Positions 1 through 64,000 of a DNA stretch of 64,000 nt are shown in pieces; the stretch's first letter is position 1, and every line of letters starts with the position of its first letter. The position numbers were made by a program, and so were the translations under genes. Location of the stretch: positions 68,512,001 through 68,576,000 of the forward strand of contig NW_024704742.1 in the NCBI RefSeq assembly GCF_018977255.1, given 5' to 3'. The notes under the pieces are model-generated. The model searched no databases. It saw only the letters and a list, made by a program, of their open reading frames with translations, and was not told where the DNA came from. The stretch is from Callorhinchus milii (Eukaryota).

Positions 1-1277
1 CTTGAAGGCTTAGTTGATGAAGGGCAGGAGGAGGCTCATGTGGAGCATGAACACTGACATAGACCAGTTGGGACGAATGGCCTTTTCTGTGCTGTGCATT
101 CTAATGTATAAACTGCTATATCAAATGCAAGAGGGGGCAAGATGAAGGGACTATGGGCTGGAATTCAAAGAGTGGGAGCAGAGAGGCTGAAGGCCTGACT
201 GCCGATCGTGGGGCGGGCAGGGCGGGAGAGACATGAAGCGGTCCAAAGCTGCTGAGCGGACAGGATGGTATGGATATTAAAACGCAGTCCTTCAATATGA
301 CAAGATTTAGATTTTTGTTGGTGATCCACCCATAAGGTGGGATTTTCTAATAAATACAGTACATATCACAATAATAGTAATTTGCCTCATTCAGACAACA
401 ATTGTATAAATTGGATGGAAATACTTTTACTTTTTATTTAAACCTATGCTGTCGACATGTATTGCAATTTAATTTAAAATTAGGTTTAAAATGGTTGCTG
501 ACCCATGTGCAGCAGTCCCTGGTGAATTGTGCCTTGGGTTGTTTGCTTTTTGGTACACTATTGCATCTTTAGTTTTTTTCATTTCCTGGACTGCTGTGGC
601 TGTTGACCATCTTGAGATGCTGAAGTAATTGTAAATAACTGATCAGTGTTATGATCCATTAACGCAGGCTAAGCAATATTTGCTCACAATGCAGAATTCA
701 GTTCTTCCCTCCCCCTTTCATGCATAAAGATTTTGAATCCGATCCCATGAAATACAGTGAAGGGGCTTTACAACTTTCTGCATATTTTTCAGGCGAGTAA
801 TTCACGGAGGAATATATTAATTTGGATGGACAGGTGCAGCCCAACAAAACTGAAAAAGATTTTATTTTAATTTTATTATTATTATTTATTATTAAGGATG
901 CGATTTGTGAAATAATAATCCATGCATTTGATAGAACGCCTTTTACGTCAGGAGGCTGTCTCAAAGTGCTTCACATGATTACTCTCAAGTGCAGTGACTG
1001 TATTTTATCGATGAACGCCTATTAAACGTGACGATCGAGCAGGGAAAACCCATCATTCGTTTTTGTTGTGGATAGATTGCCCTCTGCTGCTGAGAGGTTA
1101 GGGTAATAGGATTTAAGAAAAATTAAGTGGTGTTCGATTTGGGAAGCAGAGACTTTAATTATCAGAATTTTTTCAGTCAAGACTGTAGTATTCCTTTGTG
1201 TAACCTAGTTATTAAAAATGTGAAATTAAAAATTGGATTAGCATCGAATTTGCAAATAACATTTAAGGTGGACTGCA

Positions 1278-1305
1278 ATGGTGGCAGTGCACATTCACAA
1301 CCCTG
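1278..1305 (+). CDS. PANK2: Candidate short first coding exon of PANK2 (MVAVHIHNP + 1 nt)
   Basis: ATG in strong Kozak context (gcaATGg), in-frame TAA upstream at 1257, consensus donor CTG|gtaagt at 1305/1306. The phase-1 end joins the exon at 3665 in frame (G+CC = Ala), giving MVAVHIHNPAFPWFG, the same leader length as PANK3 and PANK1-beta. Confidence 0.65.
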
Positions 1306-1870
1306 GTAAGTGATTTCCCCACTGATTTCAAGAGGACTACATCTTTATACATTTACCTCCTCTGGAGCTACATGAACTGCAGTATTTGAGTTTGACTGTT
1401 TTGTGTTGGACAGGATTCAGTCAGTAATGTTTTTTTCAAATGGGGATGAATATGAAGCTTAACATCTCTTTAGATGGGATTCTAAACTATTTATTGAATA
1501 GTCGCTCTTAAACCTAGGAAATTGCTATTTAATATAGGTATTTGCATGGACCTACTTGAGTTCTTGCAGTTAAAATTTTACATTATGATCAACCATCCAA
1601 CCTAAGGCGTCGCCTTGGCATCCTTAGTCACATTCTTGCATCCGGGTTGGAAGAATCATCAGACGTAGTCAGTGCTGATAAATAAGTACTAGCATTTTGT
1701 TGCATTGTCAGAGGTGCCATCTTTCAGATGAAACATTCAACTAGAAGAGGAGTGAGTTTCTCCTAGAGTCCAAGCCAGCAGTCCTTCTAATCAATTGTTT
1801 CTTCTTTTAATAATAAAAATAATCCTAGGATTTTATGTAAAAATACATATATATGAGATATAAAGCGAAT

Positions 1871-2360
1871 TCATAGAATCATAGCATTATACAGCACAGA
1901 AGGAGGCCATGCTGGCTCTTGAAAGAGCTATCCAAATTAATCACACTCCCCAAAGCCTTGCAAATTTGTCCTCCCCAAATATCTATCCACTTCTCTCTTG
2001 AAAGTTGTTAGCAAATCAGCTTCCACCACCCTTTCAGGCAGTGTATTCCAGATCCAAACAACTCGCTGTGTAAAAAAAATTTCTCCTCACCTCCCCTCTG
2101 TTTTTTTTGGCAACTATTTTAAATTTGTGTCTTCTGGTTATTGACCCGCCTGCCAGTGGGAACAGTTTTTCCCTGTTCACTGCCCTCAAGATCAAAATCC
2201 CCTCATAATTTTGAACACCTCTATTAACTCTCCCCTTAACCTTTTCTGCTCCAAGGAAAACAATCCTAGCTTCTCTAGTCTCTCCACATAACTCAAGTCC
2301 CCCATTCCTTGTACCATCCTGGTAAATCTCCTTTGTACCCTCTCCAAGGCCTTGGAGAGA
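1871..2360 (-). mobile_element. CR1 LINE 3' fragment
   Basis: Minus-strand peptide NREKLFPL...TRRHKFK...RRNFF is typical of the CR1 ORF2 C-terminus; ends in a (ATTCTATG)-like tail. Confidence 0.85.
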
Positions 2361-3280
2361 TTTCTCCTCTAGCCTCCACACCGTATCGTGCGGCGATCTT
2401 CAGGGCTCTGCCCTCGGTCCCCTCCTCTTCAATATCTATGTGCTCTTTCTTGGTCATGCATCCTTCCGCAGACAAGGGATCAACTTCTACATGTAGGTGG
2501 ATGATGCCCAACACTATCTCTGTGTCTCCACCCTCGACTCCAGGGCCACTGCTGTCCTGACAGAATGTTTGTCAGACATCAAGTCCTGGATGAGAGCTAA
2601 CTTTCCTCAGTTGAACATTAACAAGACCGAGGCTCTCCTGATTGACTCCTGTCAGCGCCTCCACATTTCAGGCGCTGACAGCATCACCATCCATGGTTGC
2701 ACACTCCACCTTCCAAGCCACCCCGTAACATTGGCATCTTGTTTGACTCTCAACTTTATACCCCACATCTGTGCCATGACCCGCTCTGCCTTCCACCTCC
2801 GCAACATCTCCCAGCTCCGCCACTGTCACACCGCAGGCCACCAAAACCCTCATACACGCTTTCATAATAACAAGGCTTGACTATGCAAGTCGGCCTCCGC
2901 AACTCCTCTGTCCATAGGCTGCAGATCAACCAGAACTCTGCAGCCCGTTTCCTCTCCTGCACCAGGCTCCGTGACCCTTTCAACCCCATCCTCGTCTGAC
3001 TCCACTGGCTTCCCATCACACAGAGGATACAGGTCCAGATCCTGGTCCTCACCTTCAAAGCCCTCTATGGTCTTGCTCCCTCCTACCTCTGTGACCTCCT
3101 AATCCCCTGCCATCCTGCCCCACTCCCTCCGCTCAGCAGACACCGGCCTGCTTCACGTCCCCCGCCTCGCCTGCCCCCCATTGGCATGCGGGCCTTCTGC
3201 CACTCTGCCCCCACCCTCTGGAACTCCATCCTGTAGTCCCTCCCTCTCGACCCATTCCTTGCCTCCTTCAAGACCTACAA
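2360..3280 (+). mobile_element. L2 LINE fragment (3' RT region)
   Basis: Degenerate QGSxLGP and DD region, CLSDIKSWMRANFPQLNINKTE and LHWLP motifs with frameshifts. Confidence 0.88.
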
Positions 3281-3664
3281 CTACTTGAGCAGGCAGATAG
3301 ATTCTCAGTTTGACTGTTCATCCGAAGGATGCATGACTTTCAAAGGCATTTGGGAAAACCTTTCGCGTAGAAAATTGGTATCTGCACTTCCTTACAAATA
3401 CTCAGTGTGTTTCATAGCAATTACCTGTGAGATATTTCAATGGGAAAGAATCTGTATCAAATACAAGTATTATTATATACCATCCCAGGATTTTACAAAA
3501 TGAGTGTTAAAGTGAAAACCTGCAATAGATTTTTTTTTTCCCCCCCACCTTTCTGCCCCATTTATCTGTGTGCAAAATTGCTTAGCTGTAATTTTGACCT
3601 AATAAATAATGTATTGGTTTGAATAGTAAGAGATCTCACATATCCATTTTTCCCTTCTTTATAG

Positions 3665-4017
3665 CCTTTCCGTGGTTTGGAATTGACATTGGTGGGACCT
3701 TGGTAAAGCTGGTTTATTTTCAACCGAATGACATTACTATTGAAGAGGAGCATGAGGAAGTGATTAACCTGAGAAGTATACAGAAGTATTTGACATGCAA
3801 TGTAACTTATGGCTCCTCTGGCATCCGTGATGTGCATCTCCAACTCAAAGACTTGACGATTTGTGGGCGTAAAGGGAACTTGCATTTCATACGGTTTCCT
3901 ACCCAAAACATGGGGGCCTTTATTCAGATGGGCAAGGAGAAACACTTTTCAAGTCTGCACACAGTATTATGTGCGACAGGAGGTGGTGCATACAAATTTG
4001 AGGAAGATTTGCGCACA
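3665..4017 (+). CDS. PANK2: Pantothenate kinase 2, coding exon 2 (353 nt)
   Basis: Acceptor tttatag|, donor ACA|gtatgt. Encodes [18 protein letters not shown]...[13 protein letters not shown]...[15 protein letters not shown], the type II PanK ATP-binding loop region. Confidence 0.97.
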
Positions 4018-4284
4018 GTATGTATATCTTGACTCTGCCATTTTTACTTAATCCTGTCATTTTGAGCTACTGGAGTTGTTTCTATTCCTTTTATAAGTAA
4101 ATGTAATGTTTGGAAAAATCTGGTATTAGAAGAAAATTGTGAATGCCTAGTGTAATGTTTTCCTCCGGGTCCCTATACTTTTTAATATTTGTCTTTCAAG
4201 AATTCCTCTTTAATTATTTACTGCCCTTTTACCCACTTACCAACACTAGTAATATTTATTACTGTTTACTCTTCAACAACAGCA

Positions 4285-4900
4285 GCAACAACAACAAATT
4301 CCATTTGCCTTTCACGTCGTCAGGACGGGGAGGAGCGCAGGGAGGTTAGGGGTAGGAGGGTGGCCGAAGGCGCAGTTGAAGAAGAAGGTCTTGAGACGTG
4401 CCTTCAAGGAGGCAAGGGAACGAGCAAGGCAAAGGAACTGTGGGATGAAGGTCCAAAGGGTGGGGCAGAGAGGTTGAAGACCCAACTGCTGATGGTGAGA
4501 TAGGCAGGGGATGTGGAGCAGGCCAGAGCCTGGTGAGCGGAGGGAGTGGACAGGTTGATATGGTGTTAGCAGGTCACAGAGGTAGGAAGGAGCAAGGCCG
4601 TGGACGGTTTTGAAGGTGAGGATTTTGACCTCTATCCTGTGGGAGGTGGGACACCAGTGGAGTCAAGCGAAGATGGGGTTGATAGAGTTACGGAGCCTAG
4701 TGCGGGGAGGATACAAGCTGCAGAGTTCTGGATGATCTGCAGCCTGTGCAGGGAAGAGTTGGGAAGGCCGACAAACAAGGAGTTGGAGTAGTCTATCCTA
4801 GATGTAATAAATGGTGGATGAGGGTTTCGGAGGCCTGAGGGGTGAGGCAGTGGCGGAGTCAGGCAATGCTGCGGAGATGGGGGGAGGCAGAGCGGGTCAT
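4285..4900 (-). mobile_element. L2 LINE 3' fragment
   Basis: Reverse complement resembles the L2 3' portion seen at 2900-3280; (CAA)n tail at about 4280. Confidence 0.8.
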
Positions 4901-6040
4901 GCCATCAAACTGTCATCAATGGGGAAAAAATTAGTCCATTAGTCAATCTGTGCAATATATTCTTGTAAGTCGAATGAAGTCTGCAGGTTGAATGTGTTAT
5001 ACTTGTATTTCTGCTCTTGTATAATTACTGTTTGCACTGGGACTAGAAAATGCGATTATCATCAAACACAACTCTGCTCACATATCCAAAAGTGAATTTA
5101 TATTCATTATGTTGATTAACCTTTCTAGACCTTTTAGAAAAATAAGCTTAGAAAATGCTTTTCTAAGATTTACCCAATAGTGTATCTGCACAAGTGTACA
5201 GTCTGTACTTTATCACCTGATCTGAGCCGAGACAAAAGTAGGAGTAAAATCAGTTTCAGCTCTTCATTGCTGGCTAGTGACATTGGGAGGGTGGATATGT
5301 ACGTGCACACAAGGAAGCCATTCAACCCATTGAAGCTGATGGCAATTTTATTAGATCATAGCAGATCTTTTATTCCCTTGTCCTGCCTTTTCTCCATACA
5401 GCTTTATGTGCCCCTTTTATCTTCCCCCCTCCCTTGCCTACTTCAAGTTCTATCTCAAGACTTTCCTCTTCGACTGTGCCTACAGTCATTATCCCACCAT
5501 CACCCTTTTGCCCTCCACCCCTCCTGACTCCAACCCCAGCTTGGGTGCAAACCCTTGACTGTCCAGCGTCCTTCTGATGTGATCAGCGCTGTATAAATGC
5601 AATCTTTTGGTGTTGTATTTAATTTGTACACCTATTAAGAATTTTTTCATTAGACACCCATTGTCGAGACTAATGCATGGATAGTTGCCATGGATGGAGA
5701 ACTCGCGGAACCATACATTGGTAGAAGTAATAAAAGAGTCAGACATTGTCAGGAGAGATGGGGCAAGAGGAGGAAACTATGTGTGGTAATTAAATCCTGC
5801 ATGTTAAAAACAATGTTGAGACATGTTTAAATGTGTATTGGCCAACAATCCCCAAAATAAAATTGATCACATTCCACGGCCATTTGTGGGCAAATTTGCT
5901 GCAGCATTCACCCACCAAAAACACAGTAACTGCATTTTTCAGTTTAACCTGTGAAGTGCTTTAAGACGTCCTGGAGTGAAAGGTGCTTTATCAAATGTAA
6001 GGATTATTATTACATGGCTGCTGTATTAGCCATAAATATT

Positions 6041-6362
6041 GTGGAGTCCTGTAGCTCAGTGGTTAGAGCACTCGCTATGCAAGCGCGAGACCTGAGTTTA
6101 ATTCCAGGCAGAGGGCGAAATCTTGGGCAAGTTTCCTTACTCCACACAGAGCCTAATAATAATCCCTCCAAAACCAAAAACAATAATAAATTGGTCATTT
6201 TCAATCTACGACTGTTTGTGGGACATTGCTGTGCGCAATTGGCTGCCGCGTTCGCCCACAAATATACAGTCAATTCACTTTACAGGCGTGTTCTGTGAAG
6301 CGCTTTGGGACGTCCTCCCGACGTGAAAAGCGCTATATCAAATGCAAGGATTATTATTATTA
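6041..6362 (+). mobile_element. tRNA-headed SINE (family 1) with L2-like tail
   Basis: Head gtggagtcctgtagctcagtggttagagc...agtttaattcc (A box and degenerate B box), tail gcgctatatcaaatgcaagga(tta)n. Related copies at about 29480-29835, 39614-39955, 41940-42183, 60480-60710 and 61473-61857. Confidence 0.85.
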
Positions 6363-6692
6363 CATTTTGTAGCATATTCTGTTGTGCTTATAATGATAAT
6401 CCTTGCATTTGATATAGTGCCTTATCACATCTTTGAGACGTCTGTCTCAAAGCGCTTATATGGATATACTGTAAAATGAATTGACTATTTTGTGGGTGAA
6501 ACGTGGCAGCCAATTGTACACAAGCAGTATTCCTACAAACAGTGGTGGATTGAGTGACTAAATTATTTTTTATTTTTGAAGGGAATCAGCAGATTGAAAA
6601 GTTTTATTTTTAGCAGTTTCTATTTAGAGTTTGGGCAGTGTTTTTAATATGTTGACAAATAGTAATTTAGGTCTTGCCCTGCTTTCTTTCAG

Positions 6693-6946
6693 ATTGTTAA
6701 TCTCCAGCTTCGAAAACTGGATGAGCTTCATTGCCTTATCCAAGGGATGCTGCATATTGATTCATCAGGTTTTAATGGGTCTGCAGACTGCTATTACTTT
6801 GAGAATCCAACAGATCTGGAAAAATGCAAGAAGGTGGCGTACCCTTTGGACAACCCATATCCACTGCTGCTGGTGAATATTGGCTCAGGAGTCAGCATTT
6901 TGGCTGTGTATTCTAAAGATAATTACAAGCGAGTAACTGGCACCAG
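6693..6946 (+). CDS. PANK2: Pantothenate kinase 2, coding exon 3 (254 nt)
   Basis: Acceptor ctttcag|, donor CAG|gtgagc. Encodes [18 protein letters not shown]...[29 protein letters not shown]; frame continuous with neighbouring exons. Confidence 0.97.
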
Positions 6947-7858
6947 GTGAGCATCAAATGCTGCAACATCAATTAAGGTGCTTATAGTGGTGGAGCGCTC
7001 TGAGACACTGCCCTGCATGGAGGGTGCTGTATCAGTGCAAGTTGTTGAGATGATGTCTTAAAGAAACTACAGAAGATGAATACCTTTTCCATGTATTTTT
7101 AGCTGCATTATGCAATCTGGCTTCATCCCTGGAACCTCTTATGATGTCTAAGTTTTGTAGCCACAATAATCAATAATAAATAATAATCCTTACATTTGCT
7201 ATAGAACCTTTCATGTCGGGTGGACGTCCCAAAGCTCTTCACAGAATTTAATGGAAAATCTAGTGTCGCATGTGTCAGACACCTTGCTGACCAAAACAAA
7301 ATTGCTTGCGATTTAAAATTATTGTGACTTTGCCAATTACTTTTTGGATCGAACTTAATACATTTCTTTTGAAGAAATCAAGATTATAGATACTATTATC
7401 TAATCGTTTTTTTCAAAAAGTTTTACTGTCAAACTCTTGCGTCATTCGACTATTCCTTGAAGTAATGCTTCATTTTGTTACTGATTTTTCTTTTTGGTCT
7501 GGCATCACAGAAACACACCACCATATTTAAGAATATCTAAGTCAAATGACCGAGTTCCACATATTCCTGGAAATTTCCCTTTGTTTGGAATGGCATACAC
7601 ACTCACTCCCTAGAAAGTTTAACAAGCTTGTCATTGTGAATATACACTGTCTGTCAAGCTTCCTGCTTATCCAGCCAGGATTACTCTGCTTCTTTGGCTT
7701 TAGCAATAGCTGAGAAGAAACAATATCCAACGATTGGATTATCATTTCAGTTGTTTATCACTGTGATGGAATGTTACCTAGTTTCTAAATAGAAAATACT
7801 CATTTTATAAAGAGGCAGTATTCGGTATACCATTGGAAACGGTCTCTAATTTATAATA

Positions 7859-10800
7859 ATACCTGTACCTGTTGCAGCTATGCTTGCAACCAAAGGATCC
7901 AATATGGAATGTAGATTTCAGTGATACCACTCACAGACCATTTAACATGCCATAAAAACTGTATGTACACCTTAAGCAAAACTGTCATACATGTGTGATG
8001 AACTTGTTTTGGTCATAACTCATGAACGATAGAAGTTCCCATCAAAGGGTCATCATAGCTCGTGAATGATAGAAGATCTTATCAAAGCTACGCTGACTGA
8101 AGGGGTTTACTGTGTGATATGGCAAGTCCTTGAGTTTTTGCAAGGCTTCCGTGTAGACGACATTTGCAGTTTTTTCTCCTTCAGCCTGATGTACAGGTTT
8201 TGAGATGAATCCACACGTGAGCATCCAACATAGAATTGTCCATGGGAAAAGCAGAGTGTGTTCAAGAAAAGGCCAGCAACCTTTAATCTCTGCCCCTGTG
8301 CCTTGTCAATTGACATGGCAAAGCATATTTGAACATGGAATTATAGCCTTTTGAACTCAAAACTGGTCATCACTTGGGAGCAGTGGGATGCAAGGAATGA
8401 TTACATCTTCCCCTTTGAACTGATCAGTCAGAATAATTGCTTCTATAACTGCTTTACCACCAACATTGCATAGCTTTGGTGGATCTAGATACCTCAGCAG
8501 CGTGATTATGCATCAAAGCTTTAGTATGAGTTTGTGTGGAGGCACACCGGATGGTTTCAAAGAGTTTAAAAACTCAGTTGGGTAGTTAACAGCATTTTCG
8601 ATGTCATGAATAATGTCTATGGACTTGTACACAGTTTCTTGGCCAGGGATGTCATTGAGTAGCTGGGAATTGATCTTGCAGGCAGATTCATTTTTTTGGA
8701 GCAAGGATTGCTCATTGACACAACCATTTATGATATATGTAGTTATGGCTGAGGTTCGGGAAAACGTTTTTGAGCTTTGCTATATCTTGTACAATGGTCC
8801 CACAACCCTCGGGGATCTGAATTTGACCATCTGTTGGATCCACTGGAACTTTGCCAACCCCAGTTTCCAGAAGGAGGTTTGCATATGCCCCAGCTGCAAA
8901 ACTGCAATGAAGGTGGACTCACGTGTTTGTCTTGAGGTTAATCTCCTCCACACATGGCCACAGCCTGGAAGCCTTAAGACTGGCATTCAGTTCATCAGCA
9001 TGGGTACCACGTTGTATGGCAGGTAGTGTCTGGTGGAAGTCTCCTGACAAAATAAGTGTCATCCCTCCCATCATCTGGATGTTTTCTCTGATGTCCTGAA
9101 GTGTCCTGTCCAGAGCCTCAAAGGCATGCTTGTGCGACACAGTGCATTCATCCCACACAATGGTTTTACAGTCCTTGATCAATGTAGCTGCAGCTGTAAC
9201 CTTCTTGATATTGCACACTGGATCCTCTGTATGAGAAAGGTTCAGTGGCAGCTTGAAGGCAGAATGGACTGTTCTGCTGCCCGTAAGTAGAGTTACCGAA
9301 GTAAGCAGAGGACACAACTGCAAGTGCAATTTTTCCCCTGGACCAAATCTTGGCCAAGATGTGATTGATGAGGTATGTTTTTTCTATACCACCAGGTGCA
9401 TCAAGAAAGATAATGCCTCCTTCATTGTGGTCAACTTTGTGAAGATCCTCTGATATGCTGCAGCTTGATCTTCTGTCGTGGTTGATTCTCTCTCCTGGAC
9501 AAACTGCTGCATTTCATATTGGTTATTGGTTGATTTCCTGCAAAAGTTCTCTGGCCATGGTCACATCTTCTGTTCTGTGAATACAGGGCAGACCATAGTG
9601 TGGCAATGCCTTTCCTCCCACAGCCATTAGTTTGTCTTCTAAGTGTATGAGGGCTTGGTTGAAGATGGCATCACTGTAGTCCAACTCAGTTTGTGGATTT
9701 GCACTGCGTAACTAATGGAAAACCTCTTCTGACATGCTTTCTTTGTGGTTATTCTACAGCTGTTTTGGGTTAGACAGACCATAGGTGTGCAGCATGATGG
9801 CAAACAAATCCCTCAGTCTGATAGTAGACCGTGCTGTGGCTGCTTCTTCTAATGTCTGGTTCCAGTGGGCATCGTCTTCTAGGAGACACCTGCAGTGGCA
9901 TGTTTCTCAGAAAGTATTGCAGACTTCGTCATCAACGGTTTTAAGATCCTTATAGCTTATTGGACCTCCCACAATGTGCAGCAATAGCGTTAAGAAGTAG
10001 CATTCAAAGTTGTTTGGATGCGCTGTGTACACCCTGCCAAGTGCGTCACTGGACTTGACAGAGATAGTCTTCAACAGGAGTACCTCGAACTCTTCACTTC
10101 CACTTCTTGGTATGGGAGTTCCATGTGAAATACTTTGGGACCTCCCAGTAGAGAAGGATTTTTGCAAACTCGTCCTGTTGAATAGTTCGAAGAATGAGTT
10201 AGTGTGGTTTTTTGGAGGTTCAAGTGAACCTTTGCCTTTCCCGAACATTTGCTTCTGTAAAAAAAAAAAACACCTTTGGGCGTTTTCAAGGTGAATCTGA
10301 AGGTGTTGGACCACGGGATGTGGATCATGTATGTGGAAGCCCAAAGTTCTCAAGATTGCTTCATTGGTGCTTACATATCGGCACATCTAGTAGTATATTG
10401 CCTTGTCTCTTTGGGCTTCCTCCCTCTCGGGTTGAAACACAGCCATGTTGTATCCCTTGTTCATATATTTGATGCTCTTAGCAGAGTTGCAAAACTCGAC
10501 ATTGATGTGAGTGTTGAAGAGCCAAGGGAAAAAGGGTCTGTATGGGACAACCCAACTGTTGTCTTCTTCCACCTGCTGTTTGCTGTTTGTCAGTACTGAA
10601 TGGCATCCACCACCTCCAGTTGACCTCCAGCCTGTACAAAGGATACCCATCATGACCTGGGTCTCCTGTACGAAGCTCCTTGGATATTGCTTTGAGCAGG
10701 AGTCATCTTTCATGCAGGGAGATTTTTTGTTGAAGTGTCTACATGGACCTTGAATCATGTGTTTCTTTATGATTTCAAAGAGTACAGAGTCTGGATTTGG

Positions 10801-12400
10801 CAGTTTTGCAGAGATGACATCGTCGATTTGCTTAGGCTGTATTTTTTCGATGAGCCACAGAACATACTTTTGACACTCAGTGGTGTAGAGGTAACAATGG
10901 ACTTTGCCAAAGACATGATTTTTGGTGATCAGCTCCATCAGTTTTAAGAACTTTGAAGTGGAAAACCCTGGCTATGAGATCATGGAGGTCCTGTGGCTTC
11001 TGTCCAGGCAACAGTTCCTGCTTGATCCCCTCCCAATTGCGGTTGCCGGTGAATATGATGAACAGGTCAGTTTGATCGTACACTTGCACATAGCACAATG
11101 CATCCTGGGTTCTTTCGTACATAACCATTGGCCCCCGGCCCAGTGAAGCTGGGTGGCAAGATGACCAGTTGACCTACGTTGTAGGTGTCACCAGCGTTTA
11201 TAAGTGCATCCCACAAAAGAATGTACTCCTCAACCCTGAGTTTCTTCTGGTTCAAACAGAAAAGCAGGAGTCTCTCAGCTTCGATCTTGGTATATGTGCC
11301 TATGATGAATTGATGGCAAAGGAAGTTTGTACACAGAAGGATGTTGTAATCGCCTTCACGTTGCATCAACCTATGCGCATAAAGAGCCATAGCAGACACC
11401 TTTTTGTCAGGCCTTGACTGTTCAATGTTGGGATTTGTTTGCCATATCTAGAAATGGTAGCCATCTTCACGTGGGAATAAGGTTGGGTACTGGAGGGCAT
11501 CGTATCCCCTGTTAGTCTCACACACTCATTTGAGTTTGTTGTCATGTTGCTGCAACACAATGTCCTGCTTACCATGTTCTTCACCCACAATTAGGATGGC
11601 TAATTTGTTCATGCTGGCCAGCAGGTGTCTTGTCTGCATGGATGATCATAGCTGAGCGCAGCAAAATGGCGTGATCTTGGCTGATGGGCATCATTTGCTG
11701 TATTCTTGAATGCTTTTCTGCGTCAAAATCTAGCCTTTGAGTGGGAAACTCGTTTTCCCGTGCTCTTGTAATCCTTTCAGCATTGAAGTCCAGCCGTGCT
11801 GTTCTTTGTTCTTCAGTTTCATTTAATTGGTCTTCTCTCTTTTGTCTAGCACTTTTACTTATCCTTGAAAGGCTTGATCTTCGCTTAGGCATCTTTGTAA
11901 TGATAAATGTAAATTTATAATTTATGATCACCGGGACATCCTCCCGACGTGAAAACCACTTCACAAATGTAATTTTGTTGTTGTTTATCTTGTTCCTGCC
12001 GCTTGGCTTCATCCGAGTGGGTGCATGCGTACCTACGTGCTCTGTGATGAATCATGCCATATTGCCACTGTGAGCCGGCGCAGCCACCAGGTGTAACTGC
12101 AGTGTGAGCGTACATATGTACGTGCTCTGAGATGCACGATGCCACAGCGCCACTATGATGCGGCGCGGCCACCAAGTATAACTGCAGTGCAAAACAAAAA
12201 ACTGCCATATATGTGTGATGAGCTTGTTTAGGTCATAGCTCATCAACGATAGGAGATCCCCGAAAACAAATATGCCCATGACATTCCCAGATGAAAGACC
12301 TTTCCGATAAGGTATAAACCATGTCTATCAGCCAATTGGTTATTGAGATCGTGGCTGATACACATGCACAAACACATTATCATTTTATTAGTATAGAAGA
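7859..12400 (-). mobile_element. Decayed Helitron (Rep + PIF1-like helicase), frameshifted
   Basis: 5' end A|TCTTCTATACTAATAAAA at 12400; hairpin gttgcagc-tat-gcttgcaac (7871-7890) near a degenerate 3' CTRR. Fragments encode MPKRRSS...ETEEQRTARL, LFIIFTGNRNW, RYVSTNEA, FLDAPGGIEKT (Walker A), IVWDEC (Walker B), GDFHQTLP, MSIDKAQGQ and FSHGQFYVGCSRV. Confidence 0.93.
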
Positions 12401-13065
12401 TAACCTGTCAAGTACCAATCTGGCTGATGCAGCACTTTATCTGATCTGATAAGGGTTTTGTGAGTGTATTTGACCTGGGAGACCTGTGGTTTGAGGGGAT
12501 TCCGTGACTTCAGGTGTATTTTGAGTTTGTCTGTGTGATTTAGTGTTTTACTAGTACTTTTGCAAGCTAAATGGAGCATGAACTTGTGAATACAGTCTTA
12601 ATTTTCAGGAAGTTTGATGTAATCCCTCAAATGTAACACGAGCAAAGTGAAAACTGTAGCTCAAGGCAAAGTTGCAAATGGACTAGAAAAGGGTAAATTT
12701 AGACAGCTTATTCAATAGTAATAGTTCTGATTGAACGCTTTTCTGAGGCGTTAATTACTTGCACTAATAGAAATTTGCTTTGAGTAAAATGTATTTACTT
12801 CAGAATAATTTCATTTTTCTACTTATTTACATGCTGAGGAAAAACTTATCTTTGTGCTTATCTTTACAAAGTATTTGCCTGGAAGTGGTGAATGGAATTG
12901 TAATTAAAGGTTTATAGTCTTTTATGCTAAAATCAAATGGGTCTCTCACTTTGAAGAGCTGTTGGAGTTGGTAAATATTCTGTTTTGGTTGCAGTTATTG
13001 CATGTTGGTACAGTTTGCATCTTATGTGAAATCATTCAAAATGCAATCAGCAAAGAAACAGTTTG

Positions 13066-15000
13066 CAGCAACAACTTGCACTTATATAGCACCCTCCAAG
13101 CGGGTCAGCGTCTCAGAGTGCTCAACAGTGGCAGAGCCTGACTCCGAGGAGATGGGAGGTGGCCTTTAGCATGATCAAACAGGAATGTTTTCAGGCAGGA
13201 CTTGAAAGAGGGAAGAGAGGGGACAAGGCAGAAGGATTGAGGGAGAGTGTTCCAGAGTTTTGGGTCGTAATGGCTGAAAGCACTATTTCTGATGGTGGAG
13301 CGGAGGGTGAGAGGGACGAGCAGGAGACCAGTGCCAGTCGAGTGGAGGCACTGGGTGGTGGATTGGGCAGTGAGGAGGTCGGAGAGGTAGGGAAGTGTCA
13401 GAGAGTGAATGGATTTGAACACAGTGTGAGGATCTTGAACTCGATCTGTTCAGTGATGGGGAGCCAATGCAGCCTGGCCAGAACTGGTGAGATGTGGGTA
13501 CAGAATTTGGTCTGGATCAGTATGGGGGGAGTTTTGAATGAGCTGGATCTTGTGAATGGTATTGCTGGGGAGACTGGTGAGAAGTGCATTGGAGTAATCC
13601 AAGCGGGAGGTGACAAACGCATCCACGAGGGTTTGGGCTGCCTTTGGGATAAGGTACGGTCAGAGGCAGGCAATTGAAGACGTTGACGGGAGCCAAGGAG
13701 TATTCAGCTGCAGGAAGTTTACACTCATCCAGGCCTTGATGTCTGCCAGACAAGCTGATAGAACCTCGGTGGACCCGGAGTTGGTACTGGAGCAGACAAA
13801 GTGGATTTGTGTGTCATCCGCATACATGTAAAAATTTACCCTATGTCTGCGAATGACATCGTCAAGAGGGAGCACATAGATAAAGGAAAGAAGAGGGTCA
13901 AGGATGGAGCCCTGGGGTACCCTGCAGGAGGCCGGGCAGGGGTGGAAGGAGATACCATTTGCTGAAATGGAGGTGGTTGGTTAAGTAGGACTCGAACCAT
14001 GTGAGTGCGGTCCTACTAAGGTAGATGAGGGAGGAGAGCCGATGGAGGAAGATGGTGTGGTTGATTGTGTCGACTACGGCAGAGAGATCCAGGAGGACGA
14101 GGAGGCAGAGGGAGCCCTGGTCACAGATAGAGAGAATGTCGCTTGTGACTTTGACAGGCGCTGTCTCTGTGCTGTGGGCAGGTGAAAACCAGACTGCAGG
14201 GGCTCGAGGAGGGAGTGGAGGGAAAAGTGTGACCAAAGTTGACCTGCAACAATGTGTTCCAGGACTTTGGCAAGAAGGGTAGGTTGGAGATGGGACGATA
14301 GTGTGGGAGATTAGGGGGATCGAGAATGGTTTTTTTGAGGAGGGATGTGATGACAGCGGTTTTCAGGGGGAGTGGAACACAGCCTGAGGAGAGAGACTGG
14401 TTGACCGTGTCGGCCAGCAGGGGGGAAAACAGGAGGAGTTGAGTGACCAGCAGCTGGGTGGGGAGGGGTTTAAGATAGCAGGTGGTGAACTTCATGGGGG
14501 TGATTGTGATTAAAAGGGAGGAGGGAGAAATGGGGGTAAAGGAGTGTAAGGAGGGGGAATGGCAGGAGCCATGGCAGAGGGAGAAGGCGGTATGGATGGT
14601 CTGGGTGGGATGGAAGGGGACATGGGGGTGCAGAGGGGTGGTGGACAATGCAGCCAAGCGGATGTTTTAAATTTTTGAGGCAAGGAAGACTAGAACCTCT
14701 TCACACTTGGCGTTTAACGTGAAGATAGAGGGGGCTTGAGGCGGTGCACGGAGGAGGTGATGGACAGTGGGAACCAGTGTCTTTGGGTTGTTTTTGGTCT
14801 CCGGGATGATTTTGGAGTAAAAGTCAGTTTTGGCCTGTGAAAGGGAGAGGCAGTGGGTGAGGAGGTGCTCGAGCCACAGCTGGCGGTGAATCCTGAGGCT
14901 GGATTTCTGCCATCTGCGCTTGAGCATCCGAGTTTGTGCTTTGAGTGAGTGGAGGTGACTGTTGTACTGGGAAAGCAGGTGGGTTTGGGAACAACCCTGG
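13066..15000 (-). mobile_element. L2 LINE, ~1.9 kb decayed ORF2
   Basis: YRPISNLPFL, HSTETA, LLDLSA, YADDTQ and LHWLP motifs; (CAA)n tail at about 13066. Confidence 0.92.
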
Positions 15001-15227
15001 ATTTCAGGGGAGCCAGGGAATTGAAGGTTATGGAGAGACAGTCCAGCAGCTTGATGGCCGCAGCAGGATTGCTGTGGGTGGAGTACCAGAGGGAGAGAGG
15101 CCCACTGGTATCTGGCCCTCAGTTTACTCTTTCCTCCCTCTCCCCCCCCCCCCCCCCACCGCCCAAACACCACCATCAGTCAATGAACATTTCCTTTTCA
15201 AAACTGTTTTATCAACACAAATGAAAT

Positions 15228-16050
15228 GTGTCAGCCTGGTTCATTTGGTAGCACTCTCGCCTCTGAGTCAGAGGGTTGTGGGTTCAAGCCTCATGTCGGG
15301 ACTTTAGAACTAGGAGGGAAGTGTCATTGACACAAGACTAGGAGAAAGTGTCAACACAGAGGATGACATTAACAAAAAATGCAGTGAGACATGGATAGGT
15401 TAGGTGATTGGGCAGGTAGGTGGCAGATGAAGTATGATTTAGGGAAGTGCAAAGTCATCCACCAAGGTAGCAAAAACAGTAGAGCGGATTATTTTTTAGA
15501 AAGGGAGAGATTGGAATGTGTTGGCGTCCAGAGGGACTCGGGTGTCCTTGTACACCAATCACAGAAAGTTAGTCTGCGGGTGCAGCAGCAATTAGGAAGG
15601 CGAACGGTATGTTAGCATTCATTATGAAAGGATTAGAGTATAAGAGTAGGGAAGTCTTGCTGCAACTGTATAGGGCCCTGGTGAGACCACACCTGGAATA
15701 CTGTGTGCCTACTCCTGCTCCTACATGTTTTGTTAAACTTGCATGGTCTAGAATGCCACTCCAGCGCGATGTTAAGGGTGCAATACGTACATTGCCAAAC
15801 ATGCCGTCCAACTGATGAAACATTCAACCGAGATCCCGTGTCTGCCTATTCAGGTGGATATTAAGGATCCCATGCCACTATACAAAAAGAGAAGGGGCTT
15901 TTTCCTGGCGCCATGGCCAGCAATCTGCAAGCTAAAATTGGTCATTCACTACAAGCCTGTTTGTGGAACATTGCTGTGTGCAAATGGGCTGCTGCCACTT
16001 TGTGATATCCTGTGAAATGCTTTGAGACATTGTCTCGATGTGAATGATAC
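15228..16050 (+). mobile_element. DeuSINE-type SINE interrupted by a CR1 fragment (about 15310-15725)
   Basis: Head gtcagcctgg..tggtagcactctcgcctctgagtcag; Deu core ttcaggtgga..aaggatcccatg. The insert encodes WAGRWQMKY...KCKV and LYRALVRPHLEYC (CR1 RT). Confidence 0.82.
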
Positions 16051-16719
16051 ACCTAATAATAATAATAATCCTTGCATTTGATATAGTGCTTTTCACATCT
16101 TCTAGACGTCTCAAAGCGCTTCACAGAATAGACTGTAAAGTGAAATGACTGTATTTTGTGGGCAAAGTGCAGCAGCAAGGTTTTTTGGAACAAATTACTT
16201 AAAAAATCTGAGGACTAATATATAAATAAAATAATCTTAGAGTTTGATATAGCGTCTTTCTTGGAAGGAGGCCATCTCAAAGCGTTTCACGAGATTTACT
16301 GTAAAGTGCAGTGACTTTTGCAGGCGAACACAGGAGGTAATTTGCACATAACATCTTATAAACAGCTGTGAAGTGAATGAGCAATTTTTTGGGGGGATTG
16401 TTGGTCATGACACTGGCACAAACTCCCTTGTGTTTTTAGATAGTACCATAGGATTATTAATATCAACTTGAACAGGCAGACAACCTCAGCTTAACAGCTC
16501 ATCTGGAGGAATGATGTATTGTTATTAAGGCTCTGTAAGCATTGGATGCTGTTTATATCTGCTAATCTGCCACTAGGTGGTGCTGGTGCTATAATAGACG
16601 ATGCTCTTATTTTTAAATATGGGTGGGGGGGAGTACTAAGACTGTCTGTGTTCTCCCTGGTTCTCTCTCCAGTTCTTTCCTGACCCCACCCCATTCTGAC
16701 TAAGAAAATTGTCTTGCAG

Positions 16720-16896
16720 TATTGGAGGTGGAACCTTTCTTGGCCTGTGCTGTTTGCTCACTGGTTGCTCAACATTTGACGAAGCCCTTGAGATGGCATC
16801 AAATGGCGAGAGCACAAAAGTGGATAAATTAGTACGAGACATCTATGGAGGAGACTATGAGCAGTTTGGACTGCCAGGTTGGGCTGTGGCATCCAG
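16720..16896 (+). CDS. PANK2: Pantothenate kinase 2, coding exon 4 (177 nt)
   Basis: Acceptor cttgcag|, donor CAG|gtaaga. Encodes (S)[16 protein letters not shown]...[38 protein letters not shown] plus LPGW matches PANK2 rather than PANK1 or PANK3. Confidence 0.97.
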
Positions 16897-17142
16897 GTAA
16901 GAACATGTAGTACATTTTCAATTCATCTCCAACATCGATTATGTATAACTTATTTGCTGAAATCTATTTTAAGATAAATAATAATTATTATTTGTATATA
17001 ATTATAGTAAATAATCATTTCATTTGATAAATGCAACACTAATCTATTAGATATGCCAACTGCTTTCTGAAAACACGATGCATGGAATGAGAAAAGCTGC
17101 TTCTGCACCTCACAGAAAAATTACCTTGTCATGAGATTCATC

Positions 17143-18160
17143 AACAACAACAACTTGCACTTATATAGCGCCCCCCCCATGCCGGGCAGTATCTCAGAGC
17201 GCTTAACAGTGGTGGAGCCCAAGGCCGAGCCAGGCGGAGGGGCAAAGGTGACCGTAGACGCGGTCGAAAAGGAAGATCTTCGGGTCTGACCTGAAGGTGG
17301 GGGTGAGGCGAAGGAGTTGAGGAGGGAGTTCCAAAGTTTCAGGACGTAGTGCTGAAGCCATGGCCGCTGATGGTGGAGGGGAGGATTCCGGAAGAAAGCG
17401 GTGCTGGTTGGGAACCGGATGTGGGGGAGGAAGGATAACTGGGGATCGAACCTGACACCTATGTTGCGCACCAGTTCAGAGAGTTTTAAGGACAGGTCAG
17501 GTAGGTTGAGGAGGTCGGAACCGTGGGACAGAAGACATCGGCTTCCGTCTTGTTGACGTTTAACTGCAGTAAATTTGCACTCATCCAGCTCCTGATGTCC
17601 GGCAGACAAGCTGACAGAACATCAGGGGACTGAGGTTCGCAGTTGGAGGTGGAAAGGTAGAATGAGTGTCATCTGCATACGTGTGGAAGTTAATCCTGTG
17701 TCTGCAGATGACATCACGAGAGGGAGCATATATATGAGGAAGAGAAGAGGGCCAAGGATGGATCCTTGGGATAACCCACAGTTGACCGGGTGGAAGCGCA
17801 AAGAAAAGCCATTTGCAGAAATGTAGTGCTGGCGGTTTGTAAGGTAGGACTCATACCAAGTGAGTGCGGTCCCACTGAGGTGGATGATGGAGGACAGGTG
17901 GTGGAGGAGGATGTCGTGATCGACTGTGTTGAATGTGGCGGACAAGGAGGCAGAGGGAGTCCTGGTCACAGATAGAGAGGATATCATTTGTGACCTTCAC
18001 GAGCGCTGTCTCTGTACTGTGGGCCGGGCGGAAACCGGACTGGAGGGGTATAGAGGGAGAGGTGTGCGCGAAGTTGGTTGGCAACAACGTGTTCCAGAGC
18101 TTTGGCAAGGAAGGGCAGGTTTGAGATAGGGCGGTAATGGCTGAGGTTGGAAGGATCGAG
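17143..18160 (-). mobile_element. L2 LINE fragment
   Basis: YRPISNLPFLAKALE, QSGFRPAHSTETAL and QGSILGPLLF motifs; (CAA)n tail. Confidence 0.9.
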
Positions 18161-18659
18161 TGTAACTTTTAAGGATAGGGGTGATGACCCCAGTTTTGAG
18201 GGACCCTCATCTGGTGAAATGGTGCGTATAAATTCCCCCAGCATATTGTTTGAGCAAAATCTCAAGATTGTTCATTCTTCCAGATCTTCCCTGTACAAAT
18301 CTTATTTTTCCCTAACAGGGCCTCCACATCAGTTTTTATTGATGTAATTCCTTACCTTTTTATTAAAGTGCCTTATCTCAAAGTGCTTTGCAGGATTTTA
18401 CTGAAGTGCAGGGTCTGTTTGTAGGTGAATGTGCAGCCAATTTTCATGAACAATACCCTGCAAACAACCATATTGTGGATTTTACCAGTGGGATTGTTGG
18501 CCACCGGGATAAACTCCCTTCTCTTTTTGAATGGTGCCATGGAATTTTTAAAATCCACCTGAATATACAGATGAGGCTTCAGTTTACCATCTCATCCAAA
18601 GGATGATACCTTGAATAATGCAGTGGTCACCCAGCACTGCACTGTAGACCACAGTAATT

Positions 18660-21520
18660 TTACACTTGTAAAGTGTCTTTCATATCAGGAGGATGTCTCA
18701 GAAGTGCTGCACGGAATTGTCTGGGAGCCCATCGGGTGAGATGAGATCAGACGTGTGGTCAAAAAGAAAATGCTTCAGCTGGGCATTAAAGATGGGGAGG
18801 GATGGAGTGTGACGGAGGGACTCCTCCGGAGTGGAATTCCAGAGAGCAGGAGAAGAATGGCTGAAAGTTTGTTCTCAGATAGTGGAACAGATCTATGGGT
18901 GCAACATGGAGCAGCTGATGTTCGCTGAGTGAAGGGAATCGTTGGGCAGTAGGGTTACAGGAAATGCAAGAGGTAAGAGAGAGTAAGGCTGTGGAGGCAT
19001 TTAAAAGTGAGGAGAAAGATCTTGAATTTGATGTGCTGGGAGATGGGGAGCTAGTGGAATTTAATAATGATGAGGGTGATAGGCTTATGGTGCCTGGTCT
19101 GGAGCTGCAGAGTCCTGGATGGCCTGTGACAACAACAACTTGCATTTATGTAGCACTCTTCCGGAGGATGTCCCAAAGCACTGTACAGTCGAGGGTTTGC
19201 AACCAAACTGGGTTGGAATCGAGGGATGGAGGGAGACCAGCGCTCCGGGTCGCTATCCTGCATGAGGGGTGCTATATAAATGCAAGTTGTTGTTGAGATG
19301 ATACAAACTGCGGGTTCTGAATAATTTGCAGCTTGTGGAGGGAAGAGTTAGAAGACCGATCATTGCACGGTGTCGGGTTTAAAGGAATAGTGATGCTGTT
19401 AGTGCCTGAGGTGAGGAGGCGCTAACTGTAGCCAAGCAGGAGGTTCTCCGTGTTGTCGACATTGTGTTGAGCAGACAGCTAGCACAATCGAGCCTGGAAG
19501 TAATGAAAGCACAGATAAGAGTCTCGGCTGCCTGAGGGGAGAGGCGGGTCATTGCAAGAGTGTCGAGTTTAAAAGACAATTGAAGGTCGAACAAGACCCC
19601 AAGGTTCCGTAATGGCTCGGTGAGATAAATAATAATAATAATAATCCTTGCATTTGATGGTGAGTGTATACATGAATAGTGATGCTGTTCGTGCCTGAGC
19701 TGAGGAGGCGCTCACTGGAGCCAAGCAGGAGGGTCTCCATATTGTCGATATTCAATTGGAGAAATTTAGCTCTCATCCAGAACTTGATAACTAACAGGCA
19801 GTCCATTCGTGGTCCTGGAGTCGAGGGTGGACGCAGAGAGATAGTTGTGTCATCCGTATATATGTGGAAGTTAACCATGTCTGCAGATGAGTGGGAGCAT
19901 GTAAGTATTAAAGAGGAGAGGACCAAGGGCAGAGCCCTGAAGAATGCTGCACACGAGGCCTGGAAGAAAAGCTGTTAGCGGATGTAAAGTGGATGGATGA
20001 GGGAACAGCTGGAATCTGGTGAGCACGGAGTTCGAGTGGTCCAGTGTAGACGCAGGAAGTGGGTGTTTCAGTAGAGTGGGGGGTGGGGTGCATAGGAGAT
20101 AGGAAGTGGAAGAGGAGAGCAATGTTGTGAAAGGAGTGAGAGCACATTTAAAGGACAGATGAGGTTGAATAGGTCACTGCAGTTTCATGTACATTTGGGC
20201 AGGTCGATGTGGTCAGTATCTGAATTTAGAAGATGCTGACAGAAACCGTACAGAAGAGCCTCAGTTTTGCTACTGGTTAGCTGGCGAATGTTAGAACTTA
20301 TCCAGAACAATCAGAACAGCCATAGTCCTGGAATCGAGGATAGAGGCAGAGAAGTAGGTTTGGGTGTAATCGCCGTATGTGTGTAAGTGACCCTACAGGT
20401 GAGATCACCAAAGGGGAGAGTATTGATGGTGCAGAGAAGGGTAGAGTAGAGCCCTGAGGATTGCTACAAGTGACTGTTTGGGGGTGGAGATTGTTAACTC
20501 AAAGTCCTGACATGGGAATGGAACCCAAAGAACAACAAAATTACATATGTATAGTGCCTTTCACTGTGGGAGGATGTCCCAAGATGCTGGACAATCAATG
20601 TTTCAGCCCCAAACTGGGAGACGGGATCGTGAAGGAGGGTGACAAAGAGGAAGTTGATGAGAGGAGAGTCTTGAAGGAGGCAAGAGAGGGTGCGAGGAGG
20701 AGGGTCTGAGGGATGGAGTTCCAGAGGGTGGGGGCAGACTAGCAGAAGGCCAGACTGCCAATGGTGGGGCGGACGAGGCGGGGGACGTGAAGCAGGCCAG
20801 AGAGGAGGGAACAGGCAGATTGATAGGGGCTTAGGAGGTCGAAGAGGTAGGGGTGAGCGAGGCCATGGAGGGCTTTGAAGGTGAGGACCAGGATCTTGAA
20901 CTGTATCCTCTGTGTGATGGGAAGTCAGTGGAGTTGGGCAAGGAGGATGTTACTAGGGTCGTGGAGCCTCGTATGGGAGAGGACACGGGCTGCAGAGTTC
21001 TGGATGATCTGCAGCATATGGAGGGAGGGGTTGGGGAGTCCAATGAGCAGGGAGTTTGCATAGTTAAGCCTGGATGTTAAGAATGTGTGTATGAGGGCTT
21101 TGGTGACCTGCGGTGTGAGACAGTGGCGGAGCCGGGCGATGTTGCGGAGGTGGGGGAAGGCAGAGCGGGTCATGGCGCAGATGTGGGGTAGAAAGGATAG
21201 TTGAGAGTCGAACAAGATGCCAAGGTTCTGGACTGGCTTAGTAAGGTGGAGTGTGCAACCGTGGTGGTGATGCTGTCAGTGCCTGAGGTGAGGAGGCACT
21301 GACGGGAGCCAATCAGGAGAGCCTCGGTCTTGTTGACATTCAACTGTGGAAAGTTCGCTCTCATCCAGGACTTGATGTCTGACAGACATTCTGTCAGCAC
21401 AGCAGTGGTCCTGGAGTCGAGGGTGAAGGCAGAGAGATAGAGTTGGGTGTCATCCGCATGTGTGCGGGTGATATCACCAAGAGGGAGTATATAGATATTG
21501 AAAAGAAGGGGACCAAGGAC
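18660..21520 (-). mobile_element. Cluster of nested L2 LINE fragments
   Basis: Several overlapping L2 pieces (QGSALGPLLF, HADDTQLY, IKSWMRANF, IIQNSAAR) with repeated tails. Confidence 0.85.
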
Positions 21521-22851
21521 CTTCTGACTCAAAAGCTGGAGAACTAGCAACTGAACCAGAGAGCAGCTGGTTAATGATATAGCTAAATAATGACGCATTA
21601 TTTTAAAAGCAAGAAAGTAATGTTAAATGTGTGTAAAACCTTGGTTAGACTGTTTAAGAGGAAACTTGATGCACACACAAGGAAGAAGGGAATAGATGGG
21701 TGGAGGCATGGGGAAGGGTATTAGGATGGATGGAGGCTCAACAATAACAACTTGCATTTATTGTGACCATTGTTCATATTCTGTATAATGTGCTTTACCA
21801 TTTTTCATAGGGTAACTGATTTCTGGCTCGTGTTTTATTCTTTAATATTAAGACACAATTTGCTGCCCACGACCATTGGCCCCTAAAATTTTATCCAAGG
21901 CCTGACCTTTATTATTGATATCCTGGAGTATATCCTGGCATCTGTGTATATCCTTGGGTTATCCTGGGGGTAAACTGTCTGGCCCAGTTCTCTTCTTGGC
22001 TTTTTTTGGGTTTTGTTTCCATAAAATGTGCTTCACCGATGTGTAATTTTCTACATTAGGATGTATTGCCCACTGTTATAGAGTAATAGCGCATAGTGAA
22101 TGGAATCTTCATGAAATGGATCTATCTTTAAGATATGTCCTTTTGATTTTGTGTTCTCTCTTCCTCTCCCAAACCCCATCCCCCAGCTCTGTTACCCAGT
22201 CAGCTGTTTCAAGCTTTTTGTGACATTCTCCATGTGTGAAAGTTGCTTGCTATGCTAATGGGTATTATTGTTGGGAACAACGATAATAAACATGTTTAGG
22301 AATTTTTTTCATTATTTCTGTAAATCAATTTATGTTCCATTAATTATTGCCCAATGCTGATGGATAGATTAAAACCATGGATTGTGGTTTTCTATAACCC
22401 TGGTTTCACTGGAGTTTTTCTTCAATTACTCCATAATACATTAGCAATATCCAGCGCCTTGGGACATCCTCCTGATGTGAAAGGCGGTATACAAATGTAA
22501 TTTGTTCTTATTATCTTAATCTCTTAACATAACTAAGGCTGGAAGAAAATTGTGAGCTGTGATTTTGCTGCAGATTTTTTAAAAACTTGTGTTTCAGGCC
22601 AGGCCCGGCTAGAAACAAATCCCTGATACCCGGAGTCTCTAAACCAGGGGGTTTACTGTATATCTTGGGGCACTATACTGGGCTACTGGAACCTTTTTGG
22701 TCCTTCGTATGTACATATCCTTTTCAAAAAGCTTGTTACCTGCTTATGATTTCTAACAGAGCAGCAATGGTGGAGATCTAGAAATGGGCAATTTATATGT
22801 ATAAAATATGTTTTAAGTATTTTTATTTCCCTCCCATCCCCGTCTTCTCAG

Positions 22852-22975
22852 TTTTGGCCACATGATGAGTAAAGAAAAGCAGGAATTAGTCAGCAAAGAA
22901 GACTTGGCCAGAGCAACATTAGTCACCATCACAAACAACATCGGCTCCATAGCCATGATGTGTGCACTGAATGAG
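22852..22975 (+). CDS. PANK2: Pantothenate kinase 2, coding exon 5 (124 nt)
   Basis: Acceptor ttctcag|, donor GAG|gtcaga. Encodes (S)[41 protein letters not shown]. Confidence 0.97.
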
Positions 22976-23493
22976 GTCAGAATTTATTTCATTTTTCCTT
23001 CCATATTGTATTCAGTTTATTCCCAAACTGAGATACCGTTTCTAGAACTAGATACCAGCATACATCCCTCTAGGGAGAGAGTGCACTTTCCAATTCACAG
23101 GAATTTCCATGTGTAGATGGGATGCATGGAATTGTGTTTGTTTTTGATACTCTTAAGCACAGTGATTGGTTTCCAAGTGTGTCAGACATCCGACTAACAA
23201 ATGTGTTTAAAAGTTGTTTATGTACCTTCAATGAAGACCTGCCTAACATGAGCAAATTCTATTTTCAGCACTGTATCCATAGGTTAGAGGTGAATGCATA
23301 ACCAATGCAATTCTTTTTCATCATTTGTAGGCAAAACAGATGCTTTTTATTCACAATCGAAAGGGTTACTTGTGCAATTATTGAACTACTGTGAAGCATT
23401 CTGCAACTTGCTAATCTTATGACATTCTCTGCCTGTAATCCAGTAAAGAGGGTGTGGTGGGAGAGGAGGGGAAAAGGAAAAAAAATCAATGCT

Positions 23494-23571
23494 CTGTGTT
23501 TTCAGCTTCTTTACAGTGCTGACTTGTAGCATCCGGATCAAGCAGCATTGTACAGGGCTATGAAAGTACTG
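23494..23571 (+). ncRNA. MIR103A2: microRNA mir-103 precursor (mir-103-2 type) in PANK2 intron 5
   Basis: Mature miR-103-3p AGCAGCATTGTACAGGGCTATGA at 23541-23563; 5p arm AGCTTCTTTACAGTGCTGACTTG at 23504-23526. The arms pair, and miR-103/107 genes are known to sit in this intron of PANK genes. Confidence 0.97.
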
Positions 23572-24549
23572 AGCCCTATCCTGCTGTTGGTTTATCTTAA
23601 TGGTGACTTTAATTTATATGTAACATGCTGGGAGGAGGGCAAGGTGGAAACATAAATGTTTAGATGTGAGATAAGGGATTGCTGGGGGTGGGGAGTTAGA
23701 AAGATTAGGATGGATGGAAGCAGATATGGAATATAAACACCGGCATAAACGAGTTGGGCCGAGTGGCCTGTTTCAAATGTTGTAGATTCTATGAATCGGT
23801 TTGTAAAGTTTGAGGCAGTTTTTTTTAAGGTTTTTTCTATCTATACTTTTTTTAAAAAAAGGGGAAACCAATATGAGATTTTTACTCATTTCGCTCAGTC
23901 TTTTAAATCCTGGTCTGTTACGGCTACTACGTGCTCGTCCGGGTCTCCCACTGATGGCCAGTGTCCCTCGATTACTACCACTCGCTGGTCAGGATATGAG
24001 GCAGCAAAGCCACCAGAAGTGATCTCTCTGACACTGCTGGTCTCAAGTCGTTAGAACATTTACTATTGTTCAAAATCTTTTATTCTTTAAACCATAAAGT
24101 TTTTCCACTTTGGCTGAAAGCCTCTTATGCCACATCTTATCACTTTCCTTTTGGTGGGTAAAGCACAAAGTACTGTCTGTTGCTATTTACCACTCCTGAA
24201 ACCATGCTCTGCTAATCCTTTGGTGTGTTTCAGGTTTTACAGATGTGTATATACTGCTCACAGACGTGCTTATGATGTTTGAATATAGTCGCTGTTTTAA
24301 TACTAGTATCCTGTTGCGACTGCAGTAACATGTGAAACCAGCTTCTAAATATTAAAGGATTCTTTGGAAAAGTTTTTGTGAGGGTATTTAGAACTGGGTC
24401 TGCCTTAATATTTTTTCAAGATGGATTGCTTCCTACTTGAAGGACAGGAATTGCACTTTTCTTACTTTAAAGCTGTTTCTTTTAATGCTCATTTTGAACT
24501 AAACTTTTGTATTTTAAGGGTTGCGAATTTGAAATTCTTTTTTGTTTAG

Positions 24550-24675
24550 AATATTAACAGGGTGGTGTTTGTGGGTAACTTTCTGAGGATCAACACGTTG
24601 TCCATGAGACTTCTGTCCAATGCTATGGACTATTGGTCAAAGGGGCAGTTGAAGGCACTCTTTATGGAACATGAG
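24550..24675 (+). CDS. PANK2: Pantothenate kinase 2, coding exon 6 (126 nt)
   Basis: Acceptor tgtttag|, donor GAG|gtgaga. Encodes [42 protein letters not shown]. Absent from the ORF track; translated by hand. Confidence 0.96.
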
Positions 24676-25298
24676 GTGAGATTCAGAAATGCTCCTATTA
24701 CCTTCTCCATTCTCCAGGCATTGTTGTAAGTTTATTTTAAAGGTAGTTGTACGCCACTGCACAATGTACAAAGATACCTGCAGAGATGTGGGGTCTCTCA
24801 CACAGCCACTTGTCATGATAGCTGCCAGATGTCCTGTGGTAAGAGGCATTGGCAAATGCTGAGAGCAGTTTGCCTTTCCAGCTTGAATGCTGTTTTGGTG
24901 CATGTTGGAAGATGATATGAGAGAGCAAACCTAAAATAAAGTATTTCTTCTCCAATACATTCTGTAGCCATTGAAGTGCCTACAAAATGTAGGCAATTTA
25001 ACTTTAACTTGCTAAGAATTGTGTATTGCCTCTTTTGTATTCGGCCAAACAACTTTGACAGCAGACAACACAGCTTTTAGAATTGACTGTATTGAATAGC
25101 ACAAATGTAAATTGAACTACAATACAAATGATTTTATAAGACTTTTTGTAAAACTTGGATGTGTGTGACTTTTGGCTGTTTTTATGAATGACTTTGACAT
25201 ATTCAGTACAAGGAAAATATGTTTTTGTGAGCATTTTCATTGGAAGCTTTCATGTTGTATGTGTTATAATAAAGGAATAGTATGTTTCCTTCTTGCAG

Positions 25299-25349
25299 GG
25301 TTACTTCGGAGCCGTGGGTGCCCTGCTTAAACTTTTCGACCCTGTCTGA
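25299..25349 (+). CDS. PANK2: Pantothenate kinase 2, last coding exon (GYFGAVGALLKLFDPV*)
   Basis: Acceptor cttgcag|; conserved (E)GYFGAVGALL motif; stop TGA at 25347-25349. Confidence 0.96.
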   Translation, partial: GYFGAVGALLKLFDPV

Positions 25350-26437
25350 ATTTCCGGATGCTCTCTCATTCCATGGTACAGTGCTTGATAGCCACAGTAT
25401 TGGCTGTTGGAAGAGAAGTGTGAAAAGAGATTTATTGTAATCCAGACTAGCCTCATAGAATTACTGTGAATTGTTAAATCCAAAGGCATTTTTATATATA
25501 AAAAATTGTGAACCACTTTCTAGGTGAAATCTGCACTTTCTGTCACGATTTTTCCAACTGAAAGCACCAAAGGCGGCAATGTAGAAACCAAATTTAATGA
25601 ACGTGTCTTCCTGTAAGAGGTGCTTTTTATATTACATTTGTCAAGTCTCTGTTAAGATTTGTTTCTAAACTTTAATGGGTTAAAACTCAATAAAATTGGA
25701 AATGCAGATACTTGTGTGAAAGACTACTTGGAAATCTAGCAAAGTTCCTTAAACCATTTCACTTAGCTGTTGGAATTTCTTTTGCATTTCAGGTAAAATT
25801 GTTATTGGTTAATGTTTAAGTTTACTTTATGCTGTTAAATATGTGGTTGGTGATAAATAGGTATTCAAAGTATAAAATTGACTTAAACTACTCATGGTTT
25901 ATCATGTACACCTTTGTTCCAAATATACTTTTCATCCATCCATTCTGTTGACTGACAGTCTTCCTACTGCGTGATTTTTCTTTTCGCTCCCCTCTCCCGT
26001 TAAAGAGACACTTGCTCCATCAATGCAGCCAGCAGGTACATGTTAGTAGCTTGGGTTGACTAGAGTGACTAACATTGGGACCCAGTCATGTAAGGAATTG
26101 AGGTCTCAATTCGCTGTTCAATACAGTCTGTTGGAACCCCATGTGTTGCATTACTTATTATATGACCTGGGCTGCATGTCTGCTTACAGTGCAGTGGAAT
26201 CTCCATGCTAATCAACCACAGATGGTCCTAGATTAAATCGAATGTATTTCCCTTTTCCATTTTGTACATGAATATCCTTGTGTGACCTCCAGCGATTCGT
26301 TTCACTTGCCTTCCAGTAATTGACTCCAGATGTCCAATTGGTCTCCGGGTAAATTTAAGTCATTCTGAAAAAGTACTTATCTTTTGCACAGGAATAGAAT
26401 GTTTAAAGCAAGTTTTGAACTAGAAGACAATGTAATG

Positions 26438-26499
26438 AATAAACTATTTATTACCTATTTTATTATGAATTTATAATGCACATGTAAAAATGCAATAAA
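26438..26499 (+). terminator. Candidate PANK2 polyadenylation signals (AATAAA at 26438 and 26494; a proximal one at 25689)
   Basis: AATAAA hexamers at the end of an AT-rich, repeat-free stretch after the stop codon, followed by T-rich sequence. Confidence 0.55.
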
Positions 26500-29400
26500 A
26501 TATATTTTGCTTATTGGAGTTACAGTTTTTTTAAAGTTCTTATTTGTGCCCTCACAATTATGACACTTCCATCAGAGGTGCGTAGCAGTGGTCCAGGATT
26601 ATTCTCTTCTTTTCCTGATTGTGCCCTGACCCCTCACTCCATGGCGCTTCTTAATATGGTCGGGTTAGGATCGAATCGATCGCAGTGACTAGTGCTGCAT
26701 GTTTGTATTTACTATAATGTTAATGCTTCTGCACATTCATGTGGTGGACACAGCTAGACTTGCAAATTTAGCTGTCACACCAATTATGACCTCACCTGAG
26801 TCTTAGTTCAATTTACTGCCTTTTAATTGCTGGCAGATGGAACCGTGCATTCTCTGCCAGAATCCATTGCTGTGATGGAGAAAGGGAGGTGGCAGATGGT
26901 GTCCATATGAGTTTGGCGTTTCATTCTGACCTCATTGTGGGAGTTTCTTGCCGAGCATCGTGGTAAACCTGCAAAACTAAAGACACAGCGACCTGTAATG
27001 AGAGGTTTATAAACTTGAGGTTTGTTGCTGCAGCTGTACAAATATACCAAGTGAAGCAGTTAAACAGCATTTAACCCAGACCTTCCCAGAGACAGACTTT
27101 TGAGATATTTGTCAATTGTAGCCCCTTTTCCAAAGCCACTACTTTTATAGTTCAGTTTTCAGACCCTGAGAGCCTTGCCCAAAAGGCCATTCTTCAAGTA
27201 TGGGCTTGGATTGTGAGTTGACAGCCTGCTATTGTTTGGGGGGAATGGCAGCTGTGCTGTACTATAATAATCCTTGCATTTGATATAGTGCTTTTCACGT
27301 CTTCTAGATGTGTCAAAGCGCTTCACAGAATATGCTGTAAAGTGAATTGACCGTATACTTGTGGGCGAAACGCGGCAGCCAATTGCACACAGAGGTGTCC
27401 CACAAACAGTCGTGGATTAAAAATGACCAATTTATTGTTTTCTTGTTACTAGTGCAGCTAAGATAGTTTACTCAAGTTAAGATAGTTTACAGGCAAAGTC
27501 ACTGGAGTGGAAACCTTCATTTTTCTGTACAACCTTCCTCACCTCACAGTCCCTGACTCCATGGTATGTCATTTTACAAATATTCAGAATATGGGGGTAC
27601 AATTTCATAACAGTCAGCAATGTTGCCCAAACTTAACTTTCAAGAATTCACGAGAAACCAAAGTGAGACAGTCTCCACATCTGTTTTGACTCTGGGTTTG
27701 GAAAGTTGTAAATTCAAGATAACATCAGATTTGACTACATGGAGCTGACATTCCTTCAGACAGTTCAAAACCAGGGAGCTTTCAGCAGCCCTCTTGTCCA
27801 GCCTCATGAAGTTCTCCCCCACATTACAAATTCTTCTGCGGTGGATGTTTAAAAACAGCCTACACTACATCAATCACATGCAGTGCTGATGTGATGCTCT
27901 GCATTAGAAGCAATCTTCCCACAGAACCCACCAATTTGCTGAAGGCTTCTGCATACTCGGACAATGTGATAAAATAGGTAACATCACATATCTGCAATGA
28001 GGATTTATCAGCAGTGTTTTTTGTCATGGAAGAACTGATTGATACATGTTCAGTTCTCCAGGTATCCTGGCCAATAATTCCCAAGTAATTAATTCACTTG
28101 GTCATTCACTTAATTACTGTTTGTAGGACATTGTAGTGCACAAATGGGCTACCATGTTTGCCTACAAAACAAAGTCAATACAGTTTACAGTACATAAGTG
28201 CTCTGCACCCCTTATATAGCACCCCTGAGTGAGGGGGCTCTATGTAACTGCAAATTGTTGTTACCGATCCTGGGAAAAGCTTTGAGACATCCTCCTGACA
28301 TGAAAGACACTGTACCAAAAGCAAGGATTATAAGGATTATTGCTTTTGGTATTTGGCTTTAAACTGATCAACAACGTTCTTGTTGCTACAGAAATCCTGA
28401 TAACCAGGAGAGTTGTTTTTGGGGAGAGGCTGAGTGCAGGCTGTAAAGGGTTTTCTCACGCCTTGGTCATGTCGTTCTCAAAACAAGTTTCAGTTTACAC
28501 TTACCACATGTAACCCTGAGAGACATAAAGTTGTGTCCAGATCTGAAAGCGCCTTGAAACACAAGATAATGCCATGACAATTGTACTTCCAGCTTTTTCA
28601 AACAATTATCACAAATGTAAGTTTCAGCAACTGCTCCCTTAATCTAATGCTGAATCTAAAGAATTCTCTTCAACTTGACTAAGACAGAACTTACCAATTT
28701 TCCCAGTCAGCTTGTAGCTTACTCTTTCCCCCCACCACCCCCAGCGATGCTGGATGGACGTTACACAAGATATCAATCATCAGTCTGGCTTAGTTGGTCA
28801 CACTCTTGCCGCCGATTCAGAATTCTGTGGGTTCAAACCCCACATTTGGACTTTGAACTCACATTGTATTCCTACAGGATCTTTAACATCCACCTGAACA
28901 GGCAGATGGGACTGGTCTTCCCTTTCAAGTCCAGCCGATGAGCCAGTCTGGCTGTGCTGTCATCAGCAGTGCTCTGGAATCCTGCAGAACCGCCTGGCTC
29001 AGGAATGGGACTACCGAGACCAGCACAGAGGGCTGGCTTGATTCCGATATTCAACCTGTTGTCAAACGGGTCATCTTGGAGCCAGTTCAGTTCAAAGGAG
29101 ACCCTGCTTACCAGCCCCGCAAAAGATGCACCTCCGACAATGCAGTCACTGCCAGCACTGCACTGGGGTGTCAGCCTAGACAATGTGAGTTCAAAGTGTC
29201 GACGTGGGGCTTGAAACACACCACTCTGTGGCTCGGAGGTGAGAGTGCTGCCAACTTAGCCTGAGGTTGACACCACAGGCCCCATGGCACTACTTGAAAA
29301 GAGAAAGGAGTTTTTGTATTATTAATTGGATAATCTATTATTAAAATAAAGTTCTGCATTACACCAGGAGGAAGCAAGCTCGAGACTATTTTCGATGCAA

Positions 29401-32400
29401 ATGGGCTGCATTATTTATTAATGCAGGGAAGTCAAAGTGTTGCAAAGGCTACTGTGTCACATCACAGTATGTCATGTGGAGTTCCATAACGTAGTGGTTG
29501 AAGTATTCACCTCGAAAGCAAGAGGATCCAGGTTTGATTTCCGGGCAGGCGTAACCTTAGGCAAGTTTCCTTACGTCACACCCCTGTTTACCTAACAGTA
29601 AGTAGGAACCCGGTTGTTAGTTGATTGGTGGAAAGCTTTCTGGGGGTAATAATCTCTCTCTCCCCAAAAATAATAATAATTTGGTGACTCAATCCCAAAA
29701 TATTTGTGGGACACTGCTGTGTGCAATTGGCTGCCGTGTTTCACCCACAAAATACACTCTAGAAAATATTCTGTTAACGCTTTGAGACGTTTCAACGACG
29801 TGATAAGACTCTGCATCAAATACAAGGATTATTATTTTATATTAACACAGTGAAGCCAAACGGTTGCAAAGGCTACTATGTAACAACATATCGTGTATTG
29901 ATATCTGTGGTCTGCTTGGCTGATGAGGAGCTGGTTCTTCGCCAGATTGGCATGTGAAGCGAGTATGTTCAGGCAAATGATCTTAAAGGTCGCTCTCAGG
30001 GTGCTCTCCCGTTGGCTCAGCAAGTTTACCCAGTGAATCACTGAAGTATGCACCAGTCTGTTCAGGGGCACTACAATTGGCTTCAGCAGTTGTCCCTATG
30101 GTTAGAGAGGGGAAGGTCAGTGAGGGTTCTTACTCCTGATCTCTGTTTACTACATATTCTCCAATTACTGTAACGAATTGTGTATCAATTTCAACTGGGA
30201 TGGGTGGCGGGGTTGTGTTTTTTTTGGTACCCATTGATGTACAGGGGTTCACAAAGTCCTGTTAATCCATTTTTTTTACACAGGGCACTGACCAACGACT
30301 GAAACATGTAGAAGAATGATGATAATTGTATTTAGAAGCACTTCATTGTATTCAGTACAAGTGTTTAACTGTATTTAGACGTCCAGAGGATCGGTGTTCC
30401 CATCATTTTCATGACAGATAAAGATTCATCGCCATGTTCGGTGCAACATCGTCTGTAACATGATGGAGGAGAAATGTATCTCTGACGCATGTGTCAGCTC
30501 CTCCATAGTCTTATATCACTGTTTTGTAACAACAACAACAAAATTATATATGTATAGTGCCTTTCAGGAGGTAACAGGACTTTATGAACACCCTGTAGAT
30601 AGAGTAACTCTCAGCCCAGCAGCTATTGTGACAATGGGAGCACTGTGTGAGGCTACGGAAGTGGAAAAATCCTGCATCCTGTGGTTTGGAGTTAGTTGTC
30701 TTTTAACTTACAGTAAAACTTTGCCAGATGGCAATGTGCTGTGCTGCTTCTTGTTAAATTGCTGTCCGTTACATTTCAAGAAATGCCAGTATTCCCCTGC
30801 TATAGATAGTATCTCTCTCTCTCTCTCTCTCCCCTCTTTTCCATTAAACTTTACAGCTTGATTGCCCCATGCTATGGGTCAGGGTCACACACGCTCGGAA
30901 CATTTTGTCCGCATCTAAAAGTAATACTCTACTTGTAGCCATTTTCTCTAAAAAGCGTGTACAAAATGCAACAAGTTATAAGGACAGGGAGGGAGAGAGA
31001 GACGAGAGAAAAATTGCACTTGTGTTAAAAAAATGCGCCAGATTTCCATCGGCTGGACTGCTTAAAAATAAAATATTTGGCTTTTGTGTTAAGCAAAGAA
31101 TGTTTTGTGCTTTGGAGGAAATTTCCAGTTTAGGAGGTAAAACAAAACCCCCAATCACCCAATAGATACTTTGGAATTCATTCTGTTTACCTTGCAATAA
31201 GTAGGAGCCCAGTTATTACTCGATTGGCGGAATGCTTTCTGAGGGTAATAGTCCCTCCAAAAAAAATGTGGTCACTCCATTTATGACTGGTTGTAGGACA
31301 CTGCTGTCTGCAATTGGCTGCTGCATTTTGGTCACAAAATACAATCAATTCACTTTACAGTATATATTCTGTGAAGCTCTTTGAGACATCTCAATGGTGC
31401 TTTATCAAATGCAAGGATTATTATTATTCTAGCTGAACTTGCTAGTTTCAAAGCTCGTTTTAATGCTGCCAATGTACATTTAGGAGTACTGAAGAGTGGA
31501 GTTGGGGATCTCTCTACGCACTGACTGACTGCTGCTGTTGAAACTACACTGGTCGCCACTGGGTGTCAGAGTGGCTTAGCCACGTCAGTCTCTGTTTCCC
31601 TGTGGCTGACTGTAACCGTCTGGCTCTGACTTTCAACAACAATGGAAAGCAGTCCTTACCCAACACACCCAAACTCTATTGTCAATTACTGTAATTGACA
31701 TCTAAGAGGCTACACCATAATTAGGTAACAACAACAATTTGCATTTATATAGAGCCCTTCATCCAGATGTGTCCCTCCAGGGAGAGAGCGCACATTCCAT
31801 TCCAATAATCTATCTCTGGGATTTCCATTTGTAGATGGGATGCATGGAATTCTCAGTTTGGTTTGGATATTCTTAACCATGGAGATGAGTTTCCACATGT
31901 ATCAGACACTGGCTGAACTCCCAAAAATGTGGCTGCACCAGGTCTGGGAGTAATCTTAACTGATCCTCTCACCCTCATTCTTTCCCCTCCCTCCCTTGAA
32001 AAGCACCAAGTTGGCATTTCACAATAAACTCTACACACCTATCTTTACCTAAGAGACTGTGGGTGGATTTTGAATGGCATGACAAGGCAATATATCAAAT
32101 ACCAGGATTATTATTATTCATAATAAGGAAAAAAATTAAAGGGGATGGAAAAGAGTAGGGAATCGAACTAGTGTAGCTGGCTCCAGTGGTGGAGCCAAGA
32201 CAAGCAAAGACACAGTAGGCTGAATGGCCTCCTCCTGTACTAAATATTCCAGGGTACTATAATAATGATCCTTATACTTGATATGGTGCCTACAATGATG
32301 AAACATCTCAAGCTCTTTACATGGAGTTTCTGTAAAGTGCAGTGACTGTGCATTTATAGGTGACCCACAGGAGCCAAATCTTTTTTCACATCCAAGCTTG

Positions 32401-32789
32401 AGTATGCCAATGCTCCACTTGCTCTGAGTTGCTGCCCTGCATGAGGGGTGCTATATAAATCCCAACCCTAACCTTATTTTTTTCTGATTGTGTTGGTGTT
32501 AGTTCCCAGACCCCCAGCTCCCCAATTGCAGTTTGTGTCCTGTCCTGCATCAGGCTCCGTGAGCCTGTCACTCCCCACTTTGCTTGGCTACACAGGCTCC
32601 CCATTCCCCAGTAGATCATGTTCAAGATCCTCGTCCTTCAAACCCCCCCACAGTCTTGTCTCAGCTTCAACCATATTGTACCACCTGGAGTGTCAGCCTA
32701 GAGTCTAAGATATCAAATCCTTTGTTGGGTGTTTGAACCGAGATGTGAAGCTTGAAATCACATCCTGTCTCAACAACAACTTGCATTTA

Positions 32790-35290
32790 TATAGCGCCCT
32801 CGAACGCCTCCTCATCCTCAGTGACTTCAACCTTCACTTCACCCCCTCCTGCTCTATCTCCTCACACTTTTCTCTCCTTTCCTCTCACAACCTCTCCTTC
32901 CACATCCATTCTGCCACCCATGTTCATGGCCACCCACTGGACCTGGAGCCTCAGTATCTCGGATATCACAATCACAGGCAAAGCCATTCCCAATCACCAT
33001 TTCATCTCCTTTAACTCGTCAATCCCTCTAACCACCACCACTCAACCCACCTCCATCTCCTACTGCCCCAGGAAAAAAATCTCCTTGCAATCCCTCTCCG
33101 CTGCCTTAGGGTCATCTGAACTCCTCCCACTCTGGCCTACCTCCCGCATTGATTTATCCTCCTCGCTCACTCTCCTCCACAACTACCTCTCCACCACTCT
33201 TGTTGCCTTTACTCCCACCACCTCCCAAACTGCCTCCTACTCACGAACCTTACTCTGCTACACCAGCCACCTCCACTCCCTCAAGGGTCAGGTGTGGGGC
33301 GCCGAACACACCCGGATCAAAATCTGACCTAATGGTCCATCGGCAGATCTGGCTTGACCACATCAACATGTACCACTCCACCCTCGACTCCGCCAAATCA
33401 TCTTTCTAGTCCAAGATAATCTTGGAGGCGAAGGACAACTCCAGGCTCCTCCATCCAGTTTCTTACGCCTCACCCATTCTCTACTCAAGCTCTGACTGTG
33501 AGGAGATGCTGGATTTCAAGTCCAAAATTGAGGGGATCCGTTCAGCTGCCTCCGCCTCCCAACCACCATTCCCTCCCCATCGCTCCCCCACACTCCGACT
33601 CCTAACCATCCCTCCCTCCGTATTTTCAAACTTGTCTCCCCCTCTCTCATCAACACCATATGCAACATGAAACACACCACCTTCTCCCTTGACCCCATCC
33701 CCACCCCTTTCCTTATCTCCCAGTTCCACCTCCTCGCCCCATACTCTCCGACACCATCAATCTCTCCCTTTCATCTGGCACCATTTCCCTAAAAACATCT
33801 ACAATCACCCCCATTCTGAAAAAACCTTCCCTGGACCCATCACTGCCTTCTAACTACCAGCCCATATCCAACCTCCCTTTTCTTTTGAAGGTCCTTGAAA
33901 GAGTCATTGCTTCCCAACTTCGCTCATTCCTCTCCTACCACTCCCTTCATGAGTCCTTCCAATCAGGTTTCCGTGCTGGTCATTACACGGAAACGGCTCT
34001 GGTCAAATGACATCCTGTCCATCTGTGACCAGGCTCCCTTCCTCCTCGACCTCTCTACTGCCTTGATATCATGGACCACTCCTTCCTCCTCCACTGCCTC
34101 TCTTCTCACCTCAACCTTCAAGGTTCTGTCCTTGAATGGTTCAGGTCTTCACACCGTCTCCAATTTGTTTCTGCCAACAGTTTCTCTTCCAGGCCCCGCA
34201 CAGTCTTGTGTGGTGTTCTTCAGGGCTCTGTCCTCGGTCCTCTCCTCTTCAACCTCTACATGCTCCCCCTTGGTGACATCACCTGCAGACATGGGGTCAA
34301 CTTTTACGCGGATGACACCCAACTGTCTCCTCTCTCTCTCTGCCTCCACCCTCGATTCCAGAACAACTGACGCCCTGACAGATTGTCTGTCAGACATCAA
34401 GTAATGGATGAGAGCTAACTTTCTACAGCTGAATGTCAGCAAGACCGAGGCTCTCCTGATTGGTTTGTACCAGTGCCTCAGCAACTCAGGCACTGGCAGC
34501 ATCAGCATTCACAGTTGCACACTCCACCTCACCAAGCCAGTCAGGAACCTGGGGGTCTTGTTCGACCCTCAACTGTTATTTTGCCTCCATATCCGTGCCA
34601 TGACCCGCTCTGCCTGCCCCACCTCTGCAACATTGCCTGACTCTTTCACTACCTCACCCCTCAGGCCGCCGAAACCCTCATACACGCATCCGTCACCTCA
34701 AGGCTCGACTATGGAACCTCCCTCCTTGTCAACCTCACAACTTTTCCCTCCACAAGCTGCATTATCCAGAACTCTGCAGCTCATGTCTTCTCCCGGACCA
34801 GGCTCTGTGACCCCATCAACCCCACTCTCACCCAGCTCCACTGGTTCCCCATCCCTCAGAGGATAGAATTCAAAATCCTCGTCCTCACTTTCAAGGCCCT
34901 TCACGCCCTTGCCCCATCCTACATTGCTGACCAGCTGACCCCGTATGAACCTGTCCACTCCCTCTGCTTAGCAGGCTCCGGCCTGCTCCAGGTCTCCTGC
35001 CCAACCCGCCCTACCATTGGTGGCCGGGCTTTCAGCCTCTCTGCCCCCACTCTTTGGAATTCCATCCCACAATCCCTTCACCTTGCTTCTTCTCTTGCCT
35101 CCTTCAAGGCACAACTCAACACCCTCCCTTTTGACAGTGCCTTCAGCCACCCTCCTACCCCCTCTGCCTCCCTTATCTAACCCTGGGCCCCCCGCCACCC
35201 TTGGGTCCTGATCCCTGACTGTTCAGCACCTCGCGACATCCTCACTACGTGGAAGGCACTTTTCAAATATAATTTTGTTGTTGTTGTTCA
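32790..35290 (+). mobile_element. L2 LINE, ~2.5 kb decayed ORF2 (endonuclease end + RT)
   Basis: [28 protein letters not shown] and YADDTQL motifs; ends in a (GTT)n tail at about 35285. Confidence 0.92.
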
Positions 35291-37473
35291 CCAGGGCAGG
35301 TTCTCAAGTCCGCTTAACAGAGCCGGAGCCTAACGCCAAGCGGGGAGGGAGACGGTGACCGTAAGCATGGTTGCAGAGGAGGATCTTCGGTTGTGAACTA
35401 AAAGAGGGGAAGGGGAAGGGTACAAGGCGGAGAGATTGGGAGAGACAGTTCCAAAGCTTCGGGGGGTAGTGGCTGAAAGTGCGACCTCCTATGATGGAGT
35501 GGAGGAGATGAGGGACAAGCAGGAGGCCAGAGCCAGCCAAGCAGAGGCAGCGGGTAGTGGAGTGGGGATAAAGATGGTCATAAAGGTAGGGAGGTGCTTA
35601 ATCTCAAAGTTGAGTGTGTTACCGACTGAGCCTAGTTGATATGTCGGCATTAACTTTCAACTTATTGAGACAGCGGAGAGACTGGACCTTTGAGCTGTCT
35701 CTTAGAACGTGAGCTCCTGGTAAAAGCTCTGTGTGAGAGCAGCATGCGTTCAGTGTGAGTGACAGAACACATAGAAGAAAAGCACTTTGTTCATTTATTG
35801 ATCCAGATGTTTTGGAACGAAGGTTTCAAGCCATTGTGAATAGGTCATTTTCCCCTTCGGACAATCTGATTAATGCTTTAATCTCTTGAGACTGGAGCTT
35901 TGTTGCTATTGTGTGTTGCTCTTTTTCACTCCACCAGTGAAGTCAGTGATTGTCTTTGGTCTATAAACATCTGATCGGGGCCATGAGTTTTTACAACATC
36001 ACATGATCAGTGGGAGCAGAGAGACCATTAATTCCTCTGAGGACCAACGCTGAACAAGGCCAGGATATTAATAATAATCCTTAAATTTGGCATAGTGCCT
36101 TTGATGTCAAAAGGACATCTCAAAGCGCATCACAGGATACACTGTGAAGTGGAGTGACTGTGTTTGTGAGCAAACTAACCAATCCTTGTAAAAGATATTG
36201 CGCTAATCACATTGAGACGTCTCAAAGTACTTCAAGAAGAATTTCTGTAAAATGGAGTCACTGAATTTTGTAGACGAACATGGCAGACAATATTTCACAA
36301 ACGGCCAAGAGGTGACTGACCAATGTAATAATAATCCTTACATTTGGTATAGTGCCTTTCAAACTGTGAGGACTTCTGAAACTGCTTCACAGGACATACT
36401 GATATACTGTAGTAAACGATATTACTGTGTACTGATTGTATTTTATATCATGGCGATTGTTGGCCAGGACGAGAAACAAGGGAAAAACATCCTCTTCTTT
36501 TCAAATAGTCATAGGATCTTTTAACAGGCAGATAGGATCTCGGTTTAATGTCTCACCCAAAGGTTGGCAGCTCTAAGAATGCAGTGCTCCCCCAGCGCTG
36601 CTCTGGAATGCCAAGCTTAGACTTAGAAGATGAAAATACTCTTTGGAGGTTGGAGGACTAAAACTCAGTTAAACAGTCAGTCCCCTTTAAGGCAGGCAAG
36701 TCAATGGCTTGATTGACAAGTCCATCAACTAATCAGAGGTGAGGACACCCTGACCGATCGTAAGTGGGTGAGCGCCGCCAACAAGTTGGGAGAGGGTCAA
36801 GAGGAGGCCGGTGGGTGTCGTGGGTAGGGGCTGCTTGAAGGGTTGACTGTGATCCTCCTCAGGGCTCAGGGCTCGAGTCCCCTCTGGTCCAAGTCAACTG
36901 ACGCCTATCTCTAGAATCTGGACCATGAGCTCAAAGTCCCAACGTGGCGCTTACACCCTTAACCTTCTCACCCAGAAGTGAAAGTGCCACCAACTGAGCA
37001 TTTGTGGAGCACAACAAACTCCTGGATTTGTGTGTGTGTGCGCGTGCGTGTGCTATGTGAATCGGATTCCAGAACGATCTATCTATAAACAAGCATCACT
37101 CGAACAGACTTCAAAAATAGTCTCAAACCCTTTCACGAAATAACTCGGTCTCAACATCAGCTAAGCCGGTTTGATTTAAGAGTGATGAGTATGTGGAATT
37201 AAATACCCAAGGAGGCTTTCAAACAGATTGTGTCAGCAAATTCTAGAGGGCATTGGATAACCATTTGGCCAAGCAGTGAGCTAAAGGGAAGGGGAGATGG
37301 CAGTGATGTGTGTGAGTGTATGATACTCTGAGACCAGCCAGATGACCTGTTCCTCTTCTGTACATTCCTATCCTCCTAAACTGAGTTCTAATGTGTTGGC
37401 CCAGCTCGGTTGGCAGTACTCTCACCACTGAGTCAGAAGTTAATAATAATAATCATAATAATAATAATAATAA

Positions 37474-37683
37474 CTGGGACTGTTCATAAGATTATTCAGA
37501 AATGGCTTGACAATGTACCTGGTGAACAAAATATCAACCTCCTGCAAAAAGTAGCTATTTTAGGAAGCTCAAATATATTAAGAAAAATAACATTCATTCA
37601 TATGTAAAGCATCAATGTTATTGGTCTGGCTGACCATTACTGAAAACCATTTAGAAATGACCTCTACAGAGTGATTTAAAGTG
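37474..37683 (+). mobile_element. 5'-truncated R4/Dong-like non-LTR retrotransposon 3' end
   Basis: Peptide GTVHKIIQKWLDNVPGEQNINLLQKVAILGSSNILRK* resembles the LQKxxxLGTxxILRK C-terminus of R4/Dong ORFs; flanked by TAA repeats on both sides. Confidence 0.7.
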
Positions 37684-38954
37684 TAATAACATAATAATAT
37701 AACCTGTTCTGTACTGGACCGGCTATCTGAGCTGGTTTGCCCTATCCTGACCTGTCCTTGTCAGGATTTCCCTTTAACATTTGGGCAAAGGTATAACTTG
37801 CAAAAAGTTGGGAGGTGGTGATTTGAGAATACTTGGAGGATGGAAAGGCAGCTGATTAAATGGATAGCTCTTTCAGAGACCTGGCACAGGCACAATGTGC
37901 TGAAATGGCCTCCCTCTGAGGGGGAGCCTGTACATTTCTCTGTGAATTGGCTAATCCATATCGTACCAACATTTCTAAGAAATTCCAGACTGCTTTTGCT
38001 GTGCGCTATCTCCAGACAAATCTCTTAAGCACTTTTTGTTTTCCTTTGTTTTCACGAGTCAATCCTTGCTTGACCAAACGCTTTGGATTTTGTTGGGGGG
38101 CGGGAAGGTGAGGGGAGGGTGGGGGAGCGTTGTGGGAAGAGGGGGAAGGAGAGGGGATTTGCTCATTGCATAAACAGGAGAGGTTAAAGAGGTGAGTAGC
38201 AGGGTTCTTGCCCTGTGAAAGTTGAGTTCCTCGCTGCACATTCCTGTGGTCAGCACTGCAAGGCCATGATTTCCACTATCTGCAGACACAAATATGCCGG
38301 GTAATTCAGCTGGATGTCAGACTACTATGTCTTTGGTTTTGAAGCACTGAACCCTTCATTTTTTCAAGGATGTTAATGTGAGCACCATGTCTGAATACAT
38401 CCTGGTGGGGGGGGAAGGGGAATCAATGCAATCGTCCATTCACTTAATAAGGATTATTATTTATTAACAATCTCCAGAATAAAATTGGTCACTCACTGCA
38501 TTGCTGTTTGTGGGACGCTGCTGTGCACAATTAGCTGCCGTGTTTCAGTCACTCCACGTTATTCTGTGAAACCCTTTGTGCCACGCAATGGTTATTATTA
38601 TTATTATTATTACTATTCCTTCAGCAAACTTTATTTGAATTTCCTGACAGGAAATGGGTTAATTGGCTTCCGATGCTGACTAACCAGCTTCCTGTGTTAC
38701 AAAATGGCTGACTTCTGGGTTGTTGGGCTGCCATGATGCATGCCATTTCCTGCTTGTTTCACTTACTCACACCAAGTGCAGCATCCAGGAAGTGACAAAA
38801 ATTATATTTTCTAGGCATCGCTGCGACACACAGGAAATGATGGCAGCTTGACAAACCAGAAGTTGCCCAGAAATCAGTATTGGGCTTCCTGTTAGTGCAG
38901 GTCCACAGCAGTTGCATACTCTAAGCAATTCCGCGTTGTCCCTGGAGCATTAGA

Positions 38955-39420
38955 ACAACAAATTATATTTGTATAGCGCCTTTCACCTCGGGAGGACATC
39001 CCAAGGCTCTGAACAGTCAGTGATTTGAACTCGAGTAGGGGGTTGGGATGAGGAGGGGTGGAGGGCAGGGAGGGTCGGGGTAGGAGGGTGACCAAAGTCA
39101 TGGTCGAAGAGGAGGGTCTTGATGGAGGCAAGGGAGCGAGCGAGGCGAAGGGACTCTGGGATGGAGTTCCAGAGGGTGGGGACAGAGAAGCTGAAGGCCT
39201 GACCGCTTATAGTAAGCGGGCCGAGTGAGGGACGTGGAGCACGCTGGAGCCTGCTGAGCGGAGGGAATGGATAGGTTCATATGGCGTTAGCAGATCCCAG
39301 AGGTAGGAAGGAACAAAGCCTTTGAATGCGAGGACGAGTATTTTGAACTCTATCCTCTGGGGGATGGGGAGCCAGTGGAGCCGGGGGTTATAGGGTCACG
39401 GAGCCTGGTGTGGGAGAGGT
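38955..39420 (-). mobile_element. L2 LINE 3' fragment
   Basis: Similar to the other L2 3' ends in the window; acaacaaa tail. Confidence 0.8.
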
Positions 39421-39613
39421 CATGATAGTGTAAATAAAAGTCAGTTGTGGTGGTGAGGGGGAAGAGTTGACCTTTGTCAGAGAGTTGCAGTTGATATTCT
39501 TGGGACTTCCTATAATCTGGTTCCAGCTGCCGTAACCAAGGGAGGCTTTCGGAGATGGACAGGATCGTAAGGGAGCCCTGCAGTGTCGGAGACTCCGTCT
39601 TTCAGATGAAACA

Positions 39614-39955
39614 GTGGAGTCCTGTAGCATAGTGGTTAGCACACTCGCCTCGCAAGGGAGAGCACACGCAAGGTGTAACCTTAGGCAAATTTCCTTACTC
39701 GACATGCCTCTGTTTACCTAGTAGTAAGTAGGACCTCAATTGATGGATCGGTTTCTGGGGTAATAATCACTACAATAAAAAATGTGGTCACTCTATCAAT
39801 GACTGTGGGACATGGCTGTCCACAATTGGTTGCACTTTTTGCCCACAAACTACAGTGAATCCACTTTACAGTATATTCTGTGAAGCGCTTTGAGCCATCT
39901 CAACGATGTGATAAGATGCTATATCAAATGCAAGGATTATTATTATATTATTATT
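39614..39955 (+). mobile_element. tRNA-headed SINE (family 1) nested in a DeuSINE
   Basis: Head gtggagtcctgtagcatagtggttagc, core tgtttacctagtagtaagtagg, (tta)n tail. The Deu core breaks at about 39612 and resumes at about 39956. Confidence 0.82.
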
Positions 39956-40633
39956 AAGACTGATCCGAGGTCCCATCTCCCTGTTCGGGTAGACGTTAAA
40001 TGATCCCATGGCATTGGTCTAAAAGAGAAGGGAGCTTCTCTCCCTGTGTCCTGGCCGACAATCCCACAGATTAATCGGTTGCTCATAATCTTAACGGCCA
40101 TATGGTGCGGGATTTTGGATTATTATTACATAAATACGGTCATTACACTTAACAGTGAATTACGCGAAGAACTTTGATAAGTCCTCCCGACGTGAAAGGT
40201 GCTGTATCAAGTGTAAGGGTTATTATTCTATGATTGTCAAAGGGGCACTTTGGCGGAAAGCTTAATCGCTGATGATGGCTTCAAAACCTCCACAAATGCA
40301 ATAAGAAACCAGGCTTGGACCTATGTAGCACCTTTCACCTTCAACATAGGATAATGTCTTGGAGCACCAAGCCAACAGGGGAATAGGAGTGAGGAGAGGT
40401 GGCAAGAAGCAAATTTGAAGAAGTTTGGAAAAGAGAAAGGGCACGGTTGGAGGGATGCTGGGTTTGTGTTTTGGAAAGAGAGGGATGGGAGGAAGGGGCA
40501 CTTTGTCTGAAAGCTCGATCGCTGACGGTGGGCGGGGGGGGGGAGGGAAGTGGTGTGTAGAAGGCCTGTGTTTGCGGAGCGGAGAAGGAGCTGGAAAGCA
40601 AAGGAAAGACCATGTAACTTCTGAAATCACTTG

Positions 40634-40639
40634 TTTATT
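40634..40639 (-). terminator. Candidate distal RNF24 polyadenylation signal
   Basis: AATAAA on the minus strand ending an AT-rich unique stretch (40640-40980), with a U/GU-rich tract (ggtctttcctttgctttcc) about 25-45 nt downstream. Confidence 0.4.
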
Positions 40640-43600
40640 TACATTTCCAGTCAATCACATGCAGATGTCCTCGAAATACCCTGCGATTACTTAGCGAAAA
40701 AAAAAGCCATCTCAATTTCAGAATGGCAATTACATATACAAAAATATAGCTTACAAATAGCAATGTTTTAAAATATATTCTGCTGCAGAATTCTCATCAT
40801 ATATAAACAGGTACGGGACCGATATCACAGATCCTGTAAACCTCACAAAGTTAGGTTTGTTACATGGTATCAAAGAAAGGCAGAAAGCCCAATCACAGAA
40901 AAGAGGATCTCTGCATCTGCTAGAAGTTACACTGTTCTTATAGGAATAAACATACAAAAAGTTTTACGAAGAAATTGACCTTACTCCTAGCAAAGGCGTC
41001 AGTCAGTCAGTCATTCAATGAGTCAGTCAGTCAGTCAGCGACAGTCACAGTCAGTCGTTGTGAGGCTGCTTGTTCTGGAAAATGTTCAACAGTGGCTTGT
41101 TCGCTTTGCGATTGGCTTGTGGCTTCCATTGCACTTTGTTTTCAGTCAGGCCTCAGGCTTTGATCAAAGAAAGGAGGAACAATGTGGTGGTGGTGTGTGG
41201 TGAAAACAATGTGAAAGTCAGACCATTAGGCAATATTTTCACAATAATATTACACTGACACATAAAGCCAGCATCTCAGTAAGGGGTAGAAATTCCGTTG
41301 GGCAACAGATGATCATTAGAGGCTGTTAAACATTCCATGGAATTTCCAACCCTCAAGGGTGGCACTGGACTCATTGCACTTGTTTTCTGCCTGTCGATAG
41401 CATCACTGAACGTAGCAATTTTGCGCTCATGGCTTGGGGGAATGGAAGAGGAGGGGTGAGCGGAGACCACCATCAGAAAACACACCGAACCAAATCCAGT
41501 GATTTCCCACAATTTCAACCCCTCTCACATGTTCTCAAAAAGACTCATCAGGACAGAGGATCTTGTTCTTTTTAAAAAGCATCAAACAAATGAACAAGTG
41601 AAACCCTCACTTCACTGACTTCACCATTCCCTCTGGCAAAGGCGAGCTGAATGGATGAAAAACATGTTCCCTTCTGCAGGCTGTGCTGCTAATCGCTTTC
41701 TATCAGCTCTCTGGATGAGTGAGTCTAACCGTCTGGGTTGTGTGGTCACACCGAGTCTGTTTGCTGTCTTTGCTCCTGAACACAGAATGCCATCACCCAC
41801 ACCCCAAGCCTGCTCTTTCAATGCTGGGTTAAATTCCCTGAATAGGCAACCTGGCTCAGTGGTAGCAGTCTTGTTTCTGAGTCAGAGGTTCAAGCCCCAC
41901 GTTGGGTCTTGGAATTACATTTGTCTAAGCTTCACTCCAATTGCACACAGTATTGTCCCACAAACAGTTGCGGATTGAGTGACCAATTTTTTTTAGGGGG
42001 GAGAGATTATTACCCCTGGAAAGCATCCGCCAATTGACTAACAAATGGGTTCCTACTTACTGCTGGGTAAACAGAGGTGTGTGAAGTAAGGAAACTTGCC
42101 TAAGATTTCAGACTGCCGGGAATCAAACCCGGGTCTTTTCACTTGCGAGGCGAGTGCTCTAACCACTATGCTACGGGGCTCCATGTTTATTTCTACACTG
42201 TAATTCTTGAAAGTTACAGAAAAGTGGCTTCAAAACTAAGGCTGAGTTTTAAAACTTTATCAAATTCTGGCAGCTCTGAAATACTACATAAGAGTGAATT
42301 CAGAGCCGGGTGAAATTTCTTCTGGGGATTGAAGCAGAGTCCAAAATGGGTTTTTAAATGGAAATCAGACAAACATGTTGAAAAGGAAGCATTTAATTGG
42401 ACGTGAGAATGAGGCAGGGGAGTGGGACTAAGCAGATAACAACAACTTGCATATATACAGCGCCCTTCACGTGGGGCAGTGTTTTGGAGTGCTTGACAGT
42501 GGCGGACCCTGTCACGGAGCCGGGGGGGGTGGGGGAGGAGGTGACCGTAAACACTGTTGAAGAGGAAGGTCTTTAGGCGTGATCTAAAAAAGGGGGAGGA
42601 GGCACGAGGGAGAGATTGAGGGTGAGAGTTCCAAAGTTTAGGGGCCAGCGGTGGAGCAGAGGGGACGTGTGACAAGCAGGAAGCCAGAGCCAGCCGAGGT
42701 GGGACAGCGGGTAGTGCGATAACTCTTTCAAAGAGACCCAACAGGGACGCCAGGTTGAAGAGCCTCTCTGCTGTAGGATTCTTAACACTAAACTAAATCC
42801 AGAGTGAATCGAGATCTGTTCTGCTTCCTCCGTTTCTTCGCTCACAAGGAAAATGTGGCTCAGCTCCCAGATTCTGCTGTATAAATGAATCCAAGTACAA
42901 CCAGAACTTGAAGCCAAGCAATACAAGTTGGGAAAAACTCAAGGGTTGAGCTGTTGGGTTTGGGTTCGTTCCCACTTTGGATTGGGAAGGAATTTTTAAT
43001 AATAGCAAATGATCCCAACATTTCTCCATGTCTGAGTACGGCTAAAATCAAAACATCACAAAGGGTTTGCTGTCAAGTGCTTTGACTAAATTTGTGAGCA
43101 AACAAGAACAACTTGGATTTATATAACGCCCTCCACGCTGGACGGCGTCTCAGAGCGCTTTACAATAATGGATCCCAGGGCGAGCCAGGGGGAGGGGGAA
43201 GAAGGTGACCAAAGGCGCGGTCGAAGAGAAAGGTCTTCAGCAGAGACCTGAAAATAGGGAGGGAGCGAGGCGAAGGGAGTGAGGAAGGGAGTTCCAGAGC
43301 CTTGGGGCATAGTGCCTGAAAGCACGGGCACCGAGGGTGGAGCGGAGGACTCGGGGGACGAGGAGGCCAGACCCAGAGGAACCCTGGAGCCTGGACTCCA
43401 GAGCAGTGCTGGGGGTGAGTGCTGTATTTTCAGAGGTACTGTGCTTTGGATGAGATGCTAAAACCGAGGTCCCATCTGACTGTTCAAGTGGACGTTCAAG
43501 ATCCCTTGGGGCTATTTGAGAAGAGAAGGGAGTTTTTCCTAGTGTCCCGACCCACAATACCCCAGATAAAAATTAAGTCACTCACTTCATGGCTGTTTGT

Positions 43601-46600
43601 GGTATGTTGCTGTGTGTAAATCAACTCTTGCGTTTGCCTTTAAAATTCACTACACTTCACAGTAAAGTCTTGGACACTGGAAGCGTTTTGAAATATTTTG
43701 ACATTATAGGCGCTATATCAACTGCTAGGATTATTATTATTATTATTAAAAATATACCTTTCATTCCCCACAATACAGTGAGTGAATGCAGACTGCATTG
43801 CTTAAAGAGAGACATTTGAATATAAAACATGAAGGATTGGACTTGATGGAAGATTTCATTTGAAAAGAGCTCCAGACCTCCAGTTATTTTGGAGTCCCTC
43901 ATTATTTCGTATCACGAGGGAGAAGGCAATAGAGTGGAATGGGAGAGGGGAATGAAGAGGTGGGCAGGAGGGGCGGGGGCGGTATAAACACTGACATGGA
44001 CTAACTGGGCCAAATGGCTTGTTTGGGTGCTGTATCATTCTGTGTACGTCTATGTTGTGTGACTGTAAGGCGGGTAACCCTGGCGGCTAACCTGGATTAG
44101 CAACATTCCACAAACAGTAATCAGATGAACGGATGATTATTCTGTTGATGTGGATGAAAAACTGGCTACTAAAGGGGGGAAATTCCAGTTGGCTTTGGAG
44201 ATGTTCAGTTAACAGCTATCAACGGCTCACATCGCCTAAGAACCGACACATGGAAGTAATGTCAGCCCCGTGCAGTCAGTTTGTGTCTAAAATGGCCTGA
44301 TTCAGCACGATCTGCCTGACCACCACTGTGAAGGCAACCTGTCAACCATTCTTCCCCACTCTCTGGAACTATACACAAATCCCTCTGCCTCGATGCCTCC
44401 TTCCACATCTTTAAGGCTCGCCTTAAGATTTACCCCTTTGACTTGCTTTTGGTCAACTTCCCATCCTCCCCCCACCCCATCTTTAGTTACCCCCTTGCCC
44501 CTCCCACCATGCTCAAATGTGAAGAGCTTTCAGACATCCTCCCACCACGAATATGAATGTAAACTGTATTATGTGAGATCTGTGGAAAAGACAATTCAGT
44601 TATACAACAATACAGTTTATATTTATTTCCAATTGGAAGCTTTGTTTCTTTTCCTTTAAGAACTGTGGGGGAAAAGAAAAAAGCTTCCAAAACTAAGACT
44701 GAATTTAAGAGTTTTTCCTAAGCATCTCAAAATTATAAGGCAAAGCAACTACTGCAACCTAAAACTAGACTGAATTTCAGGCTTCCAGAGAACGCCCGGC
44801 TCTTTCAAATACTGAACTATTGCGGTGGGGGGGGCGGAGGTAGTGGGCCGCACGCACATACTCTATACAAAATGTGCCCACACAAAGTTCCCCCCACCCC
44901 ACTTCATGCTCTTCCCTCGCAAACACAGAGTTAGCAGTTCAGAGCTGACACTGATCAAGTGCAATGAAAAGACCACCTTATTGTACCCTCTGAAACCTCT
45001 GCCACACGCTTCCCTTGAGCGCCTTAACATCAAGGGGAGGGGGGAATTTTCATTTGTGGGGGGGGCGGGGGGCGGGGAGTGGGAAGGGAAGACATGTATA
45101 TAAACACGAGGAAACACAAGCAGCCTTGGTAGCAGGAAAAATATCGTAAGTACATTAAAGATATCGCAAGGTAAATATTTACACCATCTGAAGTGGAGGA
45201 GTGGACAGTCTCTCTCTCTCTCTCTCTTTCAGTTGACGAGTCCGATCCCAGTAACATATGGGGGGAGGCTGCACGGAGGCTGTCACTGAGATTATGGTCC
45301 TCCCCCTCATTCAGGGGCAGCCTTAGGATCTCAAGGGATCAGCTAGGAAAGTTGAAACTATAATAACTTTCAATGGGGAATTAGATGTTTATTTGAAAAG
45401 AAAACATTTGCAAGGCTCTGGAGTAAGAGAGGGGGCGTGGGACTCATTGGTAGCTCTTTCAAAGAGACTCAACATTATTTTTGCAAATTTGTTTTTGTGT
45501 ATTTAGTTATTTTTTTTGCTTGAGGTAGGACTGGGCGTGGGGGGGGGGGGGGGGGGGAGTGTTTGAAGAAAGGGCTGGGTTCAAAGCAAAATGGTCAGGT
45601 TTCATGGGGTGGGGGTGTTATCAAGGTGTGTGTGTGTGTGTGTGAGAAGAGGTCGATTTAGTGAGATGTTAGACATGAATCGTGTTGGATGTTCTCTGGA
45701 TGTATAGGAGATAAACCCCTGCCCCCACCCTCTCCCTCTCCAGCTCTACTCAATGGCAACATCCGTGAAGCCGGGCGATGGACTCAAATGGCCAAGTATT
45801 TGTCAGGGTGTCCCTGTGAGAGCAGAGAGTGTCCGCAGCCTCCTAGCCCTATTGAAGCTTTGTTCTGTGAAAGACAAGGCAACTCCCCCTAAAGCAGGTT
45901 CCGCTAAGACGAGGTGCAGCTCAAGACTTTCTCTGTCACTCGAGCGAGAGAGCATCGATTGACCGCTGGGTGGAGGGAGGAGTTAGAGGGGGGACAGTGA
46001 GGGTGGGGGGAGGTGGGAGCGAAATGGCATTTTCACAGAAACATATAAGTGCACGCACAGAATTAGTTCTTGAGACAATCCTCTCCGGCCTGACAGCCGG
46101 GAAAGCACAAACTCTGAAAAATTCAAACTCTTGTGTAAAAAAGTGAGGCAATTGTTGCCGTTTAAAAGTGAAGTAAAAAAAATTCCCGAAGGCAGCGAGT
46201 CCCCATTAAATTGGCTCAATGATTTTCAGAGGGAATTACCTGCCAACAAGCCCCAGGCAGAAATAACCGGAAAGCTGGCGTTCCAATGGCCCGGTGAGCA
46301 CCAAGTTCCAACATCAAGCCCTTGGGGGCAGTGAATGACCATCAAGGTTTGCACCCAATCATCTTAAGACTTGGGTTTATACAAATCCATGTCACAGTTG
46401 CTTCCAAAAAACAGGCTCAATTGTTAACGAACATTGGGAATCAGTATATAGTTTGGGACAAGATGTGTGCATGCAGGATCATGGAAGGCAAAGTGGATGT
46501 TCCTTGGTCTTCTTTCGACTAACAATTTTTATGCTCTTATGTTCAAGCGGAGAGAGTTCTCAAACAAGATTCACCACGAGTCACCAAGCCCTGGGATTAC

Positions 46601-48586
46601 ACAATAAAAATACAGCTCTGGTTTTGAAGGTCTTTGGTAGTTCGCAAGATCCATTTGGGGGAAGGAGACCCTTTGGTCCATTTAATTCTATCCTCCCAGG
46701 ACACCCGAACGACCATCCTCCCATCATGGCAACTTGAGCTGGTTCTTGAATGAGTTCCAATGTCCAGGCCTCAATCACTGCTTCCTGGTACTGTAACTCC
46801 ATTTTATTCCTCTGCGTAAAGAAATACTTCCCGGTGGCTGTCTGTCTGTCTTGTAATTAGCTCTGCACAGCCCTTAACTTGCTGGAAGTCTCTGCTATAA
46901 ATGAGGGCTTGGGATAAGCTTCAGAGTGGCTGAGACACATCTTTGAGGGGGCAATTTTAGGTTATTGCTATCTCTCCCTACCTTCCTCAAACAGATCCCT
47001 CGATTCTGGTTCCTTTTTAGTCCAAGCCTTCACCTCACCCCCTCCCAAACACCAGCAGGAAAATGTGAAGGACAAGGGGTCCACCTAAATAATTGCTGGT
47101 TGGGGGGTTCCTGGATTGTTGTCTACTGAGGAGCTCTAGACTTCATTAGTGACCCTGCCATCTCACCTCATCCAGAACTCCCTGGTTTGCAATAAAATAA
47201 TCATTCTCTTCATTCGGGGGTGGGGGGGGAAACATCCTTAATGTTTCTCACTCACAATCCCAAAGTGGTTGGGTTGTAACACACGTTTACATAAAGTCAC
47301 AGAGAGCACGGAAACAGGCCATTCAGCCCAAGTAGTCCATGCCGGTGTTTATACTCCATACAAAACCCCCTCCTATTCACCCTCTACAATACCACTCTAT
47401 TCGCCCACAAAACACACAGTCACTCCACTTTACAGTGAATCCTGTGAAGCGCTTTGATATGTCCTCCTGATGTGAAAGGCGCTTGAACCAAATTTAAGGA
47501 TTGTTATTAATCCCATCCTCCTCATATATACATCAAGTTTTCTCTTTCGTATTACTTGATCCTCTCTCTCTCTCTCTTCCCCCTTTTAGCGATACATGGA
47601 GAGGGGAGTTTAGAAGTGCTTTTACGCTCTACCTAGTGTTATCAGAACGTGGAATGCCTTATGAGAAGTGTTTCTTGAAATTGATACACCGAAAGGGAAA
47701 CTGATAAACACTTGAAAGAGTAAAAAATTGGTGAGGGAGGGGGTTGAGGAATAGGATTAATGTACAGAGTTGGAAGAGTGACAACAGAGCAGACACGCTG
47801 GTCTTAACCACCTCGTGCTGATGCTGCCCTTTGACAACACTCTACCTTTCGCTACACTTAATGGGGTGGAGGGGAGGGCTTCACCCAGGTGGCTATTTCC
47901 TCTCTCAGGGAGCAAGGAAATAATTCCAAGAATTAATTTCCACAGCCACATTCCCCCCCCATCTCCCATTTCCTTCTCCCCCACCACCCTCCTAGCAAAC
48001 CACGAGGGAGGAGTGGAGACGGTGGGTCCCATCACTGGCACTGGTGACGTGTCTGGTCTGGAAGCACGTTGCTCCTCACAGCCTTGTGTCAAAGCTGCCG
48101 TCTTTAAGAGGCTCAGTTAACGGTTCCCTTTCTCTTCTTGTCCCTGGAGAACACAACCAGGGGCCGATCGGGTCCCTCCCGCGGGGTCCTCTTCCAGCGA
48201 GGAACCCAACCCGCCCGCTATCACCAATTCCTTCGTCTCCGTACCTTATACCAGGGGAGTATCAGCTCAATGCGACGAGTCAAGGTAAAATGTGGTCACC
48301 TCCAGCCCACCATAACCCATGGCGATTGGCATTGGTGGTGAGTTCTGGCTTGAGTTTCAGAGGCCAAAAGTGCTTTGGTTTGTACGGTACACAGCACCCT
48401 CTCGTCCGTACACAAGTGACTCATGGTAGGGTGGAAGGTGGGCTTCGATGACTGGGCAGACGCTCCGATACGTCGTCCGGCCTCCGCTGCCCTCTTACGC
48501 TCCCGGGGGAAACAGACGGGGAAAAAAATTGAAAAGGGAAAATCCATTTCACTTGCGCTCCCCAAGGTCGCTGGGACCAGCGAGAG

Positions 48587-48698
48587 CTACACTAAGTTAT
48601 CAGTGGGCCCGAGGCCTCCCTGCTCCGGGTTACTCTGGAGCACGGGTGTATTACACAGCGGGCAAACCTTCCTCACCTCCAGCCACTTGATCAGACAT
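48587..48698 (-). CDS. RNF24: RING finger protein 24, last coding exon
   Basis: Minus-strand acceptor after a (CT)n tract; encodes (K)[36 protein letters not shown] with TAG at 48589-48587; C-terminal half of a RING-H2 finger. Confidence 0.95.
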
Positions 48699-49203
48699 CT
48701 GGGACGGTACCGAGAGAGAGAGAGAGAGAGAGAGAGGGGAAATAGATTTAGTACAAAGAACAAAAACAACTTGTATTGATATTGCACCCTATGTAGGATA
48801 GCGTCCCCGAGCACTTCACACTGGCCTATAGCTACAGGTGTGAAAGATTTTTGTTAGGTAAGGGTATCAAACGATATGGGGCAAAGGCAGGTAATTGGAG
48901 TTGAGCTGGGGGCGCGAGGAGGGTGAGATAGAGGGGTAGAGGGAGGGAGTCCTGGAAGGTTAGGGCTGTACAACAACAACAATAACAACAGCAACCTTAC
49001 ATATCAGGAGGACGTCCCAAGGCGCTGGACAAGTTAGGGTTTGCACTCAAGCTGGGGGTTGGAATCAAGAGGGGTGAAGGGTAGGGGGGAGTGGGGGTGG
49101 GAGTGTGGCTGAAGTGGGGGTGGGGTGGGGGCAGTAAAGCTAAAGGCCCGACCTCCGATGGGTCTAAAGGCAGCCAGTGACACCAGCCACATTTGCGACT
49201 TAC

Positions 49204-49283
49204 TTTCTGTGGAAAGCATGTTTGCATGGGCAGATCCCAAGCTCATCCTTGGTCTTGAACTCCTCCAAACAAACAGCACAGAT
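49204..49283 (-). CDS. RNF24: RNF24 coding exon (80 nt)
   Basis: Minus-strand cag| acceptor and |gtaagt donor; encodes [26 protein letters not shown](K), the N-terminal half of the RING-H2 finger. Confidence 0.96.
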
Positions 49284-50937
49284 CTGCCGGAAGAAAGCAC
49301 CAAGTCAGCGCCAGTTAGTTGGCTTGGACACAGATTGACGAGAATGGAAGCGGGGGAGGGGCGGGCCACGCTCGGCCCATCGAGCCCGGCAATGGAACAA
49401 CTCAATCTTAACGATATTTAATCCTTACATCTGACACAGTGTATTTCACATCAAGAGATAGGATTTCCTGTGAAGAGCAGTGATTGTGTAATCTTTTGCC
49501 AGTGGTTGCCCAAGGCGATCTTACAATAATCCTTTCATTTGATGCAGTGCCATATCACGTCGTTGAGACATCTCAAAGCGCTTCATAGGATATACTGTCA
49601 AGTGGTTGACTGTGTATTTTGTGGGCAAAATGCAGCAGCTAATTGGCACAGCAATGTCCCCAAAACAGTGAGTGAGTGACCAATTTTACTTAGGGGATGG
49701 TTGGCCGGGACATTGGGAGAAGCTCCCTTCTCTTTTCAAATAGCGCCATGGTATCTTTAATGCCCACCTGAACAGGCGGAGAGGACCTTGGTTAAATGTC
49801 TCATCCAAAGGATGGCACCTCTGACAAAGCAACACATTTCCAAAGACAATTCCTCCCCCCACAAATCCCGACAGGATTGGATCTGGGCTGTGGCTCACAG
49901 GCCTGCAGGCTGGATAGGCTGAATACTTCTCTTTGTATTCTTTTCTCTATGATTTTATGGACCCAAACCTTTGTTTAATGTAGTTTATCTTCACTCCCTT
50001 GAATAGGGGAGACTTGCTGGAGTTGGTCCAATCTACTCTTAGAGGGTTTGGGAAGTTTGCATTCAGGTGAACTTTCCTGCCTTGTAGGAAAAGAATGGTA
50101 AAATTGAGATCAAAATGAGAACGGGAAGCAGGTGAGAATATCGTTTCAGTAAGAGTGGGAAACAATACACTACAAATTTACATTGATCCAGCCCATCACG
50201 TCAGAAGGATGTTCTGGGTTCTCTTGCTTGCGAGGCGAGCGCGCTAACCACTATGCTACAAGACTGCAATCCATGCCAATATGGATTCTGAACAGCTGAT
50301 GTGCACGAGGCTAGATTATCTGATTTCGTTCACATCAAGCCCGCATGGTAGGTTTGTTTGTAGCCTGTTTGGAACCCTGGTTGCATATTTGACACCAAGC
50401 TGTCATTCCAGAGATGTGTTTGTGGATGGCAGCCAAAGGCAGAAAGTTCACTTTCCTATAAATAGGAACTGAGCGCATGGTGTGCTGAAAGCCAGGCTGC
50501 ACCGACCTCAAATCTGACCTCCCACCATCCGTCCACCCTTCCACCCCCACCACATACACACACATGCAGCCCGGTCAAAGCAAATTACATTGGAATGCAA
50601 ACCCCGAGATGCTTGCCAGTGATTGCCAGCGACTGTGTAGTCTGATGGTATCTGAGAACTGAAGAGCAGTAACATCAGCTCCCACCCACTCTCATGACCA
50701 CCCCAATTCCCTCCCCTTCTTCACTTTTCCAGACCCTGTGTCAAATTACGACCAAACTCCTCCTTCTCCCAGCATCCCTTCCCTCTCTCCCAATCCTCTC
50801 TCATCCTCTCACCATCAACCCTCCAACTAACCCTTCCCTCCACAACCATCTACCTCTCCCCCAAACATCAAGGATTCCCCTATACACCTAGGAACACAGG
50901 AATTGTTAGATGAAAAAAGACCAAGGTTCACTTTTTG

Positions 50938-52523
50938 GAAACCCATCACCATGCTTAAAAATATCCAAATCAGCTGAGATTTCCATGCATCTGACCTACA
51001 CATGGAAATCCAGAGATAGATTGTTGGAATGGAATGCACTCTCTCTCCCGGAGAAACACATCTTGATTACATAATTCCGCAAAGCATTAGTCACAGGTTG
51101 GCAAGAGCCAAGGCTTGGGGTCCCCAGTGTGTGTGTTGGGGTAACTGCTGGAGTCTAACCAGCTAAAACTGCAAAGCTTGTCGTACACATGCTTGCTCTC
51201 TACACATAAGAATGTAGGAATTGCTAGACTAAAAAAGACCAAGGTCCATCTAGGTCGCCGTCTACCATCTGGTAGTTGCTTGCTACAATAACAGAGATGT
51301 TGAGAGCAATTAATTCTGTATGGATTAGTCTACTATCACAGTGGAAAGCTTCGATTCAAAGTTACCTGGTTCTTCCAAGCCATACTACAACTTACTATAT
51401 GTCGTGCCTCAAATTACTCCTATGCTGTATCCCAAAATATTATTTTCCAAAAGAAATCTATCTAATTTGTATTTGAATGAATCGACACTTTCTGCTTCCA
51501 CTGTCTCCCTGGGCAGCCTGTTCCACAGATTAACCACTTACAATTGCAGAGTTACAAAGCCGTGTCTGTGTTGATTCTCAACATGTGACTGCATAGAGGA
51601 AGCCTGGAACAGATAGTTAACCCGCGCTGTGTACGACACACGAGCATATGTCAGTCAACGAGAATTAACAACAAAGCTTAAGCATCCCCAAATAAACAGA
51701 CAAACAACTCAGCAGCGTGCTAAGGACCATTGCAATGGACAATGTGCTGACTGTGGACAGGGCAGCCCCTCATAGGGAATAGGAAGGATTTGATCATCAA
51801 CTCTGACTGGCTCGTCGGCAGGACTTGGAGGGGCAGAAAGGATTCTTTCCACTCGGCTCTGATTAACTCTGCAAGCCAAAGCTTTAACCCATGGGATAGG
51901 TCTAGCTGGTCAAGTAGTGGGTAGCCCAACCGTGCTCTCAATGGCAAGCTATATGGTTTTAGCTGGTTAGTCTCCAGCAATTATCCTAACAAGCACTCTG
52001 GGCTCCCCAAGCCTTTGCTCTTGCCAACCCGCACCTAATATTGTCCTGAATGAGGTAAGCAGGGTGCATCCTTTTGGGGAGAGAGTGTGCATTCCATTCC
52101 AGACACAGGGAAATTTCCATGTGTAGGTTTCATACATATGTGGAGCTCTCAGTTTAGTGAGGATACTCTTAAGCACGGTGATGGGCTTCTGCATGTGTCA
52201 GTCACCAAAACAAAATCAACTCTTCCTACTCTTCATTTCTGACAGACTGACTGATAGACAAATGTACAAGACACACACACAGCTGACTACCACCTCCTCT
52301 CTCTCTCTCTGTCTCACACACACAGCCACAGCCCATCTCTGACTCACATAAACATACACTTACAGAATGTTCGTTAGGGTAACTGCTGGAGTCTAACCAA
52401 CTAAAACTGTATAGCTGCCATTGAGAGCACGGTCAGGCTACCCACTACTTGACCAGCTAGATCTATCCTATGGGGTAAAGCTTTGGCTTGCAGGGTTAAT
52501 CGGAGCCGAGTGGAAAGAATCCT
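50938..52523. repeat. Cluster of three copies of an unclassified interspersed repeat in alternating orientation
   Basis: Copy A + about 50938-51172, copy B - about 52190-51720, copy C + about 52373-52523. Part of the unit recurs at about 23060-23190 and 31770-31910. Confidence 0.75.
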
Positions 52524-52594
52524 TACAGAGCCATGCACACTTACAAAGCCATGCACACATACACACTTATAAAGCCACACACACACATGTACAA

Positions 52595-53190
52595 ACAACA
52601 ACAACAAGATTACATTTGTATAGCGCCTTTCACGTCAGCAGGACGTCCCAAGGTGCTGGACAGCGTACAACATTTCAGACCCGAGCTGGGGTTAGGGGGG
52701 AGAGGGGAGGGGAAAGGGGGTGACCAATGGCATGGTCGAGCAGGAGGGTTTTGAGGCGGGACTTGAAGGCGGCTAAGGAGGGGGCGAGGTGGAGTGGTTG
52801 GGGGATGGAGTTCCAGAGATTGGGGGCAGAGTGGCTGAAGGCTCTCCCGCCAATGGTGAGGTGGGTGGGTTGGGGGACGTGCAGCAGGCCAGAGCCGGCT
52901 GAACGGAGGGAGCGGGCGGGTTGGTAGGGGGTTAGGAGGTCACATAGGTAGGGTGGGGCCAGACTATTGAGGGCCTTGTAGGTGAGGACCAGGATCTTAA
53001 ACTGGATCCTCTGAAGGATAGGGAGCCAATGCAGTCGGGTGAGAGTGGGGGAGATGGGGTCGGGAGTTTGGTGCGGGAGAGGACACGGGCTGCAGAGTTC
53101 TGTATTATCTGCAGCCTGTGGAGGGAGGAGTTGGGAAGGCCGACAAGCAGGGCATTTGCAGAGTCGAGCCTGGAGGTGATGAAGGCATGA
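52595..53190 (-). mobile_element. L2 LINE 3' fragment inserted in a minisatellite
   Basis: HAFITSRLD, IIQNSAAR and LHWLPILQRIQFKIL motifs; (CAA)n tail. Confidence 0.88.
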
Positions 53191-53525
53191 ACAAAGCCAT
53201 GCACACGCACACACACTTACAAAACCACACACGCGCACGCACACACACACACTTACAAAGCCACGCACACACACACACTTACAAAGCCACGCGTGTGCAC
53301 ACACACACACTTACAAAGCCACGCACACACACACACTTACAAAGCCACACACGCACACACACACACACACTTACAAAGCCACACACATACACTTACAAAG
53401 TCACATATACACACACACACACACTTACAAAGCCACGCAAGTGCACACACACTTACAAAGCCACGCACACACTTACAAGGCCACACACATACACTTACAA
53501 ACCCACATATACACACACACACAAT
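53191..53525. repeat. CA-rich minisatellite, unit about (ca)n-cttacaaagcca
   Basis: About ten tandem cttacaaagcca-type units separated by CA runs; more units at 52521-52590. Confidence 0.92.
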
Positions 53526-54039
53526 CACACACAGCTATCACCTCTCACACACAGCTGCCCCCCTCTCTCTCACCACACACATGCCTCCCTTAGGCAGAAC
53601 ATTCCTCTCGCGCTGAAATCATCAAGAAACGTCTGTATAAATAGGCCAGCTCGCCTCTGAACAGACCAAGAAGTAAACACATGGAATGGCTCCATTTACT
53701 GCAGTGTCTTTCCTTACCAAACCCAACCAGAGCCAAGAAGCAGACACATGACAACCACACACTCCAGCCCAACTCAGCCCTAGGGCTTATTGAGAAAGAT
53801 TTTATTTGGCCACACTCAGGGAGATCCTGTGATAGCTTGCCTCAGTTTCCAGCACTCTTGCCTCAAGATTAGCAGGTTGTGGGTTCAGGCCGCATGTCAG
53901 AACCTGAACTCACTTAGCTAAGATGACCCTCCAGTGCAGTATGGGGGGGGGCTGCATTGATGGAGATGTTAAACTGAGGTCTCGTCTGTCTGTTCAGATG
54001 GATGTTATCAAGATCCCATGACACTATTCGAAAAAAGAA

Positions 54040-54540
54040 CAACAAGCTTGCACTTATATTGCGCTGGCCACACAGAGCAGCGTCTCAGAGCGCTTAACAG
54101 TGGCGGAGCCTGACGCCAAGCTGGGGGGGAAGATGGCTGCAAGTACTGTCGAAGAGGAAGGTTTTTAGGTGGGACTTGAAAAAGGGGAGAGAGGGAGCAA
54201 GACGGAGGGTCTGAGGGAGACCATTCCTGAGTTTTGGAGCGTAGTCGCTAAAAGCGCGACCTCCAATGGTGGGGTGGAGTGTGCGAGGGATGAGCATGAG
54301 GCCGGTGCCAGTTGAGTGGAGTGAGGAGGTCGGAGAGGTAGGGAGGTGCCAGGGAGTGAATGGATTTGAACACGAGAGTGAGGATCTTGAAGTCGATCCG
54401 TTTGATGATCCTGGCCAGAACTGGTGAGATGGGGGTAGGCAGTTTTGTCCAGGTCAGTATGCGGGCGGCAGAGTTCTGAATGAACTGGATCTTTTGAATA
54501 GTGGAGCTGGGGAGACCAGCGAGGAGTGCGTTTGAGTAAT
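54040..54540 (-). mobile_element. L2 LINE 3' fragment
   Basis: DYSNALLAGLP...IQNSAARIL...IDFKIL motifs and an L2 tail. Confidence 0.85.
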
Positions 54541-56481
54541 CAACAACAAGAACAACAACTTGCACTTATATAGCGCCCACCACGTAGGGTAGTGTCTCAG
54601 AGCGCTTAACAGTGGGGTAGCCTGACTCTGAGCCAGTGGAAGTTGACAAGAAGGGAGTTTCACCCAGTTCTCAGATAAAATTGGTCACTGTTTGAGGAAA
54701 TTGCTGTGTGCAAATTGGCTACCACTTTTGCCTACAAAGTACAGTTACTACACAGTAAATCTAGTGAAGCACGTTGTGAGTGCTTTTCATGTTAGGAGCA
54801 CGTCTCAAAGTATTTCACACAGGATATATTGTAAAGTGGAGAGACTGTGTATTTTGTAGGCGAACTCAGTGGACAATTTTCATTCAGTAATGTCCCACAA
54901 ACAGCTGTGAAGTGAGTGACAAGTTTTGTATCTGTGGGATCGTTGGTTTGGATATGAAGCAGACTGACACCTTTCCCTGCACATATGAAAGAAACCGGCT
55001 TCCAAAAGTAAGAGTGAATTCAATACACTCCTGATAACTCGTCACTCCAGAGGAAAAGGGCTCAGTGATGAGTTATCTGGAGTGGCGAGTTAGGCATATG
55101 TATAAATACATAAATAAATGCATCCAGGAGATTGCTAGCATGATGACTTAAGGGGTAGAAATAAGTTAAGGGTTGAATTATCAGAAGTTTACGATATAAG
55201 AATTTGCCAAAGTTCTGCTTTGTCTCACATTTTCGCCCACAAAATATGCAGTCAATTCACTTTACAGTATAATATGTGAAGCGCTTTGAGGCTCTGACTG
55301 ACATGATAAGGCACTATGTCAAATGCAAGCAATATTATATTTTTGTCTGGAGCAAATGGTGCTAAGAGGCTAAAGCACAGCGGAGTTTCAGGGTTTCGGG
55401 CTTGGTACCAGCCTGAAGGGGTGGGCAGTCCACATAGAGGGGTTGGGGTGGGGGACATGGCAATGGCAAAGCTCATTTGGCTTACAGTGGAATGACTTGG
55501 ACACAAGTCTGGGATTTAATTGTCCACGTGGGTGAAAGGGAGATGGTTAGAAGCAGGTGTTGGCTTTGAGAAGTTGACTACGGATGTGAATTTGAACTGG
55601 TCGTGCTCCAAACTGCAGCAAGCAGTGTCCGCTGACCTTACTCTCACTAGTGAGTGTGTGTGTAGCTTCCAGAATGTGCGTCATTCACGCACATGGAGCC
55701 CCACAAATAGCTCAGTCAGTAAGGGGATCTCTCTTCCCTCCTTTAATTCCCTCTTGATATTTAAATCCATGACAAAGGAAACAGTTGCAAGTTCAACAAC
55801 CCTTCGCTGACCGCCCGGAGGGATCGAGCTCCACCAAATGCTGGGAACCAGACGTAACCGGCCCTAGTTATGAGGCTGCATGGTTGGCATTCCACATCCA
55901 ACTCCCAGCAAAAGAGAGGCTCTTGAAAACAATAATAATAATAATCCTTGCATTTGTGCCCACAAAATATGCGTCATCTCAAAGCACTTCACAGAATATA
56001 CCGTAAAGTAAATTGACTGTATATTGTGGGCGAGTGGTTGCACCCGAGTTGGGGGTTGGAATCAAGAGAGGTGGAAAGTTGGGGAAGGGGTGGGAAAATG
56101 ACTAAAGCGGTCAAAGAGGAAGGTCTTGAGACAGGCATTGAAGGAGGCAAGTGAGGGAGCGAGGCAGAGGGGCTACGTACGGGATGGAGTTCCAGAGGTT
56201 GGGGGCAGAATGGCTGAAGGCGTGACTGCAGATGGTGGGATCGGCAGGGAGCGGGACATGGTGCAGGCGGTAAAGGTTTAGTAGGTCGTAGAGGTATGGA
56301 GGAGCAATACCGTGGAGGGCTTTAATGATGTAACTAATTTTAATAATGATTTTAAGTTCACCCTTTGAGATGCAGAAGCATGGAAGAGGGAAGGGCACTT
56401 TTCAACAATTTGAGGGTAGAGAGGGGTGAGGTGAAGCGGTGATTAAAAGTCAGAGTAAGGTGGAGTTAGGGAGACACTTAC

Positions 56482-56523
56482 CTCATGTAAGTTCAGCTCC
56501 TTTACTTTCTCTTTCACAATGAC
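56482..56523 (-). CDS. RNF24: RNF24 coding exon (42 nt)
   Basis: Minus-strand tgtcag| acceptor and |gtaagt donor; encodes VIVKEKVKELNLHE. Confidence 0.94.
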
Positions 56524-56820
56524 CTGACAAACATAGAGAAAGGCAGCATGTTAGGTTGGTCTCAATGGCATTTCCAGGTCCACGTCAGAGGTATTATTGT
56601 ACGCCAGTTGCTAAATTTCTCAAAGTGGATACTGTAAAGTGGATTGACTGTATATTTTGTGAGAGAAACACGGCAGCAAATTTGCGCACAGAAATGTCCC
56701 ACAAACAGTCGTGGATTGAGTGACCAAATTTTTTTTAAAAAGGGTTTATTACGCCTGTAAATGTTATCCTATGTGTAGGGTGCTGTACAAGATACAAGTT
56801 GTTGTTGTTCAGTCTCTTAC

Positions 56821-56863
56821 CTGTTTATACGCGTAGAGCTCCTTGTGAGCTTGATGCCGTAAC
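56821..56863 (-). CDS. RNF24: RNF24 coding exon (43 nt); upstream transmembrane-coding exon not found in the window
   Basis: Minus-strand gcgcag| acceptor and |gtaaga donor; encodes (R)LRHQAHKELYAYKQ. The phases of all four exons are compatible, and RNF24 lies convergent with PANK2 in human. Confidence 0.94.
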
Positions 56864-57224
56864 CTGCGCAGACAAGACAAACAAACAGGTTGGTCATCTT
56901 CATCCTCACAAGACCGACACAGAGTAAAAGTCCTTCTGTTCTGCATGTCCCTCGTGCCTGCCACTCCACCATTGGCGTCCGAGCTTTCAGCCACTACCCC
57001 CCGAGACTCTGCAACTCTTTGCCTCAATCCCTCATCTTTGCCCATCTTCAGATGGCACTTGAAGACCTTCATTTTCGACCGTGCCTACGGTCACCTGCAC
57101 TATCTCTTCCCAGCTCAGTGTCACTGTTAAGCATTCTGAGACACTACCTTGTGTGAAGAGTGCTGTATAAATGCAAGTTGTTGTTGCTATTGGAAGCTTT
57201 GAGACACCGGGTTTGGTCTACAGA

Positions 57225-57475
57225 ATGATAGAATCTTACAGCACAGAAGGAGGCCATTTGGCCTGTGCCGGGTCTTTGAAAGAGCTACCAACTAGTCCAA
57301 TTCCCTTGCTCTTTCCCCATAACCCTACAAAAGTAGCTTTCCTTCTCAAGTAAATATCCATTTCCCTTTTGAAACTTATTATTGAATCTGTCTCCACTAT
57401 CCTTTCAGGTAATGCATTCCAGACCATAACAACTCTCCGTGTAAAAACATGTTTCCTCATCTCCCTTCTGGCTCT
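57225..57475 (-). mobile_element. CR1 LINE 3' fragment
   Basis: RKHVFTRRVVMVWNALP...FKREMD, typical of the CR1 C-terminus; similar to 1871-2100. Confidence 0.85.
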
Positions 57476-58157
57476 CTAAATCGGAAGGATTTGGCAACAT
57501 GAAGCAGAGGACCCTCCCGGCTCCTATAACACAGAGCATTTCGATATCTCAATCCTTTCCCAAATGGACTGAAATGTCCTGATTAATATTAGCAGCTGGC
57601 CGACCCACATTAGATTCGGCATATTTTTAATTCTTACAACTGATGTTTTTCGCTCGTCGCCTCGCTCTTATTCTGAAGAAACGAGACAGCAACTCTGCGT
57701 GAATCTATGGCAGCTCGGGAATCCCTTCTCCAATGCCAGTCTCGGGAGCCTGGTCTCCTTCCTCCGTCCACCTACTCTTGGATCATCTGATCAATCGATC
57801 CCTCAAGGGGACAGCTCAGAGGTAACTGGTGACTGACCTGGAGGTGGAGCTTATCATTAGATATCGGGGAGTCCGGAGAGTGTACTTGTGACTAAATAGG
57901 TATACAAACATCCTCAGAACGCTTCATGCTGTCAATGGTATCCTTTCTCTTAAGAAAAACCTGCTGATTGTGACTACACAACACTCTATCAACTCCACCC
58001 AACACTCCCTATCCGAGACGAACCCAGTCGATTTGTTGTCATTGTGAGGGGTGAGAGGTATGTAAGTATGAGTGTATGTCTATGTGTGTGTGTGTGTTTG
58101 CGTATGTAATAAAAATAATCCTTGCATTTGATATAGTACCTTATCACGTTGTTGAGA

Positions 58158-58660
58158 CATAGGAACAGGAGTAGACCATTTAGCCCCTCAAGCCTGTTGC
58201 GCCATTCTATAAGATCACAGCTGATCTGTACCTCAAGTCCAATCACTTGCCCTTTTTCCTATATCCCTTGACACCCTGACCTAACACCCTCAACCTTCTA
58301 AGATCAAGGGAATAGAGACCAAGTTTATGCAACGTGTCCACACAATTTAACCCTTTAAGCTCTGTACCATTCTGGTGAATCTGCACTGCACCCCCTCCAG
58401 AACTAATATATCCTCCCTGAGGTGTGGTGCCCAAAACTGGACGCAGTTTTCCAGATGGGGTCTGACCAAGGCTCTATATAGTTGAAGCATCATTTCCTCG
58501 CCTTTATATTCCAACCCCTTGAGATAAAGACCAACATCCCATCAGCTTTTTTGATAACTGTTTGTACTTGTGAGCTTGCTTTTAGCGATTTGTGTACATG
58601 GACACCCAAATCCCTTTACTCTTCCACAGTTCTTAGTTTCTCCCCTATTCACCTTAGTTT
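58158..58660 (-). mobile_element. CR1 LINE fragment
   Basis: Reverse complement encodes YRALVRPHLE; 3' end ctcctgttccta. Confidence 0.8.
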
Positions 58661-59102
58661 CTCATCTCATCTCATAGTTTCTCATCTTTCAGAGACGTCT
58701 CAAAGCGCTTCACAGAATACACTGTGAAGTGAATTGACTGTATAGTTTGTGGGTGAAGCGTGCCAGCTAATTGCCCACAGCAGTGTCCCACAAACAATCA
58801 TGGATTGAGTGACCAAATTATAATTTTTTTTGAAGGGTTTATTGCTTCCAGAAAGTGATCCACCAAACGACTAGCAATTGAATTCCTATGTACTTACTGC
58901 TAGGTAAACAGGCGTGTGGAGTAAGGAAACATGCCTAAGGTTTCGGTCTGCCTGGCAATCGATGATCTCAAGTTTCCCCTATGTTCAATGGTCTGACCCC
59001 ATTCCCCCACTTCTCCCCACTGTGTATGTGTGGTGAGGAGCAGGGGCACTGGCTGATTCTACTAATGGGGGAGGGGCAGCAGGGGTTTGGGAGGGAATTA
59101 AA

Positions 59103-59556
59103 ATAATAACAATCCTTACATTTGATACTGCACCTTTCACATCAGGAGGACATCTCAAAGTGCTTCATAGGATTTACTGTGAAGTGCATTGACTATTTCT
59201 TGTAGGATGCAAAATACGGGCAGCCCAATTTGCACAGAGCAGTGTCTCACAAACAGCCAGTGAAGTGAAAGACCAATTTTATCTGGGTTATTGTTAGCCA
59301 CGATCCTGGGAGAGAGAAACTCCCTTCTCTTTTCAAGTAGCGCCATGGGAATCCTTATCATCCACCTGAACAGGCAGACAGATCTCGGTTTAATGTCTCA
59401 TTCAAAGGATGACACCGTCTCGACAACACAATTCTCACCCCAGCACTGTACTGGAGTACCAGTTAGGAATACGTGCTCAAAGCGCTGATGTAGGGTTTGA
59501 ACCCACAACCTTCTGACTCAGAGGTGAGAGTGTTACCAACTGAGCCAGGCTGACAC
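59103..59556 (-). mobile_element. Near full-length DeuSINE-type SINE (family 2)
   Basis: Minus strand reads gtgtcagcctggctcagttggtaacactc...ggttcaaaccc (tRNA A/B boxes), then the Deu core (ctgttcaggtggatg...tcccatggcgctac) and the shared tail. An opposite-orientation copy lies at about 59848-60275. Confidence 0.85.
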
Positions 59557-61472
59557 CTAATCACTATCGAGTCCTCAAGGCCCCAATTCTTTAGTATGCA
59601 ACACATGGTACGGTCACAGGCCAACAATTACAAACTTTAGCACAACATGACCACTGTTTACTTTCACCCATCTCGGGAAGCACTGTTGGCCCAAAATAAA
59701 CAGGTATGAAGGCTGCCTCCAACTTACCTTACGCTCTGGGTAATGTGAGAGGCTATGAGTGCAGTGTGGGCAGTATGAGGAGTGTTTGACTGACACTGAC
59801 ACATTGCAGCATGTAGTCTGAGGCGTTGCCATGAGACCACAACCCACGTGTCAGCCAGGTTCAGTCAGCAGCACTCTCGCCTCCGAGGCAGAAAATCATG
59901 GGTTTGAGCCCCAAGTCGGGACTTTGAACTCACACTGGGCTGGATTGTCAGAGGTGCCGTCCTTTTAATGAGACAGCAAACTTAGGTCCTGTTCAGGTGG
60001 ATCTTAAAGATCCATAAAAGACATTAAAAGACATGGTGCTACTTGAATAGAGAAGGGAGATTCTCTCTCCCGGTGTCCTAGCCAACAATCCCCCAAATAA
60101 AGTTGGTCACTCCCTCCGTGGCTGTTTGTGAGACATTGACTGCGCAAATTGGCAGCTGCATTTGCCTTCAAAACACAGTTACTTACACTACACTTCACAG
60201 TAAAATCCTGTGAAGTGCTGTGAGACGTCCTCCTGATGTGAAAGGCACTGTATCCAATGGAAGAATTATTATTATAAACATGTGATAAAACAATGGAATA
60301 ATTACGCTGAATGTGTGTCACGCAGCCTGGCCAACCAAAAGGCTTCGGGATTGAAGAGACAAACGAGTTTCATCATTTAACCCAATTTCCGCTCATACAA
60401 TTGTTTTATTCTGTGAAACTCATGAACAGGCTGCAATGCCACTTAGCGAGGAGATCACTCTCCAGTAGCTGAATAAAATACTGGAGTCCTCACCTTGCAA
60501 GAGAGAGAAACTGGGTTTGATTCCCAGGCGGGGTGAAACCTTAGGCAAATTTCCGTACTCTACGCACCTCTGTTTACTTAGCAGTAAGTAGGTTTAACTT
60601 GCAATAAGTCACCCACCAAATACAGTCAACTCACTTTACAATTTGAGACGTCTCAACAATGTGATTAAGTGTTACATCAAATGCAAGGATCATTATTATT
60701 ATTATTATTAAACCTTTCACTTCACACTGTGGGCTGGTGACTGACCCTGGGTGGGGGAGGAGTGGGTATCGTAAGAAAAAGATAGCAACCTGTCTCATGG
60801 CTGAACACCTTTGGCCTCTGTTCTCTCTCCTCTTTGTCGTTCTCGCTCCCCGCAGCTAAATACTTAGCAGTGGTGTTTTATGCGTTACACAAATGTTCGG
60901 ATCCTTTGGGATATAATAATCCTTGCATTTGATATAGAGCTTTATCATATTGTAGAGACGTCTCAAAGTGCGTCACAGACTATACTGTAAAGTGATTGGG
61001 TGACCAAATTATTACATATATATTTTTTGAGGGGATTATTACTCCCAGAAAGTGATCCAACAATCGACTAACGGCCAGGTTCCTACTTACTGCTTGGTAA
61101 ACAGAGGAGTGTGGAGTGAGGAAACTTGCCTAACGTTTCTCTCTGCCTGGGAACTGAACCAACATCCTTTCGCTTGCGAAGCAATCGCGATAACCAATAG
61201 CTATGGGACATTTTTTCTCCCTCCCCCACTGTCCCATCTCCACTCACGTTTAAAGTTAAGAACAGAGAGGTGAAACTGTTTGATCTGCTGCTTTATCATG
61301 TTGAAATCTCTCAAAGCTCTTTACACAATAACTTGCTTTGAAATGTGGCGATTGCAACGTGGGCAAACGTGATGGCTAATCAGCACCAGCCAAGGCCCAC
61401 ACAGGTCAATGAGTGGATCAGTCAATTAATGGTCCTCATTACCTTTGTGAAGCACTTTGAAATGTTAATATT

Positions 61473-61649
61473 AATAATAATAATAATTCTTGCATTTGAT
61501 ATAGCCCCTTATACCGTCGTTGAGACGTCTCAAAGCGCTTCACATAATATACTGTAAAGTGAATTGACTGTATATTTTGTGGGTGAAACATGGCAGCCAA
61601 TTGCGCACAGCAGCGTCCAACAAACAGTCGTGGATTGAATGACCGAATT

Positions 61650-61681
<32 letters not shown>

Positions 61682-61857
61682 TTTTGGGGTGGGGGAGGGA
61701 TTATTACCCCAGAAAAGCAATCCACCAATCGACTAACAACCAGTTTCCGATTTACCACTAGATAAACTTGCCTAAGATTTTGCTCAGCCTGGGAATCGAA
61801 CCCAGGTCCTCTCGCTTGCGAGGCGAGTGCTCTAACCAATATGCTGCAGGACTCCAC
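61473..61857 (-). mobile_element. Near full-length tRNA-headed SINE (family 1) with internal (TTAG)n
   Basis: Intact B box GGTTCGATTCC on the minus strand, full shared tail, (TTAG)n at 61651-61680. Confidence 0.88.
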
Positions 61858-62699
61858 AAATGTTATCCTGTGTGAAAGATGCAATCAAAGTGCATGTTAT
61901 TGTTAAGCAATTTTTGTGGGTAAGTCTGGATGATGTAGGATTATTGGCCAGAACACTGGAAGCAATTCCTGTTTGTAGGTTCAAGCCCCACGTCGGGACT
62001 TTGAGCACACAATCTCAGATAACACTCCAATGCAATGCTGGGGGTGTAGTGTATCGTTAGAGGTGATGTCCTTCGGATGAATTTGCCTATTCAACTGGAT
62101 GTCAACGATCCCATGGCACTATTCGAAAAGAGAAGGGAGTGTCTCCCAGCATGGAGTGGTTGGGCCTAATGGCCTCTTTCTGTGCCATGTCATTCTATGT
62201 AATTTTCCCGGTTTCCTGGCTGAGATAAAACTGATCACTCACTCCTCGGCTGTTTGTGGGACATTGCTGTGCGCAAAATAAATGCCATATTAGCCTAAAA
62301 AATGAACTGTTACTCGACTTTGCTGTAACAATAACAGCATTCATTTAGTGTCCTTCACATGATATAGCATTTCGGAGAGCTTAACAGTGGTGGATCTTGA
62401 CGCCGAACCATAGGGAGGTTGGAGGTGATCGTAAACATAATCTTGAGGAACGTCTTGAGGCATGATGTGAAACTGGGGAAGGAGGGGGCAAGGCAGTGGG
62501 ATTGATGGAGAGGTCCAAAGCTTTGGGGTGAAGTGGCTGAAAGCACAGCCACTGCTCGTAGAATGAAAGGGACGAGGGACAAGAAGGAGGCGAAAGCCTG
62601 CCGAGTGGAGGCAGCGGGTGGCAGAGGGTTAAGTAACTAGGTCAGAAGATGACAGGGCTTAAAGAAATTTTTAGAATATTTTATTATTATTATTAACAA

Positions 62700-64000
62700 C
62701 AACAAAATAACAAACAACAAAACTACATTTGTATAGAAGAGGAGGGTCTTGAGATAGGTCTTGAAGGAGGCAAGGGAGGGGGCGAGGCAGAGGGACTGTG
62801 GGATGGAATTCCAGAAGGTGGGGCAGAGTGGCAGAAGGCCCACCTGCCAATGGTGGGGTGGGCAAGGCAGGGGATGTGAAGCAGGCGGAGGGAGTGGGTA
62901 GGATGGTAGGGAGTTAGGAGGTCACAGAGGTAAGGGGGAGCAAGACCATAGAGGGCTTTGAAAGTGAGGACCAAGATCTTGAATTGTATCCTCTGTTTGA
63001 AGCCAGTGGAGTCGGGTGAGGATGGGGGTGAAGGGTTCACAGAGCCTGGTGCAGAAGAGGACCTGGGCTGCAGAGTTCTGGATGATCTGCAGCCTATGGA
63101 GGGAGGAGTTGGTGAGGCCGACAAGCAGGGAGTGTGCGTAGTCGAGCGTGGATATTATGAAAGCATGCATGAGAGTCTCGGTGGCTTGTGATGTCAGACA
63201 GTGGCGGAGCCGGGTGATGTTGCGGAGTTGGAGAAAGGCGGAGTGGGTCATGGCACGGGTGTGGGATATGAAAGACAGTTGAGGGTCAAACAGGGCACTG
63301 AAGTTCCAGACTGGCTCCGTGAGATGCAGAGTGCATCCATGGATGGTGATGCTGTCAGTGCCTGAGGTGTGGAGGCACTGACGGGAGCCAATCAGGAGAG
63401 CCTTGGTCTTATTGACATTCAACTGCAGGAAGTTAGCTCTCATCCAGGACTTGATGTCTGACAGACATTCTGTCAGGACAGCAGTGGTCCTGGAGTCAAG
63501 GGTGGAGGCAGAGAGGTAGAGTTGGGTGTCATCTGCATACATGTGGAAGTTGACCCCATGTCTGTGGATGATGTCACCAAGAGGGAGCATATAGGTATTG
63601 AAGAGGAGGGGACCAAGGACAGAGCCCTGAGGTACACCGCACATGATGGTGCAGGGGCTACAGGAGAAGCCGTTAATGGTGACAAAGTGGAGACGGTGGG
63701 ATAGGTAGGATTCGAACCAGGCACGGACAGGTCCGCAAAGATTGAGTTGAGAGGAGAGCTGGTGCAGGAGGATAGAGTGGTCAACAATGTCGAAGGCAGC
63801 AAAGAGGTTGAGGAGGACAAGGAGGTAGAGGGAGCCGTGGTCGCAGATGTTCAGAATGTTGTTAGTGACTTTGACCAGGGCCTCTTCTGGGCTGTGGGCA
63901 GCACGGAAACCTGATTGAAGAGGTTCAGAGAGGGAATGGCGGGTGAAGAAAGAGTGAAGGTGGGGACATAATGACTTGTTCCAGGGCCTTGGAGAGGAAT
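62700..64000 (-). mobile_element. L2 LINE, comparatively intact RT region running off the window edge
   Basis: 240-aa open stretch [14 protein letters not shown]...YADDTQLY...LHW. Confidence 0.93.

What the first reader, a model, noticed from the sequence alone, without database searches (positions are those of the whole stretch)
1257..1311. Short PANK3/PANK1-beta-type first exon in a PANK2 gene
Seen: strong-Kozak ATG at 1278, upstream in-frame stop, 28 coding nt and a consensus gtaagt donor in the phase exon 2 needs. The spliced CDS is 28+353+254+177+124+126+51 = 1113 nt, or 370 aa, starting MVAVHIHNPAFPWFG. Known: PANK3 (370 aa, MKIKDAKKPSFPWFG) and PANK1-beta have a leader of this length, while human PANK2 is characterised by a long N-terminal extension with mitochondrial targeting. 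Inference: this lineage may keep an ancestral short, probably cytosolic, PANK2 isoform. The ORF track misses it.
Basis: partly seen in the sequence, partly recalled or inferred. Interest (0 to 1): 0.7.

Follow-up and report, generated by a model that had tools for sequence, protein, structure and literature searches.

The report
Unproven short exon in chimaera PANK2
A start codon and splice signal inside the first intron of an elephant-shark vitamin-B5 kinase gene look like a short alternative first exon, but the gene's main start lies further upstream and the short piece does not resemble the real short starts of its sister genes, so it is probably a silent or rarely used look-alike.

Summary
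The sequence facts hold: ATG 1278 (G at -3 and +4), stop at 1257, 28 nt, GTAAGT at 1306, and a 1113-nt, 370-aa splice product. The gene is PANK2 of Callorhinchus milii (core identical to its annotated proteins; RNF24 next door; a separate PANK3 exists). All four annotated C. milii isoforms seen use an 85-aa long first exon lying upstream of the window, and exon-2 contigs of two runs continue into sequence that is not the candidate. The motif is rare by chance (0.0007-0.05 per 3.7 kb), but MVAVHIHNP scores like random intron against 22 genuine PANK1-beta/PANK3 leaders (27% of random peptides score as high; genuine ones 0.01% or less). It has no basic residue, and none of 470 fetched PANK proteins carries it. 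No 1305->3665 junction was seen, in a weak test; one contig stops exactly at 1305, a faint hint of donor use. Best reading: an intron-1 look-alike, silent or spliced rarely (0.65); minor new first exon 0.22; diverged ancestral beta exon 0.11. Cytosolic PANK2 is already known in mouse and zebrafish, and short-leader PANK2 models exist in many vertebrates. Low interest.

The parts
895..1018 (.). decayed interspersed-repeat fragment just upstream of the candidate (about 20 copies elsewhere in the window); 1050-1600 itself has no copy in the window
   Evidence: self-blastn
1168..1176 (+). possible weak splice acceptor (ttttttcag); would define a 129-nt phase-1/phase-1 cassette 1177-1305 with five in-frame stops before the ATG
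   Evidence: use not shown
1257..1259 (+). in-frame TAA upstream of the ATG
1278..1305 (+). candidate 28-nt coding piece (9 codons + 1 nt, MVAVHIHNP) in annotated intron 1 of PANK2
   Evidence: random-like against beta leaders
1306..1311 (+). consensus donor GTAAGT, preceded by G
   Evidence: one contig of run X2 stops at 1305, one of X1 reads through
3665..4017 (+). PANK2 exon 2 (FPWFG..., ATP-binding motif)
   Evidence: exact boundaries in contigs of X1 and X2
5654..5785 (+). 132-nt cassette present in two older C. milii models (P0006; P0462 is in its cluster)
6693..6946 (+). PANK2 exon 3
16720..16896 (+). PANK2 exon 4
22852..22975 (+). PANK2 exon 5
23494..23571 (+). mir-103/107 precursor in intron 5
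   Evidence: Rfam RF00129, 93.4 bits
24550..24675 (+). PANK2 exon 6
25299..25349 (+). PANK2 exon 7, coding part to TGA
48590..48697 (-). last RING exon of RNF24 (tail-to-tail neighbour, PANK2 synteny)
   Evidence: PDB 2ep4, E 3.4e-9
49203..49283 (-). RING exon of RNF24
   Evidence: PDB 2ep4, E 3.8e-13

Best explanation
The window holds exons 2-7 of the C. milii PANK2 gene. Its working transcript starts at a long first exon upstream of the window and makes a 445-aa enzyme (shown at protein and contig level). The stretch 1257-1311 is intron-1 sequence that happens to hold an ATG 28 nt before a consensus donor. It is either ignored by the spliceosome or used rarely as a cryptic donor, most simply as a 129-nt stop-laden cassette (1177-1305) that would send the message to nonsense-mediated decay (inferred). 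It is not a PANK3/PANK1-beta-type first exon.
For: All 4 C. milii isoforms found carry the 85-aa leader ending KKNRP|P, and those 85 residues have no tblastn hit in the window. 44 of 56 listed chondrichthyan proteins of this locus have that long exon, 7 start inside the core, 5 have other short starts, 0 the candidate leader; 0 of 470 fetched proteins hold its motif. Exon-2 contigs of X1 and X2 run unbroken 408 and 520 letters beyond 3665 into sequence that is not at the candidate (bookkeeping). A contig of X1 covers 913-1518 straight through the donor. Beta-leader profile: candidate reached by 27% of random intronic peptides, 22 of 22 genuine leaders by 0.01% or less in leave-one-out; genuine leaders have 2-4 K/R, the candidate 0. 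No CpG island, TATA or GC box in 900-1290, GC 33-42%. The species has its own PANK3 with a canonical leader (P0393).
Against: The motif is rare by chance at one locus (0.0007-0.05), has exactly the beta length and lies where a beta exon would lie. One X2 contig ends exactly at 1305; about 0.8% by chance from 10 listed ends over 2574 nt, though it is one run and the sister run reads through. Contigs drop rare forms, and only two of the four laid runs covered exon 2 fully, so a tissue-restricted first exon is not excluded. DNA-level conservation could not be tested. Tissue-specific promoters often lack CpG islands (general knowledge).
Confidence: 0.65

Rival explanations
1. A real but minor, lineage-specific alternative first exon: a weak intronic promoter near 1020-1270 makes a transcript spliced 1305->3665 and translated from ATG 1278 into a 370-aa cytosolic PANK2 with a complete catalytic domain. 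The leader is new sequence, not inherited from the beta exon.
For: Strong Kozak and best-consensus donor in the right phase; low chance rate; X2 contig end at 1305. Solved PANK1/PANK2 chains begin 2-7 residues before FPWFG, so the leader is dispensable for the fold; D17, G19, K24, E138, S192, S195, R207 are intact. Unrelated short PANK2 leaders are modelled in cattle, macaque, mole rat, deer mouse, crow, devil ray, sturgeon and lungfish.
Against: Absent from all 4 C. milii isoforms seen; exon-2 contigs are not broken at 3665 by a second incoming path; no promoter signature.
Confidence: 0.22
2. One reading: a retained, diverged copy of the ancestral beta first exon. The pre-duplication gene had a long and a short first exon; PANK1 kept both, PANK3 the short one, and chimaera PANK2 still has both.
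For: Long exons of PANK1 and PANK2 end alike (RRMDSGRKNRP|P and RESVKKNRP|P) and PANK1-beta and PANK3 share the short leader, so a two-exon ancestor is parsimonious (inference). Length, phase and position fit. This PANK2 is fast-evolving (end branch 0.17 against 0.01-0.03 in sharks), which could erode a leader.
Against: Leader is random against the beta profile; its best match, 2 of 8 residues, is reached or beaten by 39% of random peptides. PANK3 leaders are nearly unchanged from chimaera to mammals. No beta-like PANK2 leader in 52 listed shark and ray proteins.
Confidence: 0.11
3. The gene is really a PANK3 (as the current database label says) and this is its only first exon.
For: NCBI names P0004/P0005 'pantothenate kinase 3'.
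Against: A separate C. milii PANK3 sits in the PANK3 clade (100/99), while the window groups with the long-exon shark proteins (99/98); RNF24 is the neighbour (PANK2-RNF24 linkage in PMC6135963); long exon 1 is annotated and exon-2 contigs have 408-520 upstream letters.
Confidence: 0.02

Closest known systems
PANK1-beta / PANK3 short first exon
   Same: 9 codons + 1 nt, phase-1 donor into the FPWFG exon, 10-residue leader, 370-aa product; M at 1 and P at 9
   Different: no MK/MQ/MR start, no K/R at all, profile score like random intron; no transcript or conservation shown
Vertebrate PANK2 with long exon 1 (zebrafish, mouse, sharks)
   Same: this gene: seven coding exons, mir-103 in intron 5, RNF24 neighbour, leader ending KKNRP|P, no human-type targeting stretch (first 40 aa hold 6 R/K and 4 D/E against 6 and 0 in gibbon)
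   Different: core unusually diverged (14 of 226 near-invariant columns changed)
Sporadic short-leader PANK2 gene models from intron-1 exons (Bos MRIRVFSHPV, Macaca MSKSF, Nannospalax MLKPF, Corvus MTSF, Mobula MKAA, Acipenser MAQTA, Protopterus MVYGKKKYA)
   Same: small ATG exon spliced in phase 1 to exon 2, giving 364-379 aa (306 aa in the macaque model)
   Different: those are in public annotations, this one is not; the leaders are unlike each other and unlike the candidate
Cryptic or poison cassette exon
   Same: strong donor, weak upstream acceptor 129 nt away, in-frame stops, intron-1 position
   Different: inclusion not shown

Membership tests
beta-type PANK first exon (PANK1-beta/PANK3) | 28 coding nt ending in a phase-1 donor, 10-residue leader before FPWFG | tested here: met
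   10-residue extension stated in PMC3496714
beta-type PANK first exon (PANK1-beta/PANK3) | basic leader M-[KQR]-[LIMF]..., 2-4 K/R in positions 2-9 | tested here: not met
   0 K/R; score -16.6, reached by 27% of random peptides; 22 of 22 genuine leaders at 0.01% or less
beta-type PANK first exon (PANK1-beta/PANK3) | lies between the long first exon and exon 2 | tested here: met
   long leader not in the window, so upstream; order in PANK1 recalled, not tested
beta-type PANK first exon (PANK1-beta/PANK3) | own promoter and capped 5' end | tested here: inconclusive
   no CpG island, TATA or GC box; contigs cannot show a start
beta-type PANK first exon (PANK1-beta/PANK3) | spliced to exon 2 in RNA | tested here: inconclusive
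   no 1305->3665 joint among 15 shown, 290 hidden; one contig stops at 1305, one reads through
beta-type PANK first exon (PANK1-beta/PANK3) | leader conserved in related species (protein level) | tested here: not met
   0 of 56 listed chondrichthyan proteins of the locus, 0 of 470 fetched proteins; no other chimaera was among them
beta-type PANK first exon (PANK1-beta/PANK3) | ATG, spacing and donor conserved in related genomes (DNA level) | not testable with these tools
   no genome held; no chondrichthyan-like locus among 17 from metagenomes
PANK2 orthologues | RNF24 as tail-to-tail neighbour | tested here: met
   PMC6135963 passage
PANK2 orthologues | outside the PANK1 and PANK3 clades, with a separate PANK3 in the same species | tested here: met
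   PANK3 100/99, PANK1 100/100, window with shark long-exon proteins 99/98; PANK2 as one clade not resolved (18% of bootstrap trees)
PANK2 orthologues | seven coding exons, mir-103 in intron 5 | tested here: met
   same layout in zebrafish (PMC4684146); the miRNA family is shared by PANK1-3, so not diagnostic alone
human-type mitochondrial PANK2 | N-terminal mitochondrial targeting stretch | tested here: inconclusive
   the 85-aa chimaera leader is short and holds acidic residues; no predictor was run

The most novel reading that the evidence does not exclude
Elephant-shark PANK2 still uses a diverged copy of the ancestral short (beta) first exon, so the pre-duplication vertebrate PANK gene had two promoters that were later split among PANK1, PANK2 and PANK3; the beta-like RI[RQ]V..SHP segment modelled in cattle and tarsier PANK2 would be a second trace.
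Probability: 0.11. Interest if true: 0.45.

Novelty: not a real feature. Interest (0 to 1): 0.18.

Why it matters
If the exon were the ancestral beta exon, it would show that the long/short promoter pair predates the vertebrate genome duplications and that PANK2, the gene behind PKAN, once made a short cytosolic form like its sisters. That is a neat but modest point of gene history: non-human PANK2 is already known to be cytosolic, and short-leader PANK2 models are common in annotations. On present evidence it is a look-alike in an intron and changes nothing in the annotation.

Tried and rejected
No genome is held for this window, so the upstream exon and other loci could not be read. Run search on 1040-1330: no RNA holder listed on record; 6 of 12 rows hold the stretch; not used as evidence. 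Laying X8 and X9: no cover at 1128-1555 and exon 2 barely covered, so uninformative. The joint table was flooded by repeats (15 shown, 290 hidden; the control joint 4017->6693 is also not shown); bin depths at 1128-1341 are fully accounted for by the listed records, but contigs drop rare forms, so a missing junction contig is not absence. Search among 64-205-aa proteins for chimaera exon-2 fragments: best of 120 listed is 83% identical, none with the leader. Metagenome scan: 17 loci, one vertebrate-like with PANK3-type residues (L001), no match to 1-1500 of the window. Resemblance to the vole leader ending HQNPV (P0038) and to the cattle leader: rejected as too slight. Repeat origin of 1257-1311: no copy in the window. 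Earlier findings: five look-ups, nothing. Paper searches listed no paper on chondrichthyan PANK2 first exons or on PANK first-exon evolution; most subscription papers, among them the early PANK2 gene-structure papers, are not in the library. No fold was run: solved structures already show the leader lies outside the domain.

Full report
Observation. ATG lies at 1278 with G at -3 and +4, an in-frame TAA at 1257, and G|GTAAGT follows after 28 nt. It is the only GTAAGT in 1-3664. With exons 3665-4017, 6693-6946, 16720-16896, 22852-22975, 24550-24675 and 25299-25349, all GT-AG, the splice product is 1113 nt and 370 aa (one search had four boundaries off by one, corrected). A 20-Mb simulation gives 0.0007 such motifs per 3664 nt for the exact form, 0.005 with any good donor, 0.01-0.05 for 16-40 nt and 0.035-0.18 for any length to 150 nt. 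The window's own 128 kb hold 3 strong-Kozak/GTAAGT cases, this the only one of 28 nt. It is uncommon at one locus, but expected now and then in a scan over many genes (inference).

Which gene. Exon 2 is 100% identical to Callorhinchus milii proteins P0004-P0006 and the whole core equals P0004 from residue 86. The current label 'pantothenate kinase 3' is misleading. In a 34-row tree the window groups with five long-exon shark and ray proteins (99/98), apart from a PANK3 clade that holds a separate C. milii PANK3 (100/99) and a PANK1 clade (100/100); PANK2 as one clade is not resolved. Two RNF24 exons lie on the minus strand at 48.6-49.3 kb, the linkage named in PMC6135963 (passages seen). mir-103 sits in intron 5, as in zebrafish pank2 (PMC4684146, passages). 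The gene is PANK2.

The main first exon is elsewhere. All four C. milii isoforms found have an 85-residue leader ending KKNRP|P, and those residues have no tblastn hit in the window. Of 56 listed chondrichthyan proteins of this locus (clusters were listed to at most 15 members, so not all members were seen), 44 have the long exon, 7 start inside the core, 2 end in MKAA and 3 read in from what looks like the acceptor tract; none has the candidate leader, nor does any of 470 fetched proteins. No other chimaera was among them. On 700-7100, runs X1 and X2 (RNA by guess; their contigs have exact exon boundaries) hold exon-2 contigs that go on for 408 and 520 letters upstream of 3665. These letters are not at the candidate, since the listed records alone account for the cover at 1128-1341. 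Their length fits 256 coding nt plus a 5' untranslated part; the letters themselves were not shown.

RNA at the candidate. An X1 contig covers 913-1518 straight through the donor; it may be pre-mRNA or DNA. An X2 contig covers 907-1305 and stops exactly at the donor with no loose end, and the next starts at 1297. From 10 listed ends over 2574 nt, a stop at a given base in one of two runs has about 0.8% chance. It could mark a fork where spliced and unspliced reads each fell under the assembler's threshold (inference), but it is one run of one study, the sister run reads through, and it is below what the tool calls a weak hint. No 1305->3665 joint was shown, yet 290 joints were hidden by repeats and the control joint 4017->6693 was not shown either. 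X8 and X9 barely cover exon 2. The junction test is inconclusive. If the donor is used, it need not be from a promoter: an acceptor-like ttttttcag at 1168-1176 defines a 129-nt cassette with five in-frame stops before the ATG, which would act as a poison exon.

Is it a beta exon? 48 PANK1-beta and PANK3 entries give 22 distinct leaders, all beginning MK, MQ or MR and holding 2-4 K/R; the C. milii PANK3 leader differs from the mammalian one by one residue. MVAVHIHNP has no basic residue and scores -16.6, reached by 27% of random intronic peptides; each genuine leader left out of the profile is reached by 0.01% or less. Its best identity, 2 of 8, is reached by 39% of random peptides. The +4 G that makes the Kozak context 'strong' is itself impossible for K, Q or R at position 2. 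There is no CpG island, TATA or GC box upstream; a decayed repeat lies at 895-1018. In favour of ancestry remain the exact length, the position, the likeness of the long-exon ends of PANK1 and PANK2, which makes a two-exon ancestor parsimonious (inference), and the fast evolution of this gene.

How it would work if real. A transcript from about 1020-1270 spliced 1305->3665 would give a 370-aa enzyme. Solved PANK1 and PANK2 chains begin 2-7 residues before FPWFG, and D17, G19, K24, E138, S192, S195 and R207 are intact (roles of E138, S195, R207 from one passage of PMC8366970), so it should fold and, lacking a targeting stretch, be cytosolic (inferred). This would add little: mouse PanK2 is cytosolic (PMC3496714; abstract, introduction, first results section and passages seen; also a passage of PMC8861153), zebrafish Pank2 lacks the human targeting stretch and sits in cytosol and nucleus, and a cytosolic human variant is discussed in PMC7448160 (passages). 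Short-leader PANK2 models already exist for cattle, macaque, mole rat, ground squirrel, deer mouse, crow, devil ray, sturgeon and lungfish; their RNA support was not checked. Searches listed no paper on this exon or on PANK first-exon history; no supplements were opened, and early subscription papers on PANK2 gene structure were not seen.

Verdict. Intron-1 look-alike, silent or used rarely as a cryptic donor: 0.65. Minor lineage-specific first exon: 0.22. Diverged ancestral beta exon: 0.11. PANK3 with a single short exon: 0.02. These odds are my judgement from the results above. Interest 0.18; 0.45 if the ancestral reading proved true. Raw-read junction counts and one more chimaera genome would settle it.

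Noticed in passing
window 3665-25349 (PANK2 core): The chimaera PANK2 core departs at 14 of 226 near-invariant columns (136 other PANK1/2/3 cores, median 1; three shark/ray PANK2 0-1 and Heptranchias 0; only Albula P0291 has more, 16), among them D140H, R306M, A335S and Y336N in PANK3 numbering. R306 lines the pantothenate/dimer-interface pocket in PANK3 (PMC8693618 passages). Catalytic residues are intact. May mean altered feedback control or relaxed selection.
   Followed up: partly
proteins P0448 (Bos) and P0088 (tarsier): PANK2 models with MRIRVFSHP and VRIQVISHP before exon 2 score in the top 0.2% on the beta-leader profile, far better than the window's candidate: possibly a beta-like remnant in mammalian PANK2 intron 1, or a product of protein-guided modelling. 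Pupfish P0347 (MKIKNRKTK, 0.05%) is a similar case.
   Followed up: partly
window 5654-5785: 132-nt in-frame cassette (ttag| ... |gtaatt) between exons 2 and 3 in an older C. milii model; it would put 44 residues into the catalytic domain. Absent from the two current isoforms.
   Followed up: partly
window 25281-25298: Alternative acceptor 18 nt upstream of exon 7 adds YVSFLQ in isoform X1 (P0005).
   Followed up: no
window 23494-23571: mir-103/107 precursor in intron 5.
   Followed up: no
window 8900-12050, minus strand: Decayed frames inside PANK2 intron 3 with helicase-like and rolling-circle-like motifs (TLILSGDFHQTLP, IIFLDAPGGIEKT, HMIQGPC), resembling a Helitron-type transposon (family name recalled, not searched); an 85-nt tandem repeat at 12034-12189.
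   Followed up: no
window 42115-42174 and 61789-61845, minus strand: Two partial tRNA-like matches, probably heads of tRNA-derived SINEs (inference).
   Followed up: no
window 48590-49283, minus strand: Last two RING exons of RNF24; its earlier exons were not mapped.
   Followed up: partly
elasmobranch proteins P0107, P0121, P0137, P0144, P0145, P0157: Several sharks and rays have 355-aa PANK2 models starting at the Met of FPWFGMD; the chimaera has Ile there, so a non-coding 5' exon could not give that form.
   Followed up: no
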